Source of the DNA: a virus
Strand: one strand, 5' to 3'
Length of the DNA: 64,000 nucleotides
Virus record (IMG/VR): IMGVR_UViG_3300037487_001316
Coordinates: 70,155 to 134,154 of that record
The position numbers and the translations under genes are program-made. Within the stretch, counting starts at the first letter, position 1; each line of letters starts with the position of its first letter. Of the stretch, positions 1 through 64,000 are shown in pieces. A model generated the notes under the pieces. The model was not told where the DNA came from, did no database searches, and saw nothing but the letters and a program-made list of their open reading frames with translations.

Positions 1-2
1 TG

Positions 3-776
3 TGTTCGCAGCGTATTGATGCAATGCACACAGGGTATGAAACAAAAGATGTTATGCGTAATATCGATGATGTGCATATGAAAATACGTGCATCACAACA
101 GAAGAGCCAGGGCTCGATGCGTATTAAACAAATGCCAAATGGTTGCACCACGAATGATATTAGGGCATTTATCAAAGAGTATGAAATACATAGCGGCAAG
201 ACAGTAGATGCTATTCTGGTAGATTACCTAGATCTTATGTCACCACTTAGTAAGAAGATTTCTGCAGAGAATCTGTTCGTTAAGGACAAATATGTGACAG
301 AAGAATTGCGTAATCTAGCAGTGGAATTAAATATGGTAACAGTATCAGCTTCGCAGTTGAATCGTGGTTCATATGAAGAGATTGAATATGATCCAAGCCA
401 TATTGCGGGTGGTATTTCTAAAGTTAATACGGCAGATAATGTTGTAGGTATTTTTACAAGTGCTGCAATGAAGGAAAGTGGGAGATATCAAATCCAATTC
501 ATTAAGACACGTTCGAGTTCTGGCGTAGGATCTAAGGTAGATTTAGCATTCAACAATAAGAGTCTTAGAATATCCGATCTAGAAGAAGGAGAGGATAATG
601 CAATCATGGCTACCTCAAAAGGTGTTATGGAAGAACTTAAGAAACGAAGTGTTATAAGATCGGGTGAAAAGATAGATCCTAAGTCCGGCGAGATTACCAA
701 ATTTACACAAAATGATTCAAAAGTGAACCCATTAGAGGGTGCAGCAGCAGTTCGGGCTTTCATCAAGAAAAGGTAA
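3..776 (+). CDS. Replicative DNA helicase, T4 gp41/DnaB-like (5' truncated by window edge)
   Basis: Frame open from position 3. SF4 helicase motifs ILVDYLDLM, SASQLNR and KTRSS. Confidence 0.9.
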   Translation, partial: CSQRIDAMHTGYETKDVMRNIDDVHMKIRASQQKSQGSMRIKQMPNGCTTNDIRAFIKEYEIHSGKTVDAILVDYLDLMSPLSKKISAENLFVKDKYVTEELRNLAVELNMVTVSASQLNRGSYEEIEYDPSHIAGGISKVNTADNVVGIFTSAAMKESGRYQIQFIKTRSSSGVGSKVDLAFNNKSLRISDLEEGEDNAIMATSKGVMEELKKRSVIRSGEKIDPKSGEITKFTQNDSKVNPLEGAAAVRAFIKKR

Positions 777-781
777 AAGCT

Positions 782-789
782 GATAAATA
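782..789 (+). promoter_or_regulatory. Late-type promoter GATAAATA (representative copy; full list in findings)
   Basis: Octamer recurs just upstream of gene starts on the coding strand and resembles the T4 late promoter TATAAATA. Confidence 0.7.
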
Positions 790-814
790 GTTGAAAGTAA
801 TTGGGAGCCTTAAA

Positions 815-1093
815 TTGTCTATTAATCGCAGAAGCAGATCTATCTTAGAAGAAATTAGTTCTTATGTGCCGCAGAAGAGCAAGGAAGAGCTAATTGAGGC
901 ACGAGCACAGCATATAATAGTTTCGGCTATAAATTTGTTAGAATCCATTGACGAATCATTCTCCCCTGAGGATGCAGAGGCATTAAAGAAACGTTTTGTC
1001 TCTAGCATTCGCGGTGCTGATCCTAATCGCTTTACTAGAATGGTAAAACGTATTAAGACTGGTAGCGAAGAGGATGAAGATTCTAATGGCTGA
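815..1093 (+). CDS. Hypothetical protein
   Basis: ORF; TTG at 815 follows a GGAG RBS, downstream of the late promoter. Confidence 0.7.
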   Translation: MSINRRSRSILEEISSYVPQKSKEELIEARAQHIIVSAINLLESIDESFSPEDAEALKKRFVSSIRGADPNRFTRMVKRIKTGSEEDEDSNG

Positions 1094-2582
1094 TACAAAA
1101 CGTCTTACTAGAGATTGGATTCAATTTTTAAAGAGCAACCAGATTGTTGCTTTAAATTCGGATCCTACTACAGGTAAACTTGCCTATAAGAAAAAGGTAA
1201 CGGCTGATGATTTATCTCGTTTCTTAGAAACTAAGACTGACTTCGACGAAGAGACAATTAATAACGCAATTCAAACGGTGCTTTCTAAGAAAGGCACACC
1301 TAGATTACCGGATAAGACAGATGAGCCAAAGCCGGGCAAGGCCCCAACACCAAATCCACCGGCACCCGGTACACCACCTAAGTCCGGTGAACCTCCAACA
1401 CCTGGCACACCTCAATCAAAGAAATATAATACAGATGATGCCACAGATGTAGAAGTAAAATCACCCCGTCCGGGTTTACCTGCTCCACAGCCTAAAGAAG
1501 ATCCTGCAAAAACTGCAAATAAACAGGAAATGATGCAGTTAACCAAAGGTCAAGGCCTTACAAGAAACGATGATGGCACTTTAGGGGTAACTATAGATGA
1601 TCCCGAAGATCCTTCAGGTAATACCAGTCTAAATTTAACATATGATGACAATTACAACATTGTAGGTAAGAAGAAATATAGAAATGTGCCCGATGAGGAT
1701 ACACCTACTACATCTCACCGTCAACACACAGGTGGTAAACTGGCCGGCCAGCAAAGTCAGACAAGAAACGCAATCAATAAACGTAATGCAAGAACAAAGC
1801 CGGGTGATCAAATGCAGCTGGTTGAAGAATTTACAGATAAACCAATTGAGTTAGAAGAGAAGGATGTAGAAGATGTATTTGCATTACTATATCCTACAGA
1901 AGCCCCCGAAGATAAAAAACAGGCCGATCTTGATAAACTAAAGGACTTGGTTAAGACAAAAATGTCAGCTAGTCAGCGTAAAGAGCTATGGAGGGCATTA
2001 AACGAATCTGTATTATTTGAAGAATATGTAGATAAGGATGATGTTAGGGAACTGTTCAAATACGCGACAAAATTAAAAGGCAATAAGATCGATATTGAGG
2101 ATCTCCGCCTAGCATGGAAAAAGGCAGGGTATCCCAGCGATACCAACGATATTGCTGCTATATTACAGAGAGCTGGTTTTGGTAATAATGAAATAGATCG
2201 CGTATTTAATGAAGTATTGGGCGAATATAAAGACGAAGGTGATGACGAAGAATATGTAGATGATGAAGAAGATACACCGCCCAGTCCGGCTATTATTAAG
2301 ATAGCCGAATATGTAAAGAAGAATGGCATTAAAGACGAATTAGTTGCGTTCTTACAAAAGGAATTCGGCAAAGAATTAAGCGAACCAGAAGAACCTGCAC
2401 CCGAACCTAAGAAAAGTATGTTTGATCGTGCCAAAGAATTTGGTAAGAAAATGTTCAGTAGAAAAGCAACAACAGAAGAAGTGAGACAAATTTTTACAAA
2501 TATACTCAAAGAAGAAAGAACTATGCTGTCAGCTCGTATTAAAGAACAAGAGCAGAGATTATTAGGTAGAAGTAGAAAGTAG
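1086..2582 (+). CDS. Acidic, Pro-rich putative internal head/virion protein
   Basis: Long ORF with a PAPGTPP linker, acidic tracts and L-x-E motifs (LVEE, LNES, LFEE, LKEE). Confidence 0.55.
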   Translation: MADTKRLTRDWIQFLKSNQIVALNSDPTTGKLAYKKKVTADDLSRFLETKTDFDEETINNAIQTVLSKKGTPRLPDKTDEPKPGKAPTPNPPAPGTPPKSGEPPTPGTPQSKKYNTDDATDVEVKSPRPGLPAPQPKEDPAKTANKQEMMQLTKGQGLTRNDDGTLGVTIDDPEDPSGNTSLNLTYDDNYNIVGKKKYRNVPDEDTPTTSHRQHTGGKLAGQQSQTRNAINKRNARTKPGDQMQLVEEFTDKPIELEEKDVEDVFALLYPTEAPEDKKQADLDKLKDLVKTKMSASQRKELWRALNESVLFEEYVDKDDVRELFKYATKLKGNKIDIEDLRLAWKKAGYPSDTNDIAAILQRAGFGNNEIDRVFNEVLGEYKDEGDDEEYVDDEEDTPPSPAIIKIAEYVKKNGIKDELVAFLQKEFGKELSEPEEPAPEPKKSMFDRAKEFGKKMFSRKATTEEVRQIFTNILKEERTMLSARIKEQEQRLLGRSRK

Positions 2583-2601
2583 TATTAGATAAATATAGAA
2601 T

Positions 2602-2823
2602 ATGAGATTAGATGAAATTGTAACATTAAATGATGTGCTGAAAGCAAATCAGTATATTAAACTTCTACGAAGTTTAAAAGCACACGCTAAAAATGATATT
2701 AACATAACTCGTATTAAGAACCGCGTAATTCATTCGTGGAAAAAAGGAATGAAACATCGTAAGCATTATGATGATCTTCTATCACAAATTAACTTAAATC
2801 TTAATAAGTTAATCGAAGATTGA
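2602..2823 (+). CDS. Small basic hypothetical protein, probably leaderless late transcript
   Basis: ATG 6 nt after GATAAATA (2588-2595), no SD. Confidence 0.65.
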   Translation: MRLDEIVTLNDVLKANQYIKLLRSLKAHAKNDINITRIKNRVIHSWKKGMKHRKHYDDLLSQINLNLNKLIED

Positions 2824-2897
2824 ACGTTATTTTCGCCTAGATGATAAATAAGTTTATGAATAGGATTATCCTATCAAAAAATTAAGGAGTTATTATT

Positions 2898-3491
2898 ATG
2901 ACACAAAAAATTAACGGCGCCGCATACTCTGGTATCTGGGTAGAAAAACAAGTAGCCTTCATCAAGCTTACATTCAACCACAGTTTGTTGGCTATTCCTG
3001 CCGCTAGTATGTTTTTAACTGGTACAGCAACAGCAACAACAACAACATCCGAAGGTGACACTTCTTTTGGTGTAGTTGAGTCTGCAGTAGTGCAAGCTTT
3101 GAAGAACTTAGAATTGAAGGCAACAGTATTGGGTATTTCTGCTCTAAGCGCAGCAGGTACAGTTGTTGACGTGATGGTTGGATGTTCGGAAGGTTACTTC
3201 TCGGACAACGTTGGTGTTATTTCTACTGGTAATACAGTGGTTGGCGCTAAGGCAATTATCACAACAGCAGGCGGCAATACAGTGCTTGGACAACTTGTTG
3301 ATGTTAGCGATTCGTATTTAACATTTAGCATGTCATTTGCAGCATTCGATGGTACAATGCCAGTTGCTACATTAGCTCATGGTGATCTAGAAACAGGCGT
3401 AGGTTCTACACCAGGTTCTACAGCTACACCAAACGGTGCCCCAATCGGCTCTGCAAACAGCTATCAGCCAGTCGCACTTATTACAGCTTAA
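2898..3491 (+). CDS. Putative virion structural protein
   Basis: Late promoter at 2843, strong TAAGGAG RBS, own terminator, Ala/Gly/Thr-rich. N-terminus resembles that of 5415..5915. Confidence 0.55.
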   Translation: MTQKINGAAYSGIWVEKQVAFIKLTFNHSLLAIPAASMFLTGTATATTTTSEGDTSFGVVESAVVQALKNLELKATVLGISALSAAGTVVDVMVGCSEGYFSDNVGVISTGNTVVGAKAIITTAGGNTVLGQLVDVSDSYLTFSMSFAAFDGTMPVATLAHGDLETGVGSTPGSTATPNGAPIGSANSYQPVALITA

Positions 3492-3509
3492 TTGTTGTAT
3501 TAAAAAAGA

Positions 3510-3536
3510 AGAGCAGCTTTCGAGCTGCTTTTTTTT
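3510..3536 (+). terminator. Rho-independent terminator
   Basis: GAGCAGCT-TTCG-AGCTGCTT followed by a T-run. Confidence 0.85.
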
Positions 3537-3585
3537 GACATAAATTTCTAAACTTGATAAATAATGTAAATGATAAGGAACAGTA

Positions 3586-3921
3586 ATGTCTACACCCCCA
3601 CCAGTGCCGCTAGGATATACAAGCTGGAATGTTTACATCGAAGAACAAGCAGATGAATCGCCAGACCAGAGTATAGAAGCTCGTAGGCTTATTAAGCGTA
3701 ATATTAAACTTGAGCAGATCGCTCAAGAAATACGTCAGGCCGGTGGTGATACAAGCAGCCCTAGTTATCGACCTTATAACATATATGAAACACCAGGCAC
3801 ATTTAGCCCAGCAGAAGGGCATCCTTGGTTGTTGACACCTACCTATCCACAGGCTCATATTACTGATCAATTAGGTAATAATTTAATCACTGAGTCTGGT
3901 GATATATTAATTACGGAGTAA
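3586..3921 (+). CDS. Hypothetical virion-associated protein
   Basis: Late promoter at 3556. C-terminal LITESGDILITE motif is of the kind seen in fibre-associated proteins. Confidence 0.55.
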   Translation: MSTPPPVPLGYTSWNVYIEEQADESPDQSIEARRLIKRNIKLEQIAQEIRQAGGDTSSPSYRPYNIYETPGTFSPAEGHPWLLTPTYPQAHITDQLGNNLITESGDILITE

Positions 3922-3924
3922 GAT

Positions 3925-5352
3925 ATGCCAGATGTAAAAATTTCAGAATTACCACCATTAGCAATATTGACAGCAGGTTCTTTATTGCCTGTTGTCAATG
4001 CAGGTGATACCTATAATGTGACAGGAACAGTGCTTAATGATTTTATATTAGGCGATCTTGTTGTAATAGATGATCAGATAACACTTAACGGTGTTTCAGT
4101 GAATGTAGGTATCACAGATATTATATATGCTGATTTATATGCTCTATGGTCAGGTGGCACATTGCAGGCAGGCAGATTTTATAGGATTACTGATTTTAGA
4201 TCAATATATGATCAGCCAGATTATTCTGCTCCATATACACCAAAGGCGCCAGCAGATATAACCAACCCGGTTAGACCAGTTGAACCATTAGTGGTATTAG
4301 CTACAAGCACCTCGTCGTTGGGAAATCAGGCTTGGTCTGCTCAATATCCCGAAGATTACATTCAATATAACATTGCGTTTACTCAAACTGAATACAAAGG
4401 TACACCTGCAAAAGGTCGTATTGTTTTGCGAGTCGATGATGCCTATAATCAAGGACCATATGATATTCGCAACGTTGTATTTAGACGGTATCAGGATGCA
4501 GGCGGTTTTTATACAATCGTATACGATAATGCGACTGTACCTAAAACAGATATTCCGACATTCGGTGCAGAGTGTGAAAATATTAGAATGGCGCAGCATG
4601 ATTCAGATGAAGTTGGTATAGATGATCCTCCTTTCTATGCTACAAACAATATTTTTGGTGATTATTGCGAATCAACCACTACGTTAGGTGACTTTTATAA
4701 TAATACAATTGGTACATTTGATCCGGTAGGCGCATATGGTGGAGCATGGATGTACGGTGTATCATTTGGTCATAATTGCCACGATAATAGAATTGGCGAT
4801 GCCTTTACTAATAATATGATAGCCAACGAGTTTAGTAATAATGTTATTGGCAATGATTTCAATAATAATACCATCGGAAACGGTTTTTCAAACAATATCA
4901 TCGGAAATTCCTTTATGTGTAATACTGTTGGTGGTGCACCATCCGGGAATGGTTTCTTTTCTAATACAATAGGTGATGGATGCATGTATAACAACGTTGG
5001 TGCAGACTTTACCAACCCGGGTATTACTATAGGTGCCAATTTCTCAAATAACATGATTGGCCCACATTTCCGCAACAATGTAGCAATTGGGGTAGATTTC
5101 ACCAACAATAATATCAGTGGCTTCTTCGAAGGTAATACTGTTGGAGCAGGTTTCACAATGAACGAAATAAAGTGTGCCGTTAGCGGAAAAGATCTTAACA
5201 CAGTTCCTATTAGCTTCTTAGGTATTACTGTAGAATATATTATGACAGGGAACGGATCTACATTGCCTCCAACGATTGGGCAAATATATGCTGGATATTT
5301 CAACGACAGTGCCGTACCAGGCCCGTTCGGTTGGATATACACTGGCGTATAA
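3925..5352 (+). CDS. Tail fibre/spike-like protein with Asn-rich beta-helix repeats
   Basis: N-terminal VKISELP motif; many F-x-N-N-x-I-G-x-x repeats. Confidence 0.65.
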   Translation: MPDVKISELPPLAILTAGSLLPVVNAGDTYNVTGTVLNDFILGDLVVIDDQITLNGVSVNVGITDIIYADLYALWSGGTLQAGRFYRITDFRSIYDQPDYSAPYTPKAPADITNPVRPVEPLVVLATSTSSLGNQAWSAQYPEDYIQYNIAFTQTEYKGTPAKGRIVLRVDDAYNQGPYDIRNVVFRRYQDAGGFYTIVYDNATVPKTDIPTFGAECENIRMAQHDSDEVGIDDPPFYATNNIFGDYCESTTTLGDFYNNTIGTFDPVGAYGGAWMYGVSFGHNCHDNRIGDAFTNNMIANEFSNNVIGNDFNNNTIGNGFSNNIIGNSFMCNTVGGAPSGNGFFSNTIGDGCMYNNVGADFTNPGITIGANFSNNMIGPHFRNNVAIGVDFTNNNISGFFEGNTVGAGFTMNEIKCAVSGKDLNTVPISFLGITVEYIMTGNGSTLPPTIGQIYAGYFNDSAVPGPFGWIYTGV

Positions 5353-5414
5353 GATCCACCAGATTGGATCTGTAATATAATAAAACCCTGCTAAATAACA
5401 GATAAGGATAAGAA

Positions 5415-5915
5415 ATGGTACAAAGAATACACGGCGCAGCAACAGCAATGCAGAATCTTACAGCGGATCTAGCATTCTATGTCTGCTATGCGTCTTCTCC
5501 AGGGGCATTTACAAATCCTAATCCTAATCCACCACCTGCCGAAGAATTAGCACGATTAGTTAATATTCAAGTTACAGGTAGTCCTTTAGATCAGAGCCAA
5601 AAGAATTTCGAAGTATTTTTAATGAGTATTGGTTTAAGAGCTATGCCAGTTGTTTTATCAGATCCAGCGGCAGTATTACAATTAGCAGATTATACATTAG
5701 AACTCTCCGGTGAAGGTTTTATTTGGAAATTTGCGGTTGAGAGAGGTGTTCAATTCTTTAATTTTACACCATATGGAACACCCGGCCCAGTCGGCCTATT
5801 AGTAGATGACCTTAACGGGGTTATTTTACCTAGTGGTGTTAGAATTACTACAGTCACAGGTAGTCCAAGCGGTTGGGCTAAGAATGTTGCTTTCGCAAGG
5901 ATGGATACAATATGA
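5415..5915 (+). CDS. Putative virion structural protein
   Basis: GCTAAATA late-type promoter at 5390; MVQRIHGAA N-terminus like 2898..3491. Confidence 0.5.
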   Translation: MVQRIHGAATAMQNLTADLAFYVCYASSPGAFTNPNPNPPPAEELARLVNIQVTGSPLDQSQKNFEVFLMSIGLRAMPVVLSDPAAVLQLADYTLELSGEGFIWKFAVERGVQFFNFTPYGTPGPVGLLVDDLNGVILPSGVRITTVTGSPSGWAKNVAFARMDTI

Positions 5916-6565
5916 TTAAGAATGATAGAGTTATTAGTTCACTTATACACGGTGACGCAGTTGAAAAACTTATTAAAGAAAATAACATTGACATTACAGA
6001 AGCACGAGCAATGATTTCAGAAATGTCATTCAAAGATTATTGTTCTTTAGATGAAGCGAGTGCTGATATTCTACCTCCATCGGGTAAACCATTATCGCCT
6101 ACAGGCCCGGGTGGTGCACCTCCTGCTGCCACTACACCAGGACAACAAAGTCAGCCAGCTGCAACTGCTCCAACACCAGTAAAACCAGCCGCCGATCCGC
6201 GTGGTGTTCAAGTTAAGAATCCGCAGACAGGCAAAATGGAGTGGATGAAACCTTCTGTTGACCAGAATGGAAAACCTGTAGTCGAAGATAAAGAATTAGC
6301 AAGAATGAAACAATTAGCAGGAATATCCGAAGACGGTAGTGGAGGCGCATCTTGTGCGGGTGGTATAGCAATCGCGCCAACATCGCTCGGAATGAAGAAG
6401 CGTAATTCAGTTGAAGAAAGTCCTTCATTAGAACATCCTGTTGCAGGCCGTAAAACTATACAAGGTGCTACAGCAGAAAAGAAACCAAGCGGTAAATTGT
6501 CTGCTAACCTTGCGGCCCGTAATATACCTACAGCGAGTAGAATAAATAACGGCTTTAAGAAATAA
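5912..6565 (+). CDS. Putative internal head protein
   Basis: Low-complexity, with LDEA, VVED, ISED and VEES motifs and a LARMKQLAG helix. Confidence 0.5.
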   Translation: MIKNDRVISSLIHGDAVEKLIKENNIDITEARAMISEMSFKDYCSLDEASADILPPSGKPLSPTGPGGAPPAATTPGQQSQPAATAPTPVKPAADPRGVQVKNPQTGKMEWMKPSVDQNGKPVVEDKELARMKQLAGISEDGSGGASCAGGIAIAPTSLGMKKRNSVEESPSLEHPVAGRKTIQGATAEKKPSGKLSANLAARNIPTASRINNGFKK

Positions 6566-6566
6566 T

Positions 6567-7016
6567 ATGGATAAATCTGCCTTACTTGATAAATTAGACA
6601 GGGCAACTTCTCGTGGTGCCCAACTTGCTATTAGTAATGGATATCCTATTCCACTATCTAAGAAATCTACCTTAATAGGTAATACTTTCGTAGAGAAAAA
6701 TCCAAACGGTCTTTATAACATATTAACACCTAATAGAACACCTATATATGAAAATATATCTGTATTTGATATAGCGGTAATTATTGCTCAGAGATATAAT
6801 ACGGGTGAATTAGGCACTATAAAAAAAGTATTATTGTTAGAAGAAAGATTTACAAAGTATCATTATGATATGATACATTATTTGAATTGCTTAAAAGGTG
6901 CCAGGAAGAAGCACGACATAGAGCGTATGGCAATTTTAGAAGACAAATTTCAAGTAGCCGAAACTCTTGCCAAAAGTGCAAGGGATAGTATCTCTATTTT
7001 CAAGAGAGTAAAATAG
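6567..7016 (+). CDS. Hypothetical protein
   Basis: ORF tightly packed in the operon. Confidence 0.7.
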   Translation: MDKSALLDKLDRATSRGAQLAISNGYPIPLSKKSTLIGNTFVEKNPNGLYNILTPNRTPIYENISVFDIAVIIAQRYNTGELGTIKKVLLLEERFTKYHYDMIHYLNCLKGARKKHDIERMAILEDKFQVAETLAKSARDSISIFKRVK

Positions 7017-7065
7017 TAACTAGAATGATAAATACTAGAAATAACACTTAACAGGAACGGTTTAT

Positions 7066-8328
7066 ATGCTTTTACACGATATTGGTAAATCACCAGATGC
7101 CACATTTAGAAGGATAAATCAACACCTTGAAACTAATTACGGGTTTAAAATCTCTGAAGATGTTAGTGATAAAGACTTAGTTGCTATCATGGAACAGATT
7201 GAAGAAGAAATTACTGATTTGAAAGTTAAGGGAGATGATGCTAGAGGTTCTTCGGAAATTTCGAAGAGATTGCTAGTTTTAGAAGGTATTAGAAATCTTA
7301 GAGAATTTGCTATCACACAATTCAAGTCGCCAAAACTTGACAGCGTGGTTAATAACTTAGTTGATTATGTAGTTGATACATTTGAAATAACAGGTAAAGA
7401 TTCGATAGATTATGAACGGGCGGTAGAAAGAGCAATGGATGAATATCGCTCGAGTAGATATCGTTTCCCGGATGATTTTATTGAGCAACGTGTTAGACAA
7501 GAATCTATGGCACGTATTCAATCAGAATCGGCATTATCTGATCCACACGGTATGTCAGTAGAAGCCCCATCCCCGATGATGATGGAAGAAACCGATAGCG
7601 AAGTAGCTGAAGAAGATAGTGAAATGAGTGGCACAGAATTAAGTGAAGACGACGAAGAACAAGTATCAATGATCCGTGATAAGAACGGTAATATGGTACC
7701 GGACCCATTTGCTGCACAAGCAGCCGCAAGAAGAAAAGGAACAGCAATGAAAGAACATGCAAATTTAGTAAAGAACCTACGCCGCCTTCTAGAAACAGAA
7801 GTTAGTCAGGCCGAAGTTATGATGGCAGCTAAGGGCTTTGCTCAAGAGTTGCAAGAAATGGTAGAAAAGATCGGTCGTTTACAAAATGAAGATCTTCCAC
7901 CTGTAACAGATCAAATGCGCGAGACATACGGTATGGAATCAGCTTCTGCTTTCCAGACACAGATTTATGGAGCATTACAGAGTGTTATGGATGCACTTTA
8001 TACCGCTAAGAGTCAAGTTGATGATGCAGTGGGTAATATGGCTGCTACCGGCCAAGTTAGTGCCGAAACTGATATGGATAAAGATATCGGAATGGACGAT
8101 GGCATGGGCGACATGGGTGATGAAATGCCGATGGATGATGAATTTGCAGATGATGATTTAGATAACATTGGTGCAGATTTAGAAGCTGAACCAGAAGACG
8201 AATTCGGCGGCGAAGAAGCACTCGGCCGTTCTAAGAAAATGGAATCTGTTGCAACATTGCAACGTAAAATTACAGAAATGAAGAAGCTTGTTGCTAAAGC
8301 AAAGAAGCTTAAAGAAGCCAAGAAGTAA
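7066..8328 (+). CDS. Acidic coiled-coil protein, possible prohead core/scaffold
   Basis: Late promoter at 7027; very acidic, helical, with L-x-E motifs. Confidence 0.5.
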   Translation: MLLHDIGKSPDATFRRINQHLETNYGFKISEDVSDKDLVAIMEQIEEEITDLKVKGDDARGSSEISKRLLVLEGIRNLREFAITQFKSPKLDSVVNNLVDYVVDTFEITGKDSIDYERAVERAMDEYRSSRYRFPDDFIEQRVRQESMARIQSESALSDPHGMSVEAPSPMMMEETDSEVAEEDSEMSGTELSEDDEEQVSMIRDKNGNMVPDPFAAQAAARRKGTAMKEHANLVKNLRRLLETEVSQAEVMMAAKGFAQELQEMVEKIGRLQNEDLPPVTDQMRETYGMESASAFQTQIYGALQSVMDALYTAKSQVDDAVGNMAATGQVSAETDMDKDIGMDDGMGDMGDEMPMDDEFADDDLDNIGADLEAEPEDEFGGEEALGRSKKMESVATLQRKITEMKKLVAKAKKLKEAKK

Positions 8329-8332
8329 TTGA

Positions 8333-8653
8333 ATGAGAGCAAGAGAAATACTCCAGGAAGATTATAATCAGAGTCTGGAATCAGATCTTACTAATCTTCT
8401 AATAGGTGCCAAAGGTTCTGGGTCACAAGAAATCAATACACGAGATCTTGTAACACAACTTCGTGGCATGGGTTATGCGGTTGACGAAAATAGTCTAATG
8501 CTTTTGCTAAGTCGTAATCCAGCAGTTCTTAATGCTACCCCGACACTAGTTCGTATGACTGGTGCCGAAGGGGCAGAGCAAGGTGGTGGTGATCCTGCAC
8601 AAGATACAGCCGCTCGTGTCGGCGATATGGCGCAGAAGGCCACAAAGATCTAA
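8333..8653 (+). CDS. Putative internal head protein with capsid-targeting-like N-terminus
   Basis: Starts MRAREILQE-D. Confidence 0.55.
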   Translation: MRAREILQEDYNQSLESDLTNLLIGAKGSGSQEINTRDLVTQLRGMGYAVDENSLMLLLSRNPAVLNATPTLVRMTGAEGAEQGGGDPAQDTAARVGDMAQKATKI

Positions 8654-8665
8654 TAAGGTAACAAA

Positions 8666-9832
8666 ATGTCCTGTGATTCAACTACTGGTTTTCCAACATC
8701 TGCTCAAATGGAGCAACTTGCTACAAATAACTCAGTAGTATGGGAAGAAATTTGTAAGATTCAGCAGGCCGTTCTTGCTGCATCTAGCCAGTGTCAACCA
8801 GGCGGTGGACAGATGTGTACCACTTTAGGCGGCACAACACCGATGACCTTTGTTGCAGGTGTTACTTCAGTAACAGTTGTAGACGGCGGAGCAGAATATT
8901 ATCAAGATTTCCCGGCAGTTGTATTTGTTCCACCAGTTGGAATTATACCTGCAGCAGATGCATCTGCTACTGTGACAACCAACGGTGGAAATATTTTATC
9001 TATTGACATGGTAAGTGGTGGCTCAGGCTACCAGCCGGTGGCAGCAACAATGGCAGTAAGTTCGTTGACTGGTGCCGCAGCAGATTTGCGTCCTTTGGTT
9101 AATGCTGCCGGTCAGATAGTTGGTATAAATGTTGTTAGTGGTGGATTCGGTTATACAATAGCTGATTCTATAACAGCCACTCGTGCTGTATTACCTAATT
9201 CGGGTTATACCGATGCTATATTTGTTATTACATCGGTTAGTATTACCGGTGAGATTATTGGAATAGTTATATTGAATCCAGGCTCAGGTTATCAACCTAG
9301 TGTTACAGAAGTGCAAATTGTATCTTCGTTAAATCCTTCATTACCATATCCATTGGGTGGCGGATTTATTGGTACAGTAATGACGGATATAACAGGTGTA
9401 ATTACTCAAGTTATTATTACTAATATAGGTGCAGGTTATGCGGTTTTCCCGCCATATCTTGTAATTACTGATCCAGGTACAGGTGCTACAACCTCTGTAA
9501 CACTTAACGCAGATTCTGTTTCTGCTATTGCTGTAACATCTCCAGGAACACAATATACATCTTCTGCTATAGGCAATGTATTTAATCCTATCACAGCAAC
9601 GCTGCCAAATCCACCAGTCGCGCCGGCTATAGTTACTATAAATGTGGCGAATAATACATATGGTACTGATCCTCTGCTATATTGGCAGGTCTGGGCAGGA
9701 CTAGCAACAAATAAAGCGATACAAATGCAACTTAATACGGTATTGTCTTACTTCGCCGGTCTTGGATATACAATTATACTCCAAACAAATCCAAATACAG
9801 GTTCTACCCTACAGTGGAAAATCTGCTGGTAA
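8666..9832 (+). CDS. Virion structural protein with repeated [IV]xxxxxGxxY beta motifs
   Basis: About six repeats (VDGGAEY, VSGGSGY, VSGGFGY, LNPGSGY, TNIGAGY, TSPGTQY), typical of T4-like baseplate/tail proteins. Confidence 0.6.
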   Translation: MSCDSTTGFPTSAQMEQLATNNSVVWEEICKIQQAVLAASSQCQPGGGQMCTTLGGTTPMTFVAGVTSVTVVDGGAEYYQDFPAVVFVPPVGIIPAADASATVTTNGGNILSIDMVSGGSGYQPVAATMAVSSLTGAAADLRPLVNAAGQIVGINVVSGGFGYTIADSITATRAVLPNSGYTDAIFVITSVSITGEIIGIVILNPGSGYQPSVTEVQIVSSLNPSLPYPLGGGFIGTVMTDITGVITQVIITNIGAGYAVFPPYLVITDPGTGATTSVTLNADSVSAIAVTSPGTQYTSSAIGNVFNPITATLPNPPVAPAIVTINVANNTYGTDPLLYWQVWAGLATNKAIQMQLNTVLSYFAGLGYTIILQTNPNTGSTLQWKICW

Positions 9833-9836
9833 AGCG

Positions 9837-9866
9837 TTGACTTTGTGATACTCTTTGTGTTACAAT
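9837..9866 (+). promoter_or_regulatory. Sigma70-like early promoter
   Basis: TTGACT-18-TACAAT. Confidence 0.65.
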
Positions 9867-9920
9867 TTTATAACGAATAAATTTTAGTCTTGATAAATAA
9901 CATAGTAACGGAGATTTGCT

Positions 9921-10670
9921 ATGTATTATGTTTATGAATTAAAGTATCCCGCATCAAATATTACTTTTTATGTGGGTAAGGGTAAAGGACGTAGGGCCTC
10001 TTACCATACGATGAGAAATAAGAAAGGTTGTTGGACAGATAATAGGTACAAAGATAATGTTATTAGACAAATTCTTAATACGGGCGTCGACCCCTTGATA
10101 GAATATGTATTTTATACGGAAGAAGAAAATATAGCATATAACTTCGAGGAAATGTTGATAAAAAAATATGGAAGACGGTTATTTGACGAAAAAGGAATAT
10201 TAACAAATATATGTGAATCGAGTAGGCCACCGCATTCTGTATATAGCACAGAGCGTAAGGAAAAATATAGAAAACGAATGGTTGGGAATACACTTGCATT
10301 AGGAAGAATACAGACAACAGAAGAAAAAGCACAGCGTGGTAATACATTGGCGGAGTCTTATAAGACAGGCAAGAGGCAGGTTACTGACAAGATGAGAGAA
10401 GCATCAAGAATTACTCATACAGGAAAGATAGTTAGCGAAGAAACACGAAAGAAACAATCTATAATAGCAAAGAATAGACCGCCATTGTCTAAAGAGAGTA
10501 TAGAAAAAAGTAAAAAAACAAAGATAGAAAGGGGTGTATTGCCGCCAAATAGGAAGAAGATTACTATTGACGGTATTACCTATAATTCGATAAGAGAGGC
10601 AGCAGTAAGTTTAGTTATCACCGAATATAAAGCAAAGAATTTATCAGATGAATATAGTAAAAAAATATAA
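9921..10670 (+). CDS. Free-standing GIY-YIG-type homing endonuclease with NUMOD3-like repeats
   Basis: YYVYEL...FYVGKG...R catalytic-domain pattern; basic SEETRKK repeats; late promoter at 9892. Confidence 0.8.
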   Translation: MYYVYELKYPASNITFYVGKGKGRRASYHTMRNKKGCWTDNRYKDNVIRQILNTGVDPLIEYVFYTEEENIAYNFEEMLIKKYGRRLFDEKGILTNICESSRPPHSVYSTERKEKYRKRMVGNTLALGRIQTTEEKAQRGNTLAESYKTGKRQVTDKMREASRITHTGKIVSEETRKKQSIIAKNRPPLSKESIEKSKKTKIERGVLPPNRKKITIDGITYNSIREAAVSLVITEYKAKNLSDEYSKKI

Positions 10671-11313
10671 TTACAAACCTATGACTAGACAGGAAGAGAA
10701 TGGGTTAAGGAAATATAATACACCGGATGGTAAGAGATTAGTATCTGTCACAACAATCCTAAGCAAAACACAAGATATGACCCACTTATTAGAGTGGCGT
10801 GCTAATGTGGGTGAAAAAGAAGCCACAAGAATTACAACAGAAGCAAGCGGCCTAGGCTCTGGCATGCACAATAATATAGAAAATTATATATTAGATAAAC
10901 CTATGTCTGGATCTTTTATGGCGAAGACATTGGCAAATTTAATAATTAAGAAAGGTTTATCTAAAGTAAGTGAGGTATGGGGAACAGAAATTTCTTTGTA
11001 TTCAACAGAATTATATGCCGGAACAACAGATCTTATAGGATTGCATGATGGTATACCGTCTATTATGGATTATAAGAATAGTCTGAAGGAAAAGAAAAAG
11101 GAATGGATTGAGGGGTATTTTATGCAATTATGTGCTTATGCCCTTTCTCATAATGAAATGTTTGGCACAGATATTCATCGTGGTGTCATAATGATTGCTA
11201 CAAGAGAGGCTAAATATCAGGAATTTATAATTGAAGGCGCCGAGTTTACTCACTACGAAACCCTATGGGCAAATAAGGTATGTGATTATTATAAACGCTT
11301 CTATATCAGCTAA
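10648..11313 (+). CDS. PD-(D/E)XK exonuclease (phage/Cas4-like fold)
   Basis: SVTTILS, GSGMH, E, YAGTTD, DYKN and YFMQLCAYA motifs. Confidence 0.8.
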   Translation: MNIVKKYNYKPMTRQEENGLRKYNTPDGKRLVSVTTILSKTQDMTHLLEWRANVGEKEATRITTEASGLGSGMHNNIENYILDKPMSGSFMAKTLANLIIKKGLSKVSEVWGTEISLYSTELYAGTTDLIGLHDGIPSIMDYKNSLKEKKKEWIEGYFMQLCAYALSHNEMFGTDIHRGVIMIATREAKYQEFIIEGAEFTHYETLWANKVCDYYKRFYIS

Positions 11314-11340
11314 ATACATCACAGAAGAGGATTTATAAGA

Positions 11341-11958
11341 ATGGCATCACCAGTAGTAGTTTCAAGAATTCAAAATAGACGCGGTACACAAGATCAATTT
11401 AATGCATTATATCCTCTCGGATATACAGGTACAGGTGGATGTGATATATTATTATACCCTGATATTTTATTACCAGGTGAATTAGCTCTATGTACTGATT
11501 CTCGTAGGATATTTTTAGGTAATGAAAATGGTGAATATGTAGAAATTCCCATTGTCTTAGGCGATGGCATTTTTTTACATCCATTAAGGCTTACCTTAAT
11601 CCCTGCAGCATCCTTTACACAGATACCTGAACTCGATTATCTATCTACTCCGTTTTTTACATTATTATATGATTTAACTGATGATACCTTAATGGAAGAT
11701 TGGAATACAGTTGGTACAAATTTCTCTAAGAACGGTGAATTGAAAATTACAGCAATTAATAATGAACCAACTGATGCAAGTCTGACTGATACAGGTACAG
11801 AGATAAATTTAACTCCATTATATGATATAAGTTTTAAGGCTGTATATAATAATGACCCTTTACCAAATAGCCCACATATCGAAATTTGGTATACACATAA
11901 TTTTCCTACGAATCTAACATTCAGCACAAGTACAATTAGCTGGATATCATTCTCTTAA
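11341..11958 (+). CDS. Putative virion/tail protein
   Basis: N-terminal SRIQNRRG...LLPGELALCTD motif of the type found at tail-fibre N-termini; GCTAAATA at 11309. Confidence 0.55.
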   Translation: MASPVVVSRIQNRRGTQDQFNALYPLGYTGTGGCDILLYPDILLPGELALCTDSRRIFLGNENGEYVEIPIVLGDGIFLHPLRLTLIPAASFTQIPELDYLSTPFFTLLYDLTDDTLMEDWNTVGTNFSKNGELKITAINNEPTDASLTDTGTEINLTPLYDISFKAVYNNDPLPNSPHIEIWYTHNFPTNLTFSTSTISWISFS

Positions 11959-11967
11959 TATAAACAT

Positions 11968-12405
11968 ATGAGTTGGAATACAATTCCTAATGACGAGCGG
12001 CTCCACCTCTGGAAAAAATTAAGAGATGATGTTCGCCTACTTCCTTTGACAGAACAATTAACTGAGATTGCTAAATTCTGTTCTAAAATGCCATTTGGCT
12101 CCCGAACCCTAGACTATTATAGTCCCGAAGATTGGCCCACACCGTGGGAAATATTATTCCACGGTTCTTTCTGCACAAGCTCTATTAGTCTGCTAATATT
12201 TTATACATTAACACTTCAAAACCCCTCTACAGACGTAGAATTACAGCTAGTCGAGGATGATGACGGGCTGTATTTATTGCCGATTATAAATGACCAGTTT
12301 GTCTTGAATTATGAGCTGGGCGCGGTAAATAATTACTCAGAAATTCAAAATAACTTTAAAGTATTACAAAAATATACCAAAGAAGAGATTAAAAATATAA
12401 CTTAA
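11968..12405 (+). CDS. Hypothetical protein
   Basis: ORF in operon. Confidence 0.7.
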   Translation: MSWNTIPNDERLHLWKKLRDDVRLLPLTEQLTEIAKFCSKMPFGSRTLDYYSPEDWPTPWEILFHGSFCTSSISLLIFYTLTLQNPSTDVELQLVEDDDGLYLLPIINDQFVLNYELGAVNNYSEIQNNFKVLQKYTKEEIKNIT

Positions 12406-12459
12406 GAAGATTACATTAACGGCCCGTTCATGGGTCGTTATACATTTCCCGGAGAAAAA

Positions 12460-14349
12460 ATGCTATACGAAACCTACATCGCTAAATCCAGATATGCCCG
12501 CTACATTGATGCTAAGAAGCGTCGAGAGAATTGGGATGAAACTGTTGAGCGTTATTTTGATTTTTTAGAAAATCATTTACAACAGAAACATAATTACGAA
12601 TTATCTGAATCGATGAGAGCAGAATTGCAGAGTGCCGTTACAAATTTCGAAGTTATGCCTTCTATGCGAGCATTAATGACTGCAGGTAGGGCATTAGAAC
12701 GTGATAATACAGCTGGTTATAATTGTTCTTATTTGCCAATTGATGATCCGAAAGCGTTTGATGAAGCAATGTTTATTTTATTGTGTGGCACCGGAGTAGG
12801 TTTTAGTGTAGAAAGACAATATATAGCAAAATTACCCGAAGTACCTGAAAAGATTTTCGATAGTGAATCAACAATTGTTGTATCTGATAGTAAAGAGGGT
12901 TGGGCTAAATCGCTGCGCCAGGTTATTGCAATGTTATATTCCGGTGAAGCACCGAGATGGGACGTAAGCAAGGTTCGTGCAGCAGGCGCTAGACTAAAGA
13001 CCTTCGGCGGAAGAGCATCGGGCCCTGAACCTTTGGTAGAATTATTTAAATTTGTGGTAAAAGTATTTAAGAATGCTCAAGGCCGTAAATTAAACAGTAT
13101 CGAATGTCACGATATTATGTGTAAGGTGGGCGAAGTGGTTGTAGTTGGTGGAGTTCGTCGTTCCGCTATGATCTCTTTGTCCAACCTTTCTGATGATCGT
13201 ATGCGTAATGCTAAGACAGGTTCGTGGTGGGAGACACAAGGACAACGTGCTTTGGCTAATAATAGTGCATGCCACACAGAAAGACCCGACGTTGGTATCT
13301 TTATGAAAGAATGGTCTTCACTTTATGAGTCAAAATCAGGTGAACGCGGTATCTTTAATAGAGAAGCAGCCAAAAATATTGTTAAGATGAATGGTCGTCG
13401 TAGTCCTGACTTTGAATTCGGTACTAATCCTTGTGCAGAAATTATTTTACGTCCTTATCAATTCTGTAATTTGACTGAAATAATTGTTCGTGCAACAGAT
13501 ACATTAGAAGATTTGCTAAGAAAAGCTCGTATTGCAACAATAATGGGCACATTTCAGTCAACAATGACACATTTTCCGTATTTACGTAAGATATGGAGAG
13601 ATAATACAGAGCAAGAACGCTTACTTGGTGTGTCAATGACAGGTATTCTTGATAATCACTTACTTAATAACCCCACTGACGACGGATTACCTGCTCGTCT
13701 CGAGGCATTAAAGACTCTTACTATAGATACAAATGCAGAATTAGCGGCTATTTTAGGTATTCCAGCTTCTGCAGCAATTACAGCGGTAAAACCATCCGGT
13801 ACGGTATCTCAGTTAACAGATACAGCAAGCGGTATTCATCCACGCCATGCTGCTTATTACTATAGACGTATCCGTGGTGATATTAAAGATCCACTTACTA
13901 AGGCTATGATGGCAGCAGGTGTACCACACGATCCCGATGTTATGAAACCCGGTAGCACCATGGTGTTTACCTTCCCAAAGAAGGCACCAGAAGGTGCAGT
14001 TCTCCGTTCTCAACTTGATGCTATCAAGCATTTGAATCTATGGCTTGTTTATCAGCAACATTATTGTGAGCATAAACCATCTGTAACCATCTCGGTAAGT
14101 GAAAGAGAATGGCCAGCAGTTGGTGCATTTGTATGGGATCACTTTGACGAGATGTCCGGTGTATCATTCTTGCCATACGACGGCGGCAATTATAAGCAAG
14201 CACCTTACGAAGATTGCACACAGGCAGAATTTGAAGCATTATCGGCTAAGATGCCAAAGAGCATTGATTGGGATGCCATAGTTGAGATGGAAGATAATGT
14301 GGAAGGCACACAGATGTTAGCTTGTACAGCTGGTGGCTGCGAAATTTAA
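12460..14349 (+). CDS. nrdJ: Class II (adenosylcobalamin-dependent) ribonucleotide reductase
   Basis: YNCSY, GTGVGFS, GGVRRSA, TNPCAE, KPSGT, HKPSVT and C-terminal CTAGGCEI. GGAG RBS before ATG 12460. Confidence 0.93.
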   Translation: MLYETYIAKSRYARYIDAKKRRENWDETVERYFDFLENHLQQKHNYELSESMRAELQSAVTNFEVMPSMRALMTAGRALERDNTAGYNCSYLPIDDPKAFDEAMFILLCGTGVGFSVERQYIAKLPEVPEKIFDSESTIVVSDSKEGWAKSLRQVIAMLYSGEAPRWDVSKVRAAGARLKTFGGRASGPEPLVELFKFVVKVFKNAQGRKLNSIECHDIMCKVGEVVVVGGVRRSAMISLSNLSDDRMRNAKTGSWWETQGQRALANNSACHTERPDVGIFMKEWSSLYESKSGERGIFNREAAKNIVKMNGRRSPDFEFGTNPCAEIILRPYQFCNLTEIIVRATDTLEDLLRKARIATIMGTFQSTMTHFPYLRKIWRDNTEQERLLGVSMTGILDNHLLNNPTDDGLPARLEALKTLTIDTNAELAAILGIPASAAITAVKPSGTVSQLTDTASGIHPRHAAYYYRRIRGDIKDPLTKAMMAAGVPHDPDVMKPGSTMVFTFPKKAPEGAVLRSQLDAIKHLNLWLVYQQHYCEHKPSVTISVSEREWPAVGAFVWDHFDEMSGVSFLPYDGGNYKQAPYEDCTQAEFEALSAKMPKSIDWDAIVEMEDNVEGTQMLACTAGGCEI

Positions 14350-14417
14350 TTTTGAGTATTTGTGTTCCTAATACTGTATGTGTATAATTACTAAAAACGT
14401 TAATAACAAGGATTAAA

Positions 14418-14729
14418 ATGTTAACACAAAAACAGAAAGACACACCGTATATAGGCGTATTTAAATTATCCACAGGAGAAGAGGTTATAGCTAGTGTTGT
14501 TGAAGAAACATCAGCAGGATATGTAATTAAAAATCCATTATGTATGGTACCTACACAAAAAGGTTATCAATTTGCACCATTATTGATGATGGCTGATCCA
14601 AGTAAACCTGTTACATTAAATGGGTCATTGGTTGTAGCAACTACACAACCTGTCACAGAATTAGAGGGCCAGTATGAGAGTCTTACAACTGGAATTGCCC
14701 TACCGCAGAAGAGCTCAATCATAACTTAA
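14418..14729 (+). CDS. Hypothetical protein, possible Sm-like beta fold
   Basis: FKLSTGEEVIA...IKNP pattern. Confidence 0.6.
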   Translation: MLTQKQKDTPYIGVFKLSTGEEVIASVVEETSAGYVIKNPLCMVPTQKGYQFAPLLMMADPSKPVTLNGSLVVATTQPVTELEGQYESLTTGIALPQKSSIIT

Positions 14730-14743
14730 CACACAAGGAATAT

Positions 14744-14941
14744 ATGTCAACACGAACTGCTCCAAAGACTCCATACGAAATTAGACTTGATCTACTCGAA
14801 CTTGCTCGCGATATATTACAATCTCAGCATGATGCCAAAGCTGTGCTGACAGCCGGAAAAACTGCTCCTACTACAGAAGAAGTTATTACCGAAGCTGAAA
14901 AGATGAATGCATTTATCTCCAAGGCAAGCCAATCTCATTAA
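14744..14941 (+). CDS. Small hypothetical protein
   Basis: AAGGA RBS; helical PYEIRLDLL motif. Confidence 0.7.
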   Translation: MSTRTAPKTPYEIRLDLLELARDILQSQHDAKAVLTAGKTAPTTEEVITEAEKMNAFISKASQSH

Positions 14942-14943
14942 AC

Positions 14944-14972
14944 TTGACAATCCGGTGTTGATACAATAAAAT
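14944..14972 (+). promoter_or_regulatory. Sigma70-like promoter embedded in a long inverted repeat
   Basis: TTGACA-17-TAAAAT. Confidence 0.75.
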
Positions 14973-14993
14973 GTGTCAACACCGGATTCTCTT

Positions 14994-15773
14994 ATGTATA
15001 AACGTATCAGTAAAACACTAAAAAGATTTAAATCTTGGATGAAATTTGATCCGCCGGGATCAATGACATCAAAAGGTTGGCGCCTTTTTGACGAAGAATT
15101 TAAAGAAAAGGCACCAATTCGACATTGGTTTAAAACAAGTTTTAAGAGAGCAGTTATATATCCGGTTATGTGGAAATATAAGGATATCAAATATTGGATT
15201 CTATATAGAACAACTCGTCAATACCATAAATTAGATTCAGGATTGAAGCCGGGATACTACGAAATTGATACTTTAATGTTAAATGTTAATTTTAACATGT
15301 TAAAAGATTTTGTTGAAGTAGAACAAGCAATACACACATATTGGTGGTCAGAGGATAGTAAGGCTGCTAGTTGGTGCGAGAAGCATATGCCTTTTTATTT
15401 TAAGTTCTACCCGTTTAGACGACCCGACTTAGGTATAAAGCACCTCGATTGGGCCGCTACCTTAGATGATCCAAAGTTACCTCCACACGAACGAAGTGAT
15501 AGACAGGCAGCAGATGCAAGGGAAATTAAAATTCTATATAAATGGTGGGTAGAAGAAAGACCTGCTCGTAAAGAAATAGAACATACCCCTTATGACGATC
15601 AAGGAATGGGTTCTCTAGGTTGTTTTGATGATGACTTTGATAGGGAGGCCGAAGACTTCAAAACTCATATTGCATCTATGGAGCAAGGTAATAAACAAGA
15701 AGAAAATTGGCGTGAAGAAGACACAGCAATGTTGATTAGACTCATTAAAATTCGTCAAAGCCTATGGACCTAA
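14994..15773 (+). CDS. Hypothetical protein (Trp-rich)
   Basis: ORF; ATG 14994 lies downstream of the promoter (start uncertain). Confidence 0.7.
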   Translation: MYKRISKTLKRFKSWMKFDPPGSMTSKGWRLFDEEFKEKAPIRHWFKTSFKRAVIYPVMWKYKDIKYWILYRTTRQYHKLDSGLKPGYYEIDTLMLNVNFNMLKDFVEVEQAIHTYWWSEDSKAASWCEKHMPFYFKFYPFRRPDLGIKHLDWAATLDDPKLPPHERSDRQAADAREIKILYKWWVEERPARKEIEHTPYDDQGMGSLGCFDDDFDREAEDFKTHIASMEQGNKQEENWREEDTAMLIRLIKIRQSLWT

Positions 15774-16141
15774 ATATCCCGCCTGATCTCGAACACGAGA
15801 TGGAACATGATGCTATAGTAATTTCTTACCTTGAAAATATAGATATAGCAAGACAATTTTATGCCGCATTATGTAATATGCGATGGAAGAAAGAAGACAA
15901 TCGCCCCGAAGATCAACAAATTATAGATAAGTTGAAAGGTGTAGATTCAACTGTCTGGTCAGTTAGTTGGAGAGGTTCGGGTGGAATCATTGCGGACATT
16001 CGTAATAAACACTATAATACAGCAGAAGACTATATGAGTTTTTATTGTAGCGGAAATGAAGGGTTTGTTTCCGACTTGGTTAATGAGTGTTTTAAACGAA
16101 TGGGGTGGAAACAATTTCCATGGGACGATGACTTTCTCTAA
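15764..16141 (+). CDS. Hypothetical protein
   Basis: ORF overlapping its neighbours. Confidence 0.7.
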   Translation: MDLNIPPDLEHEMEHDAIVISYLENIDIARQFYAALCNMRWKKEDNRPEDQQIIDKLKGVDSTVWSVSWRGSGGIIADIRNKHYNTAEDYMSFYCSGNEGFVSDLVNECFKRMGWKQFPWDDDFL

Positions 16142-16910
16142 TTTAGCAAATCATGTAAGGAATAAATTTGATGGGATGCTGGTATTCGGTGATGTTCATG
16201 CCGATTACGAATCCTTTAAGCGTGCCTATGAGTATGCAATCGCCCATAATTATTTTCTTATGTCAATCGGGGACTTAGTAGATCGCGGTTCGGGCCCATA
16301 TCAGGTTGTATCTCGTATGGCCGAATTAGCTGAGGTTGGTAAAGCAGGACTCACTATCGGGAACCACGATGATAAATTCAATCGTTTCTATAAAGGTGCT
16401 AAAGTAAGCTTCTCAGTGGATGCTAAGAATACATTAGCTAATGTAGGAGCAGAAAAACAGTACGATTTTCTGAAAATGTATTCAACTCTTGTTGAAAGGC
16501 CTATGTTTTCTTCAATGTTTCATACATTCGATGACATTACATTAGTTCATGCTGCGAGTCATGCAAGTATGTGGGATTCTACTATAAAGTTTGGCAGTGA
16601 AGCACGTTCACGAGCCTTATATGGTGAAGTAAATGGAAAAATGAATGAGAGAGGTTTTCCTATGCGATTCTATAATTGGATAGAGGATATTCCTATGGGT
16701 AAGACCGTTGTGGTAGGACACGATTGCTCACCGATCTTCAATGTAGATATAACAGAACCCATGGTAAAAACAAATAGCAAAGGTGGCCGCGCAGTTTTTA
16801 TCGATACTGGTTGTGGTAAACGTGGAATCTTAAGCGGCGTAGTCGTTACTCACGATAAAAAACATTTTAAGATCGGTGATTTTGTTAAATTTAACGAAAA
16901 CGCAGAATAA
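16128..16910 (+). CDS. Calcineurin-like metallophosphoesterase (Ser/Thr phosphatase/ApaH-like)
   Basis: GDVH, GDLVDRG, GNHD, VHA, VVGH and IDTG motifs. Confidence 0.88.
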   Translation: MTFSNLANHVRNKFDGMLVFGDVHADYESFKRAYEYAIAHNYFLMSIGDLVDRGSGPYQVVSRMAELAEVGKAGLTIGNHDDKFNRFYKGAKVSFSVDAKNTLANVGAEKQYDFLKMYSTLVERPMFSSMFHTFDDITLVHAASHASMWDSTIKFGSEARSRALYGEVNGKMNERGFPMRFYNWIEDIPMGKTVVVGHDCSPIFNVDITEPMVKTNSKGGRAVFIDTGCGKRGILSGVVVTHDKKHFKIGDFVKFNENAE

Positions 16911-16911
16911 T

Positions 16912-16940
16912 TTGACATCTATGCTGTCGAAGTGTATTAT
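16912..16940 (+). promoter_or_regulatory. Sigma70-like promoter
   Basis: TTGACA-17-TATTAT with TG extension. Confidence 0.7.
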
Positions 16941-16993
16941 TACAACTGTTGCAGCTATTAGGGCAGTAACAAATTTTTAACCCGGAGAAATTT

Positions 16994-17245
16994 ATGACAA
17001 CAAACACAAAGAAATTGGTAAAGATTGACAAGACCGTTACGTTTATTGCTGTACCTAACAGTAGCCTTATCGTGTCTTATGCCCGCGCAGCTGGCGATTT
17101 GGCACTGAAGCTGAAGAATGGTTCTACATACATCTACAAGGGTGTTGATGAAAAGACATTCAAGGGTTTTGTTGATGCCGCATCCAAGGGCAAGTATTTT
17201 GGTGCCAGCATCCGTAACAAGTTCGTTGCTGAACAGGCTGAGTAA
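16994..17245 (+). CDS. KTSC-domain protein
   Basis: SS.I...L...NG..Y.Y.GV......F..A.SKG.YF...IR pattern. Confidence 0.85.
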   Translation: MTTNTKKLVKIDKTVTFIAVPNSSLIVSYARAAGDLALKLKNGSTYIYKGVDEKTFKGFVDAASKGKYFGASIRNKFVAEQAE

Positions 17246-17254
17246 TTATTTAAT

Positions 17255-17284
17255 GGATTGTATAGGAAACTATACAATCCTTTT
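17255..17284 (+). terminator. Rho-independent terminator
   Basis: GGATTGTATAG-GAAA-CTATACAATCC followed by TTTT. Confidence 0.75.
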
Positions 17285-17287
17285 ATA

Positions 17288-17719
17288 ATGAACAAAGGCA
17301 TAATTGGCGTAACAGCCGGCAGTTTCGACTTAACACACGCCGGACATTTTCTAATGTTTGAAGAATGTAAAGGTAATTGTGATTATCTAATTGTATTACT
17401 TCAAACCAATCCCCACACCGATCGACCAGATAAAAATATTCCTGTACAAAGTACACATGAACGGTATCTACAGGTTCGTGCTTGCAAATACATCGATGAG
17501 GTTGTGGTTTACGAGACAGAACAAGATCTGTATAATTTACTTTGCTCAATCAAGTTTGATAAACGATTTATTGGATCAGATTGGCAAGGGAAACCATTTA
17601 CCGGGCATGATATTACCGGTATGATGGAGAAGGTAGTTTTTAATTCTAGAAATCATGGATTCTCAACTAGCAGTTTACGAAAAAGAGTATATGAAGCAGA
17701 AAATAGCAAACTTATCTAA
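17288..17719 (+). CDS. Cytidylyltransferase, TagD/glycerol-3-phosphate CT family
   Basis: GSFDLTHAGH (HxGH), ER, IGSDW and FSTSSLR motifs. Confidence 0.85.
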   Translation: MNKGIIGVTAGSFDLTHAGHFLMFEECKGNCDYLIVLLQTNPHTDRPDKNIPVQSTHERYLQVRACKYIDEVVVYETEQDLYNLLCSIKFDKRFIGSDWQGKPFTGHDITGMMEKVVFNSRNHGFSTSSLRKRVYEAENSKLI

Positions 17720-17963
17720 GTGGAACATTAGCATTGAGTATGGTCCAGTTGCAGCAGATGTTCATCACATCGTGGTTGATGCTGCAAACTCAGAAGAGGC
17801 TTTAATTAAGGCCGAAAAATGGGCCAAAGATAACAATGTAAAGAGTCCTATGTTTAGCGAACCGTATGAAGATTCATACGACGACTTCTTAGAATGGACA
17901 CCCGAAGAGGAAGAAGAGTTTCTACTTATAGTTAGTAAATCGACTAATATTGACGAAAGTTAA
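17691..17963 (+). CDS. Hypothetical protein
   Basis: ORF (start uncertain). Confidence 0.6.
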   Translation: MKQKIANLSKWNISIEYGPVAADVHHIVVDAANSEEALIKAEKWAKDNNVKSPMFSEPYEDSYDDFLEWTPEEEEEFLLIVSKSTNIDES

Positions 17964-17965
17964 TT

Positions 17966-18244
17966 ATGGAATTTTTACGTTTTATTAAGTGGCAATGGAA
18001 TCGTATAAACAGAGATGATAAAGCATTCTATATATTATTGTTAATAGCTGTTGCATCGATCGGGTATACCTGGTATATTGGTTCCACATTTATAACAATA
18101 TTATTGACTGCCTTTGGTATATTTATACTCGGGGTAGCAATATGGTATCTATTTATTGCAACAGAAAAACAGTGGAATCTGTATAAGAAGATAAAAGAAC
18201 AAGAAGTCGAAGAGATTGTTCGTAAACTACGTGGCACCTATTGA
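17966..18244 (+). CDS. Small membrane protein (2 TM)
   Basis: Two hydrophobic stretches. Confidence 0.7.
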   Translation: MEFLRFIKWQWNRINRDDKAFYILLLIAVASIGYTWYIGSTFITILLTAFGIFILGVAIWYLFIATEKQWNLYKKIKEQEVEEIVRKLRGTY

Positions 18245-18270
18245 CCTAAACAGTGCCTTTAATTTATAAT
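18241..18270 (+). promoter_or_regulatory. Sigma70-like promoter of nadM-nudix
   Basis: TTGACC-18-TATAAT; GCTAAATA also at 18275. Confidence 0.65.
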
Positions 18271-18335
18271 AAAGGCTAAATAACAATAGTAGAGATAGAC
18301 TTTACTATATCATTAAACAACATAGGATTTATGTT

Positions 18336-19364
18336 ATGACAAAACAGTATCATACACTTGTATTCATCGGCCGCTTTCAACCGGTCCACAACGCTCATAC
18401 AGAAATTATCCGTAGAGCAAGCAAACTCTCCAAACAAATTATTATCATTGTCGGTAGTGCCAATCAACCACGGACTTATAAGAATCCGTGGACAAGCAAA
18501 GACCGCCAAAACATGCTCGAAAATGTTCTGAACTATATAGTTCCGGAAACCGAATGTGCAGTTCGCATAGAGCATAATGTAGACACAATTTATAACGATA
18601 CAGCATGGGCTGGTCGCATTCAGTCTATTGTGGCAAAACATACACAGCCCGGTGATAAAATTGGTGTGATTGGTCACAAGAAAGATAGCACTTGTTTCTA
18701 TCTTGATATGTTTCCGCAATGGGAACAAGTAGAAGTTCCGTTATTGGAGCCACTCAATGCTACAAATATCCGTGATCTTTACTTTCGTCGAGATGCTAAT
18801 ATGCACTTTATTCAGGGTGTTGTACCACAACCTGTATTTAGATTGCTCGAAGGTTGGAAAGATACACCTGAATACGAACAAATTATTCGAGAACGAGAAT
18901 TTGTTGAAATGTATAAGAAACAATATTCAAGTTTACCATATGCGCCTGTTTTTGTAACAACAGATGCAGTGGTAATATGCTCCGGGCATATACTAATGAT
19001 TCGTCGTAAGAGTGAACCCGGTAAGGGGTTGTGGGCATTGCCTGGTGGGTTTTTAAATGCACAGACTGACCGAAGCATACAAGATGCTATGATTAGGGAA
19101 TTGCGAGAAGAGACCGGGATTAAAGTACCATCCCCTGTACTGATCGGTAATATTAATAAAGTCAGGGTGTTTGATGCCATTGATCGAAGTACTCGCGGCC
19201 GCACAATAACCCATGTATTTAAAATAGATCTTCCCGACGGAGTATTACCGAAAGTGAGGGGAATAGACGACGCTGATAAGGCTCGGTTTATGCCGTTAAG
19301 CGAATTGGATTCTGCCGTATGTTTTGAAGATCATTTTGAAATTATTTCTTCCTTGATTGCATAA
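18336..19364 (+). CDS. nadM: Bifunctional NMN adenylyltransferase / ADP-ribose pyrophosphatase (NadM-Nudix)
   Basis: GRFQPVHNAH and NATNIR motifs; Nudix box GG...RELREETG. Confidence 0.93.
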   Translation: MTKQYHTLVFIGRFQPVHNAHTEIIRRASKLSKQIIIIVGSANQPRTYKNPWTSKDRQNMLENVLNYIVPETECAVRIEHNVDTIYNDTAWAGRIQSIVAKHTQPGDKIGVIGHKKDSTCFYLDMFPQWEQVEVPLLEPLNATNIRDLYFRRDANMHFIQGVVPQPVFRLLEGWKDTPEYEQIIREREFVEMYKKQYSSLPYAPVFVTTDAVVICSGHILMIRRKSEPGKGLWALPGGFLNAQTDRSIQDAMIRELREETGIKVPSPVLIGNINKVRVFDAIDRSTRGRTITHVFKIDLPDGVLPKVRGIDDADKARFMPLSELDSAVCFEDHFEIISSLIA

Positions 19365-19493
19365 TCTATTTACCGTATAAGACGGTAGAGGAATCACTTA
19401 AACTGGCAGGCTACGATGTGTTGGTTTTTGTTCCTTCGATGGACGAGGAACAAGGATTAGTTACGTGCGGGAATTTGGTATTGTCCAAAAAAA

Positions 19494-19522
19494 TTGACTT
19501 AAAATAGTAATTCTGCTACAAT
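19494..19522 (+). promoter_or_regulatory. Sigma70-like promoter of nadV
   Basis: TTGACT-17-TACAAT with TGn extension. Confidence 0.75.
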
Positions 19523-19582
19523 AAGTCATAGTAAGAAAAGTCCCGACGATAGAGTTGGGCATTTAAATAAAGGAACTTTATT

Positions 19583-21025
19583 ATGAAACTCTCTAAAAAC
19601 ATTATTTTAAATTCTGACTCGTACAAATACAGTCAGTTCAATCAATACCCTAAAAATACCGAATATGTGTATTCTTACATTGAATCGCGTGGCGGTCAGT
19701 GGAACAAAACAGTCTTTTTCGGACTGCAGGCATTTATTAAGGAGTATTTGACTACTCCAATCACAAAGGAAGATATTGATGTTGCGGAAGCCATTATCAC
19801 TGCTCACGGTGAACCGTTTTATCGGGAAGGGTGGGAATATATTCTTACGGCGCACGAAGGTCGTCTTCCAGTCGTCATTAAAGCGGCCCCAGAAGGTTGT
19901 CTCATACCAACTAAGAACGTATTAGCCACAATTGAAAACACTGACCGCAACTGCGGCTGGCTGACATCGTTTCTTGAGACTGCAATTCTTCGCGCAATTT
20001 GGTATCCGACTACTGTAGCAACAAATAGTTACGAATCGAAGAAAATTATCCTCAACGCATTGGAGAAAACAGGTGACCCCACTCTTATTGATTTTAAGTT
20101 ACATGATTTTGGTGCTCGTGGCGTATCGAGCATGGAAAGTGCTGGTCTCGGGGGAGCAGCTCACCTCATTAACTTCATGGGTACTGACAATATTAGTGCT
20201 CTACTCTACGCTCGCGAGTATTATGGTACTGATATGGCAGGATTCTCCATTCCGGCCATGGAGCATAGTACAGTAACCAGCTGGGGACGCGAAGGAGAAG
20301 TAGACTCATACAGGAACATGCTGAAAACACACGGTAAGGCGGGTTCTCCGATTGCGTTTGTGTCTGACTCATACGACATTTACAATGCCTGCAAGATGTG
20401 GGGCACTGAACTGAAACAAGATGTGCTGGATTCCGGTGCAGTCGTTGTCATTCGTCCTGACTCAGGTGAGCCAAGCGAAGTAGTTACCAAGTGTCTCTAC
20501 ATTCTGGAAAAGTACTACGGTTCTGTGAAGAACGCTAAGGGCTTCCGAGTGCTGAACAATGTGCGTGTCATTCAAGGTGACGGCATCGATCACGCCACAA
20601 TTCGCTCAATTCTGTTTGTCATGGAACTTGCAGGCTTCTCTGCTGACAACGTGGCATTTGGTCAAGGTGGTGCGCTGCTTCAACAAGTCAACCGTGACAC
20701 ACTACAGTTTGCTATGAAGTGTTCTGCGATCGGTGTTCGTGAGTATGTAGAGTTTAGCGATGATCCAACATTTGTCACCCCGTCTCGGGTAGAATGGCGT
20801 GATGTGTTCAAGGATCCGATCACTGATCACGGCAAGGTCTCCAAGAAGGGTCGCGTAACTCTTTGGAACAGCGGTGGCGAGTATGTATCTGCTGTGGATC
20901 AACCACGCGGTTGGGCTGACAAGAGTTTCGGACCATGGGTTGAGGCTCTCTCGGAAGTTTATCGTGACGGTGTGTTGGTGAAAGAAATCACCTTTGAAGA
21001 AGTCCGTGCAAACGCTCGGAGGTAA
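19583..21025 (+). CDS. nadV: Nicotinamide phosphoribosyltransferase (NAMPT)
   Basis: DSYK, LHDFGARG, PAMEHS, VSDSYD, IRPDSG, IQGDG, AMKCS and SKKG motifs. Confidence 0.95.
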   Translation: MKLSKNIILNSDSYKYSQFNQYPKNTEYVYSYIESRGGQWNKTVFFGLQAFIKEYLTTPITKEDIDVAEAIITAHGEPFYREGWEYILTAHEGRLPVVIKAAPEGCLIPTKNVLATIENTDRNCGWLTSFLETAILRAIWYPTTVATNSYESKKIILNALEKTGDPTLIDFKLHDFGARGVSSMESAGLGGAAHLINFMGTDNISALLYAREYYGTDMAGFSIPAMEHSTVTSWGREGEVDSYRNMLKTHGKAGSPIAFVSDSYDIYNACKMWGTELKQDVLDSGAVVVIRPDSGEPSEVVTKCLYILEKYYGSVKNAKGFRVLNNVRVIQGDGIDHATIRSILFVMELAGFSADNVAFGQGGALLQQVNRDTLQFAMKCSAIGVREYVEFSDDPTFVTPSRVEWRDVFKDPITDHGKVSKKGRVTLWNSGGEYVSAVDQPRGWADKSFGPWVEALSEVYRDGVLVKEITFEEVRANARR

Positions 21026-21026
21026 C

Positions 21027-21323
21027 ATGAACATCTACACCGTCCGAAACAATCTGAAAAACACAATCGTTGGCAAGGAGGAACACCTTGCCAAACTCAT
21101 ACCTAATGCCCAAGAGGCAGTGACACCATTTGTTGCCGATCGTATTGCTATAAAAACAGCAATCCAATACCTTTCAGTCAACATTGGCGAACTCAGGCGT
21201 ATCCTTCGGGATGTGGAACAATGCTGTAAGAAGGCTACCGATCAATCCTGGGAGGCTAACCCAGATCGTATGGGCGGTGCCTCCACAGCAGACGAAATTA
21301 ATGAATCTAGAGCCTGGAGGTAA
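21027..21323 (+). CDS. Hypothetical protein
   Basis: GGAGG RBS before ATG 21027. Confidence 0.7.
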   Translation: MNIYTVRNNLKNTIVGKEEHLAKLIPNAQEAVTPFVADRIAIKTAIQYLSVNIGELRRILRDVEQCCKKATDQSWEANPDRMGGASTADEINESRAWR

Positions 21324-21345
21324 TTATGTCGAGCCGGGCTCTTTT

Positions 21346-24207
21346 TTATTCGTCTCTTGATGTAGCTACAGTTAGACCAGCTGTACCTAACTTCATTACA
21401 TCGCCCTTTCCTAATACGGTGCTTTGATAAATTAATGGAAATATCATTATATCATTGTCACCCTCATTAGGTCCTAATACATAACGACCATTTGGTCTTA
21501 ATCCTGCAGCATTTGCTTCAGCAGCACTTAAAGATATGCAAGGCAGCTTAGTGGCACCCTCAGTCTGTCTTTCTTTCTGTGTTCTAATATGGCTTGTCTT
21601 TAGTCCCGATGACTGTTCAAGTGATATCATTAATGTTGGTCTATTTTCATCATTACTGATATTCGCATAAAATTGTTTACCGAATTCTTTAGCAAAATCT
21701 ACATTAAAATCGATAGTGACTGATTTTTTAGATTGAGTATCTGTTCCACCACCGGAATTGATCCACTCCTGGGCATCACTTACGGCATCTTTATTACTCA
21801 GTGATACTCCTCTGTGCTTTTCTTCACCCCTTCTATCTAACACCATCCATTCTGTCTTGCCACCATCTGTTGATGGGCGATATCTAATTGTCCAACCATG
21901 AAAATCTATATTTACGGGTTTGGCCTTTGGTTTAGCTGCCTGTGCATCTGTGTGTTGTTTTCCTAATATATCAGCGAATTGATTCATATCGACTGCTTCC
22001 AAGAATTTACTTAATCTACTTTCATACGTTTCAGCTAGACCAGCCGCCTGCGCTTGCTGATCTAGTTGAGCTTTCTTTCTGACCAACTCCTTTTTCATGA
22101 CAGGACTCTTAGAAGTATGCGGATCCATTTGTATACGTTGTAATTCTTTACGGCGAGAGAAATAAGCATCTTTACTTAATGCTGGTGCGGCATCTTCTAC
22201 TTTTACAGTAGATCCTCTCCACTTATCAGTGACATCATTTAGTACATCTTGATAATTTACATCGTTAGATGGAGCACAACGATTGATGCCACCCATACCA
22301 CCTTCATTTACATCACCAATCATAGTTGCATAGTCATCCATTGTGAGTGTTCTGCCTTCCTGGCTTAACTCGATTAACTTCTCGGCTGCATTGTGCAAAT
22401 CTAAGTCGGTTTTTGCGTCTTCTTTGGCGTATTCCATGATCCGAATCAATAAAGGTACATCTACTGTTACTGTATCGGCAGGATTATTGATTTCTTCGCC
22501 TTCCGCCACACCTTTTCTGCCCATCTCACCTTGACGCATACTGTAGTCAGTATAATCATCTTCGGAGCCTTGGTCAAATGAACCATCTAAACTAGCATCA
22601 TTAAACGAAGTCGACCATGCATCTTGATATATAGAATCTTCTGGATCGTATCCTAAATGTTTAGCAACACGGGCGCCCATCTGTTGGATTGTCTCTGCAT
22701 CCTTGCCTTGGTCGTATAGCTTGATCAATACACCGGCAATCTTATCCTTCATTTGTTCGTATTTGATATAGCCGGGAGTAGAGCCTTCCGCCACACCTTG
22801 ACCCATTGTCTGAACCATACCTGGCTCGAATTTACGTAGATTGATTCTGCGTGCTTCTAACCATTTTTGTATATCAGGACGATTAAAATTGAAAATCTTA
22901 CATTCTGCATCAGCATATTGTTGTTGTAAGTCTCCTAACTGCTCTTTATCTTTAATTCTGGCATAAACTTTCTGTCCATTAGATAATTTAGCATAGAACA
23001 GTATATCCTTTCCAGCGTAACCATATGACTTATCTTTAAGTTTACCTAATGCACGTGGTAAATCTTGTTGTGTGACTCTTTTGGCCTTATCATAATCTGT
23101 TCGAGCTAATTCTTTTGCCTTATCTATTCTTGCCGGTACATATCTTTTCACAGTTTCGCGATCTAATTCATTAATTTGCTCTTCGTCCACATCTTGTTTT
23201 TCTGTTGCTGCCTTCTGTGCTGCCCTTCTTTTATCACTTTCACCTTGATGAAGTGTTGCTTGGTGAATTTTATGATAAAGTTCATCACCTTTCTTATAAT
23301 CGCCAGCGTCATCCGCAGCAGTTTTTTGTTTACCTATCGCAGCCTTATATTTGGTTATAATGTTGTCCATCTCATTTACTTCGGTAGATTCTTTCATCTG
23401 ACCTAATAACTCTTGTGCTTTTTCTACACTAATTAGAAATCTACCAAAACGCTGTGGATCGGCAGCTTTCTCTAGATATTCTTTACTATAACCCGATGAA
23501 GGCTTTTCTGCAGACGCAGGCGCAGATGTTTGTTGTTTACCGTTTTCTCTATCCTGTAATTCTGCCTTGGCATTATCAACACTTACCATAAACCGCCCGA
23601 AACGATTAGGATCTGCTGCTTTTTGCAAATATTCGGTACTATAACTACTGAGATCCTGCCGATTTTGTTGTTGTTGAACACGTTGATTTAATGTAACTTG
23701 ATCTTGTGGCTGAAACCCTTGCTCTGGATTAAGAGATACGCCGCCAGCATGTGCGCCACCCGAGCCTAGCGATCCCAATGCCACGGCACCAGCCGCCACC
23801 GCATTTTTCCACCCTGCTTCTGTGATCTCATCATCTCCATCTGCAAGTTTTTCCACAACAGTAACATTATTAGTTGATGTTTTCATTAGTCTGCCATCAG
23901 CTAGACGGAAAAATACCACATTCTGATCAATTCTTTCAACTTTACCTTCCATGTCTGTCTTATTAGTTCGGATATTATCACCTGGTCTGGGAGTATCAGA
24001 CATATCTTCGTTGGCTGTGGCACGTTCATCACGTTGTCTTTGTTCCGAACGATCTTGCTCTCTATGCCATTCATCATTACCGGAGTTTTTTCTGGGTGTA
24101 GAAGGAAGAGCCTTTAAATGCTTTCTTGATTGTAGATAATCAGTGACTCTTTTAGTAATTTCAGGTCCCGATGGAATATCGGCTTCATTAACTTGTGATA
24201 ACTTCAT
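21346..24207 (-). CDS. Modular internal-head polyprotein-like protein (953 aa)
   Basis: Own minus-strand GATAAATA (24230-24237) and AAGGA RBS; MKLSQVNE start; unrelated modules separated by [ILV]-x-E motifs. Confidence 0.7.
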   Translation of the reverse strand: MKLSQVNEADIPSGPEITKRVTDYLQSRKHLKALPSTPRKNSGNDEWHREQDRSEQRQRDERATANEDMSDTPRPGDNIRTNKTDMEGKVERIDQNVVFFRLADGRLMKTSTNNVTVVEKLADGDDEITEAGWKNAVAAGAVALGSLGSGGAHAGGVSLNPEQGFQPQDQVTLNQRVQQQQNRQDLSSYSTEYLQKAADPNRFGRFMVSVDNAKAELQDRENGKQQTSAPASAEKPSSGYSKEYLEKAADPQRFGRFLISVEKAQELLGQMKESTEVNEMDNIITKYKAAIGKQKTAADDAGDYKKGDELYHKIHQATLHQGESDKRRAAQKAATEKQDVDEEQINELDRETVKRYVPARIDKAKELARTDYDKAKRVTQQDLPRALGKLKDKSYGYAGKDILFYAKLSNGQKVYARIKDKEQLGDLQQQYADAECKIFNFNRPDIQKWLEARRINLRKFEPGMVQTMGQGVAEGSTPGYIKYEQMKDKIAGVLIKLYDQGKDAETIQQMGARVAKHLGYDPEDSIYQDAWSTSFNDASLDGSFDQGSEDDYTDYSMRQGEMGRKGVAEGEEINNPADTVTVDVPLLIRIMEYAKEDAKTDLDLHNAAEKLIELSQEGRTLTMDDYATMIGDVNEGGMGGINRCAPSNDVNYQDVLNDVTDKWRGSTVKVEDAAPALSKDAYFSRRKELQRIQMDPHTSKSPVMKKELVRKKAQLDQQAQAAGLAETYESRLSKFLEAVDMNQFADILGKQHTDAQAAKPKAKPVNIDFHGWTIRYRPSTDGGKTEWMVLDRRGEEKHRGVSLSNKDAVSDAQEWINSGGGTDTQSKKSVTIDFNVDFAKEFGKQFYANISNDENRPTLMISLEQSSGLKTSHIRTQKERQTEGATKLPCISLSAAEANAAGLRPNGRYVLGPNEGDNDIMIFPLIYQSTVLGKGDVMKLGTAGLTVATSRDE
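22498..22799 (-). repeat. Exact 17-bp direct repeat AAGGTGTGGCGGAAGGC (22783-22799 and 22498-22514) bounding an in-frame 285-bp unit
   Basis: Both copies read directly; each encodes G-V-A-E-G. Confidence 0.9.
23404..23648 (-). repeat. Duplicated ~30-aa motif within the polyprotein
   Basis: YSTEYLQKAADPNRFGRFMVSVDNA versus YSKEYLEKAADPQRFGRFLISVEKA. Confidence 0.85.
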
Positions 24208-24243
24208 AAGAAATCCTTTTCGTTTAAGCTATTTATCCATAAT

Positions 24244-24272
24244 TTGATCTTTCAGTTCACATTGTGTATAAT
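24244..24272 (+). promoter_or_regulatory. Sigma70-like promoter
   Basis: TTGATC-17-TATAAT with TG extension. Confidence 0.65.
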
Positions 24273-24338
24273 GACTTATCCCTAGGACTAAATACTAGTC
24301 CCTTGTATATCCAAGAAGGGAATTTAGGAGAAAGAAAG

Positions 24339-24881
24339 ATGATAACAGCAAAAATTCTCCTTGCATATCTTTTGAGCACAGCCAACTTCGTCGGAATCGA
24401 CGTTGACACATCAAAGATTGATCCAGAACAAGCGTATTGCTTGGCTGAGAACATCTATTATGAGGCCAGAAATGAAGATATTCGAGGTCAATTTGCAGTT
24501 GCTTCTGTTACCCTAAATCGTGCAAATGATGCACGATTTCCAAATACTGTATGTGGTGTGGTTAAATATACTGCTGTATCTCGTATCAGTAAAAAACTTG
24601 TCTGCGCGTTTTCCTGGTATTGCGAAAATGACAAGAAGGGTAGAGAAATACCTGTAAGAAATAAAGACGGAACCGTTAATCAACGAGTAGTTGATCAATT
24701 TCAGGTTGCTAGTATTGTAGCGATTACAGCACTTGGCGGAACTGTCGAAGACAACACAAATGGGGCAACCCATTTTCACAACCCATACACGAGTCAGCCG
24801 GCATGGCGTAATGAGTTAAAGAGAACCATAAGATTAGGTAATCACGATTTTTATAAGATGCCACCACAGAAAGTAGATTAA
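24339..24881 (+). CDS. Cell wall hydrolase, SleB/Hydrolase_2 family
   Basis: CLAENIYYEARNE, VTLNR, FSW, GATHFH and GNHDFY motifs; hydrophobic N-terminus. Confidence 0.9.
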   Translation: MITAKILLAYLLSTANFVGIDVDTSKIDPEQAYCLAENIYYEARNEDIRGQFAVASVTLNRANDARFPNTVCGVVKYTAVSRISKKLVCAFSWYCENDKKGREIPVRNKDGTVNQRVVDQFQVASIVAITALGGTVEDNTNGATHFHNPYTSQPAWRNELKRTIRLGNHDFYKMPPQKVD

Positions 24882-24886
24882 ATAGC

Positions 24887-24907
24887 CGGGGCTTCGGCCC
24901 CGTTTTT
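24887..24907 (+). terminator. Rho-independent terminator
   Basis: CGGGGC-TTCG-GCCCCG followed by TTTTT. Confidence 0.85.
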
Positions 24908-24909
24908 AT

Positions 24910-25191
24910 ATGGGATATATACCACCACAACCACCTAACTGGAGATGCGACCCGGGTCTTGTATCTATATACGAATATAAGAGAAAGTTTGCATTATTAC
25001 CGGTTAAATGTGATGATGGAACAAAAGTATGGTTTAAATTCTATTACAAGAAATACGAAATCTGGTCACATGGTAGATTTGGAGTCAAAGGATCTCTCAA
25101 TTTTGATGAAAATGATTATTTACATACCGACTTTATTGGATGTCTAACAGAAGCTGATTATATAGTCTGCCGACTTGTTGAAGGATTTTGA
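24910..25191 (+). CDS. Hypothetical protein
   Basis: ORF with a KFALLPV...VW motif. Confidence 0.65.
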   Translation: MGYIPPQPPNWRCDPGLVSIYEYKRKFALLPVKCDDGTKVWFKFYYKKYEIWSHGRFGVKGSLNFDENDYLHTDFIGCLTEADYIVCRLVEGF

Positions 25192-25216
25192 CTTTCGTTA
25201 GATTTTCGTGTACACT
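25188..25216 (+). promoter_or_regulatory. Sigma70-like promoter
   Basis: TTGACT-17-TACACT. Confidence 0.65.
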
Positions 25217-25235
25217 TTGCATATCAGGAGAAGAT

Positions 25236-25922
25236 ATGCAAGATAATATTATAAAAGTTTTAGATCATGGCCATGTAAGATTGGTCGAAAGCATGGGTAG
25301 CGACTTATCCATTGTGCGTAATGCCAGAGTATCGTATGATGCAGACTGGCGTGCAGGTGACGACGATGGCAAAGATGCCAAATTGCTCCATTACCTATTA
25401 AAAAATAAACATACAAGCCCGTTTGAATCCTGTGTTTTTACATTTGACGTAAAAGCACCTATCTTTGTATTTAGACAGTGGCATAGACATCGTACTTGGA
25501 GTTTCAATGAGATTTCTGCTCGTTATGCAGAGCTGCCAGAAGAGTTTTATGTCCCGGCGTTAGATCAAATCACCACTCAATCGGCATCAAATAAGCAGAT
25601 GCGTACAGATGAGCAGCACCCGGATGCCGCTGGCGTAGCCGAAATTATCAAATCAGCGAGTGAAGCTTCGTTTAATCACTACCATAAGCTAATATTAAAT
25701 GGTTGTCCGCGTGAGTTGGCACGATCAGTATTACCGGTCGGGACATATAGTCATATGTTTGCTACCTGCGACTTACATAACCTATTCCACTTCCTTAAAC
25801 TTCGGCTACATTCACATGCTCAATATGAAATTAGAGTATATGCGGAAGCAATGCTCAAATTAATCGAACCTATCGTCCCGATTTCCACAGCCGCTTTCAG
25901 AGAACACATATTAGGGGCATAA
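25236..25922 (+). CDS. thyX: Flavin-dependent thymidylate synthase
   Basis: HTSPFE, RHR-x7-SARY, ARSVLP and HAQYEIR motifs. Confidence 0.95.
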   Translation: MQDNIIKVLDHGHVRLVESMGSDLSIVRNARVSYDADWRAGDDDGKDAKLLHYLLKNKHTSPFESCVFTFDVKAPIFVFRQWHRHRTWSFNEISARYAELPEEFYVPALDQITTQSASNKQMRTDEQHPDAAGVAEIIKSASEASFNHYHKLILNGCPRELARSVLPVGTYSHMFATCDLHNLFHFLKLRLHSHAQYEIRVYAEAMLKLIEPIVPISTAAFREHILGA

Positions 25923-25923
25923 T

Positions 25924-26253
25924 ATGATTTATTTAACCGCGGAAGAGACAGAAAAGATTGCATTATTAGATAAGATATTCCGGGTATTATCTGCAGACGA
26001 TATTAAGCAGCTTTTTGGTTGTGATCTAGTTGTCGGTAAGCTTAAAGGGGTAGAAACAAAGGGCCCAGGGCGTTTATCAGAGGTATTAACTGAATTACAA
26101 GTCTTGCAGAATATGGTAGCATCGTTACAAATAGAAAGTACAAGTTTAAAGAATGATTTTCAGTCTCTAATACGGTGTTTAAATAAAGGCATGGGCGATT
26201 CTACTGCTTCCAGTGATTTCTACACTCTAAAAAGCAAGCACGGTGTCTATTAA
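25924..26253 (+). CDS. Hypothetical coiled-coil protein
   Basis: ORF in operon. Confidence 0.65.
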   Translation: MIYLTAEETEKIALLDKIFRVLSADDIKQLFGCDLVVGKLKGVETKGPGRLSEVLTELQVLQNMVASLQIESTSLKNDFQSLIRCLNKGMGDSTASSDFYTLKSKHGVY

Positions 26254-26321
26254 TTGATAAATAACTGTGCTACACAAAGGTAGCAAAAATCAAAAACATA
26301 CCATCACAAAGGAAGGTACAT

Positions 26322-27002
26322 ATGTCATACAATAAAACAAAATGCGATCCCATTCTGGGTCAACAAGTACACGAACATCTGATTAAAATGGGCGTCGAAA
26401 CGCCAACGTTTCAAACATCGCTAGATCGTAAAGATAAAATAGTCGAAATTGAAAAATCATTTGCACATATCATGCAGGTGTTAGGTCTAGATCTCGACGA
26501 TGATTCCCTGATCGAAACACCGAAGCGTGTTGCCAAGATGTATGTGAACGAAATCTTTTGGGGGCTTGATTATGAGGCGTTCCCAAAATGCACTACAGTA
26601 GATAATAAGATGAAATACGACGAAATGGTCGTTGAAAGGGACGTAAATGTACAATCTAACTGCGAACATCACTTTGTTGTTATTGATGGTCTTGCAACGG
26701 TCGCTTATATTCCTAAGCAAAAGGTACTGGGCCTTAGTAAAATTAATCGGATCGTTGAATACTTTAGTAAGAGGCCGCAAATCCAAGAGCGACTGACTGA
26801 ACAGGTCTTTCATGCTCTTCAATATATCTTAGAAACAGATAATATTGGTGTAGTTATTCATGCTCAACACTTTTGCGTTAAGAGTCGTGGCGTTGAAGAC
26901 TCTGGTTCCAGTACTGTAACAAGTAAACTGGGAGGAGTCTTCAAGTCTGACCCAAATGTTAGAACCGAGTTTATGAGATTAGTATCGATAACCAAGGATT
27001 GA
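26322..27002 (+). CDS. folE: GTP cyclohydrolase I
   Basis: TPKRVAK, CEHH, GLSK, QIQERLT and HFCVKSRG motifs. Confidence 0.95.
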   Translation: MSYNKTKCDPILGQQVHEHLIKMGVETPTFQTSLDRKDKIVEIEKSFAHIMQVLGLDLDDDSLIETPKRVAKMYVNEIFWGLDYEAFPKCTTVDNKMKYDEMVVERDVNVQSNCEHHFVVIDGLATVAYIPKQKVLGLSKINRIVEYFSKRPQIQERLTEQVFHALQYILETDNIGVVIHAQHFCVKSRGVEDSGSSTVTSKLGGVFKSDPNVRTEFMRLVSITKD

Positions 27003-27003
27003 T

Positions 27004-27351
27004 ATGTCTAAGAAACGAATGTTTGACAAATTACGGCAAATACCTGTCGGAGAGATGTTAGAAAAATTACACGAAATTAGAAAACCGTCTCCTGCCATAT
27101 GGTTGGGAGAAATCACGAAATCGCGAGATGATTATTATACAGATGTACAATTTCATTTCGAACGAGTTAAGTTATTAGAGAAGCATGGCTGGAAATACGA
27201 AGAATTTCTTTTAGAATTAGAAAAGAAAAGCATACTAGACCTGATTAGAGAATTTAATGATAATATACAATTCCCTGCAGAATTAGTTGACCGGGCAAAA
27301 CGATTTTTTCCTAATGCAAAATTTATACAGGCAAGCATTGAGCTTGAATAA
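27004..27351 (+). CDS. Hypothetical protein
   Basis: ORF between folE and queD. Confidence 0.65.
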   Translation: MSKKRMFDKLRQIPVGEMLEKLHEIRKPSPAIWLGEITKSRDDYYTDVQFHFERVKLLEKHGWKYEEFLLELEKKSILDLIREFNDNIQFPAELVDRAKRFFPNAKFIQASIELE

Positions 27352-27353
27352 TC

Positions 27354-27830
27354 ATGACAAAATATATAAGTACAAAAACATATAATCAACTAGGTCCAGT
27401 AGCATATCGTCAGTGGAGGTCAGATTCTCATTGTAATCTTATCCACGGATATGCCTTATCATTTCATCTCGAGTTTGAAGCCGATACATTAGATGCCCGT
27501 AATTGGGTGTTTGACTTTGGCGGATTAAAACCTCTTAAGGGTGTTCTTGAAGATTGGTTTGATCATACATTACTTGTTGCAGAAGATGACCCAATGAAAG
27601 CTGAATTATTACACTTAGGTGAGTTAAAATTGGCAAAAATTACTGTGGTTGAGAAAGCAGGGTGCGAAGGTATTGCTGATTTCATATATGAATATATCAA
27701 CACAATCTTTTTACCTAATTGCGGATCAGCAGAAGCAGAACGAGTATGGTGCTGTAAAGTAGAAGTAAGAGAAACAGATGCAAATATGGCATTACGCCAA
27801 GGTCATCGCGAAGATAACGAATACCAATAA
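27354..27830 (+). CDS. queD: 6-carboxy-tetrahydropterin synthase (QueD/PTPS family)
   Basis: HCNLIHGY, DFGGLK, FDH and EVRET motifs. Confidence 0.88.
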   Translation: MTKYISTKTYNQLGPVAYRQWRSDSHCNLIHGYALSFHLEFEADTLDARNWVFDFGGLKPLKGVLEDWFDHTLLVAEDDPMKAELLHLGELKLAKITVVEKAGCEGIADFIYEYINTIFLPNCGSAEAERVWCCKVEVRETDANMALRQGHREDNEYQ

Positions 27831-27870
27831 CAGAAATTATATCAGGGGCTGATTTGACGATAAATATTAC

Positions 27871-29265
27871 ATGACTTTTGCACTATTAACTCTCTTATCA
27901 GCCTTATCTTTGGCTGCTGTAGCTGATTGGTTCTCTATAATCGGTTTTATGGCAATTTACGCCGCTTCTCCACTACATGCCCTTATTATGGGCATAGTAT
28001 TGGCATTAGCAAAATTAGTTACTACCAGTTGGCTTTACAGAAATTGGAAATTCATTAATTGGCGGCTTAAATTTCCACTAATAGGATTTATATTAGCTCT
28101 TATGATTGCCACTAGTATAGGTACTTTCGGCTTTTTGAGCAAAGCCCATCTAGAGCAAACTGGTGGTACAATAGATAATGGTGCTAAAGTAGAGAGATTA
28201 GAGCAACAAATAGCAAGAGAAAAATCAGTAATTGCAGATGATGAAAAAGTTATCACACAATTGGATGCAACAATTAATTCTTATATTGGAAAAGATAGAA
28301 CAGATAAATCTTTGGCAGTTAGAAAAAGTCAGGCACCGCAGCGTAAACAATTAAGAGATGATATTGATGCCTCACAGAAGCGTATTGATACATTCAGTGA
28401 TGAAAAATTGAAATTACAATCAGAAGTTAGAAAGCAACAGTTGGATGTAGGTCCTATTAGGTATATTGCGGAATTATTTTACGGTGTGGCAGCTGATGCC
28501 GGAAAGAATATAGAAGCAGCGGTGCGGATATTCACTCTTCTTATTGTATCGACACTTGATCCACTTGCTGTTATACTATTAGTAGCTGCAAACCATACAT
28601 TGTTAAGATTACGAGATGAGAAAAAGAAGTACGATTCGGAAGAGATTGACGGGGTACCTAAGTCAGGGAGTATTGTGGCCGATGTCCCGATCAAAGTGGT
28701 TAAGGAAGCTGCACAAGATATCAAATCTCCCGCCAAAACCTCTACGAATACCGAGATACGAAAGGTGATCAATGAGGAAGAAGATACAGTATTGGAGAAC
28801 ATCCAACTCAACAGATCCGTTGATGCGCCTTTACCCGTCATACGTCAACCTAGTTATTCGAGAGTTAGCAGCGGGGAGGACACTAATCGTATTCCCACAT
28901 CAATCGCCACCGAGATATTGGATGAGATACAGGAAGAACCTGTAAATACAACTATACAAGAATCGGCACCTCATTTTATCCCACAAAAACTTAATGAAGA
29001 AGAGAAAAATATACAGGCAACGGATGAAAGTGAGTATATCAGGGAAGACATCCTGGCCGTTCATACCGATACCCAGACCGATGTCACCCCACATACAGAG
29101 GCCGAGAAAACTGAAGAAATATTCGAAGCACGACCGGGTATTATTAAAGAACTGGCGCAAAATGATACCACATCGGTGGCCGAGCCTGTCGCGCCCGGTA
29201 CCAAGAATAGGTATCCGACAGCCTTAAGTTGGTTAGCAGAATTTAAAAGGACACAAAATGGATAA
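27871..29265 (+). CDS. Multi-pass membrane protein with coiled coil and acidic disordered tail
   Basis: Three N-terminal TM segments, TSIGTFGFLS, coiled coil, DPLAV TM. Confidence 0.7.
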   Translation: MTFALLTLLSALSLAAVADWFSIIGFMAIYAASPLHALIMGIVLALAKLVTTSWLYRNWKFINWRLKFPLIGFILALMIATSIGTFGFLSKAHLEQTGGTIDNGAKVERLEQQIAREKSVIADDEKVITQLDATINSYIGKDRTDKSLAVRKSQAPQRKQLRDDIDASQKRIDTFSDEKLKLQSEVRKQQLDVGPIRYIAELFYGVAADAGKNIEAAVRIFTLLIVSTLDPLAVILLVAANHTLLRLRDEKKKYDSEEIDGVPKSGSIVADVPIKVVKEAAQDIKSPAKTSTNTEIRKVINEEEDTVLENIQLNRSVDAPLPVIRQPSYSRVSSGEDTNRIPTSIATEILDEIQEEPVNTTIQESAPHFIPQKLNEEEKNIQATDESEYIREDILAVHTDTQTDVTPHTEAEKTEEIFEARPGIIKELAQNDTTSVAEPVAPGTKNRYPTALSWLAEFKRTQNG

Positions 29266-30493
29266 AACTGAAGAAACTAATGTTAAGAAGCTTATTAATT
29301 GTTCCTATTGTGGGAAAAGTAGACATCAAGTAGAACAAATGGTTGAAGGTCCGGAATTTGGTGGCAAAAATATTTATATATGTAATGAATGTGTAGATGT
29401 TACATATAATATTCTACATACTGAAGAAGTAGATGTTAGCATAAAGAAAAAGAAAGAAAAAATTCCAACTCCTGAACAAATTAAGGAGTTTTTAGATACA
29501 TATGTCATTGGACAAGATGGTGCTAAGGTAGCAATTTCTGTTGCGGTCTATAATCACTATAAACGAATCAATAATAAGACTAAAACCGAAATTGAAAAAT
29601 CTAATCTATTAATGATAGGTGAAAGTGGCTGTGGTAAGACACTTACAGTAAAGACCATTGCGAAACTGTTTGACATACCTTATGTAATTGCTGATGCTAC
29701 AACACTAACCGAAGCTGGATATGTTGGTGAAGATGTAGAAAATTTAATTAGACGGTTGGTACAAAATGCTGATGACGATCTAGAGAAAGCCCGCCTCGGT
29801 ATTATTTTTATTGATGAAATTGATAAGAAGAGTCGTAGAAGTGAGTCTGCTTCTGTTAGTAGAGATGTTTCAGGCGAAGGTGTACAACAAGCATTATTGA
29901 AACTTATTGAAGGCACTATTGTAAAGATAGACGATGGGTATGATGATCCTGTTGATTTTGATACAAAGGATATTCTATTTGTTTGCAGCGGCGCATTTGT
30001 GGGATTAGATGAAGTTATCAGAAAAAATCGGTCAAAGACAAGCATCGGTATAGGTGCAAACCTAAACATGAAGTCTTCTTTCTCAAATGTAGTGAAAGAT
30101 ATACAACCAGACGATCTTATTAAATACGGTCTTATTCCAGAGTTCGTTGGCCGTTGCCCTGTCACAGTTGTATTTGATGATCTTACTGCGGATATGATGA
30201 TTAGAATATTAAAAGAACCGAAAAATAGTATTGTAGAACAATTTAAGGCATTATTTAAGTATGAAGGCGTCACTTTAGACTTCGATGATAAATACCTACA
30301 TAACGTTGCAGAAAGTTGTTTAAAACAGAAAATTGGAGCAAGAGGTTTGCGTTCAATTATGGAGAAAGATCTCCAGGCTACTCAATTTATTCTGCCCAGA
30401 TTAGCAAAGGATGGTGTTAACAAGATTTTTGTTGATGCTAGTGGAACAATTAAACATGTATACAAGGCAAAGAAACGAGCAAACAATGAGTAA
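29258..30493 (+). CDS. clpX: ClpX AAA+ unfoldase
   Basis: CSYC/ICNEC zinc domain, GESGCGKT, TEAGYVGED, DEIDK, RDVSGEGVQQ and GARGLR motifs. Confidence 0.95.
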   Translation: MDKTEETNVKKLINCSYCGKSRHQVEQMVEGPEFGGKNIYICNECVDVTYNILHTEEVDVSIKKKKEKIPTPEQIKEFLDTYVIGQDGAKVAISVAVYNHYKRINNKTKTEIEKSNLLMIGESGCGKTLTVKTIAKLFDIPYVIADATTLTEAGYVGEDVENLIRRLVQNADDDLEKARLGIIFIDEIDKKSRRSESASVSRDVSGEGVQQALLKLIEGTIVKIDDGYDDPVDFDTKDILFVCSGAFVGLDEVIRKNRSKTSIGIGANLNMKSSFSNVVKDIQPDDLIKYGLIPEFVGRCPVTVVFDDLTADMMIRILKEPKNSIVEQFKALFKYEGVTLDFDDKYLHNVAESCLKQKIGARGLRSIMEKDLQATQFILPRLAKDGVNKIFVDASGTIKHVYKAKKRANNE

Positions 30494-30746
30494 ACAATAC
30501 AGAGATAGTAGAAAACATAGGGGTATGACAGTGGAAGTACGCAATGATGACTTCGGTCGGGCATTACGCACATTTAGCAAGAAGATCCAAGACTCTGGAT
30601 TACTTCAAATTGTTAAAGAAAAAATGGCCTATGAGAAACCGGCTGTATTAAGACAACGTCTGAAAAAACAAGCTCGTAAACGCTGGGAAAGAACTGTTGA
30701 GGAAATGATCACTAATGGTCATTGGCATAAAGATAAAAAGTACTAA
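30486..30746 (+). CDS. rpsU: Ribosomal protein bS21
   Basis: V.VRN....ALR.F.KK...G........YEKP...R..K..AR pattern. Confidence 0.85.
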   Translation: MSKQYRDSRKHRGMTVEVRNDDFGRALRTFSKKIQDSGLLQIVKEKMAYEKPAVLRQRLKKQARKRWERTVEEMITNGHWHKDKKY

Positions 30747-30762
30747 TCTAAACTAAAGTTTC

Positions 30763-30792
30763 AAGTAAAGGCCTTTAAAGGCCTTTACTTTT
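30763..30792 (+). terminator. Terminator formed by a perfect 28-bp palindrome
   Basis: AAGTAAAGGCCTTTAAAGGCCTTTACTT. Confidence 0.7.
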
Positions 30793-30825
30793 GGAGATAA
30801 ATATGTGATATTGGAGATATTACAT

Positions 30826-31764
30826 ATGAAAAAACGTGCCTTACTTGTCGGAATTAACTATGTTGGAACAGACCACGAATTACATGGTTGCATAAATGAT
30901 TCTAATAACATAAAAACATTCCTTTCAACTCGCGGTTTTACTGAAGTTAAGCAAATACTAGAAGAAAATGCAACAACTGACCGCATAAAGGCAGGACTCA
31001 GCTGGCTAGTTGCCGATACACAACCCGGTGACGTCATTGTTTTCCATTATAGCGGTCATGGTTCTCAGTTACCTAGTGCAGATGAAGCAGATGGCTTTGA
31101 AGAAATTATATGTCCCGTGGATTTAGATTGGGCAACAAAGATTATAACAGATAAAGATTTACGAAATATATTCAATACAGTTCCAAATGGTGTTAATACA
31201 ACTGTAATACTCGATTGTTGCCATTCGGGTACAATGTTAAATCAAACCGAAAGTTTAAATGGTACAAAAGCTATACCTAAAGCACCTAGAAAGGTTAAAG
31301 GAGCACGTTATTTAAAGCCGCCAACTAAGATTAAGGCAAAACTTAAAGATCGTTCATTGGTAAATTGGAGTACATCAAAAGATGTTAATGCAACTGCACT
31401 ACTTATAGCAGGTTGTCACGCAAATCAGACTTCAGCTGATGCTAATATTGGTGGTATTGCTCAAGGTGCTGCCACTGCTGCTTTATTACAAGCAGTAAGT
31501 AAACATCCTGCAATCACTTATAGAGAATTAGTAACAATTATGATAGGTTTTATGGTATCTAACAAGTTTACACAGGTACCTGAACTAGATGGTTCGGCTG
31601 CATTATATGATAAGGTTTTTATCGAACCGTTTACTTTTAATAAACCTCTTACACCACCAGATAGCACACAAGTTAAGAAATCGAATATTTTACTTATTAT
31701 TAGTTCTATAGTAACATATATTACATCATTATTGTCGGGTAGTAGAACCAACAAAGATAAATAA
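30826..31764 (+). CDS. Metacaspase (peptidase C14) with C-terminal hydrophobic segment
   Basis: ALLVGINY, LHGCIND, YSGHG (His) and DCCHSG (Cys) motifs. Confidence 0.9.
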   Translation: MKKRALLVGINYVGTDHELHGCINDSNNIKTFLSTRGFTEVKQILEENATTDRIKAGLSWLVADTQPGDVIVFHYSGHGSQLPSADEADGFEEIICPVDLDWATKIITDKDLRNIFNTVPNGVNTTVILDCCHSGTMLNQTESLNGTKAIPKAPRKVKGARYLKPPTKIKAKLKDRSLVNWSTSKDVNATALLIAGCHANQTSADANIGGIAQGAATAALLQAVSKHPAITYRELVTIMIGFMVSNKFTQVPELDGSAALYDKVFIEPFTFNKPLTPPDSTQVKKSNILLIISSIVTYITSLLSGSRTNKDK

Positions 31765-31767
31765 TTA

Positions 31768-31862
31768 TGTAAAGTGCCCATGGTGGGGCTTTACAAATTA
31801 GCGGTATGATACCGCAACGTGTTTTGATATAGCACGATAAACTTGCTTAAGGAGTAATTATG
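31768..31862 (+). promoter_or_regulatory. ROSE-like RNA thermometer in the sHSP 5' UTR
   Basis: Three hairpins followed by CTTGCT-TA-AGGAG pairing with the SD. Confidence 0.6.
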
Positions 31863-32270
31863 TCACACAACGATTTCACACGATTATTTAATCAACTCGA
31901 AGCTATGAGTATTGGTTTCGCACCAGTATTCAGGGATTTCCAAGTACAAACAAACAACTATCCACCACATAATATTGTCAGTGTCACCGATAATGAATTC
32001 TATCTCGAACTTGCGGTAGCCGGTTTTAAGAAGGATGAAGTTAAGATGGAAGAGCATCAGGGTTTGTTGACTATTACTGGTGATAAGGCTGCTGGCCCAG
32101 ATTCAACCTACCAATATCGCGGTATTGCTGGTCGTTCATTCTCAAAGAGCTTCCGTATTGCCGAATATTTTGAAGTAAGCAATGCAGCTTTAGAGGATGG
32201 TATTCTAACAGTACATTTTACAAAGAATGTGCCGGATGAAGCGAAGCCTAAATTGATAATGATAAAATAA
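31860..32270 (+). CDS. ibpA: Small heat shock protein (IbpA/Hsp20)
   Basis: NYPPHNI, LAVAGF, YRGIAGRSF and LEDGIL motifs. Confidence 0.92.
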   Translation: MSHNDFTRLFNQLEAMSIGFAPVFRDFQVQTNNYPPHNIVSVTDNEFYLELAVAGFKKDEVKMEEHQGLLTITGDKAAGPDSTYQYRGIAGRSFSKSFRIAEYFEVSNAALEDGILTVHFTKNVPDEAKPKLIMIK

Positions 32271-32300
32271 TAAATTAACGGGGCTTGCCCCGTTAATTTA
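32271..32300. terminator. Bidirectional terminator between convergent genes
   Basis: TAAATTAACGGGGC-TT-GCCCCGTTAATTTA. Confidence 0.8.
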
Positions 32301-32302
32301 TA

Positions 32303-32941
32303 CTACTGTTTTTCTTTAGGATAATGTTTACCTGTTCGAGATGCACTTATCTTTGCTTTGGTTTCCTCAGACATACGCTTACCTGTGTGCGTCATTCTCA
32401 TCTTTTCTTTAGTAGCATCCGAAGCCTGTTTACCAGTATGGACAATCTTCATTCTTTCTAATGTTATATCTGATACAGTAGTTCCTTTTCTAGCAGATGA
32501 TCTTCCTGTTTGAGCCTTACTTAATTTTGCTTTAGTGATACCCGAATGATGTTTTCCTGCCATAGTAGCAGGCTGTGCAGCCCGTGCAATTCGTATTTTC
32601 TCTTTCGTTTCTTCCGAATGAATTGTACCTGCCCTAGACCATATTCCGTTTAGATTGCAATATTGGTTAAGACACTTTTCATCGTTTATATTTTTAGAAA
32701 TTAGTTCTTGTTCGTAAATATAGCAGTTTTCCTTATTAGAATCTTTCAATAGTATATTACAATCAAACGAATCTGCACCGTATTGTTTTATGAGTGATTT
32801 AATTTTCTTAGATGAAGTGAAATATTTAATCCAGAGATCCTCTTCGGGGGTTCTTCTGTGGGTAATATTCCCACATCTGAATCCATAATAGTATTCGCCT
32901 GTAATTTTATGTGTAATTAAATAAGTGTATGCTAAATACAT
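32303..32941 (-). CDS. Free-standing GIY-YIG-like (Seg-like) homing endonuclease with NUMOD3 repeats
   Basis: YTYLI...YYYGFR, YFTSS and LN motifs; repeated HSEETKEKI-type motifs; late promoter at 33002-33009 (-). Confidence 0.8.
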   Translation of the reverse strand: MYLAYTYLITHKITGEYYYGFRCGNITHRRTPEEDLWIKYFTSSKKIKSLIKQYGADSFDCNILLKDSNKENCYIYEQELISKNINDEKCLNQYCNLNGIWSRAGTIHSEETKEKIRIARAAQPATMAGKHHSGITKAKLSKAQTGRSSARKGTTVSDITLERMKIVHTGKQASDATKEKMRMTHTGKRMSEETKAKISASRTGKHYPKEKQ

Positions 32942-33091
32942 CGCTGATGCTCCTTAAAAGCGTTAGAGTAGTTGGATGACGTCAACATCGCGAACTACAC
33001 TTATTTATCATTTTTCACGCCATCAAGTAAACAATTGACTTAGGGCCTTAGGTGTGTAATAATACATATTACATATCCAGGGATTTAGATT

Positions 33092-33397
33092 ATGCCAGAA
33101 ATTGAAGTCATTGAGAAGATAGATGAAACCATCAAAGTACAAATTCCAAAGATGTACAAGGTGTTGCTTCATAACGACGACAAAACCACATTTGATTTTG
33201 TAATTGCTGTATTAATGCGTATTTTTCATAAGACTGCTGAAGATGCTATTATTATAACAAAGGCAATTCACGAAACCGGCCAAGGTATCGCGGGTGCTCC
33301 TTATACACGAGAGGTGGCAGAAGAAAAAACACTCGAGACGGTAAGTTTCGCCAGAGCAAATAATTTTCCGTTAACTCCTACCTTTGAAGAATTATAA
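33092..33397 (+). CDS. clpS: N-end rule adaptor ClpS
   Basis: PKMYKVLLHNDDKTT, IHETG, EVAEEK and FPL motifs. Confidence 0.92.
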   Translation: MPEIEVIEKIDETIKVQIPKMYKVLLHNDDKTTFDFVIAVLMRIFHKTAEDAIIITKAIHETGQGIAGAPYTREVAEEKTLETVSFARANNFPLTPTFEEL

Positions 33398-33427
33398 CCA
33401 TAAATATCTCGTAAGTGCGAGAAATAA

Positions 33428-34465
33428 ATGTCAGAAAATCTAATACCAGTTAAAGCCTTTTTAGGGAAATATTATTCGGAACTATTATATTCGGCCGCAC
33501 AGGACAAATATAAAGAAACAGGTCTGGATTCATTTTTTGAACAAAGATTTTATATCCAAAATAACAAAGTACAGATGATAGTTGATCCTGCTGTTAGCGG
33601 GTTGAATATTCTAGTATTTGGTAATGAAATTCACATTAGCAAAGAGCTATTTGATCATCCTAATGTTGTTGTTAGCAATTCTCTCGAGAATAACCAGATT
33701 ACTAATCCGAGGAGTCTCTATAATCCCGAGACTTTTTCAACTATGGCATACTTAGTATGCCAAAATCATACCACATTACAGATAGTGGGTGAGATAGACG
33801 AACCTATCTATGTGAAATACAAATCCGATTATGAAACTTTCTATAGTTCAGTGCTTGTTTTTAATATTTCTAATGAAGTAGAAGTAGAAATAGTTGAAGA
33901 AATCGAAAGTCTTAGTGCGTTAAATGTTGTTACCAACTATGTATTGAGCCCGGATGCTAAACTCAACCTGACTACTTTTTACCAAAATCATATATCGGCG
34001 TTATCATTCTGCTATAGGAATGTCATTACACAAGATAATTCATCCTTTAATCATGTCTTATTTGGTAAAGGGTCATCCAATGTCATTGATGAAAATAAAA
34101 TACATGCTTCGAGCAAATCAAAGACAGAGTTGCTCGGTATTGTAAATTCGGATGGTAAAGATTTTCATTCTATCTTATATGTAGAACCAGCCGCACAAGA
34201 TTATAATATTGCTGTAAATTATAGGGATATTATATATGGTAAAGCAAAGGTAACTTACCTTCCTGTTATAATGGGTCAAGTTCCTGAGGGTGATACAGCA
34301 ACTATTGAAGTTTCAAATATCACGCTCGAAGAGATTCCAAATGATAGGGTAGAAGAAGAAGTAAAGCAATTTGTGGCTGATATAGTTGGCCGCGCTACAC
34401 TAGGAAGAATGATCGGGGTAAAGAGATTTTATGACAATAAGACTAAGTTTCTTAACTTTCAATAA
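33428..34465 (+). CDS. Divergent SufD/SufB-like beta-helix protein
   Basis: EKYKET-like start and IDEPIYV...VEIVEE...VTNYVL...LNL beta-strand periodicity resembling SufD. Confidence 0.5.
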   Translation: MSENLIPVKAFLGKYYSELLYSAAQDKYKETGLDSFFEQRFYIQNNKVQMIVDPAVSGLNILVFGNEIHISKELFDHPNVVVSNSLENNQITNPRSLYNPETFSTMAYLVCQNHTTLQIVGEIDEPIYVKYKSDYETFYSSVLVFNISNEVEVEIVEEIESLSALNVVTNYVLSPDAKLNLTTFYQNHISALSFCYRNVITQDNSSFNHVLFGKGSSNVIDENKIHASSKSKTELLGIVNSDGKDFHSILYVEPAAQDYNIAVNYRDIIYGKAKVTYLPVIMGQVPEGDTATIEVSNITLEEIPNDRVEEEVKQFVADIVGRATLGRMIGVKRFYDNKTKFLNFQ

Positions 34466-34504
34466 ATATACTAGTGCCTTTAAATAATTACATTGGAGAA
34501 TAAT

Positions 34505-34831
34505 ATGTACAAAATAACAGATATACAAACATTAGGTACAGAATATACCGTTGCAGACCCTGCAGGTAATATTATTACAACCATACAGATAATACCTTTT
34601 ACTGATTTATTATCAGCTACTATGGGTCCTTATACAGAGGAAATGGGGGATTATACGGCATATTTAGAAAAATGTGTTGCTGTATTATCGGGTTTTGAAG
34701 AAATTGACCCATATAAGGTTCTTTGGTATGCCACATCCGAGGATGAAGTAGTATTATCTGAAGTTATAGAATACGCAATCAAGAATGACTATGATAAGAT
34801 TATTCTAGAACACCTAGAAGAATTAGAATAA
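34505..34831 (+). CDS. Hypothetical acidic protein
   Basis: GGAG RBS before ATG 34505. Confidence 0.65.
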   Translation: MYKITDIQTLGTEYTVADPAGNIITTIQIIPFTDLLSATMGPYTEEMGDYTAYLEKCVAVLSGFEEIDPYKVLWYATSEDEVVLSEVIEYAIKNDYDKIILEHLEELE

Positions 34832-34834
34832 TAC

Positions 34835-35020
34835 ATGGAAGAAAAATATCAACAGATATGTACATGGGTAGGTGAGGGAGAAGGTTGCCGACATCCTACA
34901 ATTTATGGAAAATCATATTGCGAGAAGCATCAAGATAGAATGTACCTCACATTATTACCGGAAATGGCGACATATATAATAGAAAAAGAGCTAGAATCTA
35001 GTAAGCAAGATACTAATTAA
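34835..35020 (+). CDS. Small protein with C..C..C..H possible zinc site
   Basis: CTW...CRHP...SYCEKH. Confidence 0.6.
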   Translation: MEEKYQQICTWVGEGEGCRHPTIYGKSYCEKHQDRMYLTLLPEMATYIIEKELESSKQDTN

Positions 35021-35056
35021 CAATAAAAATAATACAGATGCTTTAAAAAGCTCCTT

Positions 35057-35077
35057 AGGCACCCCGGTGCCTTTTTT
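35057..35077 (+). terminator. Rho-independent terminator
   Basis: AGGCAC-CCCG-GTGCCT followed by a T-run. Confidence 0.75.
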
Positions 35078-35137
35078 AATGGCCTCAAACCCTGACATCC
35101 ATGATAAATAAGTACATTGAGTATAAAGGAGCCAGCA

Positions 35138-38044
35138 ATGGATCAACGAGACGAATTTTCAAAATGGATGTCAGCGGTAGAGGAGGCCTTATCGAACGAA
35201 GGTAAAGAACTCGCAGAAGATGTACCAGCTGTCAACGAATGCGGATGCGGAAGTTGGGATTGTGCCACTTGCTTTCCTGCACAGGATGAAATGCCCGGTA
35301 TGAATGGTGCATTAGATGGGATGGGTGGACATAATCCAGATTCAGCTATTGTTATTGGTGGTGTAGATGTTGCCGAGCCTGGCGAAGAGGATATTTGCCC
35401 TACATGCGGCCACGATCATGCCGAACACGAACACGGTGATGAATTTGCCGCCAGCATCGATGACGGAATGAATGATATTCAGTCAGATGATTTTAGCGGT
35501 TTTGAAGAAGCTGGTATGTTTGACGAAGACGACGAAGAGTTAGACGCATTTAAAGCAGGCGGCGGCCAAATTCAGACAGGCAAATATCACGAACCTCGCA
35601 AATTAGAAAATCCGGGTTTCGGTAGCAGACATATAGGCAGTATAACAGGACAAGGATCAAGAGGCCAGCAGCGCGGCGCAGGCGCTAATGTAAGCACCAA
35701 GGACCGTAATGTTCTACCTGTTGTCGGTAGTGGAAAGAATACTGTTGATGAAGAAGATATGGATTTCGAACAAGAAGAAAAACCACGTTCTGGCAAGGGT
35801 GTTAAACTAGGCGACATTGTAACCAAGACAGAATTTAAGAAAACAGGCGGAGAAAATTCGCCCATGACATATGGTGATGATAACTTAGATGAAGAACCAA
35901 CTGGAATGGAAGTAAGTCAGCCCTTATTTGGTGAAGAAGATCCTAATGCTGATGATGCAATGGACATGATTTCGTCAATTAAGTATATGCAAGATATGGG
36001 TTTAAGTAAGGCATCACAATCTTACGATGAAAACAGACTAGCCAGCTTGAATATCGATCAGCTTAGAAAGTTCCATGACGAAGTTATGGGCGGTGTAACC
36101 AGTACTACATCTCAGGGTGGTCGATCAGTTAATACACCAACTGGAACAACTCATACAAATGCAGTTAAGGCTGATATGGGCATGGAGGAAGAAACAGATC
36201 CTGCGAAGCCTACTAGAACAAAAACCAAGAGCCATTTAGATGATTTAGATGATGTTCTTAATCCGAAACCTAGTCAACCATTAGCTAATTTTGGTGGAGA
36301 CGAAGAAGGTGGAGAAATTGCCCCGGAAAAACCTATGTCTTTACCGGTAGCATCTAGAGATGCTACACAGAGTAGACTTCGCAATATGAATCCGTCCGAT
36401 ACAATGCGTGACTACATGAATCGTATCAATCCAGATATGGGTGCAACTGAGCCTGATTTACCAGATACTCCGCAAAATGAATTAGTTGTTAGAACAGCAA
36501 GAGATGTTCCATCGGTTATAAGTAATGCTATGCAAGCATCAGGTATGCAAACACCGGAATGGCACAATGTTAATAACTTACCGGGTTTCCAAGATAGGAA
36601 TGTTCGTGGTATGGGTCGACAGGTATTTGGTATGTTTACAACCACGCCGGTAGAACAAATACAAACAATGGCTAATGTAGAGGGCCAAGGCCCGAATACA
36701 GATGCAGAAATGCGAGCTGTAGCAGGTTGGTTAAGAGATAATGCCGATGACTTGGGTGCAGTAGATTTAAGTCACGGGCAGGCTATTCCAGGTTATAGAC
36801 CAGATGTTAAAGAATATAGAGCAAATGGAGTAAGATTCCATGTTGTAAGAGATCCGATGGGACAATACATATATGCTTATCCAGATCAAGACGCAAGATT
36901 AGGAGGCCCTCCACGCGGTGGACAAGGCCGCGTAGGTAACGGCGGAAATATGCCAAGATTAGGCGAATCTACAAGGGAAGAAGACATGCAATTAAACTTG
37001 AGACCAACATTGTTTGAGCAACTAAAATGGGACGAAGAAATCAAAGCGATTTTAAAAGAATCTATCATAGAAGAAGATGATTTAGATGAAAGTTCTTTAA
37101 GTAAATTAATTGGCGACCAAAAAGGCGGCCAGAAACTTGTACAATGGTTACATAGAAAACATAAATTAGGCAATTTAGCAGATTTACAACCACAACCGTT
37201 CAACGAAAGAATGTTGTGGAAAGAATTTAAGCGTAATCCTGATAACTTTGTTGTGGTTGCTGCTACAGATGGTGTAGCTGGTATTAAACCATACGAGAAG
37301 ATGATTAGAGATAGAATGGAAGCAGCTAGAAAGAAAGGCAGAGAATATGATCCAGGCGGAGATAGTACGCTTCAATATCAGATTATTGCTTTTACCGGTG
37401 ATGGACAACAAGTTGATCCAGCATTACTACAGCCTGCTCCGGTGCCAGGCGAGGAAAGAGAAACTGATCCTACGGTAATGAAAGCGAGAATGGGTAAAAT
37501 TAGTGGAAAAGACACGCAAAACCCTGATAATGTTTTCAATCTATTAGCAGATCAAATTGGCGCATTAAGAACCGTATATTTTGCTGGTGGCGCAGTTGAA
37601 AGAGATAAGATGAAAGGCCGTGCTGACATGAAGAAGACAACGGATGTTAGCGAAGCAGATGCAGTGAAACAAATATTCAAGAGAGTTCGCCCTGTATTAA
37701 AGACATTAGCTAATCAAGCATTGAGCCAAATTAATAATAGAGCTAAACGATATATTGACGGCGGTAATTTTGAAGCTGCAACAAAGATTTCGCAGAGCGG
37801 TAATAAGTTAAAACAGTTTCTTGCTACTATTGACACTTCGGGAGATGTTAATCTTGATTCGAATTGGGGTAGTCAGACAAGAGACTTCACAAATCAAATT
37901 ACAAAAGCTGTGCAAGCTGCATCTGGTTCACGTCCTGGAACACCAGAGTATAAGGATTTCTTAACTAGAGCTGCTAGTGGTAGTTCAATGGAATTAAAGC
38001 CTGTATTAGATGCATTAAGAGATAATTTAGTAGCATTAACATAA
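35138..38044 (+). CDS. Large acidic modular putative internal head protein
   Basis: Late promoter at 35103, AAGGAG RBS, many [ILVF]-x-E motifs, Cys/His clusters near the N-terminus. Confidence 0.65.
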   Translation: MDQRDEFSKWMSAVEEALSNEGKELAEDVPAVNECGCGSWDCATCFPAQDEMPGMNGALDGMGGHNPDSAIVIGGVDVAEPGEEDICPTCGHDHAEHEHGDEFAASIDDGMNDIQSDDFSGFEEAGMFDEDDEELDAFKAGGGQIQTGKYHEPRKLENPGFGSRHIGSITGQGSRGQQRGAGANVSTKDRNVLPVVGSGKNTVDEEDMDFEQEEKPRSGKGVKLGDIVTKTEFKKTGGENSPMTYGDDNLDEEPTGMEVSQPLFGEEDPNADDAMDMISSIKYMQDMGLSKASQSYDENRLASLNIDQLRKFHDEVMGGVTSTTSQGGRSVNTPTGTTHTNAVKADMGMEEETDPAKPTRTKTKSHLDDLDDVLNPKPSQPLANFGGDEEGGEIAPEKPMSLPVASRDATQSRLRNMNPSDTMRDYMNRINPDMGATEPDLPDTPQNELVVRTARDVPSVISNAMQASGMQTPEWHNVNNLPGFQDRNVRGMGRQVFGMFTTTPVEQIQTMANVEGQGPNTDAEMRAVAGWLRDNADDLGAVDLSHGQAIPGYRPDVKEYRANGVRFHVVRDPMGQYIYAYPDQDARLGGPPRGGQGRVGNGGNMPRLGESTREEDMQLNLRPTLFEQLKWDEEIKAILKESIIEEDDLDESSLSKLIGDQKGGQKLVQWLHRKHKLGNLADLQPQPFNERMLWKEFKRNPDNFVVVAATDGVAGIKPYEKMIRDRMEAARKKGREYDPGGDSTLQYQIIAFTGDGQQVDPALLQPAPVPGEERETDPTVMKARMGKISGKDTQNPDNVFNLLADQIGALRTVYFAGGAVERDKMKGRADMKKTTDVSEADAVKQIFKRVRPVLKTLANQALSQINNRAKRYIDGGNFEAATKISQSGNKLKQFLATIDTSGDVNLDSNWGSQTRDFTNQITKAVQAASGSRPGTPEYKDFLTRAASGSSMELKPVLDALRDNLVALT

Positions 38045-39696
38045 TGAGTTATCTTAAGTCTCTTATTGAAGCCATTCTTAACGAAGCTGTTGCCTTAACA
38101 AAAGGTAGCCAGCGAGTATTAAATGACAAAAATTTAGTACTTAATCTTGCGGATGCTATCAGAGATGATTCACGTTCACACCCAGCAGCATTTCCTCCGG
38201 GGTTCAATAGAACATCTCAAAAGGCACCAGATCAACAGTTAGCAGAATGGTTCCTTGAAAATATTGATAAGATTGAGCGAGAAGGGTATGATGGTATTAT
38301 TTATTCAAGAGATGGTGTTAATAGTGAATGGATAGCAAGACGTTACATCGCAGGCAGTCATAATTGGGAAGATTTAACAGGCGTTATGAATATGAATCTA
38401 TGCGATTGGTATTTGTTGAAGAATCGCAATATGTTAGATCCAAATCACAAGGATTTACCGAAGTTTAATAGTGTTCGCGATATCGGCTATTATATGACTA
38501 CTCACTATAAAGATAAGTTAGAGAAACTTAGAGATGCATCCAAGAATGCTGCCAGAAATAAAATGGCTAAAAGTGTTAAACTTATTGACAATGACGATTA
38601 TAGAGTTTACACAACATTAAATAGAGCCGCCGGATGTGCATTGGGATTAGGAACACAATGGTGTACAGCTAATTCAGCCAGTGGTATGCATTACCATAGT
38701 TATAGTAATAGAGCTATGTTGTTTCAGCTATTTCCTTATGTGAAAGAAAAAGATAAGGAAGGTAAACTTACTAATGTGAAAGACGAAGACGGTAAAAAGG
38801 AATTAGATCAGAATGAAAAATATCAATTTGATGCGGGTGGCCCCAATTTCATGGATGTTACAGATCGGCCAGCGAGTGCTAAAGTCGTTTCAGAAAAATT
38901 TCCGTTTCTCTTTACCGATTTAGCTTCTGCATTGAAAGAGAAGAAGCTACAGATGGAAAAAGCCTTTGCTGATCTATCGCAGGACCCGACATTACAGGCT
39001 GATGACTTTAAAATTAAGACATACGAAATAGATGACGAAATAGAAAAACTGCATAAATTTGTAGATAGAGGATATTTTACAGATCAAGTTCGTAAGAAAG
39101 AAAAACCTGCAGATGAATTACCTGTTGAGCAATTACCGCAGATACAGGTTGAAGAAGAAGATCCATTAGACACAGGTGCAGATTTAGGATCAATGGGCGG
39201 CGGTGCTGGCCCAACTGGAGGTGGACAATATCCACCGGGCACAGCACCAACAATGCCGGAATCATTTAATCATAAAGGAAAAGAGATCATGGAAAATGTA
39301 GATAAAGATGTAGCAGCAATGCTTGGTAATTTAAAGAAGTATGACAAATTAGTCGAATCGTGCGCTCCGGTGCTAATGGCTCGTCCAAAGCCTTATGTGG
39401 CTGAAGAGAAAAAGGTTGAAGACAATGTAGAAGAATCCGAAGAAGAAAAATTAGAAGAGGAAGAAGATAAGAAAAAAAATAAAAATCCGTGGGAAGATCT
39501 CGGAAAAGATAAAGAAGAAGAGGAAGCAACGCCGGGCACCGAAACTACTACTCATAAAGGTGGTAAAGTAACTAAGACAAAAACGGGTCTAGTTCATAAG
39601 AAAGTAGATGAATCCGCCGATATTGCAGATCCGGAAATTCTTGAATGGATGAGTCGTTTCTCTAAACTCGGTAATATGAAAGGCTACGGTCGTTAA
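38044..39696 (+). CDS. Putative internal head protein with GTxWC-motif domain
   Basis: MSYLKSLIEAILNE start; LGLGTQWCTA...KYQF domain; acidic tail with VEES/LEEE/VDES. Confidence 0.6.
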   Translation: MSYLKSLIEAILNEAVALTKGSQRVLNDKNLVLNLADAIRDDSRSHPAAFPPGFNRTSQKAPDQQLAEWFLENIDKIEREGYDGIIYSRDGVNSEWIARRYIAGSHNWEDLTGVMNMNLCDWYLLKNRNMLDPNHKDLPKFNSVRDIGYYMTTHYKDKLEKLRDASKNAARNKMAKSVKLIDNDDYRVYTTLNRAAGCALGLGTQWCTANSASGMHYHSYSNRAMLFQLFPYVKEKDKEGKLTNVKDEDGKKELDQNEKYQFDAGGPNFMDVTDRPASAKVVSEKFPFLFTDLASALKEKKLQMEKAFADLSQDPTLQADDFKIKTYEIDDEIEKLHKFVDRGYFTDQVRKKEKPADELPVEQLPQIQVEEEDPLDTGADLGSMGGGAGPTGGGQYPPGTAPTMPESFNHKGKEIMENVDKDVAAMLGNLKKYDKLVESCAPVLMARPKPYVAEEKKVEDNVEESEEEKLEEEEDKKKNKNPWEDLGKDKEEEEATPGTETTTHKGGKVTKTKTGLVHKKVDESADIADPEILEWMSRFSKLGNMKGYGR

Positions 39697-39697
39697 T

Positions 39698-39961
39698 ATG
39701 AACTTAGATGAATTTTCGAGAGGTAAGAAAAAGCCGATACCCGAAGCAACAGGCGATGCCAAGTTTGATAATATGCTCGGAAAAATTGCTGGCAATACGG
39801 AACCGCAAGGATTTGATGGTGCCAGAGCAGAAAGAGTTAAAGCTAGTGCAGAAAATCCGTCAGATGAAACCATTGATGCGTTAAATGAGATGATGTTCAA
39901 TATGCATAAATCTATGCAGACCGCGAATGCATTATTACAGAAATTAACACGCGGTAGATAA
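39698..39961 (+). CDS. Small putative internal head protein
   Basis: MNLDEF start; IPE-ATGDAKFD module. Confidence 0.55.
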   Translation: MNLDEFSRGKKKPIPEATGDAKFDNMLGKIAGNTEPQGFDGARAERVKASAENPSDETIDALNEMMFNMHKSMQTANALLQKLTRGR

Positions 39962-39976
39962 TATCTATTTCTCCAC

Positions 39977-40000
39977 ATAATGGCACTGCGGTGCCATTAT
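39977..40000. terminator. Hairpin, probable terminator
   Basis: ATAATGGCAC-TGCG-GTGCCATTAT. Confidence 0.55.
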
Positions 40001-40014
40001 TCTTGGCTGAATGT

Positions 40015-40043
40015 TTGACTTTCGTGTAAGTAAGCATTATACT
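40015..40043 (+). promoter_or_regulatory. Sigma70-like promoter
   Basis: TTGACT-17-TATACT. Confidence 0.7.
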
Positions 40044-40065
40044 TAAGTTTAACGGAGAAGATTGA

Positions 40066-40842
40066 ATGTCACATAAAGAAGAATTTTTACAGAGTTGTCT
40101 TATTTTAGATACAGAGACCACTGGAAAAGATTACAAGACCGCTGAAATTATTGAAGCAGGATTTGTTATCCGCGAAGATAATAATTGGACAATCTTCCAA
40201 GAATTACATAAACCAATTGATGGTCCAATTCCGGCTATGGTAGAATCTATTTGTTATATTACAAATAAGATGGTAGAAGATAAATCAACCTTCATAGATT
40301 CGAGCGATACATTCCGTTCGGTAATAGACGGATACTCAAATGGCTATCTTGTAGCCCACAATCACTTTTATGATATGCGAGTATTAGAAAGACACAGTAT
40401 CAATACAGAAAATCATACCTGGTTATGCACCTGGCGTATGTCAAAGAAATTATTCAACGGAATGGAAGGTATCGAAAATACAAATCTACCTTATTTGCGT
40501 TTTGCACTAGGTTTAGATGTCCCAATTGAATTACATTGCCATAGAGCAGGTAACGATTCCTTTATTACAGGGAAATTGTTAGAAGCATTAATTGATCTAA
40601 TGGAATCCATCGGTTTACTTAATTTAGAAGAGCCATATGGTCCACAAATTATAAAATGGTTGGCTGAACCTGTAATATATGATAGATTCCCGTTTGGTAA
40701 ACACAAAGGTGAATTATTAACTGATATTCCGCATAGCTACTGGCAATGGGCAATGAAGAATACAGATTGGTTCAACGAAGAAGCAGATAATTTCGATCCC
40801 GATTTAGCCGCAAGTATTCACAAGGCATTAGGAATCGAATAA
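40066..40842 (+). CDS. DEDDh 3'-5' exonuclease (ExoX/DnaQ-like)
   Basis: LDTETTG, VAHN..YD and HRA..D motifs; C-terminal PFGKHKG domain. Confidence 0.88.
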   Translation: MSHKEEFLQSCLILDTETTGKDYKTAEIIEAGFVIREDNNWTIFQELHKPIDGPIPAMVESICYITNKMVEDKSTFIDSSDTFRSVIDGYSNGYLVAHNHFYDMRVLERHSINTENHTWLCTWRMSKKLFNGMEGIENTNLPYLRFALGLDVPIELHCHRAGNDSFITGKLLEALIDLMESIGLLNLEEPYGPQIIKWLAEPVIYDRFPFGKHKGELLTDIPHSYWQWAMKNTDWFNEEADNFDPDLAASIHKALGIE

Positions 40843-40903
40843 GACTTACAATTTAGTCGATGCATAAGGCATTAAAAATTGAAAATAAACTAAAGGAAAA
40901 TAT

Positions 40904-41089
40904 ATGTCAACATTACAATCGATCAGAGATGCTGTAGCAGCATTGGAAGTAGATGATGCAAAGTTTGTGGCTGGTAATGCCGCAGCAGGCACTCGTGCTC
41001 GTAAGGCATTGGGTGACTTAGCTAAGTTAGCTAAGGCTCGTCGTGCAGAAATTACTACTGAAAAGAACGCACGAAAAGAAGCAAAATAA
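40904..41089 (+). CDS. Histone H1-like (Hc1-type) small DNA-binding protein
   Basis: KF..GN.AAGTRARKAL..L.KL.K..R.EI pattern; AAGGA RBS. Confidence 0.75.
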   Translation: MSTLQSIRDAVAALEVDDAKFVAGNAAAGTRARKALGDLAKLAKARRAEITTEKNARKEAK

Positions 41090-41479
41090 TTATTGCCCGT
41101 TATTGTTTCGGGCACCGTCCATGGTCTGCGATGCAAGCATCCTATTAGGGTTTGTTTCGTAGTCTTGGACATTATGATTATACGGCAATCCTGCAGCGGC
41201 AAGAGCATGTTGTAATCCTCTGTAACCAGGGGATTGAAGTTTGCTTTCCTTCGGTGCATTAGTGTATGCTGGCTGTGGCTTGTCTACCGGCTTTGTAAAA
41301 ATAGGTACTATGTCCTCGTTGAACCACTTTTTAAAGTATTCATCGTAGTATTTAGAATTCTTTTCTTGATACTTAACGACTTCGGGGTTATAGAACTTTT
41401 CATAATCGTGCCCTGCTTCTTTATAGAAGCGAGCAACAACATCGGTGGGTGATTCTAACAAAATATCTTTTATCTTCAT
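41090..41479 (-). CDS. Putative internal head protein, leaderless late gene
   Basis: [10 protein letters not shown] start, 5 nt after a minus-strand GATAAATA (41485-41492). Confidence 0.7.
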
Positions 41480-41506
41480 ATCATTATTTATCATAGGAAA
41501 ACAAAA

Positions 41507-42103
41507 ATGCAAAATGCTTTGATCCCAATGGTCGTAGAACAGACCGCTCGCGGCGAACGCTCTTACGATCTTTATTCTCGTTTAATGAAGGAACGAGTAG
41601 TTTTCTTTACTGGAGAAGTAGAGACTCATATGTGTAATATTATCGTTGCACAACTTCTATTTTTGGAAGCAGAGAATCCAGAACAGCCGATAAATATGTA
41701 TGTAAACTCTCCAGGTGGCAGTGTTTATGATGGTTTAGCAGTGTATGATGTTATGCAATATATCAAATGCCCGGTAGCAACTTATGTTACAGGAATGGCA
41801 GCTAGTATGGGCAGTTTTATCGCCCAAGCAGGTGCACCAGGCATGCGTTATTTATTGCCCCGCGCCATTACAATGATTCATCAACCGTCTTCGGGAACTA
41901 GAGGTAAAGTTTCCGATATGGAAATTGATTTAATTGAGAGTCTTCGTATTAAGAAAGAAATGACCGAACTTTATGTAAAGCACAATTCTAGAGGCACTAC
42001 ATACGAACGATTTGCAGAACTTATGGATAGAGACAAATGGTTGACAGCGCCGCAGGCTTTAGAGCTTGGTCTAGCAGATCATATTGTTGAAAAGAGAGTA
42101 TGA
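41507..42103 (+). CDS. clpP: ClpP protease subunit
   Basis: [25 protein letters not shown] (Ser), MIHQP (His) and DRD (Asp). Confidence 0.96.
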
Positions 42104-42420
42104 TAAAGATTTCTGATAAAGCAAGAAAAAGAATGATAGGAGTATTAAATGATGAAAAATCTCCTATCTTACGATTTGGCCTGCAAGGCGGCGGTTGCAA
42201 CGGGTTCAGTTATTTCTTCTCGGTAGAAACAAGCCAAGAAGAAGATGATTTTGAATATGCACTAGATGATACTCATAAACTCGTTGTAGATGCAGCAAGT
42301 AATATGTATCTTGATGATGCCGAAATTGATTTCAAGAAAGATCTTATGGGTGAATCCTTTGTCTTTAATAATCCAAATGTAAAGAATACCTGCGGATGTG
42401 GGAGTAGTGTCGCCTTTTGA
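42100..42420 (+). CDS. A-type Fe-S carrier (IscA/ErpA/HesB family)
   Basis: GGGCNGFSY...NPN...CGCGSS. Confidence 0.92.
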
Positions 42421-42449
42421 TAAGTATGTTATACTACAAAGGATAACAT

Positions 42450-43175
42450 ATGGGCGTACCATCAAAGGCTCTTTTAGGCGTGGAAGGAATTAGAGCTGTA
42501 TACGAGTACGGACTAGGTTGGCTATTAAATATGCCTCTACAATTTATTTCACCAAAAGGGGACGGACACCCTGTAATAGTCCTACCAGGCCTAGGAACAG
42601 CAGATGGTTCTACTCATTATATTCGCGGTTTCTTACATGATTTAGGTTATGATACACATCCGTGGGGATTAGGGAGAAATCTCGGCCCGCGTCATGGTAT
42701 AGATAAACTACTTAATCAACTTATTGAACGCATACAGGTAATCTCCGACCAAGCCAGCGGCCAACAAGTTAGTATAATCGGTTGGAGTCTGGGTGGCATC
42801 TATGGAAGAGAAATTGCTAAGACAATACCCGATATTGTTAGGCAGGTAATTACTTTAGGTACCCCATTTAAGGGCGGTGATAGAACAAATGCTGCCTATC
42901 TATATGAATTATTGAGTAAAGATCACAGCCATAGAGATCCGGAAATAATTAAAAAGATTTCTACCCCGCCGTCTGTACCATTTACATCAATCTATAGTAA
43001 AACAGATGGTGTAGTTCATTGGGAATGTTCTATCGAGGATGAGGGTCCTATAAGCGAGAACATTGAGATCCCGGGCGCAAGTCATTTAGGATTAGGACAT
43101 AACCCTATGGCAATGTATGTTATAGCAAACAGATTAACACAGAAGAAAGAATCATGGATGCCTTATAAAGAATAA
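42450..43175 (+). CDS. Alpha/beta hydrolase (lipase/esterase-like)
   Basis: VLPG, GWSLGG, LGTP, DGVV and SHLG motifs. Confidence 0.88.
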   Translation: MGVPSKALLGVEGIRAVYEYGLGWLLNMPLQFISPKGDGHPVIVLPGLGTADGSTHYIRGFLHDLGYDTHPWGLGRNLGPRHGIDKLLNQLIERIQVISDQASGQQVSIIGWSLGGIYGREIAKTIPDIVRQVITLGTPFKGGDRTNAAYLYELLSKDHSHRDPEIIKKISTPPSVPFTSIYSKTDGVVHWECSIEDEGPISENIEIPGASHLGLGHNPMAMYVIANRLTQKKESWMPYKE

Positions 43176-43194
43176 GGATAATTTACAACCAATC

Positions 43195-43216
43195 AAGCCG
43201 GCCTAGTGCCGGCTTT
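43195..43216 (+). terminator. Rho-independent terminator
   Basis: AAGCCGGC-CTAGT-GCCGGCTT followed by TT. Confidence 0.8.
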
Positions 43217-43232
43217 TGTTTTGCTGTCAAAG

Positions 43233-43261
43233 TTGACAAAGTGTGAGTAAAATGCTACACT
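43233..43261 (+). promoter_or_regulatory. Sigma70-like promoter
   Basis: TTGACA-17-TACACT with TGn extension. Confidence 0.75.
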
Positions 43262-43286
43262 CGTATAACTTAGTACAGGAGAATAT

Positions 43287-43526
43287 ATGGATAAAAATAA
43301 GTATGTACCGATGAATGAGTTGATTCGGGATAAAGATACTACATGGACTTTCACTCATTTAAATATTCCGTATTTTGAAATTGCTAAGAGGGGCATTGTT
43401 GTATGGTGTGTTAAAAATTTAGAAGGCCGTTGGACTATGTTGGGCGGTAATAAATTTGGGTTCGAAGACGGTACCGATGCAACAATGTTTAAGATTCAAT
43501 TCGGCCTTGGTGCTGAAATAACATAG
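43287..43526 (+). CDS. Hypothetical protein (F-x-F-x-x-x-x-D-A-x-x-F family)
   Basis: WC...GRW...FGFEDGTDATMFK. Confidence 0.7.
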   Translation: MDKNKYVPMNELIRDKDTTWTFTHLNIPYFEIAKRGIVVWCVKNLEGRWTMLGGNKFGFEDGTDATMFKIQFGLGAEIT

Positions 43527-43534
43527 AATATATT

Positions 43535-43852
43535 ATGTCCTCAAATCAATCAAACAGTGTTGATATCTATACGCTTGAAAGTTTACTTAGATCGTATGCT
43601 GTTCTAACCAATATTAAGGTAGAACAAGATATGCATAATGTTACGGTAAACTACATGAATCATGCATTTCCGGGCCGCACTCGATCTATAAAGATGGATT
43701 TAAATTTTTATTCTAAGGATTCATTATTACAATTCACAGAAGATCTAAATCGCTTAGAAGAACTAAAGGAAGATACTCGTATTATACGGAACAATCCAAC
43801 AGTTAAGCGAGCCTACGAAGAATATCAACTTTTATTAAAACTATCAAAATAA
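43535..43852 (+). CDS. Hypothetical protein
   Basis: ORF; C-terminal NPTVKRAYEEYQLLLKL. Confidence 0.7.
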   Translation: MSSNQSNSVDIYTLESLLRSYAVLTNIKVEQDMHNVTVNYMNHAFPGRTRSIKMDLNFYSKDSLLQFTEDLNRLEELKEDTRIIRNNPTVKRAYEEYQLLLKLSK

Positions 43853-43855
43853 TTA

Positions 43856-45028
43856 ATGCTAAATATTGCCAAAACTATATATGCTGCTTGGGACATAACC
43901 GCAGCAAATCAAAAATACGAATTACCTGAAGCAGAAGTTATACCATTAGGTGAATCGGCAAACGAAAAAAAGAAACTTGCTAAAGTAACACAAAAATATC
44001 CTAATATAGCAGAGCATGATAATATTCCTTTGCCCGGATTCACACTTCATAAGACTGATCGCAGAAATTGGGGTTCAATTGATCAAACTTGGCTAGTAAT
44101 TGATCCTAGGGGATTCTTAGTCAGAATTAGTTCTAAGAATCTCGAGGACATATTACATGTAACAGGTATCACGGAAGGGCTGATTCAGCAGAAGTGTGTT
44201 TGGGCAAGAGATAATACCGAAACTAAAATGATACTTGTACCAGTGAGTGCTAAGAACTATACTGAGGCTGTAGAAAATACTGAAATTTTTGAGAATAAGG
44301 TAGATATGAAGGATGTACAGATTGGTGATACTGTATTACTTCAAAATACATTAACGGGAACATATATGGGTGTAGCATCACTATATGGCCCGTTAAATGA
44401 TTATTCCAGAACACCTGATTATGCACCACAATCATTCTTGCGTAGGCAGATTATCGAAGTTGCTCCGGGACAATATTTTTATCAAACTGATTTAAAAATT
44501 CTTAAGGTAGTTAAAAAAGCAGATGTTGTTATAACACGAGAAGAAGCAGTCAGTAAGATGAATAACCAAATTTCTATGGCAAATTCATATTTTAGCAGTT
44601 TACCGCAGATGACAGGTAATTACTACGGTACAAGCGGGATGATTAGATTAGTATCAACGAGTGCGGTCCCTAAGGTGTCAATGACTTTTGAGGAAATTGA
44701 TGAGGTAGAAGCAACTAATCTTTATAATCAATCTTATATGACAACAGATTTCGGGGCTTTATTATTAGAAAATTCAAAAGGTGAAAGATTTGTAATTGAC
44801 TTTCCATATAGTTTTTCGTCGAGCGCCAGCGCATTATCTAGTATCAACAGTTTTAAGATTTCTAAATTATTATCTTGTTCATTAGATAAGACAGAAAAGA
44901 TTTCGTTGTATGATAAGAAAAGATCGACATTTGGTTATAGTAAGAATTTAGAACCAACCCATGGATTAGATAAGTTTACAAAATATTACAAAATAGTAAA
45001 ACACGTTAAGAATGACACATATATTTAA
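43856..45028 (+). CDS. Hypothetical protein
   Basis: ORF with a DPRGF...I motif. Confidence 0.7.
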   Translation: MLNIAKTIYAAWDITAANQKYELPEAEVIPLGESANEKKKLAKVTQKYPNIAEHDNIPLPGFTLHKTDRRNWGSIDQTWLVIDPRGFLVRISSKNLEDILHVTGITEGLIQQKCVWARDNTETKMILVPVSAKNYTEAVENTEIFENKVDMKDVQIGDTVLLQNTLTGTYMGVASLYGPLNDYSRTPDYAPQSFLRRQIIEVAPGQYFYQTDLKILKVVKKADVVITREEAVSKMNNQISMANSYFSSLPQMTGNYYGTSGMIRLVSTSAVPKVSMTFEEIDEVEATNLYNQSYMTTDFGALLLENSKGERFVIDFPYSFSSSASALSSINSFKISKLLSCSLDKTEKISLYDKKRSTFGYSKNLEPTHGLDKFTKYYKIVKHVKNDTYI

Positions 45029-45037
45029 GGAAAAGAA

Positions 45038-45490
45038 ATGACAAAAAAAATTGATTTAAACAGATACACTAAATTTGTAGAAGGTGTAACAAGTACAGCA
45101 AGTAATGATCTAACAACCTTTATGGATTCGTTAGATAGGGTTGATGCAAATTTCGAAGTGTTTGATGGAGGGGCAACTGCTAAACATGGACCAGATGTTA
45201 ATGTACCATTGCTTATTACAGCAGCAATGGGTATGTCTGGCGAGACAGGTGAGTTTTCTGAAATCGTAAAGAAAATTCTATTTCATGGTAAAAATCTTGA
45301 TACAGATACACATAAGCATTTACAGAAGGAATTAGGTGATATAATTTGGTATTGGACAAATGCCTGCAGAGCGTTAGGTGTGGACCCAGATCAAGTCATT
45401 GCTGATAATGTATCTAAATTGGAATCACGCTACCCGGGCGGTAAGTTTGATGCATTCTATAGTGAAAATAGGAAAGACGGTGACATCTGA
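45038..45490 (+). CDS. mazG: MazG-like NTP pyrophosphohydrolase
   Basis: GETGEFSEIVKK, KELGDIIWY and NVSKLESRY motifs. Confidence 0.88.
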   Translation: MTKKIDLNRYTKFVEGVTSTASNDLTTFMDSLDRVDANFEVFDGGATAKHGPDVNVPLLITAAMGMSGETGEFSEIVKKILFHGKNLDTDTHKHLQKELGDIIWYWTNACRALGVDPDQVIADNVSKLESRYPGGKFDAFYSENRKDGDI

Positions 45491-45848
45491 TTTAAATGAC
45501 TTTCGAAAGATAATGCTGCCTATGATCCGGCGGATTATCCCATCTATTGTTGCAGCTGAAATAATTGGGGTTCAGCCTATGGCTCCTTTTACTGATTATA
45601 AATATTTATTATTTAAGGATTATCTTGAGGTAGTAAGTAACATGATATCAGTACATACAGCCATCCGTCCATTTATGAGAGAGAATCAACTTGAGCCAAA
45701 CCATCACTATAGACCGTGGTTAGAAGAGCATATTGGAGTGCAAGGTTTAGATTGGAATTGGGATATTCATAGTGTAAATGGTAACTTATTGGCAATAGAT
45801 TTCGCAAATCAAGAAATGGCAACATTATTTGAGCTAACATGGCCATAA
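45480..45848 (+). CDS. Small protein: gp23 Gol-peptide-like N-terminus fused to an F-x-x-x-x-x-A-x-x-F-x-L-x-W domain
   Basis: GTG 45480 after AGGA; MIRRIIPSIVAAEIIGVQPM. Confidence 0.7.
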   Translation: MTSDLNDFRKIMLPMIRRIIPSIVAAEIIGVQPMAPFTDYKYLLFKDYLEVVSNMISVHTAIRPFMRENQLEPNHHYRPWLEEHIGVQGLDWNWDIHSVNGNLLAIDFANQEMATLFELTWP

Positions 45849-45849
45849 A

Positions 45850-46056
45850 ATGAAAATCTATATATGCGATGCACTCGACGAAAAGATAAACGATATGATT
45901 GACTATTGTCATGAGAATAGTTTATCATTAGAAAAATTTGAAAATTTAGATGTAAGCGATGTGTCGGGTAGTTGGGATATGATAGCCACATTTGAATTCA
46001 CAAACGAAGACGATGCGTTGGTATTTAAACTAAGATGGAGTAATAATGGGAATTAA
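45850..46056 (+). CDS. Hypothetical protein (same small family)
   Basis: FEFTNEDDALVFKLRW. Confidence 0.7.
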   Translation: MKIYICDALDEKINDMIDYCHENSLSLEKFENLDVSDVSGSWDMIATFEFTNEDDALVFKLRWSNNGN

Positions 46057-46348
46057 ACAAAGATTTAAACACGCAATTTACAACCTTATAAATTGGGCAA
46101 GATCAGATAATGTCGTAATGGAGCAGGCAACAGCCATCGGGCATAGTAAAAGTCAGGGACATTTATCTGATAGAAATCAAGGTATGAACTTCACTGTGTA
46201 TAGTGCTATCGGTGGGAAAGTAATTCAAATTCACACCTATGATCCAACAACAGATAGAAGCCGTTCAACATTATATATTGTTACAGATAAGGAAGATATG
46301 GGAGAAGAACTTGGCCAGATTATTACCCGCGAAAGTTTAACACGATAA
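46046..46348 (+). CDS. Hypothetical protein
   Basis: ORF in operon. Confidence 0.7.
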   Translation: MGIKQRFKHAIYNLINWARSDNVVMEQATAIGHSKSQGHLSDRNQGMNFTVYSAIGGKVIQIHTYDPTTDRSRSTLYIVTDKEDMGEELGQIITRESLTR

Positions 46349-46836
46349 TGGATGTTCTAAATAAAAAATGGGCAAGTCGTTTATTAAAAATGGCAAGAGA
46401 TGTAGCAACCTGGTCCAAAGATGAATCTACCAAAGTTGGCGCAGTTATTACCACACTAGATGGATCTCCTGTTTCGTGGGGATTTAATGGTATGGCCAAA
46501 GGTATAGATGATACAGTGCCTGAGCGCAAAGAAAGACCACTTAAATATAAATGGATGTGCCATGCAGAACGCAATGCAATGGATTTATCTCCTCAGGGAG
46601 ATTTAACTGATTGTGTTATGTTTGTTACATTTTCTCCTTGTTCAAATTGTGCTCAATCGATCATTCAGCGTGGCATCAGAACAGTTGTGATTGATGCAAA
46701 CTATACAGCAGATAAGTCTCCCGAAAGATGGCAGGAAGATATGTTTATTGCATTAGAGATGATGAAAGAAGCTGGTGTAAATGTATTAGGTGCTTATCCG
46801 GATGCGCCAGTTGACAAGAATACAGACATAGTGTAA
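46348..46836 (+). CDS. dCMP deaminase
   Basis: SKD.STKVGAVI, GFNG, HAE and PCSNC motifs. Confidence 0.92.
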   Translation: MDVLNKKWASRLLKMARDVATWSKDESTKVGAVITTLDGSPVSWGFNGMAKGIDDTVPERKERPLKYKWMCHAERNAMDLSPQGDLTDCVMFVTFSPCSNCAQSIIQRGIRTVVIDANYTADKSPERWQEDMFIALEMMKEAGVNVLGAYPDAPVDKNTDIV

Positions 46837-46839
46837 AAT
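46811..46839 (+). promoter_or_regulatory. Sigma70-like promoter
   Basis: TTGACA-17-TAAAAT. Confidence 0.7.
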
Positions 46840-46873
46840 ATATACTCAACAACCTACTTTTAGAAAGTGTAAT

Positions 46874-47137
46874 ATGATCAAAGTAATTTCCAAGGAACCT
46901 GTGAACCTTAAGGAAAAAAATGCAGCTCATACCTTCCGTGTTACGATCCGCGATCGTGAACATTTCTACAAACTTGTTAATTGGCTGAATACCAATGTCG
47001 GCAAAGGCGAAGACAAGTGGACTATGGAAGGTCGTGTTCTGAAAACCTTAAAGGGCGGCAAGACTGTTAGTCCAAAGATTTATATCTTTAATAGTGAATT
47101 CGATACATCTTCTTCACTATATCTTAGCCTATTGTAA
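46874..47137 (+). CDS. Hypothetical protein
   Basis: ORF after the promoter; WL..NVG....W motif. Confidence 0.7.
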   Translation: MIKVISKEPVNLKEKNAAHTFRVTIRDREHFYKLVNWLNTNVGKGEDKWTMEGRVLKTLKGGKTVSPKIYIFNSEFDTSSSLYLSLL

Positions 47138-47409
47138 TGGCGAGTTATCCCTTCAATACTATTTCTACTACAACAGGTGAAAAAGTTCATCTTAAATTTA
47201 TTGAATCTTTCAGAGAGATAAAATCTGAAGAGGACGAGATTATAGATAAACTTAAAGGCGATATAGGGGTTATTATACGCACTGTATCTGGTGCAGAATA
47301 TATACTATCAATGAATAGTATAAAAATGGTAGTAGGAGATAAGGTAACATATAATGAGGCATTTAATGCCCTGTCCGAAAGATGGTCTACGATTCACATT
47401 ATGAGATAA
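47137..47409 (+). CDS. Hypothetical protein
   Basis: Coupled ORF. Confidence 0.65.
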   Translation: MASYPFNTISTTTGEKVHLKFIESFREIKSEEDEIIDKLKGDIGVIIRTVSGAEYILSMNSIKMVVGDKVTYNEAFNALSERWSTIHIMR

Positions 47410-47422
47410 CCAGGAGAAGTAA

Positions 47423-47665
47423 ATGAAGCAACAAGGAAGATGCATTGTCGGTGACCCGGTAAGAATCGATAGCTATACTTCTGATTGGATGTCTGTAAGA
47501 TTACACCCCGGTGTATTCTATCGCAGGCACGAAGAATTCCAGAAGGGGTTTAAAACTGTAAAAGGTTTATATGCTGAAATCGACATGGGCCAGTTTGTTG
47601 TTATTCGTTTCTCAGAAAAGGCTGATATGACAGCGTTCCATAAGAGACATCACGAGTATGTATGA
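47423..47665 (+). CDS. Hypothetical protein
   Basis: AGGAG RBS; IRFSEKADMTAF. Confidence 0.7.
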   Translation: MKQQGRCIVGDPVRIDSYTSDWMSVRLHPGVFYRRHEEFQKGFKTVKGLYAEIDMGQFVVIRFSEKADMTAFHKRHHEYV

Positions 47666-48084
47666 TTACGAAATTGTTACATACTCGTACTAAGATATTT
47701 TTCTCTAATCCCTATGTTATTAGAATAGAATATAAGGATAATCAGTCTGAGTCCGATATCAGGGCCGATTACAGAAAGATTACACGAAATGCCTATAAGT
47801 TAATAACGGGCACATGGGGATATTCTGAATTAGAACATGAATTTATTACCCCAAGATCGCCAAATCCTGCATTATTAGCAGGTAGTAATGGTACTTCAAT
47901 GAATCAAGTTCTTTGGGCATTATCGGATGATTCGATTTTTGTATATCGTGGATATTTCTGTTTTAAAGATGAGCTTGATGCATTACAGTTTAGACTTACC
48001 ATAGATACGCGAGCAATTCAAGTAAAAATGTGGCCCACCTTATGGTTCACTATCCATGAGATTGTAGAAATAGATGAATCTTGA
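47662..48084 (+). CDS. Hypothetical protein
   Basis: FCFKDELDALQFRL. Confidence 0.7.
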   Translation: MITKLLHTRTKIFFSNPYVIRIEYKDNQSESDIRADYRKITRNAYKLITGTWGYSELEHEFITPRSPNPALLAGSNGTSMNQVLWALSDDSIFVYRGYFCFKDELDALQFRLTIDTRAIQVKMWPTLWFTIHEIVEIDES

Positions 48085-48667
48085 TTTATATACAGAGGAA
48101 TTTAGGAACTTCAAATACCTGAAGTGCCCATCTGCGTATATTAATTATTATAAGAAAGTTTCACATCAGATAAATTCAGTTCAGTCCGGAACTGAAGCTA
48201 ACGATCCTAATTTTGTTTGGCCTTGCCGTCTCGAATTTATAGAACAATTATTAGATTTACAAGATAGTATTGTTTATCTTGTAGAAGCAGGTATGCTTTA
48301 TAATCAAAAAGATAGACAGATATATGACTATGAGGCTGCAAGATTATGTGAGATTATAAATCCCATAATTTATCAAGGCAGTATGTTATCACCCGAAACG
48401 GGAAGAATAGCAACATTAGAGGATATACCTATTATAGAAGATAAGAACAGAAATAAAGAATATATTCTATGTCCGGGAAAATATTATACTGATATGAAAG
48501 ATTTTCAGGCATTTTCATTAGATCAAAACCCGTTAATACCTACTAACCTTATAACATATAATGCTATGTTTTATGATAAAGAAGTGGCCGAAAAGTATCA
48601 ACTTGCAGTTACTATATTTCTCAGAAAGAATATTGGGGCCTTATCAGCAATAACGACATTGTTTTAA
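48074..48667 (+). CDS. Hypothetical protein
   Basis: Coupled ORF. Confidence 0.65.
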   Translation: MNLDLYTEEFRNFKYLKCPSAYINYYKKVSHQINSVQSGTEANDPNFVWPCRLEFIEQLLDLQDSIVYLVEAGMLYNQKDRQIYDYEAARLCEIINPIIYQGSMLSPETGRIATLEDIPIIEDKNRNKEYILCPGKYYTDMKDFQAFSLDQNPLIPTNLITYNAMFYDKEVAEKYQLAVTIFLRKNIGALSAITTLF

Positions 48668-48701
48668 TGCTTACATAAATATATAGAATTAAGGACACAT
48701 A

Positions 48702-48950
48702 ATGCACCCTTTTCTAGATGTAAGTAAATTAACTGATGAAGAAATTATCGAAAGGTTGGGTAAAGCCTATACTTATATGAATGCACAGGTAGCATTAGGT
48801 CATAACCCGACTGTATTTAGTATCAAAGAAGTAATCCAATCTCTAGAAGACGAGAGGCGAGATAGACAGCAGCGTAATATGGATGAAGAATTTAAGAAAA
48901 AATACCCTGATACAAATAAGCCTCTTGAATTAGGAAAATTGGAAGATTAA
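48702..48950 (+). CDS. Hypothetical protein
   Basis: CATAAATA at 48674; AAGGA RBS. Confidence 0.7.
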   Translation: MHPFLDVSKLTDEEIIERLGKAYTYMNAQVALGHNPTVFSIKEVIQSLEDERRDRQQRNMDEEFKKKYPDTNKPLELGKLED

Positions 48951-48958
48951 GGATTGTT

Positions 48959-49672
48959 ATGATAAAAAAGGGTAGACATCTTATTAAAAGTCATATGACA
49001 TTGGAATATGATTTTACAGGAATTAGAATTCAAGATGGTTCTTTAACTCCCGTTGATTGGAAATTAATGGTGAATCTTGTTGCTACTGGTAAGAAAGGAA
49101 AATCAAAAGAAGATATTGAATATGATGCGGGAACTACATTTCAGAAAATCTATTTTTGGTTAGATACGAATTTACCAAATATTGTTGTGGTTGATGTTGC
49201 AAATGAGGATGATTTGTATATTGCGAATCTATCAACAAATATAATGATGTATTGCCCGGATAGTCCGAGTGATGATTTATTAATACAGTTACTACATTCT
49301 AAAATATCTTCGTTAGCAGGCTCAGATTTAATTGTTGGTGAAATACAATTAAAAGGCAGTGATACATCATTAAGGTATACATATGATTGTCCTGATACAG
49401 GGTATCTATTACCGATGAGCACTGCTGAATACTATATAGAAGGTACAACAAGAGATAAAGATCCTTGGTGGACTAGAGATGACGGGTTTTGTTTCGAATT
49501 TGTCAGACCTACTGATAATAAACAAACAGATGAAGAATTGTTTAGTGACATTATTGATCCAATGGATGAATTTCAGCGTATTATTGCTGAAGTATCGGAT
49601 ATGCATATGGGGATAATGAGAGAACCAGCTAGAATAGTACAGGTAGAAAAATGGAAACCAAAGACGGTGTAG
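48959..49672 (+). CDS. Hypothetical protein
   Basis: ORF with AAGGA RBS. Confidence 0.7.
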   Translation: MIKKGRHLIKSHMTLEYDFTGIRIQDGSLTPVDWKLMVNLVATGKKGKSKEDIEYDAGTTFQKIYFWLDTNLPNIVVVDVANEDDLYIANLSTNIMMYCPDSPSDDLLIQLLHSKISSLAGSDLIVGEIQLKGSDTSLRYTYDCPDTGYLLPMSTAEYYIEGTTRDKDPWWTRDDGFCFEFVRPTDNKQTDEELFSDIIDPMDEFQRIIAEVSDMHMGIMREPARIVQVEKWKPKTV

Positions 49673-50184
49673 CAGTGAATATGTATGGTCAAGCCATACT
49701 ATCTAGTAACAATCTAAGAGATCTTTTACTACAAGGTAAGAATATAAGTCACCTGAATGTTATACAGGATGAAGAAATAGATTTATTTCAGGAATATCAA
49801 TCTACTCTATTACCAGAAGTAATTACATTTTTAGATGCGCCAGAAGAAAAGTTAACATTTGATGAATTTCACCAGGTATGTGCAGACGAATGGGTGTTTC
49901 CTGTAGTCTATCAACAAATAGATGTTCATACTTGGTTGCTTGATAAATGTAAGACGCAAGAAGAAATTGATCGTGTAAATGAAGAATATATCCTCTATGA
50001 AGAGCGTGATTTAGTTATGCTATTAAGGCTTTTTATATTTCTTGTTGATTATATGAGGAAGAACAAATTCATATGGGGTGTAGGTCGCGGATCCAGCGTT
50101 TCTTCCTACTGTTTATATTTGATAGGCGTTCATCGTGTGAATAGCTTACTCTATCAGCTCGATATTCACGATTATTTAAAGTAA
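49651..50184 (+). CDS. Stand-alone fragment of DNA polymerase III alpha (C-family palm segment)
   Basis: RV.EE...Y...LVDYMR...WGVGRGSSVSSYCLYLIGV matches the DnaE G-x-GRGS motif. Confidence 0.8.
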   Translation: METKDGVAVNMYGQAILSSNNLRDLLLQGKNISHLNVIQDEEIDLFQEYQSTLLPEVITFLDAPEEKLTFDEFHQVCADEWVFPVVYQQIDVHTWLLDKCKTQEEIDRVNEEYILYEERDLVMLLRLFIFLVDYMRKNKFIWGVGRGSSVSSYCLYLIGVHRVNSLLYQLDIHDYLK

Positions 50185-50210
50185 TCGGTGTTCACCGGAT
50201 AAATACTATT

Positions 50211-50960
50211 ATGATTTATTATGTTTATATTCTGCGAGATCCAAGGAAAGAGAATGAACCATTCTATGTTGGTAAAGGTAAGGACAAGAGAGCCAAATCT
50301 CATACAAACAGTAATAATGATGATAATCCATTTAAGACAAATGTTATTAACAAAATTAAGGCTGCAGGGTTGGAACCTATTATAGAGTACCATAGTGAAA
50401 ATCTTACAGAGGGTATTGCATTTATACAAGAAATCTCGTTAATAAAAAAATATGGCCGCCGCGATTTAGGTCTTGGTCCGTTGACAAATCTTACAGATGG
50501 CGGCGAAGGGTCATCTGGTCATATAAGATCAGAGGAAGCACAGGAAAAGTGGTACAAAAGTAGGAAAGCCAGTGGATACAAACACTCAATTGATGTAATA
50601 GATAAGATAGCAAAATCGAACACAGGTAAGAGCAGATCGGAAGAAACAAAACGCAAATTATCGGAATCTCACATAGGTAAGATTCAAACAGCAGACTCTA
50701 ATCAAAAACGATCAATCGCATTGAAGGGAAGAACTATTCCCGAAGAACAAAAATTATTTTTAAGCGAGAGCAGAATGGGAGAAAATAACCCTATGTTTGG
50801 AAAGGAGTCACCGATGAAAGGTAAGACTCACAGTGAAGAATCGAAGAATAAGATAAAAGAAGCGAGATCAAGACAGATTATAACAGAAGAGACAAAGAGA
50901 AAAATGTCTGAAGCACATAAACTCAGACATCAACTAAGAAAAGAAAAGGAAGTAATATGA
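50211..50960 (+). CDS. Free-standing GIY-YIG-type homing endonuclease with NUMOD3 repeats
   Basis: YYVYILRDP...FYVGKG...R, LTNLTDGGEG, GENNPMFGK and HSEESK motifs. Confidence 0.85.
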   Translation: MIYYVYILRDPRKENEPFYVGKGKDKRAKSHTNSNNDDNPFKTNVINKIKAAGLEPIIEYHSENLTEGIAFIQEISLIKKYGRRDLGLGPLTNLTDGGEGSSGHIRSEEAQEKWYKSRKASGYKHSIDVIDKIAKSNTGKSRSEETKRKLSESHIGKIQTADSNQKRSIALKGRTIPEEQKLFLSESRMGENNPMFGKESPMKGKTHSEESKNKIKEARSRQIITEETKRKMSEAHKLRHQLRKEKEVI

Positions 50961-51136
50961 ACTCACGACAATATGCAAAAATGATGAAAGAGGCGTGTGA
51001 CGAAACATTGACTAATGCAGGTATTCTCGAGTATAATACCGTATGTCTTAGTGCAGATCGAACTGAATACGAAGTCACATTTAAAGATGGATCTGTCAGG
51101 ATTATCGAAAGCGGGTTTGAATACTTCGAAGATTAA
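50957..51136 (+). CDS. Small hypothetical protein (59 aa, not in ORF track)
   Basis: AAGGA RBS; ATGA overlap with the upstream stop; MNSRQYAKMM...FEYFED. Confidence 0.65.
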   Translation: MNSRQYAKMMKEACDETLTNAGILEYNTVCLSADRTEYEVTFKDGSVRIIESGFEYFED

Positions 51137-51158
51137 ATTAAAATAAGGAAAAGAAAAT

Positions 51159-51521
51159 ATGAGTCGACATGTAACATACCGCGGAACCACAATAGATATG
51201 GAATCTTTGAGCCGCGAAAATGAAAAAGTTCCGGCAATCGGAAATATGAAGGTTAATGCTAAGGGTGACCAGATTAATCGCGGAGTGGTAACGAAGACAG
51301 CAGATCAAATTGCGAGAGAAAATCACCGCGTTCAATCTGTTATTGTTAATACAGGATTAAAAGGTAAACAACCTGTTGCACCAGACGTTTCGGTGGAGCC
51401 ACCGAAGCCTGCAAAAACTAAAGCACCGGTACCACCGAAAGCACCGGCAAAAACTCTACCTAAGGAAACAGAATTACCATCAGGTGATATTATTGTCGAA
51501 GGGGATTCTAGTGCAAATTAA
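51159..51521 (+). CDS. Hypothetical protein
   Basis: RG..IDM...AIGNMKVNAKGD motif; Pro/Lys tail. Confidence 0.7.
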   Translation: MSRHVTYRGTTIDMESLSRENEKVPAIGNMKVNAKGDQINRGVVTKTADQIARENHRVQSVIVNTGLKGKQPVAPDVSVEPPKPAKTKAPVPPKAPAKTLPKETELPSGDIIVEGDSSAN

Positions 51522-51855
51522 AGCATTAAAAGGTAAGGTACTTGTTACAGATTTAGAACGTGGTTCTAGACTTATCAATGGAATTATTATTCCCGACGAT
51601 AACGGTAAGAGCGAAGGCATCCGACCACGTTGGGGAAGAGTATATTCTGTAGGTGAAGATGTGACAGAAATTACTCCAGGACAATGGATTCTTATCGAAA
51701 ATGGCCGTTGGACTAGAATGTTGAAGGTTAAAGAGGATGATGGATCTCATACTCAGGTATGGGGTGTAGAATGGCCCAAATCTGTTATGCTTGTATCAGA
51801 CGAAGATCCAGAGATGAATATATTTTCGGTATTTACAACTTCACACGCATTTTAA
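51511..51855 (+). CDS. groES: GroES-like co-chaperonin
   Basis: IKALKGKVLV...GIIIPD...GRVYSVG...PGQWIL; GTG start after GGGGA. Confidence 0.8.
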   Translation: MQIKALKGKVLVTDLERGSRLINGIIIPDDNGKSEGIRPRWGRVYSVGEDVTEITPGQWILIENGRWTRMLKVKEDDGSHTQVWGVEWPKSVMLVSDEDPEMNIFSVFTTSHAF

Positions 51856-51928
51856 GAAAGATTTATGGATCGAAATAATATGTTATTTTAGTCCATAGTG
51901 ATAAATACCTCTATAGCTGGGGGTAATT

Positions 51929-52729
51929 ATGAGCGCAGGCGGATGGAATAAAGGCATTAAGAATTCCACAGGTGTTGGCTTCAAAGGCAAACACCATTCT
52001 GAGGAATCTATAGAGAAATTAAAAAGCAGGCCTAAGGAAATTTATAAGAAACCACAGGCGTTTGATTATACAGGACAAGAGTTGTGTAATTATGGTTGTG
52101 GACAAGTAGCTAAATATCGGTTTAAGGGTGGTAAGTTATGTTGTTCGATATCGCATAACTCTTGTCCAAAGAAAAGATCAAACTTTAGTGACTTAGATGC
52201 CACAGAAAGATGTCGTAAATCATTGGCTGTGAGATTAGAATCTGGCGCAACAAAACGTGGTAGCGAAAAGGCACAAAAAACTATGAGAGAGAACGAAACA
52301 TATAAACTTATAGGAGAAAAGAATAAATTAGCCTGGGAAAAAAATCCTTGGAATAATTTAGGACCACGCGGAGAATGGAAGATGTATAAAGACACAAATA
52401 CCCCATATCAATCTACATATGAATATTGTTTCTTAGAGGACTTGGAAAATAAGAATGGGATCAAATGGATAATCGATAATGTTAGACGCGGCCCGTCAGT
52501 CTGGTATATAGATCCAAAGACATTAACAAAACGGTTGTATATAAGTGATTACATAATGTATAATACAATTTATGAGATAAAGAGTTCATATACGTGGAAT
52601 CGAAAAGGTAAGGATTTAGATCTAGAAAATCTAAATAGAGCCAAATTAGATGAGTGTGTAACTCGGGGATATAAGGTTATATTGGTTTTAGATAAAAAGG
52701 ATATAGAATATGCGCCAACTTTGGAGTGA
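51929..52729 (+). CDS. Free-standing putative homing endonuclease (NUMOD3-like + Cys cluster + PD-(D/E)XK domain)
   Basis: GKHHSEES, CNYGCG...CC...C, YQSTYE...YISD...IYEIKS; late promoter at 51900. Confidence 0.7.
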   Translation: MSAGGWNKGIKNSTGVGFKGKHHSEESIEKLKSRPKEIYKKPQAFDYTGQELCNYGCGQVAKYRFKGGKLCCSISHNSCPKKRSNFSDLDATERCRKSLAVRLESGATKRGSEKAQKTMRENETYKLIGEKNKLAWEKNPWNNLGPRGEWKMYKDTNTPYQSTYEYCFLEDLENKNGIKWIIDNVRRGPSVWYIDPKTLTKRLYISDYIMYNTIYEIKSSYTWNRKGKDLDLENLNRAKLDECVTRGYKVILVLDKKDIEYAPTLE

Positions 52730-53648
52730 GAAATATCGCCCCAGACATATTAAAGATTATGTCTTTAAAGATGAGAAACAGAAAAAGCAAATAGCTAAAT
52801 GGATAGAAGGCGGCGCCTTACCACACATGCTATTATCGGGTTCGCCCGGAACTGGTAAATCTACACTTGTTAAAGTATTACTAAACGAGTTGAATGTAGA
52901 CCCATTTGATGTGTTAGAAGTCAACGCTTCTAAAGACAACGGTGTAGATTTTATTAGAGAGAAAATTACTAATTTTTCTGAAACAATGGGTGTAGGAGAA
53001 ATAAAATATATTTTCTTAGATGAGGCCGATGGCTTATCTCCGCCAGCGCAGGGTGTATTAAGGGGCACGTTAGAAAAATATGCCGCATCCGTGAGATTCC
53101 TTCTTACATGCAATTATCCGCATAAGATTATCGATGCAATTAAATCCCGTTGTGAAATAGGTCGTATGCATATTGAAAAATTAGATACAAGCGAATTTTA
53201 CATGAGATTAGTTGATGTTTTAGATAGGGAAAGTGTTGATATCGATCCCGATGCGTTAGAGGCTATAGTGCAGAAGACATATCCTGACTTACGCCGTGGT
53301 ATTAGCATGATTCAAGCTAATTCCTTTAATGGAAAACTAAATTCTCCAGATGCTGATAGTGAAGTTGTATCTGATTATAAAATAGATATGATTACACTGT
53401 TTAAAGCAGGTAGATATACAGAAGCTCGAAAACTAATATGTGAAAAAGTTGGAAGAGAAGAATACGAAGATATCTACACTTTCATGTATCAGAATTTAGA
53501 TGTATGGGGCGAAAGCGATGAAAAACAGAATAAGTGTATCCTTACTATTAGAGATGGCTTGGTAAAACATACGATGTGTGCAGATGTAGAAATAAATCTT
53601 TCTGCTACACTTGTCGAACTTGAAATGGTTGCTAAAGGACTAATATGA
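52710..53648 (+). CDS. Sliding clamp loader ATPase subunit (gp44/RFC-like)
   Basis: WSEKYRP, GSPGTGKS, NAS, LDEAD, SRC and PDLRR motifs. Confidence 0.93.
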   Translation: MRQLWSEKYRPRHIKDYVFKDEKQKKQIAKWIEGGALPHMLLSGSPGTGKSTLVKVLLNELNVDPFDVLEVNASKDNGVDFIREKITNFSETMGVGEIKYIFLDEADGLSPPAQGVLRGTLEKYAASVRFLLTCNYPHKIIDAIKSRCEIGRMHIEKLDTSEFYMRLVDVLDRESVDIDPDALEAIVQKTYPDLRRGISMIQANSFNGKLNSPDADSEVVSDYKIDMITLFKAGRYTEARKLICEKVGREEYEDIYTFMYQNLDVWGESDEKQNKCILTIRDGLVKHTMCADVEINLSATLVELEMVAKGLI

Positions 53649-54001
53649 GTAAAGAAAAGATTTTTATTGTGTTATCGCATAAACATAGCTTGAAGAAGGG
53701 TTCGCAGACTGAATGGGAACTTACTGAAACAGTTGAGTTTGTAAATCAACTAAGAAACAGACATATAAGTATGTCAGTTGCGATAGGAGACTATCTTAAC
53801 AGAAAGATGCAGAGTGGCTCGCGTCACGGTATAGTGGACTACTCTAAGTTCGAAGATTACATTAGAACAAAGTATGGAAAACAATTAGCAGAACTCGATG
53901 CTGCATATAGAACTCAGCAGGTTGTAGAAGAACCAGGACAAGAGGTATTTTCGGATTCGTTTGGTAATATCCGCGCCCGCACAGTATTTGATCCTGCATA
54001 A
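53645..54001 (+). CDS. Hypothetical protein
   Basis: Coupled ORF. Confidence 0.7.
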   Translation: MSKEKIFIVLSHKHSLKKGSQTEWELTETVEFVNQLRNRHISMSVAIGDYLNRKMQSGSRHGIVDYSKFEDYIRTKYGKQLAELDAAYRTQQVVEEPGQEVFSDSFGNIRARTVFDPA

Positions 54002-54004
54002 ATT

Positions 54005-54181
54005 ATGAGTGATATTATTAGTGCCATACACGATGATATGGAAGAATATGAATATCTTTGTGAAAAATATAATGAACAACCTCAACATAAGCAAGACAAT
54101 TGGGGTAACAAATTATTAGACTGCTATGGAGAACATGCGAAAGAATTACTCAACTGTAATAGGAAAGAATGGATAAAATAA
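54005..54181 (+). CDS. Small hypothetical protein (58 aa, not in ORF track)
   Basis: ATG 54005 to TAA 54181 fills the gap; MSDIISAIHDD...EWIK. Confidence 0.6.
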   Translation: MSDIISAIHDDMEEYEYLCEKYNEQPQHKQDNWGNKLLDCYGEHAKELLNCNRKEWIK

Positions 54182-54765
54182 TTTTAACAGATGCCGATGG
54201 ATGCTTAGTTGATTGGAATGCTGGCTTCAACAAGTTTATGGATAAGCGCGGTATGCCACAATTGCCTAATACAGACGACAAGTATCTACTTTCTCTTAGA
54301 CACGGAATTTCTTCATCACTTGCTACAGAACTTGTTACAGAATTTAACGAAGGCCCGTGTATTGAAAATCTAGAACCCTTTGCAGATGCGGTTAAATATG
54401 TTAAGAAGCTTGCCGACAAAGGATTCAGATTTATTGTTGTCACAAGTATTAGTGATGCACCGCAAGCAAAAGTCTTTAGAACAAGAAACTTAACTGCTAT
54501 TTTTGGTGATGTATTTGATGAAATCAACTGTATTGAAATGGGCGCAAGTAAGGCTCATATTTTAAAGAATTGGCAAGATACAGGTTATTTCTGGATCGAA
54601 GATCATATGCGGCAGGCCGAAGCTGGTTATGAAGCTGGACTACGCACAGCATTGATTAGCCATCCGTATAATTCGCACTATAAAACAGATCTATTCCCTA
54701 CGGTTAGCTATAAGTCTCCATGGGAAGAAATATATAACATGGTATGTAAGGAATATAATCTGTAA
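54169..54765 (+). CDS. HAD-superfamily phosphatase/nucleotidase (T4 gp30.2-like)
   Basis: LTDADGCLVDW, VVTS, K and WIEDH motifs. Confidence 0.8.
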   Translation: MDKIILTDADGCLVDWNAGFNKFMDKRGMPQLPNTDDKYLLSLRHGISSSLATELVTEFNEGPCIENLEPFADAVKYVKKLADKGFRFIVVTSISDAPQAKVFRTRNLTAIFGDVFDEINCIEMGASKAHILKNWQDTGYFWIEDHMRQAEAGYEAGLRTALISHPYNSHYKTDLFPTVSYKSPWEEIYNMVCKEYNL

Positions 54766-55490
54766 TGCTTATAAATGTATTTTCTTCTCATAGAACAGGG
54801 TCTACCTGGTGGGCACATTATCTTAGGAGTAAGAACCCCGGTAGCACTTTATATAACGAGACATTCAATCATCTTAGATACTATGCTAAGAATGAAGATG
54901 AAAATGTTAGACAAGAAGATGAATTTGAGCAGGGATATTTCTGGAAGGCGCCTGATGAAACTTGTAGAGAGATTATAAGTAATTATAGGGAATTAACACC
55001 AAAGGATAGTAATAGATTTAATAAATGGTTGAAGTTCTTAGAATTATCCCCTAATGTGAATATATGTCATACTCATCTTTCTCCTTTACAAGATAATAAG
55101 TATCTTACAGAATTGTGTAAGATGGGTGATAAGAATTATTATGTGTATAGAGAAAATTTATTAGAACAGTTAGCATCATTCATGATATTAGAACATACAA
55201 ATGAATATACAGCATTCACTAAAGATAGATCTAATATTACTGAAAAATTTACATATCCTATTATTGATATGAAATCAGTAGAATGGAAGATACAGGAAAT
55301 ATTACATGCCGATGAATTCATAGAAAATAAATTATTTAATTATGAAAGAATTAAATACGAATCTATGCCATTTAACGAAACAATAGAGGGAATGCCATTA
55401 AAACAAAATGTATCAGCATTCGATAGATTGTGTATGATAGATCAGATATTATTAAAACAAATTTATGGGAGAACAAAAAATGTCAAATAA
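54765..55490 (+). CDS. Sulfotransferase-like protein (Stf0-like)
   Basis: SSHRTGST 5'-PSB loop, NE.F, YRENLLEQLAS 3'-PB motif, IKYE. Confidence 0.7.
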   Translation: MLINVFSSHRTGSTWWAHYLRSKNPGSTLYNETFNHLRYYAKNEDENVRQEDEFEQGYFWKAPDETCREIISNYRELTPKDSNRFNKWLKFLELSPNVNICHTHLSPLQDNKYLTELCKMGDKNYYVYRENLLEQLASFMILEHTNEYTAFTKDRSNITEKFTYPIIDMKSVEWKIQEILHADEFIENKLFNYERIKYESMPFNETIEGMPLKQNVSAFDRLCMIDQILLKQIYGRTKNVK

Positions 55491-56334
55491 AATTCTTATT
55501 ATGGGATTACCAGGATCTGGTAAAACATTCCTAGCAACAGCACTGAAAAAATATCTAGAAGAAAACGGTACGGCAAACAACATGTCGTTATCTCGTGCTA
55601 TGACAACCGAGTTTCAGCTTGGCGATTATAAAGTAACTGTAGATTGGTTCAATGCAGATGAAATTCGCAAACGTTTTAATGACTGGGATTTTTCCCATGA
55701 TGGCAGAATTCGCCAATCTTTGCGTATGGCAGAATTCGCTTTAAAGTCGTCAGGGGATTTTGTTATTGCAGATTTCGTTGCACCTTTGGTTGAGATGCGA
55801 AATAATTTTAAGGCAGATTGGACAATATGGATGGATACTATTGATCAAGGACGTTATGCTGACACAAATAAAGCATTCGTTCCGCCTGCATTGTATGATT
55901 TCCGAGTTACAGAACAAAATGCAGATAAATGGGCAGAATTTATTGGTCGGCACATACTTGATAATCAACGCCGTCCTGTATTCAACTGGCAGAAAGAGAC
56001 AGTGCAAATGTTAGGCAGATGGCAACCTTGGCACAAAGGACATCGTATGTTATTTGAACGTGCCCTTGCAAAGACAGGTCAGGTTGTTATTCAGATACGA
56101 GATTGTCAGGGATGGAATGGGACAAACCCTTTTGCTATCGAACAGGTTAAAGATCTTATCCGCAGGGATTTGGATCCGTTGTTCCAAGGACAATACGAAC
56201 TGCAGGTTGTTCCAAATATAGTTAATATAACATATGGTCGAGAAGTCGGTTATAAGATAGAACAGGAAACTTTCGACGATGAAACTCATTCAATCTCTGC
56301 TACAAAGATTCGTAAAGAGTTGGGCCTTAAATAA
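55480..56334 (+). CDS. cysC: Adenylylsulfate kinase-like domain fused to HxGH nucleotidyltransferase domain
   Basis: GLPGSGKT, NADEIR, DFS..GR.RQ and DFVAP, followed by GRWQPWHKGH...ISATKIR. Confidence 0.8.
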   Translation: MSNKILIMGLPGSGKTFLATALKKYLEENGTANNMSLSRAMTTEFQLGDYKVTVDWFNADEIRKRFNDWDFSHDGRIRQSLRMAEFALKSSGDFVIADFVAPLVEMRNNFKADWTIWMDTIDQGRYADTNKAFVPPALYDFRVTEQNADKWAEFIGRHILDNQRRPVFNWQKETVQMLGRWQPWHKGHRMLFERALAKTGQVVIQIRDCQGWNGTNPFAIEQVKDLIRRDLDPLFQGQYELQVVPNIVNITYGREVGYKIEQETFDDETHSISATKIRKELGLK

Positions 56335-56539
56335 GGGTGAGTCAGGTCTCCGCAGTCTGGTTAAAGCGTACAGCTACCGGATGTGCGGAACTCTAACAAC
56401 TATAACAATTTCGTATATGATAACAGGTGTAATTACTGTATCGTTAGCTATCGGCGCAACCGAAATTATTATCAAGCCATTTATATATTGGTGTCACGAA
56501 CGGGTGTGGAATAAGATTAAGTGGGGAACCGATAAATAG
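56279..56539 (+). CDS. DUF2061-like small membrane protein
   Basis: RSLVKAYSYR...Y..HERVWNKIKWG. Confidence 0.75.
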   Translation: MKLIQSLLQRFVKSWALNKGESGLRSLVKAYSYRMCGTLTTITISYMITGVITVSLAIGATEIIIKPFIYWCHERVWNKIKWGTDK

Positions 56540-56560
56540 TATGTTATCGGAGAACATACT

Positions 56561-56920
56561 ATGCCAACAGTAGAAACAGTTAAAAACAATATATTGAAAG
56601 TAGCATTCGGATCTATAGGTTCCGTTATTGCTATAGTAGCAGCATTATTTGCAGTGGATGAAAGATATGCCCATGCTGCTGATGTTGGGAAAGACAAACT
56701 TCAAACACAAGATTTAATTCAGGACACTTCTCAGACATTGCGTAGACAATTATTAGAAGATAAACTTTTTGAATTAGATGTAAAGAAAGCACAAGCCAAA
56801 GATCAAAAGCTACCACCAATTGACGCAGCATTGAGAGAAAGATATCAACGTCAATTAGATGAAGTAAATACAGCCCAAACTAGAAGCAGAAATTTAAATC
56901 AGGCACTACCTAAAAACTAG
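56561..56920 (+). CDS. Late membrane-anchored coiled-coil protein
   Basis: GATAAATA at 56531; one TM segment then coiled coil. Confidence 0.65.
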   Translation: MPTVETVKNNILKVAFGSIGSVIAIVAALFAVDERYAHAADVGKDKLQTQDLIQDTSQTLRRQLLEDKLFELDVKKAQAKDQKLPPIDAALRERYQRQLDEVNTAQTRSRNLNQALPKN

Positions 56921-56924
56921 TCAT

Positions 56925-56951
56925 AAGAAAGCCCCTTACGGGGCTTTCTTT
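56925..56951. terminator. Bidirectional terminator
   Basis: AAGAAAGCCCC-TTAC-GGGGCTTTCTT between convergent genes. Confidence 0.85.
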
Positions 56952-56964
56952 AGTTGTTAAGGTA

Positions 56965-57717
56965 TTATTCGTCTTCCCCGTATACATCAAGCACTTCTGC
57001 GACAAGTTCATCACGTTCGATATGTTCTCTACCGAATGTACAAACCGCCATAGAACCTTTTCTATTTGCAGCAAATCTATCTAAGAAATCTTTTAAACCA
57101 TTCCTATCAAATCCGCGATCATGCTGTCTTAAGTCGCCTGTGATAATCATACTACTACCTTCACCTATACGAGTAAGTAGCATCTTAGTTTGATCTGGTG
57201 TTGCATTCTGCATTTCATCAGCAATGACATATGCATGTTTGAAAGTACGTCCGCGCATAAATCCTAACGGTGCAATCTCTATAATGCCTTCCTCTAGCAT
57301 TCTAGCAGTTTCCTGCAATCCGTAATATTCTTCAAATACATCAAAAATTGGGCGTGTCCAAGGCTCCATTTTTGCATTTAAGTCTCCTGGTAAGAATCCG
57401 TGTTTTTCATCAACACTAACTGCTGGCCGAGTTAATATAATTCTACTGACTTCTCCTTCACGTAGTGCTTTAATGGCTCTTAGTACAGCGAGCAATGTTT
57501 TACCTGTACCAGCGGGGCCGACAGCAAATACCATTCTTTTTTCTAGAAGGGCTTCTACATAAGTTTCTTGGGCAGTATTACGGGGAAGCATTTCTACTTT
57601 CCTATAATTTCTATTACCAAGTTTGACAACATTCGCCGTTTGTGTTGGTTCGCTACGTTGATATGCTGCACGAGACTGCGGCACCGATTTAGGTGCCATT
57701 TTGCGATTTTTGCTCAA
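56965..57717 (-). CDS. phoH: PhoH-like ATPase
   Basis: GPAGTGKT, TRPAV, GFLPG, MRGRT, DEMQN, TRIG and GD..Q motifs; TTG start after TAAGGAG. Confidence 0.93.
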   Translation of the reverse strand: MSKNRKMAPKSVPQSRAAYQRSEPTQTANVVKLGNRNYRKVEMLPRNTAQETYVEALLEKRMVFAVGPAGTGKTLLAVLRAIKALREGEVSRIILTRPAVSVDEKHGFLPGDLNAKMEPWTRPIFDVFEEYYGLQETARMLEEGIIEIAPLGFMRGRTFKHAYVIADEMQNATPDQTKMLLTRIGEGSSMIITGDLRQHDRGFDRNGLKDFLDRFAANRKGSMAVCTFGREHIERDELVAEVLDVYGEDE

Positions 57718-57923
57718 AGTGATACTCCTTAATGAGTTATTTTGGATTGATGGGTCACAGGACAAGAATTGCCCGCCCGGAGGAACGTCGATTGTTTTAT
57801 CGAGTGTATTTTGCATACAAGGATATTTATGATTTTTTAGAAACTTATCTTAATATAGAGAACCTTTTTCTAAACTTTACAAATCTTCTATATTACTGAT
57901 AAATAATCAAAAGAGGGTAATAA

Positions 57924-58493
57924 ATGACAACTGACTTAGACTCGATTAAGACAACACTTGTGAATATATCAAAGGGTAATGATATATTAAGCACCCTATT
58001 GGAATTTGAACGTACATTAGATAATGCTGAAATATTTGCCTATAAGAATTGGATTCTGGGCGAACTAGTCGAAGGACCGACTATTAGTCGATATTGGTAC
58101 AAAACCGTTTGGATGTATCCGTATGCTATGATGCCAGATCCAAATGCAGGCCTGCGCCTTACTAAACTTGGTGCAAAAGTTAATTTTAGAGAAGGTGTAT
58201 TTAAGAAGCCTGTTAAAGTTAGTGGTCCGCAAGATTGGGTTGATCCACAAACAAAAAGAGCTAAAATGGCCGAACATGAAATTTGGCTTGTTACTATTGA
58301 ATTACCAATGAAGTATATCAACCGTGGATTAGAACAAACAGATGATATTATTCAAAGAGATATAGAAGATACCAATGCAGAATTGGCAGATGCATTCGAT
58401 GATGAAATACCAGCTGAAGATGAACAAATGCCGCAAGAAGATACAGGTATGGGCCCAACAAGCGATATGGCTCCTCCAGAGGAAGAAGTATGA
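57924..58493 (+). CDS. Hypothetical late protein
   Basis: GATAAATA at 57898; GAGG RBS. Confidence 0.7.
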   Translation: MTTDLDSIKTTLVNISKGNDILSTLLEFERTLDNAEIFAYKNWILGELVEGPTISRYWYKTVWMYPYAMMPDPNAGLRLTKLGAKVNFREGVFKKPVKVSGPQDWVDPQTKRAKMAEHEIWLVTIELPMKYINRGLEQTDDIIQRDIEDTNAELADAFDDEIPAEDEQMPQEDTGMGPTSDMAPPEEEV

Positions 58494-59242
58494 GCTTAAA
58501 GAATGGTGATCTAGCAGGTACTATATTACCTGATGTGTCTATAGATGAATTTGAACCTAAAGCAGGTAAAGATTTAGAAGTCATTGTTGTTGCATTTTAC
58601 CTAGATGATGAAGCGCCAGCAGCAGATCTTAATACATTTATACAGCGTGGATTTATTGATACACTAGATGTTGAAGTAAGCCCTAGCACCGATGAAGAAG
58701 GTCGTTATCTTGTGTTCGTTGAAATGTCGAGAGATGATACATTCCCTAATAAATTCCAAGCACTATTAAAAGATGTAGGAAATTTAGCCGGTGATATGGA
58801 TTGGCGTGTTAAGACTTACTTCTCTGATGGACAATCGTTTGCTTACAATGATCCGGAATTATACAAGTATGTTATTATCGATCCAGCAGATTATGTACCT
58901 AAGGATAAATTCAAAATGAAAGAAATAGAAGAAGCAATTGAAGATTTTTTTGGTGCTTCCTTAGTTACAAACTTGACAATTGATGGCAATGTTGTTACAC
59001 TAGTAGGGAACGGTAGTAAGATAGTGGCCGAAGTGGTTGATGTCGGCGATTATGATACTGTTATTGGTAGGAACTTTTTAAGCGAATCTGCTTTTAGAGT
59101 AGGACAGAGTCCATACGAAGCTAAGGTGTTGAAAAGCATCTTAGGTAATTGTCAAATTCTGCCAATTGGAAAATACCTTTGCGTTAATAATGACGACAGG
59201 GTAATGTTACTTAAAGACACACAAATAGAATACGGGAACTAA
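58490..59242 (+). CDS. Hypothetical protein
   Basis: Coupled ORF. Confidence 0.7.
58973..59001 (+). promoter_or_regulatory. Intragenic sigma70-like promoter, probably driving infA-dnaJ-clpA
   Basis: TTGACA-17-TACACT with TGn extension. Confidence 0.55.
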
Positions 59243-59246
59243 TAAA

Positions 59247-59468
59247 TTGGCTAAAGATAGAGACGACATGATTGTTACAAAAGGGCGTATTACGGATGCA
59301 GCACCCGGAGCGCGATTTAAGGTAAAATTGGAAAACGGACATGTCATGAACGCCGTTATTAGTGGAAAGATTAGAAAGAATAATATTCAAATTCTACTAG
59401 ATGATTTAGTAGAAGTTGAAATGAGTCCATATGATTTAAATCTAGGACGTATTACATACCGCTTTTAG
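59247..59468 (+). CDS. infA: Translation initiation factor IF-1
   Basis: F.VKLENGH...ISGKIR.N.I.IL..D.V.VE.SPYDL..GRITYR; TTG start. Confidence 0.93.
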
Positions 59469-59480
59469 AAAGCACATCAA

Positions 59481-60320
59481 ATGAGCAAACGGGATTATTA
59501 CGAGATCCTTGGCCTTGCGAAGAATTCGTCGGACAACGAGATTAAGAAAGCTTATAGACAGCTTGCTAGTAAATATCATCCCGATAAATTTCCAGGCGCA
59601 GATGATTCTCCTGAAAAGAAATCGGCTGAAGAGAAATTCAAAGAAGTTAGGGAAGCCTATGATATTCTCAGCGATAGCGAAAAGCGGAGTCTATACGATA
59701 CTCAAGGCCACGCCGGACTAGATCCAACCAATCAGCGTGGAGCACAGCAATGGAACCATCGTACAGCAGGTAACGGTCAGTTTGAGGAAATGTTTAAGAC
59801 ATTCTTTTCGCAGGCCGGTGGATTCAATGAAGGTTTCTTTGGACAACAACCAAAACAACAGGTTATTCATATTGTAAATATTTCTCTTACAGATGCGTAT
59901 ATTGGCAAAACAATAAAAATAGATTCTAGCGTGACCATAAATATACCACAAGGTGCGAGATCTGGTACTAAGTTTTTTGCCGATAATAAATTATATCGAC
60001 TTGATATACAACCACATTATAAATTTAAACGTGCAAACGATGATTTATTGGTTGATGTAGCAATTGGTGCAATTGAAGCCATGCTAGGCGTGGAGGCTAT
60101 ACTAGAGCACTTAGACGGTGTTAAACTACAGTTTACAATACCTGCAGGTATACAGGCCGGGCAGATAGTTAAATTATCCGGTAAGGGAATGAAAAATCCG
60201 GAAACAGATAGACAAGGTGATGTTTTGGTTCGCATCACTATTACTGTTCCAAGAACCCTAACTGATGCCGAGAAGACTACATTAAAGTCTATAACGCACA
60301 GTGAGTCAATTAATATTTAA
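59481..60320 (+). CDS. dnaJ: DnaJ/CbpA-type co-chaperone (no zinc finger)
   Basis: DYYEILG, HPD, G/F region and C-terminal domain. Confidence 0.9.
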
Positions 60321-60328
60321 GGAAGAAG

Positions 60329-62548
60329 ATGGCTAAAAAAGTAGAAAAGATGATTGAACGTGCAGTTTCTATTGCAAACGATAATAATCATGAATATGTA
60401 ACACTTGAGCATATACTATTATCTCTTTTACACGAGAAAGATGTAAATGAACTTATTTTAGCAATCGGCGGACAGCCTGCTAAAATTAAGACTGATTCCA
60501 TACAATTTTTGGGTGATCCTGCACTAAAGAAGCCAGATGCACTCAAAGATGTACCAGCAAAGCGTACGGCCGTTTTAAATCGCACATTTCAGCGGGCACT
60601 CACACAACTTGTATTCAGCGGCAGAAATGAATTAAATAACGAATCAATTTTACTAAGTATTCTTAGTGAAGAAACTAGTCATGCTTATTATTTCTTAGGT
60701 AAGCACGGCGTATCGCGTGAAAAGATTATTGCATATCTACGCAAGACAGAAGAAAAACAAGGACCAGAGGAAACATTCCTTGATCATTTCGCTCGTAACT
60801 TAAATAAAGAAGCAGCAGATGGATCTATTGACCCTGTTATTGGCCGCGAAAAAGAAGTTATTGATACAATTGAAATTTTAGCTAGACGCAAAAAGAATAA
60901 TGTAATCTATGTCGGCGAGCCAGGTGTTGGTAAAACAGCATTAGCAGAAGGACTTGCACTTAAGATTGTTAATAAAGAAGTTCCAAAAGCATTGCACGAT
61001 AAGGTTGTGTATAGTTTGGACATCGGTGCATTACTTGCAGGAACTAAATTCCGTGGCGACTTTGAAGAGCGTTTAAAAGGCGTGCTTGAGCAAGTTAAGA
61101 AGATGGGCAATTGTATTATGTTCATCGACGAAATTCATATGATTCTGGGAGCAGGTGCAACAACAGGTAGTCAAATGGATGCAGGCAATTTGCTAAAACC
61201 GATGCTCGCTAAAGGTCAGTTAATGTGTGTTGGTGCAACCACATATGACGAATTTCACGAATACTTTGAAAAGGATAAGGCACTATTACGCCGCTTCCAA
61301 AAGTATGATATTGAACAACCTTCAGCAGAAGAAACAAAACTCATCCTAAAAGGTATTGCTTATCAATACGAGAAGTTCCACGGCGTTACATTTGAAGAAG
61401 GTGCTACCGATATGTGTGTTGATTTAGCTGATCGATATCTAAAATCAAAATACTTTCCAGATAAAGCAATTGATATTATGGACTCAGCAGGTGCAATCTC
61501 TAAGTTAAAAGAAGAAAAGATTGTAACAATAGATTGTGTTGTTCAACAAGCAGCAAAGATTGCACATATTCCTGCTGATATGATTGATATGAAGGAAAAT
61601 ACAGCATTAGAAAATCTTGCACCAAGAATGAAGGATAAAGTTTATGGTCAGGATGGCGCTATTGATAAGCTTGTAGAAGCTATCTTTATGTCTAAGGCAG
61701 GATTGCGTAACCCGAGCAAACCTATTGGTAGTTTCTTATTTACTGGACCAACAGGCACTGGTAAAACTTACACGGCCAAAAAGCTCGCAGAGACACTTGG
61801 CGTACATTTTGCACGATTTGACATGTCGGAATACATGGAAAAACATACCGTATCCAAGTTCATCGGCGCACCTCCCGGCTATGTAGGCCACGGCGAAGGC
61901 AAGATGGGAGAAGGACAACTTATTCAAACAATTGATACAAATCCAAATTGTGTATTATTGCTAGATGAAATTGAAAAGGCTAATCCGGATGTTATTACTG
62001 TGCTATTGCAGGTAATGGATGATGGTCGTCTAACTTCTGCTAAAGGTAAGACAGTTGATTTTTCAAATGTTGTTATTATTATGTCAGCTAATCTAGGTGC
62101 AGCAGATGCAGAAAAATTAAAGATTGGGTTTGGTAATCAAGATAACGAAGGCGCTGTCGAAGCTGAAATTAAACGATTCTTTAGTCCCGAGTTTAGAAAT
62201 CGGTTAGATGCTACTGTTAAATTCAATAAGTTAACAATGAATGAGATGTTCTTAATTGTTAATTCTGAAGTTGAAAAGACAGAGGTTATGCTTACCCCTA
62301 AGAATATTTCACTCAATGTTACACAACAGGCTCGCGATTGGCTTGCTAAAAACGGTTACGATCCTAAGATGGGCGCCAGACCGTTTGAGAGACTATTTGA
62401 AGAACGGATTAAGAAACCATTATCCAAAGAAATATTGTTTGGTAAATTAAAGACTGGTGGCCGAGCAAATGTTGATTACGATATTATAACTGATGGAATT
62501 AAGGTAGAGGTACTAGATCCTATTATAGAACCTCAATTGATAATTTAA
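60329..62548 (+). CDS. clpA: ClpA AAA+ unfoldase
   Basis: HEYVTLEH N-domain, two Walker A motifs ([16 protein letters not shown]), no middle coiled coil, IGF loop. Confidence 0.93.
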
Positions 62549-62565
62549 TAGTACACTAAATACAG

Positions 62566-62590
62566 AACCGCCCCCAGAGGGCGGTTTTTT
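62566..62590 (+). terminator. Rho-independent terminator
   Basis: AACCGCCCC-CAGA-GGGCGGTT followed by a T-run. Confidence 0.8.
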
Positions 62591-62646
62591 ACGGGCTATA
62601 ATTCTTGCCTATCTCTGATAAATAATAGAGAACAAGAAGGAATACT

Positions 62647-63084
62647 ATGGCAATTAGAAAATCAGTCTTAATGATGACAAACACTGGAACTGAGTGGAAT
62701 GTCATCGGCGAGCCAGTAAGGGCTGATGCATACTATGGATATACTGATGGCATCCATACCGTACAGGTAATTTATCAAAACTTCGTTGGTGGATTTGGAC
62801 TTCAGGGTACCCTTGCATTAAATCCACAACCCGAAGATTGGTTCTGGATCAGATTAAATCCAAACGGTGATGTAAATACACCCTTTATACCGTTTCCGCT
62901 CGACCCTTATGCACCTACAGGTAATAACGGCGGTGATACAGGATCTATGGCAACAACATTCATTGGAAATTTTGTATTTCTTAGAGCAGTATTATCTAGA
63001 GATTACCTTCAACCATTACCGGTAAATCCGCAATGGCAAACTTGGCAATATGGCCAACTTGATAAAGTATTATTGAGCTTATAA
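62647..63084 (+). CDS. Putative virion structural protein
   Basis: GATAAATA at 62617; ADAYYGYTDGIHTV...LQGTL...GNFVFLRA. Confidence 0.6.
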   Translation: MAIRKSVLMMTNTGTEWNVIGEPVRADAYYGYTDGIHTVQVIYQNFVGGFGLQGTLALNPQPEDWFWIRLNPNGDVNTPFIPFPLDPYAPTGNNGGDTGSMATTFIGNFVFLRAVLSRDYLQPLPVNPQWQTWQYGQLDKVLLSL

Positions 63085-63096
63085 GGAAAAGAAAAG

Positions 63097-64000
<904 letters not shown>

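Follow-up and report, generated by a model that had tools for sequence, protein, structure and literature searches.

A protease-site-like linker with a fixed DNA spelling at the module borders of a mosaic phage gene

Described systems with packaged cargo or exchangeable modules

The T4 internal proteins IPI-III and Alt are diverse cargo placed behind a conserved targeting and cut signal; they carry a short N-terminal propeptide, are cleaved at hydrophobic-X-Glu sites and are encoded by late head-associated genes (PMC9026906, PMC3012670). T4 gp21 cuts after L/I-X-E, and propeptides of the capsid targeting sequence (CTS) type comprise 10-19 residues, residues 8 and 10 being determinants of their processing (PMC9026906). 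The gene analysed here is similar in these respects, with the propeptide and the cleavage predicted and late expression read from the sequence, and the presence of Peptidase_S77 and Gp23 in some relatives is a further likeness to the T4 head-processing system. However, T4 internal proteins are single and small with one or two cut sites (PMC9026906, PMC3012670), whereas the present protein is a chain of at least 5-6 unrelated modules with internal cut-site-like linkers. Its leader has eight residues and Val at P3, unlike the T4 CTS, to which it is likened by form and not by sequence homology. For T4 internal proteins, the parts of these sources that were available mention no cut site with a fixed DNA spelling (PMC9026906, PMC3012670).

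The giant phages phiKZ, 201phi2-1 and SPN3US also cut many head-internal proteins after Glu at very short motifs (PMC9026906, PMC5694885, PMC7411985). They differ in their P3 preference, phiKZ-type proteases cutting after S/A-X-E (PMC9026906), and in having separate genes instead of cassette chains with one repeated linker; the available portions of these papers report no fixed codon spelling (PMC9026906, PMC5694885, PMC7411985). Polyvalent proteins likewise contain many unrelated domains per polypeptide and are presumed to be packaged and injected (PMC5512222). Zeta_toxin, AAA_33, CTP_transf_like, ART-PolyVal and ParB_N domains were found in relatives that share modules with our protein, and the ART-PolyVal, Zeta_toxin and ParB_N domains among them are a likeness to the polyvalent group. 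In contrast, processing of polyvalent proteins is predicted mainly by zincin-like metallopeptidase domains, and our protein, unlike them, has no Pfam domain. Cassette recombination has been raised as a possibility for one polyvalent system, and the words 'linker' and 'shuffling' are not in the main text of that paper (PMC5512222).

At the DNA level, the PeSLs of T4-type phages are short conserved motifs flanking variable modules, which recombination swaps, deletes or inserts. As far as the accessible descriptions go, PeSLs consist of an intergenic sigma-70-like promoter and a terminator stem-loop and move whole genes, whereas the motif described here is coding, has no stem-loop and bounds in-frame parts of a protein. 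A PeSL-type cassette was rejected for the present locus, as the motif lies inside an ORF and its copies form no common stable hairpin. In gp38, too, short conserved coding motifs part variable segments, and recombination at or near the motifs gives rise to chimeras. There, according to the parts of the description at hand, a single domain has the motifs as its structural core and the segments as its loops. This differs from the present motif, which resembles a protease site and is predicted to lie in a disordered linker between autonomous domains. The literature search returned no paper on this linker.

Integron gene cassettes are mobile and bounded by a recurrent short attC site. They are whole genes and need a tyrosine recombinase together with a folded, imperfectly palindromic attC. 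The locus resembles integrons in its short recurrent border site, but it has no attC-like fold or whole-gene cassette, and no tyrosine recombinase was found in the five records searched.

The gene and its two copies of the 17-mer

The window is a stretch of 64,000 nucleotides from a contig of 134,154 bases that is 35% complete. Its minus-strand ORF at 21346-24207 encodes a mosaic protein of 953 aa (P0001), a putative cargo polyprotein, and is a lone minus-strand gene amid plus-strand nucleotide and NAD metabolism genes. No Pfam family matched the 953-aa protein, and parts of it were matched by 2142 representative proteins (E<=0.001). A late-promoter-like box, GATAAATA, is located 22 nt upstream of the ATG (24230-24237, minus strand) and at a like distance also precedes the sheath, tube, head-tail adaptor and two virion-protein genes. 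ATAAATA occurs 8-50 nt upstream of 24 of the 197 contig ORFs, compared with about 2.6 expected by a hand estimate. The promoter-like motif points to late expression of the gene alongside the structural genes.

Ends of local alignments on the protein piled up near aa ~66, ~130, ~470, ~568 and ~633; when 326 local alignments to 215 relatives were used, the ends clustered at aa 466-475, 566-575, ~130 and ~633. I-T-E|A, a degenerate junction, is found at the ~130 cluster (aa 128-130, 23818-23826, minus strand; alignment ends at aa 126-135) and V-N-E|G at the ~633 cluster. The protein thus contains at least five separately conserved modules, and AlphaFold gave three confident folds within aa 376-640.

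The 17-mer AAGGTGTGGCGGAAGGC occurs as two exact minus-strand copies whose starts are 285 nt apart. In coding order, the upstream copy (22783-22799) encodes (Q)GVAEG at aa 470-475 and the downstream copy (22498-22514) encodes (K)GVAEG at aa 565-570. Both are in frame in the ORF, and the 285 nt correspond to 95 codons, as an earlier note on this DNA had described. No further copy was present in the 134,154-base contig; even when up to three mismatches were allowed, the window still gave just two matches (0.03 expected), and two or more copies were seen in 0/100 shuffles. The same note had called the GTG, GCG and GGC codons uncommon, and the codon usage of 147 contig ORFs agrees with this (GTG 13.8% of Val, GCG 8.1% of Ala, GGC 22% of Gly). 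By hand calculation from contig codon frequencies, the chance that another GVAEG is written in exactly these codons is about 0.001, and the chance that two GVAEG agree in any five codons is about 0.008. The sole other GVAE in a long contig frame, in a thymidylate-synthase-like ORF, is encoded by GGC GTA GCC GAA. The description of the flanks as unrelated was essentially right, except that Met-Gly is found one or two codons upstream of both copies (a 13-nt near-repeat, family D11).

The body of the 95-codon cassette (22515-22782, minus strand; aa 476-565) consists of a helical domain, with helices at aa 479-537 in the AlphaFold model, followed by an acidic disordered tail. In the same model, aa 470-478 and aa 544-574 have pLDDT values below 50, and the domains on either side exceed 90 (pTM 0.36), which puts both motifs in predicted disordered linkers between domains.

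Module exchange and fixed spelling

Homologues of the cassette were found in 43 of the 215 stored relatives, amid many different neighbours, with borders that were mostly hydrophobic-x-E (several rows have no such site). At the DNA level, cassette similarity in eight loci (76-79%) begins at query nt 209-212, and the left 17-mer starts at nt 212. The cassette is missing from P0002, P0090, P0110 and one contig of run X13, so that the empty alleles for which the earlier note had proposed to search do exist. P0090, which lacks it, shows 99.2% identity at aa 567-953 and 87% at aa 438-475. Conversely, in the otherwise unrelated protein P0003 the match is confined to the cassette region, aa 466-570, with 98.1% identity. 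The X13 contig links 22504 to 22818 via 25 different letters. In all four empty alleles the site reads N-V-T/K-E-G and is one residue shorter; the X13 allele has only the last 7 nt in common with the 17-mer and carries no intact copy. With just these 7 nt shared, a target-site duplication is not supported.

Replacement was also observed. One contig of run X14 is identical over 22331-22514 and differs afterwards, and an X14 contig is identical over 22781-23027 and unrelated before that point. Contigs of run X13 stop matching the window at 23187 and at 23196 and continue with other sequence; both positions fall in the decayed junction Q-D-V-D-E-E (aa 338-343; 23179-23196, minus strand), which is off the consensus 18-mer at 5/18 positions and retains the rare GTG. 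In addition, X13 differs by a net 65 codons between the borders K-V-E|D and F-L-E|A, neither of which is written in the fixed spelling. These comparisons show the linker to be where modules begin and end, the cassette being present, absent, replaced or placed in an unrelated protein, always in frame. The window offers a clean natural experiment, in which near-identical wild strains have the one site filled, empty or replaced. As indels the size of a module are also seen where the border lacks the fixed spelling, the fixed DNA is not required for gain or loss of a module. As the empty allele is N-V-T/K-E-G and not a single 17-mer, one crossover between the 17-mers is insufficient for the polymorphism. 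Survivorship also accounts in part for breakpoints in linkers, since recombinants that break the frame or the fold do not persist.

The exact 17-mer was found in at least 120 IMG/VR stretches, compared with 2 for the reversed 17-mer and 53, all single-copy, for a synonymous 17-mer made of common codons; these 53 loci contained 0 copies of the fixed 12-mer. Among the 120 listed stretches, there were 168 copies and 36 loci with two or more, and 47 of 48 successive spacings were multiples of 3 (the 80 and 120 seed loci were picked via the 17-mer itself). Each large genome has 1-4 copies of the fixed 12-mer. Protein homology gave 23 loci with 24 distinct GVAE sites, of which 16 were spelled GGTGTGGCGGAA, compared with about 0.1 expected from codon usage by a hand estimate; this motif-independent sample is small and was partly reached through the same cassette. 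Two GVAE sites without the usual Q/E/K ahead of the motif, a context judged by hand, use other codons. The spelling of a control peptide, a conserved one from the aa 571-635 module, varied freely in nine loci with up to four codons per residue.

The fixed tract also takes in the common codons GGT and GAA. Upstream it includes the last two bases of the adjoining codon, which can encode Q, E or K, as well as the third base of codon -2. In the -2 codon before the core (K/E/Q), the third base was G in 120 cases versus A in 43, opposite to the genome preference. Since the tract covers common codons and a varying preceding codon, it looks like one conserved DNA or RNA word and not like a choice of rare codons. 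The linker spelling (core GGTGTGGCGGAA, about 18-20 nt in total) was shown by these comparisons to be fixed at synonymous sites across diverged phages, and protein-level selection alone does not explain it. The earlier note had proposed such a conservation check and had listed random codons at other GVAEG copies, or a 17-mer unique to this spot, as findings that would speak against it; neither was found.

Candidate cut sites of the form hydrophobic-x-E|small are present at 4/5 inferred module borders and after residue 8, with Val or Ile at P3. V-A-E|G resembles the T4 gp21 rule L/I-X-E, yet its P3 is Val. The eight-residue leader (24184-24207, minus strand) ends V-N-E|A and, by analogy with the T4 CTS (PMC9026906), is a candidate capsid-targeting propeptide. 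The pattern MK[LIVTM][ST]x[LIVFM]xE occurred in the first 40 residues of 14 of 216 stored proteins, many of them fragments, P0001 included; it was at the very N-terminus in 12 and at residue 19 in 2, and some of the modules that follow are unrelated. Peptidase_S77 above the cut-off, together with Gp23, was found in two of the four large contigs that carry the 17-mer (G001 and G003), and in both of them the major capsid ORF has L-L-E|G among its first 20 residues. No Peptidase_S77 match was obtained in the window's 35% complete contig, G002 (99% complete) or G004.

Explanations for the linker

As one joint claim, we consider it probable that the gene encodes a late polyprotein of independently folding modules joined by disordered hydrophobic-x-Glu|small linkers, that the 17-mer is the commonest version of the linker (Q/K/E)-G-V-A-E|G, and that the source is a giant phage from fresh water, uncultured and related to T4-type phages. 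In this reading, a prohead protease of the T4 gp21 type would cut the linkers after Glu, each module would be freed inside the head as separate cargo, and the leader would serve as the capsid-targeting propeptide. The identical short tracts may let general recombination (RecA/UvsX-like) or annealing swap cassettes between co-infecting genomes or between genes, and the spelling may be kept because the tracts permit this exchange. Copies that keep the spelling would stay exchangeable and be homogenised, while drifted copies (I-T-E|A, V-N-E|G, Q-D-V-D-E-E, N-V-T-E-G) would retain the form of a cut site but drop out of exchange. Zeta_toxin, bracketed by two motifs, and the ART-PolyVal and ParB_N domains in relatives with shared modules are in keeping with a cargo role. 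A RecA/UvsX-like gene was present in 5/5 records. A tract of 17-20 nt is short for RecA-type exchange, which counts against the exchange step, as does the low number of 12-mer copies per large genome.

More tentatively, the word of about 18-20 nt may have evolved into a self-propagating signal for in-frame exchange, comparable to an attachment site but coding and in need of general recombination alone, by which freshwater T4-type giant phages trade ready-to-release cargo modules. The traded modules would likely be anti-defence or take-over effectors. If this is true, the same six residues are also the head-protease cut site, so every exchanged module would arrive equipped for packaging and release. 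One short sequence would then do two jobs, guiding the protease as protein and serving as an in-frame exchange joint as DNA. It would explain the quick diversification of injected cargo in giant phages. Module borders in thousands of unannotated phage proteins could be located by a simple rule, and foreign proteins could be packed into phage heads after a natural design.

That the linkers are flexible hinges of an intact, uncut multidomain protein, their resemblance to protease sites being coincidental, is unlikely. It fits with the Val at P3, outside the quoted T4 rule, with the lack of a protease match on the window's contig and in 2/4 large relatives, and with polyvalent proteins, which in the available part of PMC5512222 are often thought to be single polypeptides or self-processed by metallopeptidase domains. 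However, hydrophobic-x-Glu is mostly kept at borders with decayed spelling (several contexts have no site), which points to selection on P3 and P1 and not on flexibility alone; the N-terminal leader and the early L-L-E|G of the capsid ORFs in the two S77-bearing relatives have a like form. We regard as quite unlikely a linker that is a protein hinge or cut site only, with a spelling that serves the mRNA or translation and not DNA exchange, for example through a pause at rare GUG/GCG or Shine-Dalgarno-like AAGGUG or through a site for an RNA-binding factor. Rare codons do fall exactly in disordered linkers between folded domains, the tract includes AAGG and GGAAGG, and module indels are also seen at borders lacking the fixed spelling. 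Against it, the tract spans common codons and parts of two preceding codons, no start codon lies downstream at Shine-Dalgarno distance, the two copies have no RNA structure or stable hairpin in common (folding z +0.92 and -1.82) and no Rfam family matched. It would also leave unexplained the whole-cassette differences at word edges in near-identical strains.

The earlier note had taken the 17-mer for a dual-use site, both a recombination or insertion target and a protease cut. An in-frame DNA swap point that encodes a V-x-E cut-site-like peptide fits the comparative data; the site-specific insertion target and the co-occurring recombinase were not borne out. Insertion of cassettes at the 17-mer by a specialised enzyme, whether site-specific recombinase, transposase or homing nuclease, with the copies as target-site duplication, could account for exact direct repeats around a module missing from close relatives and for a word conserved far past coding need. 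It is nevertheless improbable: dyad symmetry is lacking in the 17-mer, no inverted repeat lies there or nearby, and the cassette holds no enzyme gene, only 95 codons of helical domain. The recombinase search covered two families, Phage_integrase and Resolvase. The former was found in 0/5 records, two of them 97-99% complete, and the latter gave nothing above the Pfam cut-off in the five records, the only match being a weak one in G004 (18.3 bits versus a cut-off of 23.3; E 3.2e-4). With no recombinase above the cut-off and no single 17-mer in the empty allele, the site-specific insertion model is not supported. An origin of the repeat by chance, through recent local tandem duplication or from faulty assembly can be practically dismissed, even though this contig has just two copies. 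The shuffles never gave two copies, contigs of runs X10 and X12 (not flagged as possible window sources) span each copy unchanged, the word recurs in at least 120 other IMG/VR stretches, and the unrelated flanks speak against tandem duplication.

Two modules lie downstream of the cassette. The small helical module (aa 571-635; 22303-22497, minus strand) has the conserved core D-V-P-L-L-I-R..E-Y-A-K-E-D, ends V-N-E|G and is modelled with pLDDT above 90 at aa ~580-630. An uncultured phage record of 735 kb has the same domain at the C-terminal end of a 293-aa ORF. The C-terminal module (318 aa, aa 636-953; 21349-22302, minus strand) is the most widely conserved part of the protein, with many representative matches over aa ~633-952. 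Its predicted structure has a mean pLDDT of 78.5; the best fold matches (E 1.5e-6 to 9e-5) were uncharacterised proteins from three phages of Sinorhizobium/Rhizobium, and the match to a PUR-alpha repeat was weak (E 1.3e-3, TM 0.14-0.26).

The 17-mer and its carrier gene

Two exact copies of the 17-mer AAGGTGTGGCGGAAGGC were located on the minus strand, in frame within the ORF (21346-24207, minus strand) for the 953-aa protein P0001. In coding order, the upstream copy (22783-22799) encodes Q-G-V-A-E-G (aa 470-475) and the downstream copy (22498-22514) encodes K-G-V-A-E-G (aa 565-570). The earlier note had reported such a pair, with starts 285 nt apart, and had remarked that its codons are rare; both statements were borne out, as among the 147 ORFs of the contig GTG makes up 13.8 % of Val, GCG 8.1 % of Ala and GGC 22 % of Gly codons. 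When the window was searched with up to three mismatches, no copy beyond the two was found, and in the entire 134,154-base record the 17-mer is present only at these sites. Shuffled sequence gave a mean of 0.03 matches, and two copies were reached in 0 of 100 shuffles. Based on contig usage, the chance that a second GVAEG repeats the five codons is approximately 0.001 (these codons) to 0.008 (any identical codons) by hand calculation.

No family was found for P0001 in Pfam, only a weak match was observed in PHROGs (E 0.012), and no phage record was matched by the gene in a megablast search. The sole tblastn match, a domain of 54 residues, was to a 735-kb uncultured record present in two copies. 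A total of 2142 representative proteins matched P0001 at E-values of 0.001 or lower, all to pieces of it, and the ends of 326 local alignments with 215 stored relatives cluster at aa ~66-70, 126-135, 466-475, 566-575 and 626-635. These piecewise matches and clustered ends indicate that P0001 is a mosaic of separately conserved modules. When aa 376-640 were modelled with AlphaFold (30-row alignment; mean pLDDT 76.6, pTM 0.36), three confident domains were obtained and the pLDDT fell below 50 in exactly three spots (aa 470-478, aa 544-574 and beyond aa 635); both GVAEG motifs are thus predicted to lie in disordered linkers. Beyond uncharacterised phage proteins, a fold search with the C-terminal module showed no more than a weak similarity to PUR repeats, and therefore no function is claimed for it. 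The second module of P0001 contains two Y-L-x-K-A-A-D-P-x-R-F-G-R-F units (aa ~188-213 and ~239-264), encoded by a direct repeat of 76 nt with 71 % identity (23417-23492 and 23570-23645, in the minus-strand gene; spacing 153 nt or 51 codons). The small helical domain D-V-P-L-x-I-R..E-Y-A-K-E-D recurs, with 50 % identity, at the end of a 293-aa ORF from an uncultured phage record of 735 kb (locus L003; LR756501.1, 66847-67728), so this module travels far outside the clade.

The IMG/VR virus record of 134,154 bases, of which the window takes up 70155-134154, was judged 35 % complete and its source is therefore a giant phage. The P0001 gene is a single minus-strand gene amid plus-strand neighbours (ribonucleotide reductase, NAD salvage, an endolysin-like protein and thymidylate synthase, with clamp loader and Lon-like ATPase genes farther away). 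Two homologues of AAA+/Lon-like ATP-dependent proteases are encoded on the plus strand at 29258-30493 and 60329-62548, the longer one having 739 aa and matching phrog_4871 at E 2.4e-246. The box GATAAATA (24230-24237) sits 22 nt before the ATG of the P0001 gene. The word ATAAATA was found 8-50 nt upstream of 24 of the 197 contig ORFs, against approximately 2.6 of 85 occurrences by chance (hand estimate), and all five late-box ORFs scanned from the structural region encode virion components (tail sheath, tail tube, head-tail adaptor and two virion structural proteins). Given this excess and the structural-gene company, we read the promoter-like box as a putative late promoter of the clade and the P0001 gene as a probable late gene. 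The recurrent box of this phage, seen at 24230-24237 and at 23 other contig sites, has G (or C/A-G) and not T in first place and lies some 20-35 nt ahead of start codons. Exact matches to the T4 late box TATAAATA number 3 in the window, fewer than the 10 expected. Another late-box ORF (184 aa; G000:C1:66971-67522, which is L209:472-1023) has a nine-residue leader ending in I-T-E and no family in a PHROG search, and may encode a further head-targeted protein. A 156-aa ORF (45378-45848, plus strand) resembles a stand-alone capsid-peptide segment: similarity to the N-terminal part of major head proteins of the T4 type spans its residues 32-69 (27.1 bits to Pfam Gp23 positions 3-31; phrog_138 positions 50-87).

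Linkers mark module borders and have a spelling fixed across phages

A search of other genomes revealed that the 17-mer is widespread, the exact word being present in at least 120 IMG/VR stretches. Its letters in reverse order occurred in two stretches. The synonymous version with the commonest codons occurred in 53, every one single-copy; by our reading, the peptides around these 53 sites have no evident relation to the mosaic family or contain stop codons, and zero copies of the fixed 12-mer (the GVAE-coding core of the 17-mer) were found there. Among the matches listed for 120 stretches, 168 copies were counted, 36 stretches held two or more, and occurrence on both strands of one stretch was never seen; among the same matches, 47 of 48 successive spacings (range 150-4236 nt) were multiples of three.

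When GVAE sites in long frames were collected from the first 80 of the at least 120 seed loci, 150 of 191 read GGTGTGGCGGAA, a sample biased by its own 17-mer seed. The codons of GVAE sites elsewhere, for which the earlier note had proposed a test of synonymous-site conservation, were also checked at 23 loci ascertained by protein homology rather than by the seed. Here 16 of 24 distinct GVAE sites shared the one spelling GGTGTGGCGGAA, where approximately 0.1 of 24 would be expected from codon usage (hand estimate), and 8 of 24 carried the full 17-mer. Two GVAE sites of this set that lack the usual Q/E/K ahead, and that we read as not linker-like, use other codons. As a control, the codons of a peptide that is strongly conserved in the next module varied among nine distinct loci, with up to four codons per residue and Ala never encoded by GCG. 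The fixed tract extends beyond the five codons: directly upstream of them, the codon for Q, E or K ends in AA in 18 of 18 protein-ascertained cases. At the codon before that, whose third base is outside the 17-mer seed, G-ending K/E/Q codons outnumber A-ending ones (120 vs 43 in 253 unique contexts), whereas contig usage favours A-ending codons for K, E and Q (59-79 %). Both preferences put the length of the conserved word at about 18-20 nt, and it acts as a nucleotide word rather than a codon preference.

At the protein level, 65 of 89 proteins (P0001 and 88 matches to aa 440-660) had one or more G-[VILMA]-[AST]-E-[GSAN] sites, with up to nine per protein, nearly always in the form (E/Q/K)(Q/K)GVAE(G/A/S). 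Homologues of the cassette, the 95-codon module between the two 17-mers, were found in 43 of the 215 stored relatives, and the sequences before and after it are highly varied. Its borders in these relatives are mostly a hydrophobic-x-E with a small or acidic residue after it, including where a different spelling of this form stands in place of GVAEG; several rows are without such a site. The other inferred borders of P0001 are I-T-E↓A (aa 128-131) and V-N-E↓G (aa 633-636), and its N-terminus reads M-K-L-S-Q-V-N-E↓A (arrows mark the candidate cut after Glu). A leader pattern MK[LIVTM][ST]x[LIVFM]xE was observed near the N-terminus of 14 of 216 stored proteins, many of the 216 being fragments; these include P0001, and in some leader-bearing proteins the next module is unrelated.

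Relatives gain, lose, replace and share the cassette at the linker

Alleles without the module were looked for in relatives and were present. The stored relative P0090 shares 99.2 % identity with aa 567-953 (387 residues, gap-free) and 87 % with aa 438-475, the two parts being joined directly, and in P0002 and P0110 the cassette is likewise absent with the flanking parts joined directly. The empty junction of these three proteins reads N-V-T-E-G, one residue fewer than Q-G-V-A-E-G. The relative P0003 (687 aa) has 98.1 % identity limited to aa 466-570, i.e., the cassette and both linkers, the rest of the protein being unrelated; its gene may belong to the 65 % of this genome that the record lacks. 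DNA homologues of the cassette at eight loci (76-79 % identity) start at query nt 209-212 and end at nt 487-512, the left 17-mer starting at nt 212 and the right one occupying nt 497-513. The protein-homology locus search yielded seven loci in IMG/VR and four in JGI metagenomes, near-identical relatives not being among them, and an exact 40-mer of the cassette was found in 0 IMG/VR stretches.

Contigs of four metagenome runs (X10, X12, X13 and X14) were compared with the window over 21000-24500, with only covered stretches counted as evidence and runs of small word share (X15-X20) set aside. In a 1727-nt X13 contig, 25 other letters separate 22504 from 22818; this is the empty allele, whose junction we read as N-V-K-E-G. 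This contig stops matching at 23196 and a second X13 contig at 23187, the two edges of the decayed junction Q-D-V-D-E-E (aa 338-343). This junction retains GTG but departs from the consensus 18-mer at 5 of 18 positions. Two X14 contigs are identical to the window at 22331-22514 and 22781-23027, after which they continue with 9 and 255 letters that do not match it. The switch from match to non-match falls at the outer edges of the two 17-mers. In a further X13 allele (21999-22214), 214 nt of the first part of the C-terminal module are replaced by 19 letters, a net difference of 65 codons. Its borders (K-V-E↓D and F-L-E↓A) have the fixed spelling at neither side, which speaks against a simple story.

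Candidate mechanism and related systems

Several other origins of the repeated word were considered and rejected. A local tandem duplication was ruled out since the flanks of the two copies differ, and an internal translation start behind the Shine-Dalgarno-like AAGGTG because no start codon comes after it. As for RNA elements, an Rfam search of the gene gave only two sub-threshold snoRNA-like matches, both away from the linkers, and the structures predicted for the two copies were inconsistent with each other. The X10 and X12 contigs, which were not flagged as possible sources of the window DNA, span each copy without difference, which rules out an assembly artefact. Target-site duplication was excluded by the empty allele (N-V-T/K-E-G). 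The earlier note had proposed a 17-mer that is both an insertion target and a protease cut site, and had suggested looking for a co-occurring recombinase. This reading is supported in part: a dual-use junction is supported; a dedicated insertion system and target-site duplication are not, in view of the empty allele and of the five records searched, where no tyrosine recombinase was found and no serine recombinase above cut-off.

We infer instead that exchange maintains the linker spelling. With short tracts in common, cassettes could be swapped in frame by general recombination or annealing; copies keeping the word would stay exchangeable and be homogenised, and drifted copies would retain only the cut-site form. 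A RecA/UvsX-like protein is encoded in all five records, and the large genomes carry one to four copies of the fixed 12-mer each, all on one strand per genome.

By analogy with T4-type heads, the linker itself would be a candidate prohead-protease site. According to passages of PMC9026906, T4 gp21 cleaves after L/I-X-E and phiKZ-type enzymes after S/A-X-E, and the propeptides of T4 internal proteins have 10-19 residues, processing hinging on residues 8 and 10 (P3 and P1). In T4, replacing the Glu by Asp is reported in the same paper to prevent processing. Peptidase_S77 and Gp23 were detected above cut-offs in two of four large 17-mer-bearing contigs, and the capsid ORFs of these two contain L-L-E↓G in the first 20 residues. 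Peptidase_S77 was found neither in the window's contig (35 % complete) nor in one 99 %-complete relative.

The closest functional analogue is the T4 system of capsid-targeting sequence and gp21 for internal proteins. As the closest evolutionary analogues we regard PeSL-mediated modular shuffling (PMC2839356) and the gp38 exchanges at conserved glycine-rich motifs (PMC3157838). A coding linker with fixed synonymous sites doubling as a cut site was not found in the literature outside subscription journals and supplementary files, and a string match for GVAEG returned unrelated papers only. The closest architectural class for P0001 is that of polyvalent proteins. Neither "linker" nor "shuffling" occurs in the main text of the polyvalent-protein paper (PMC5512222). 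Relatives sharing modules with P0001 carry Zeta_toxin, ART-PolyVal and ParB_N domains, and in the stored relative P0070 Zeta_toxin (aa 370-539) lies between motifs at 353 and 607.
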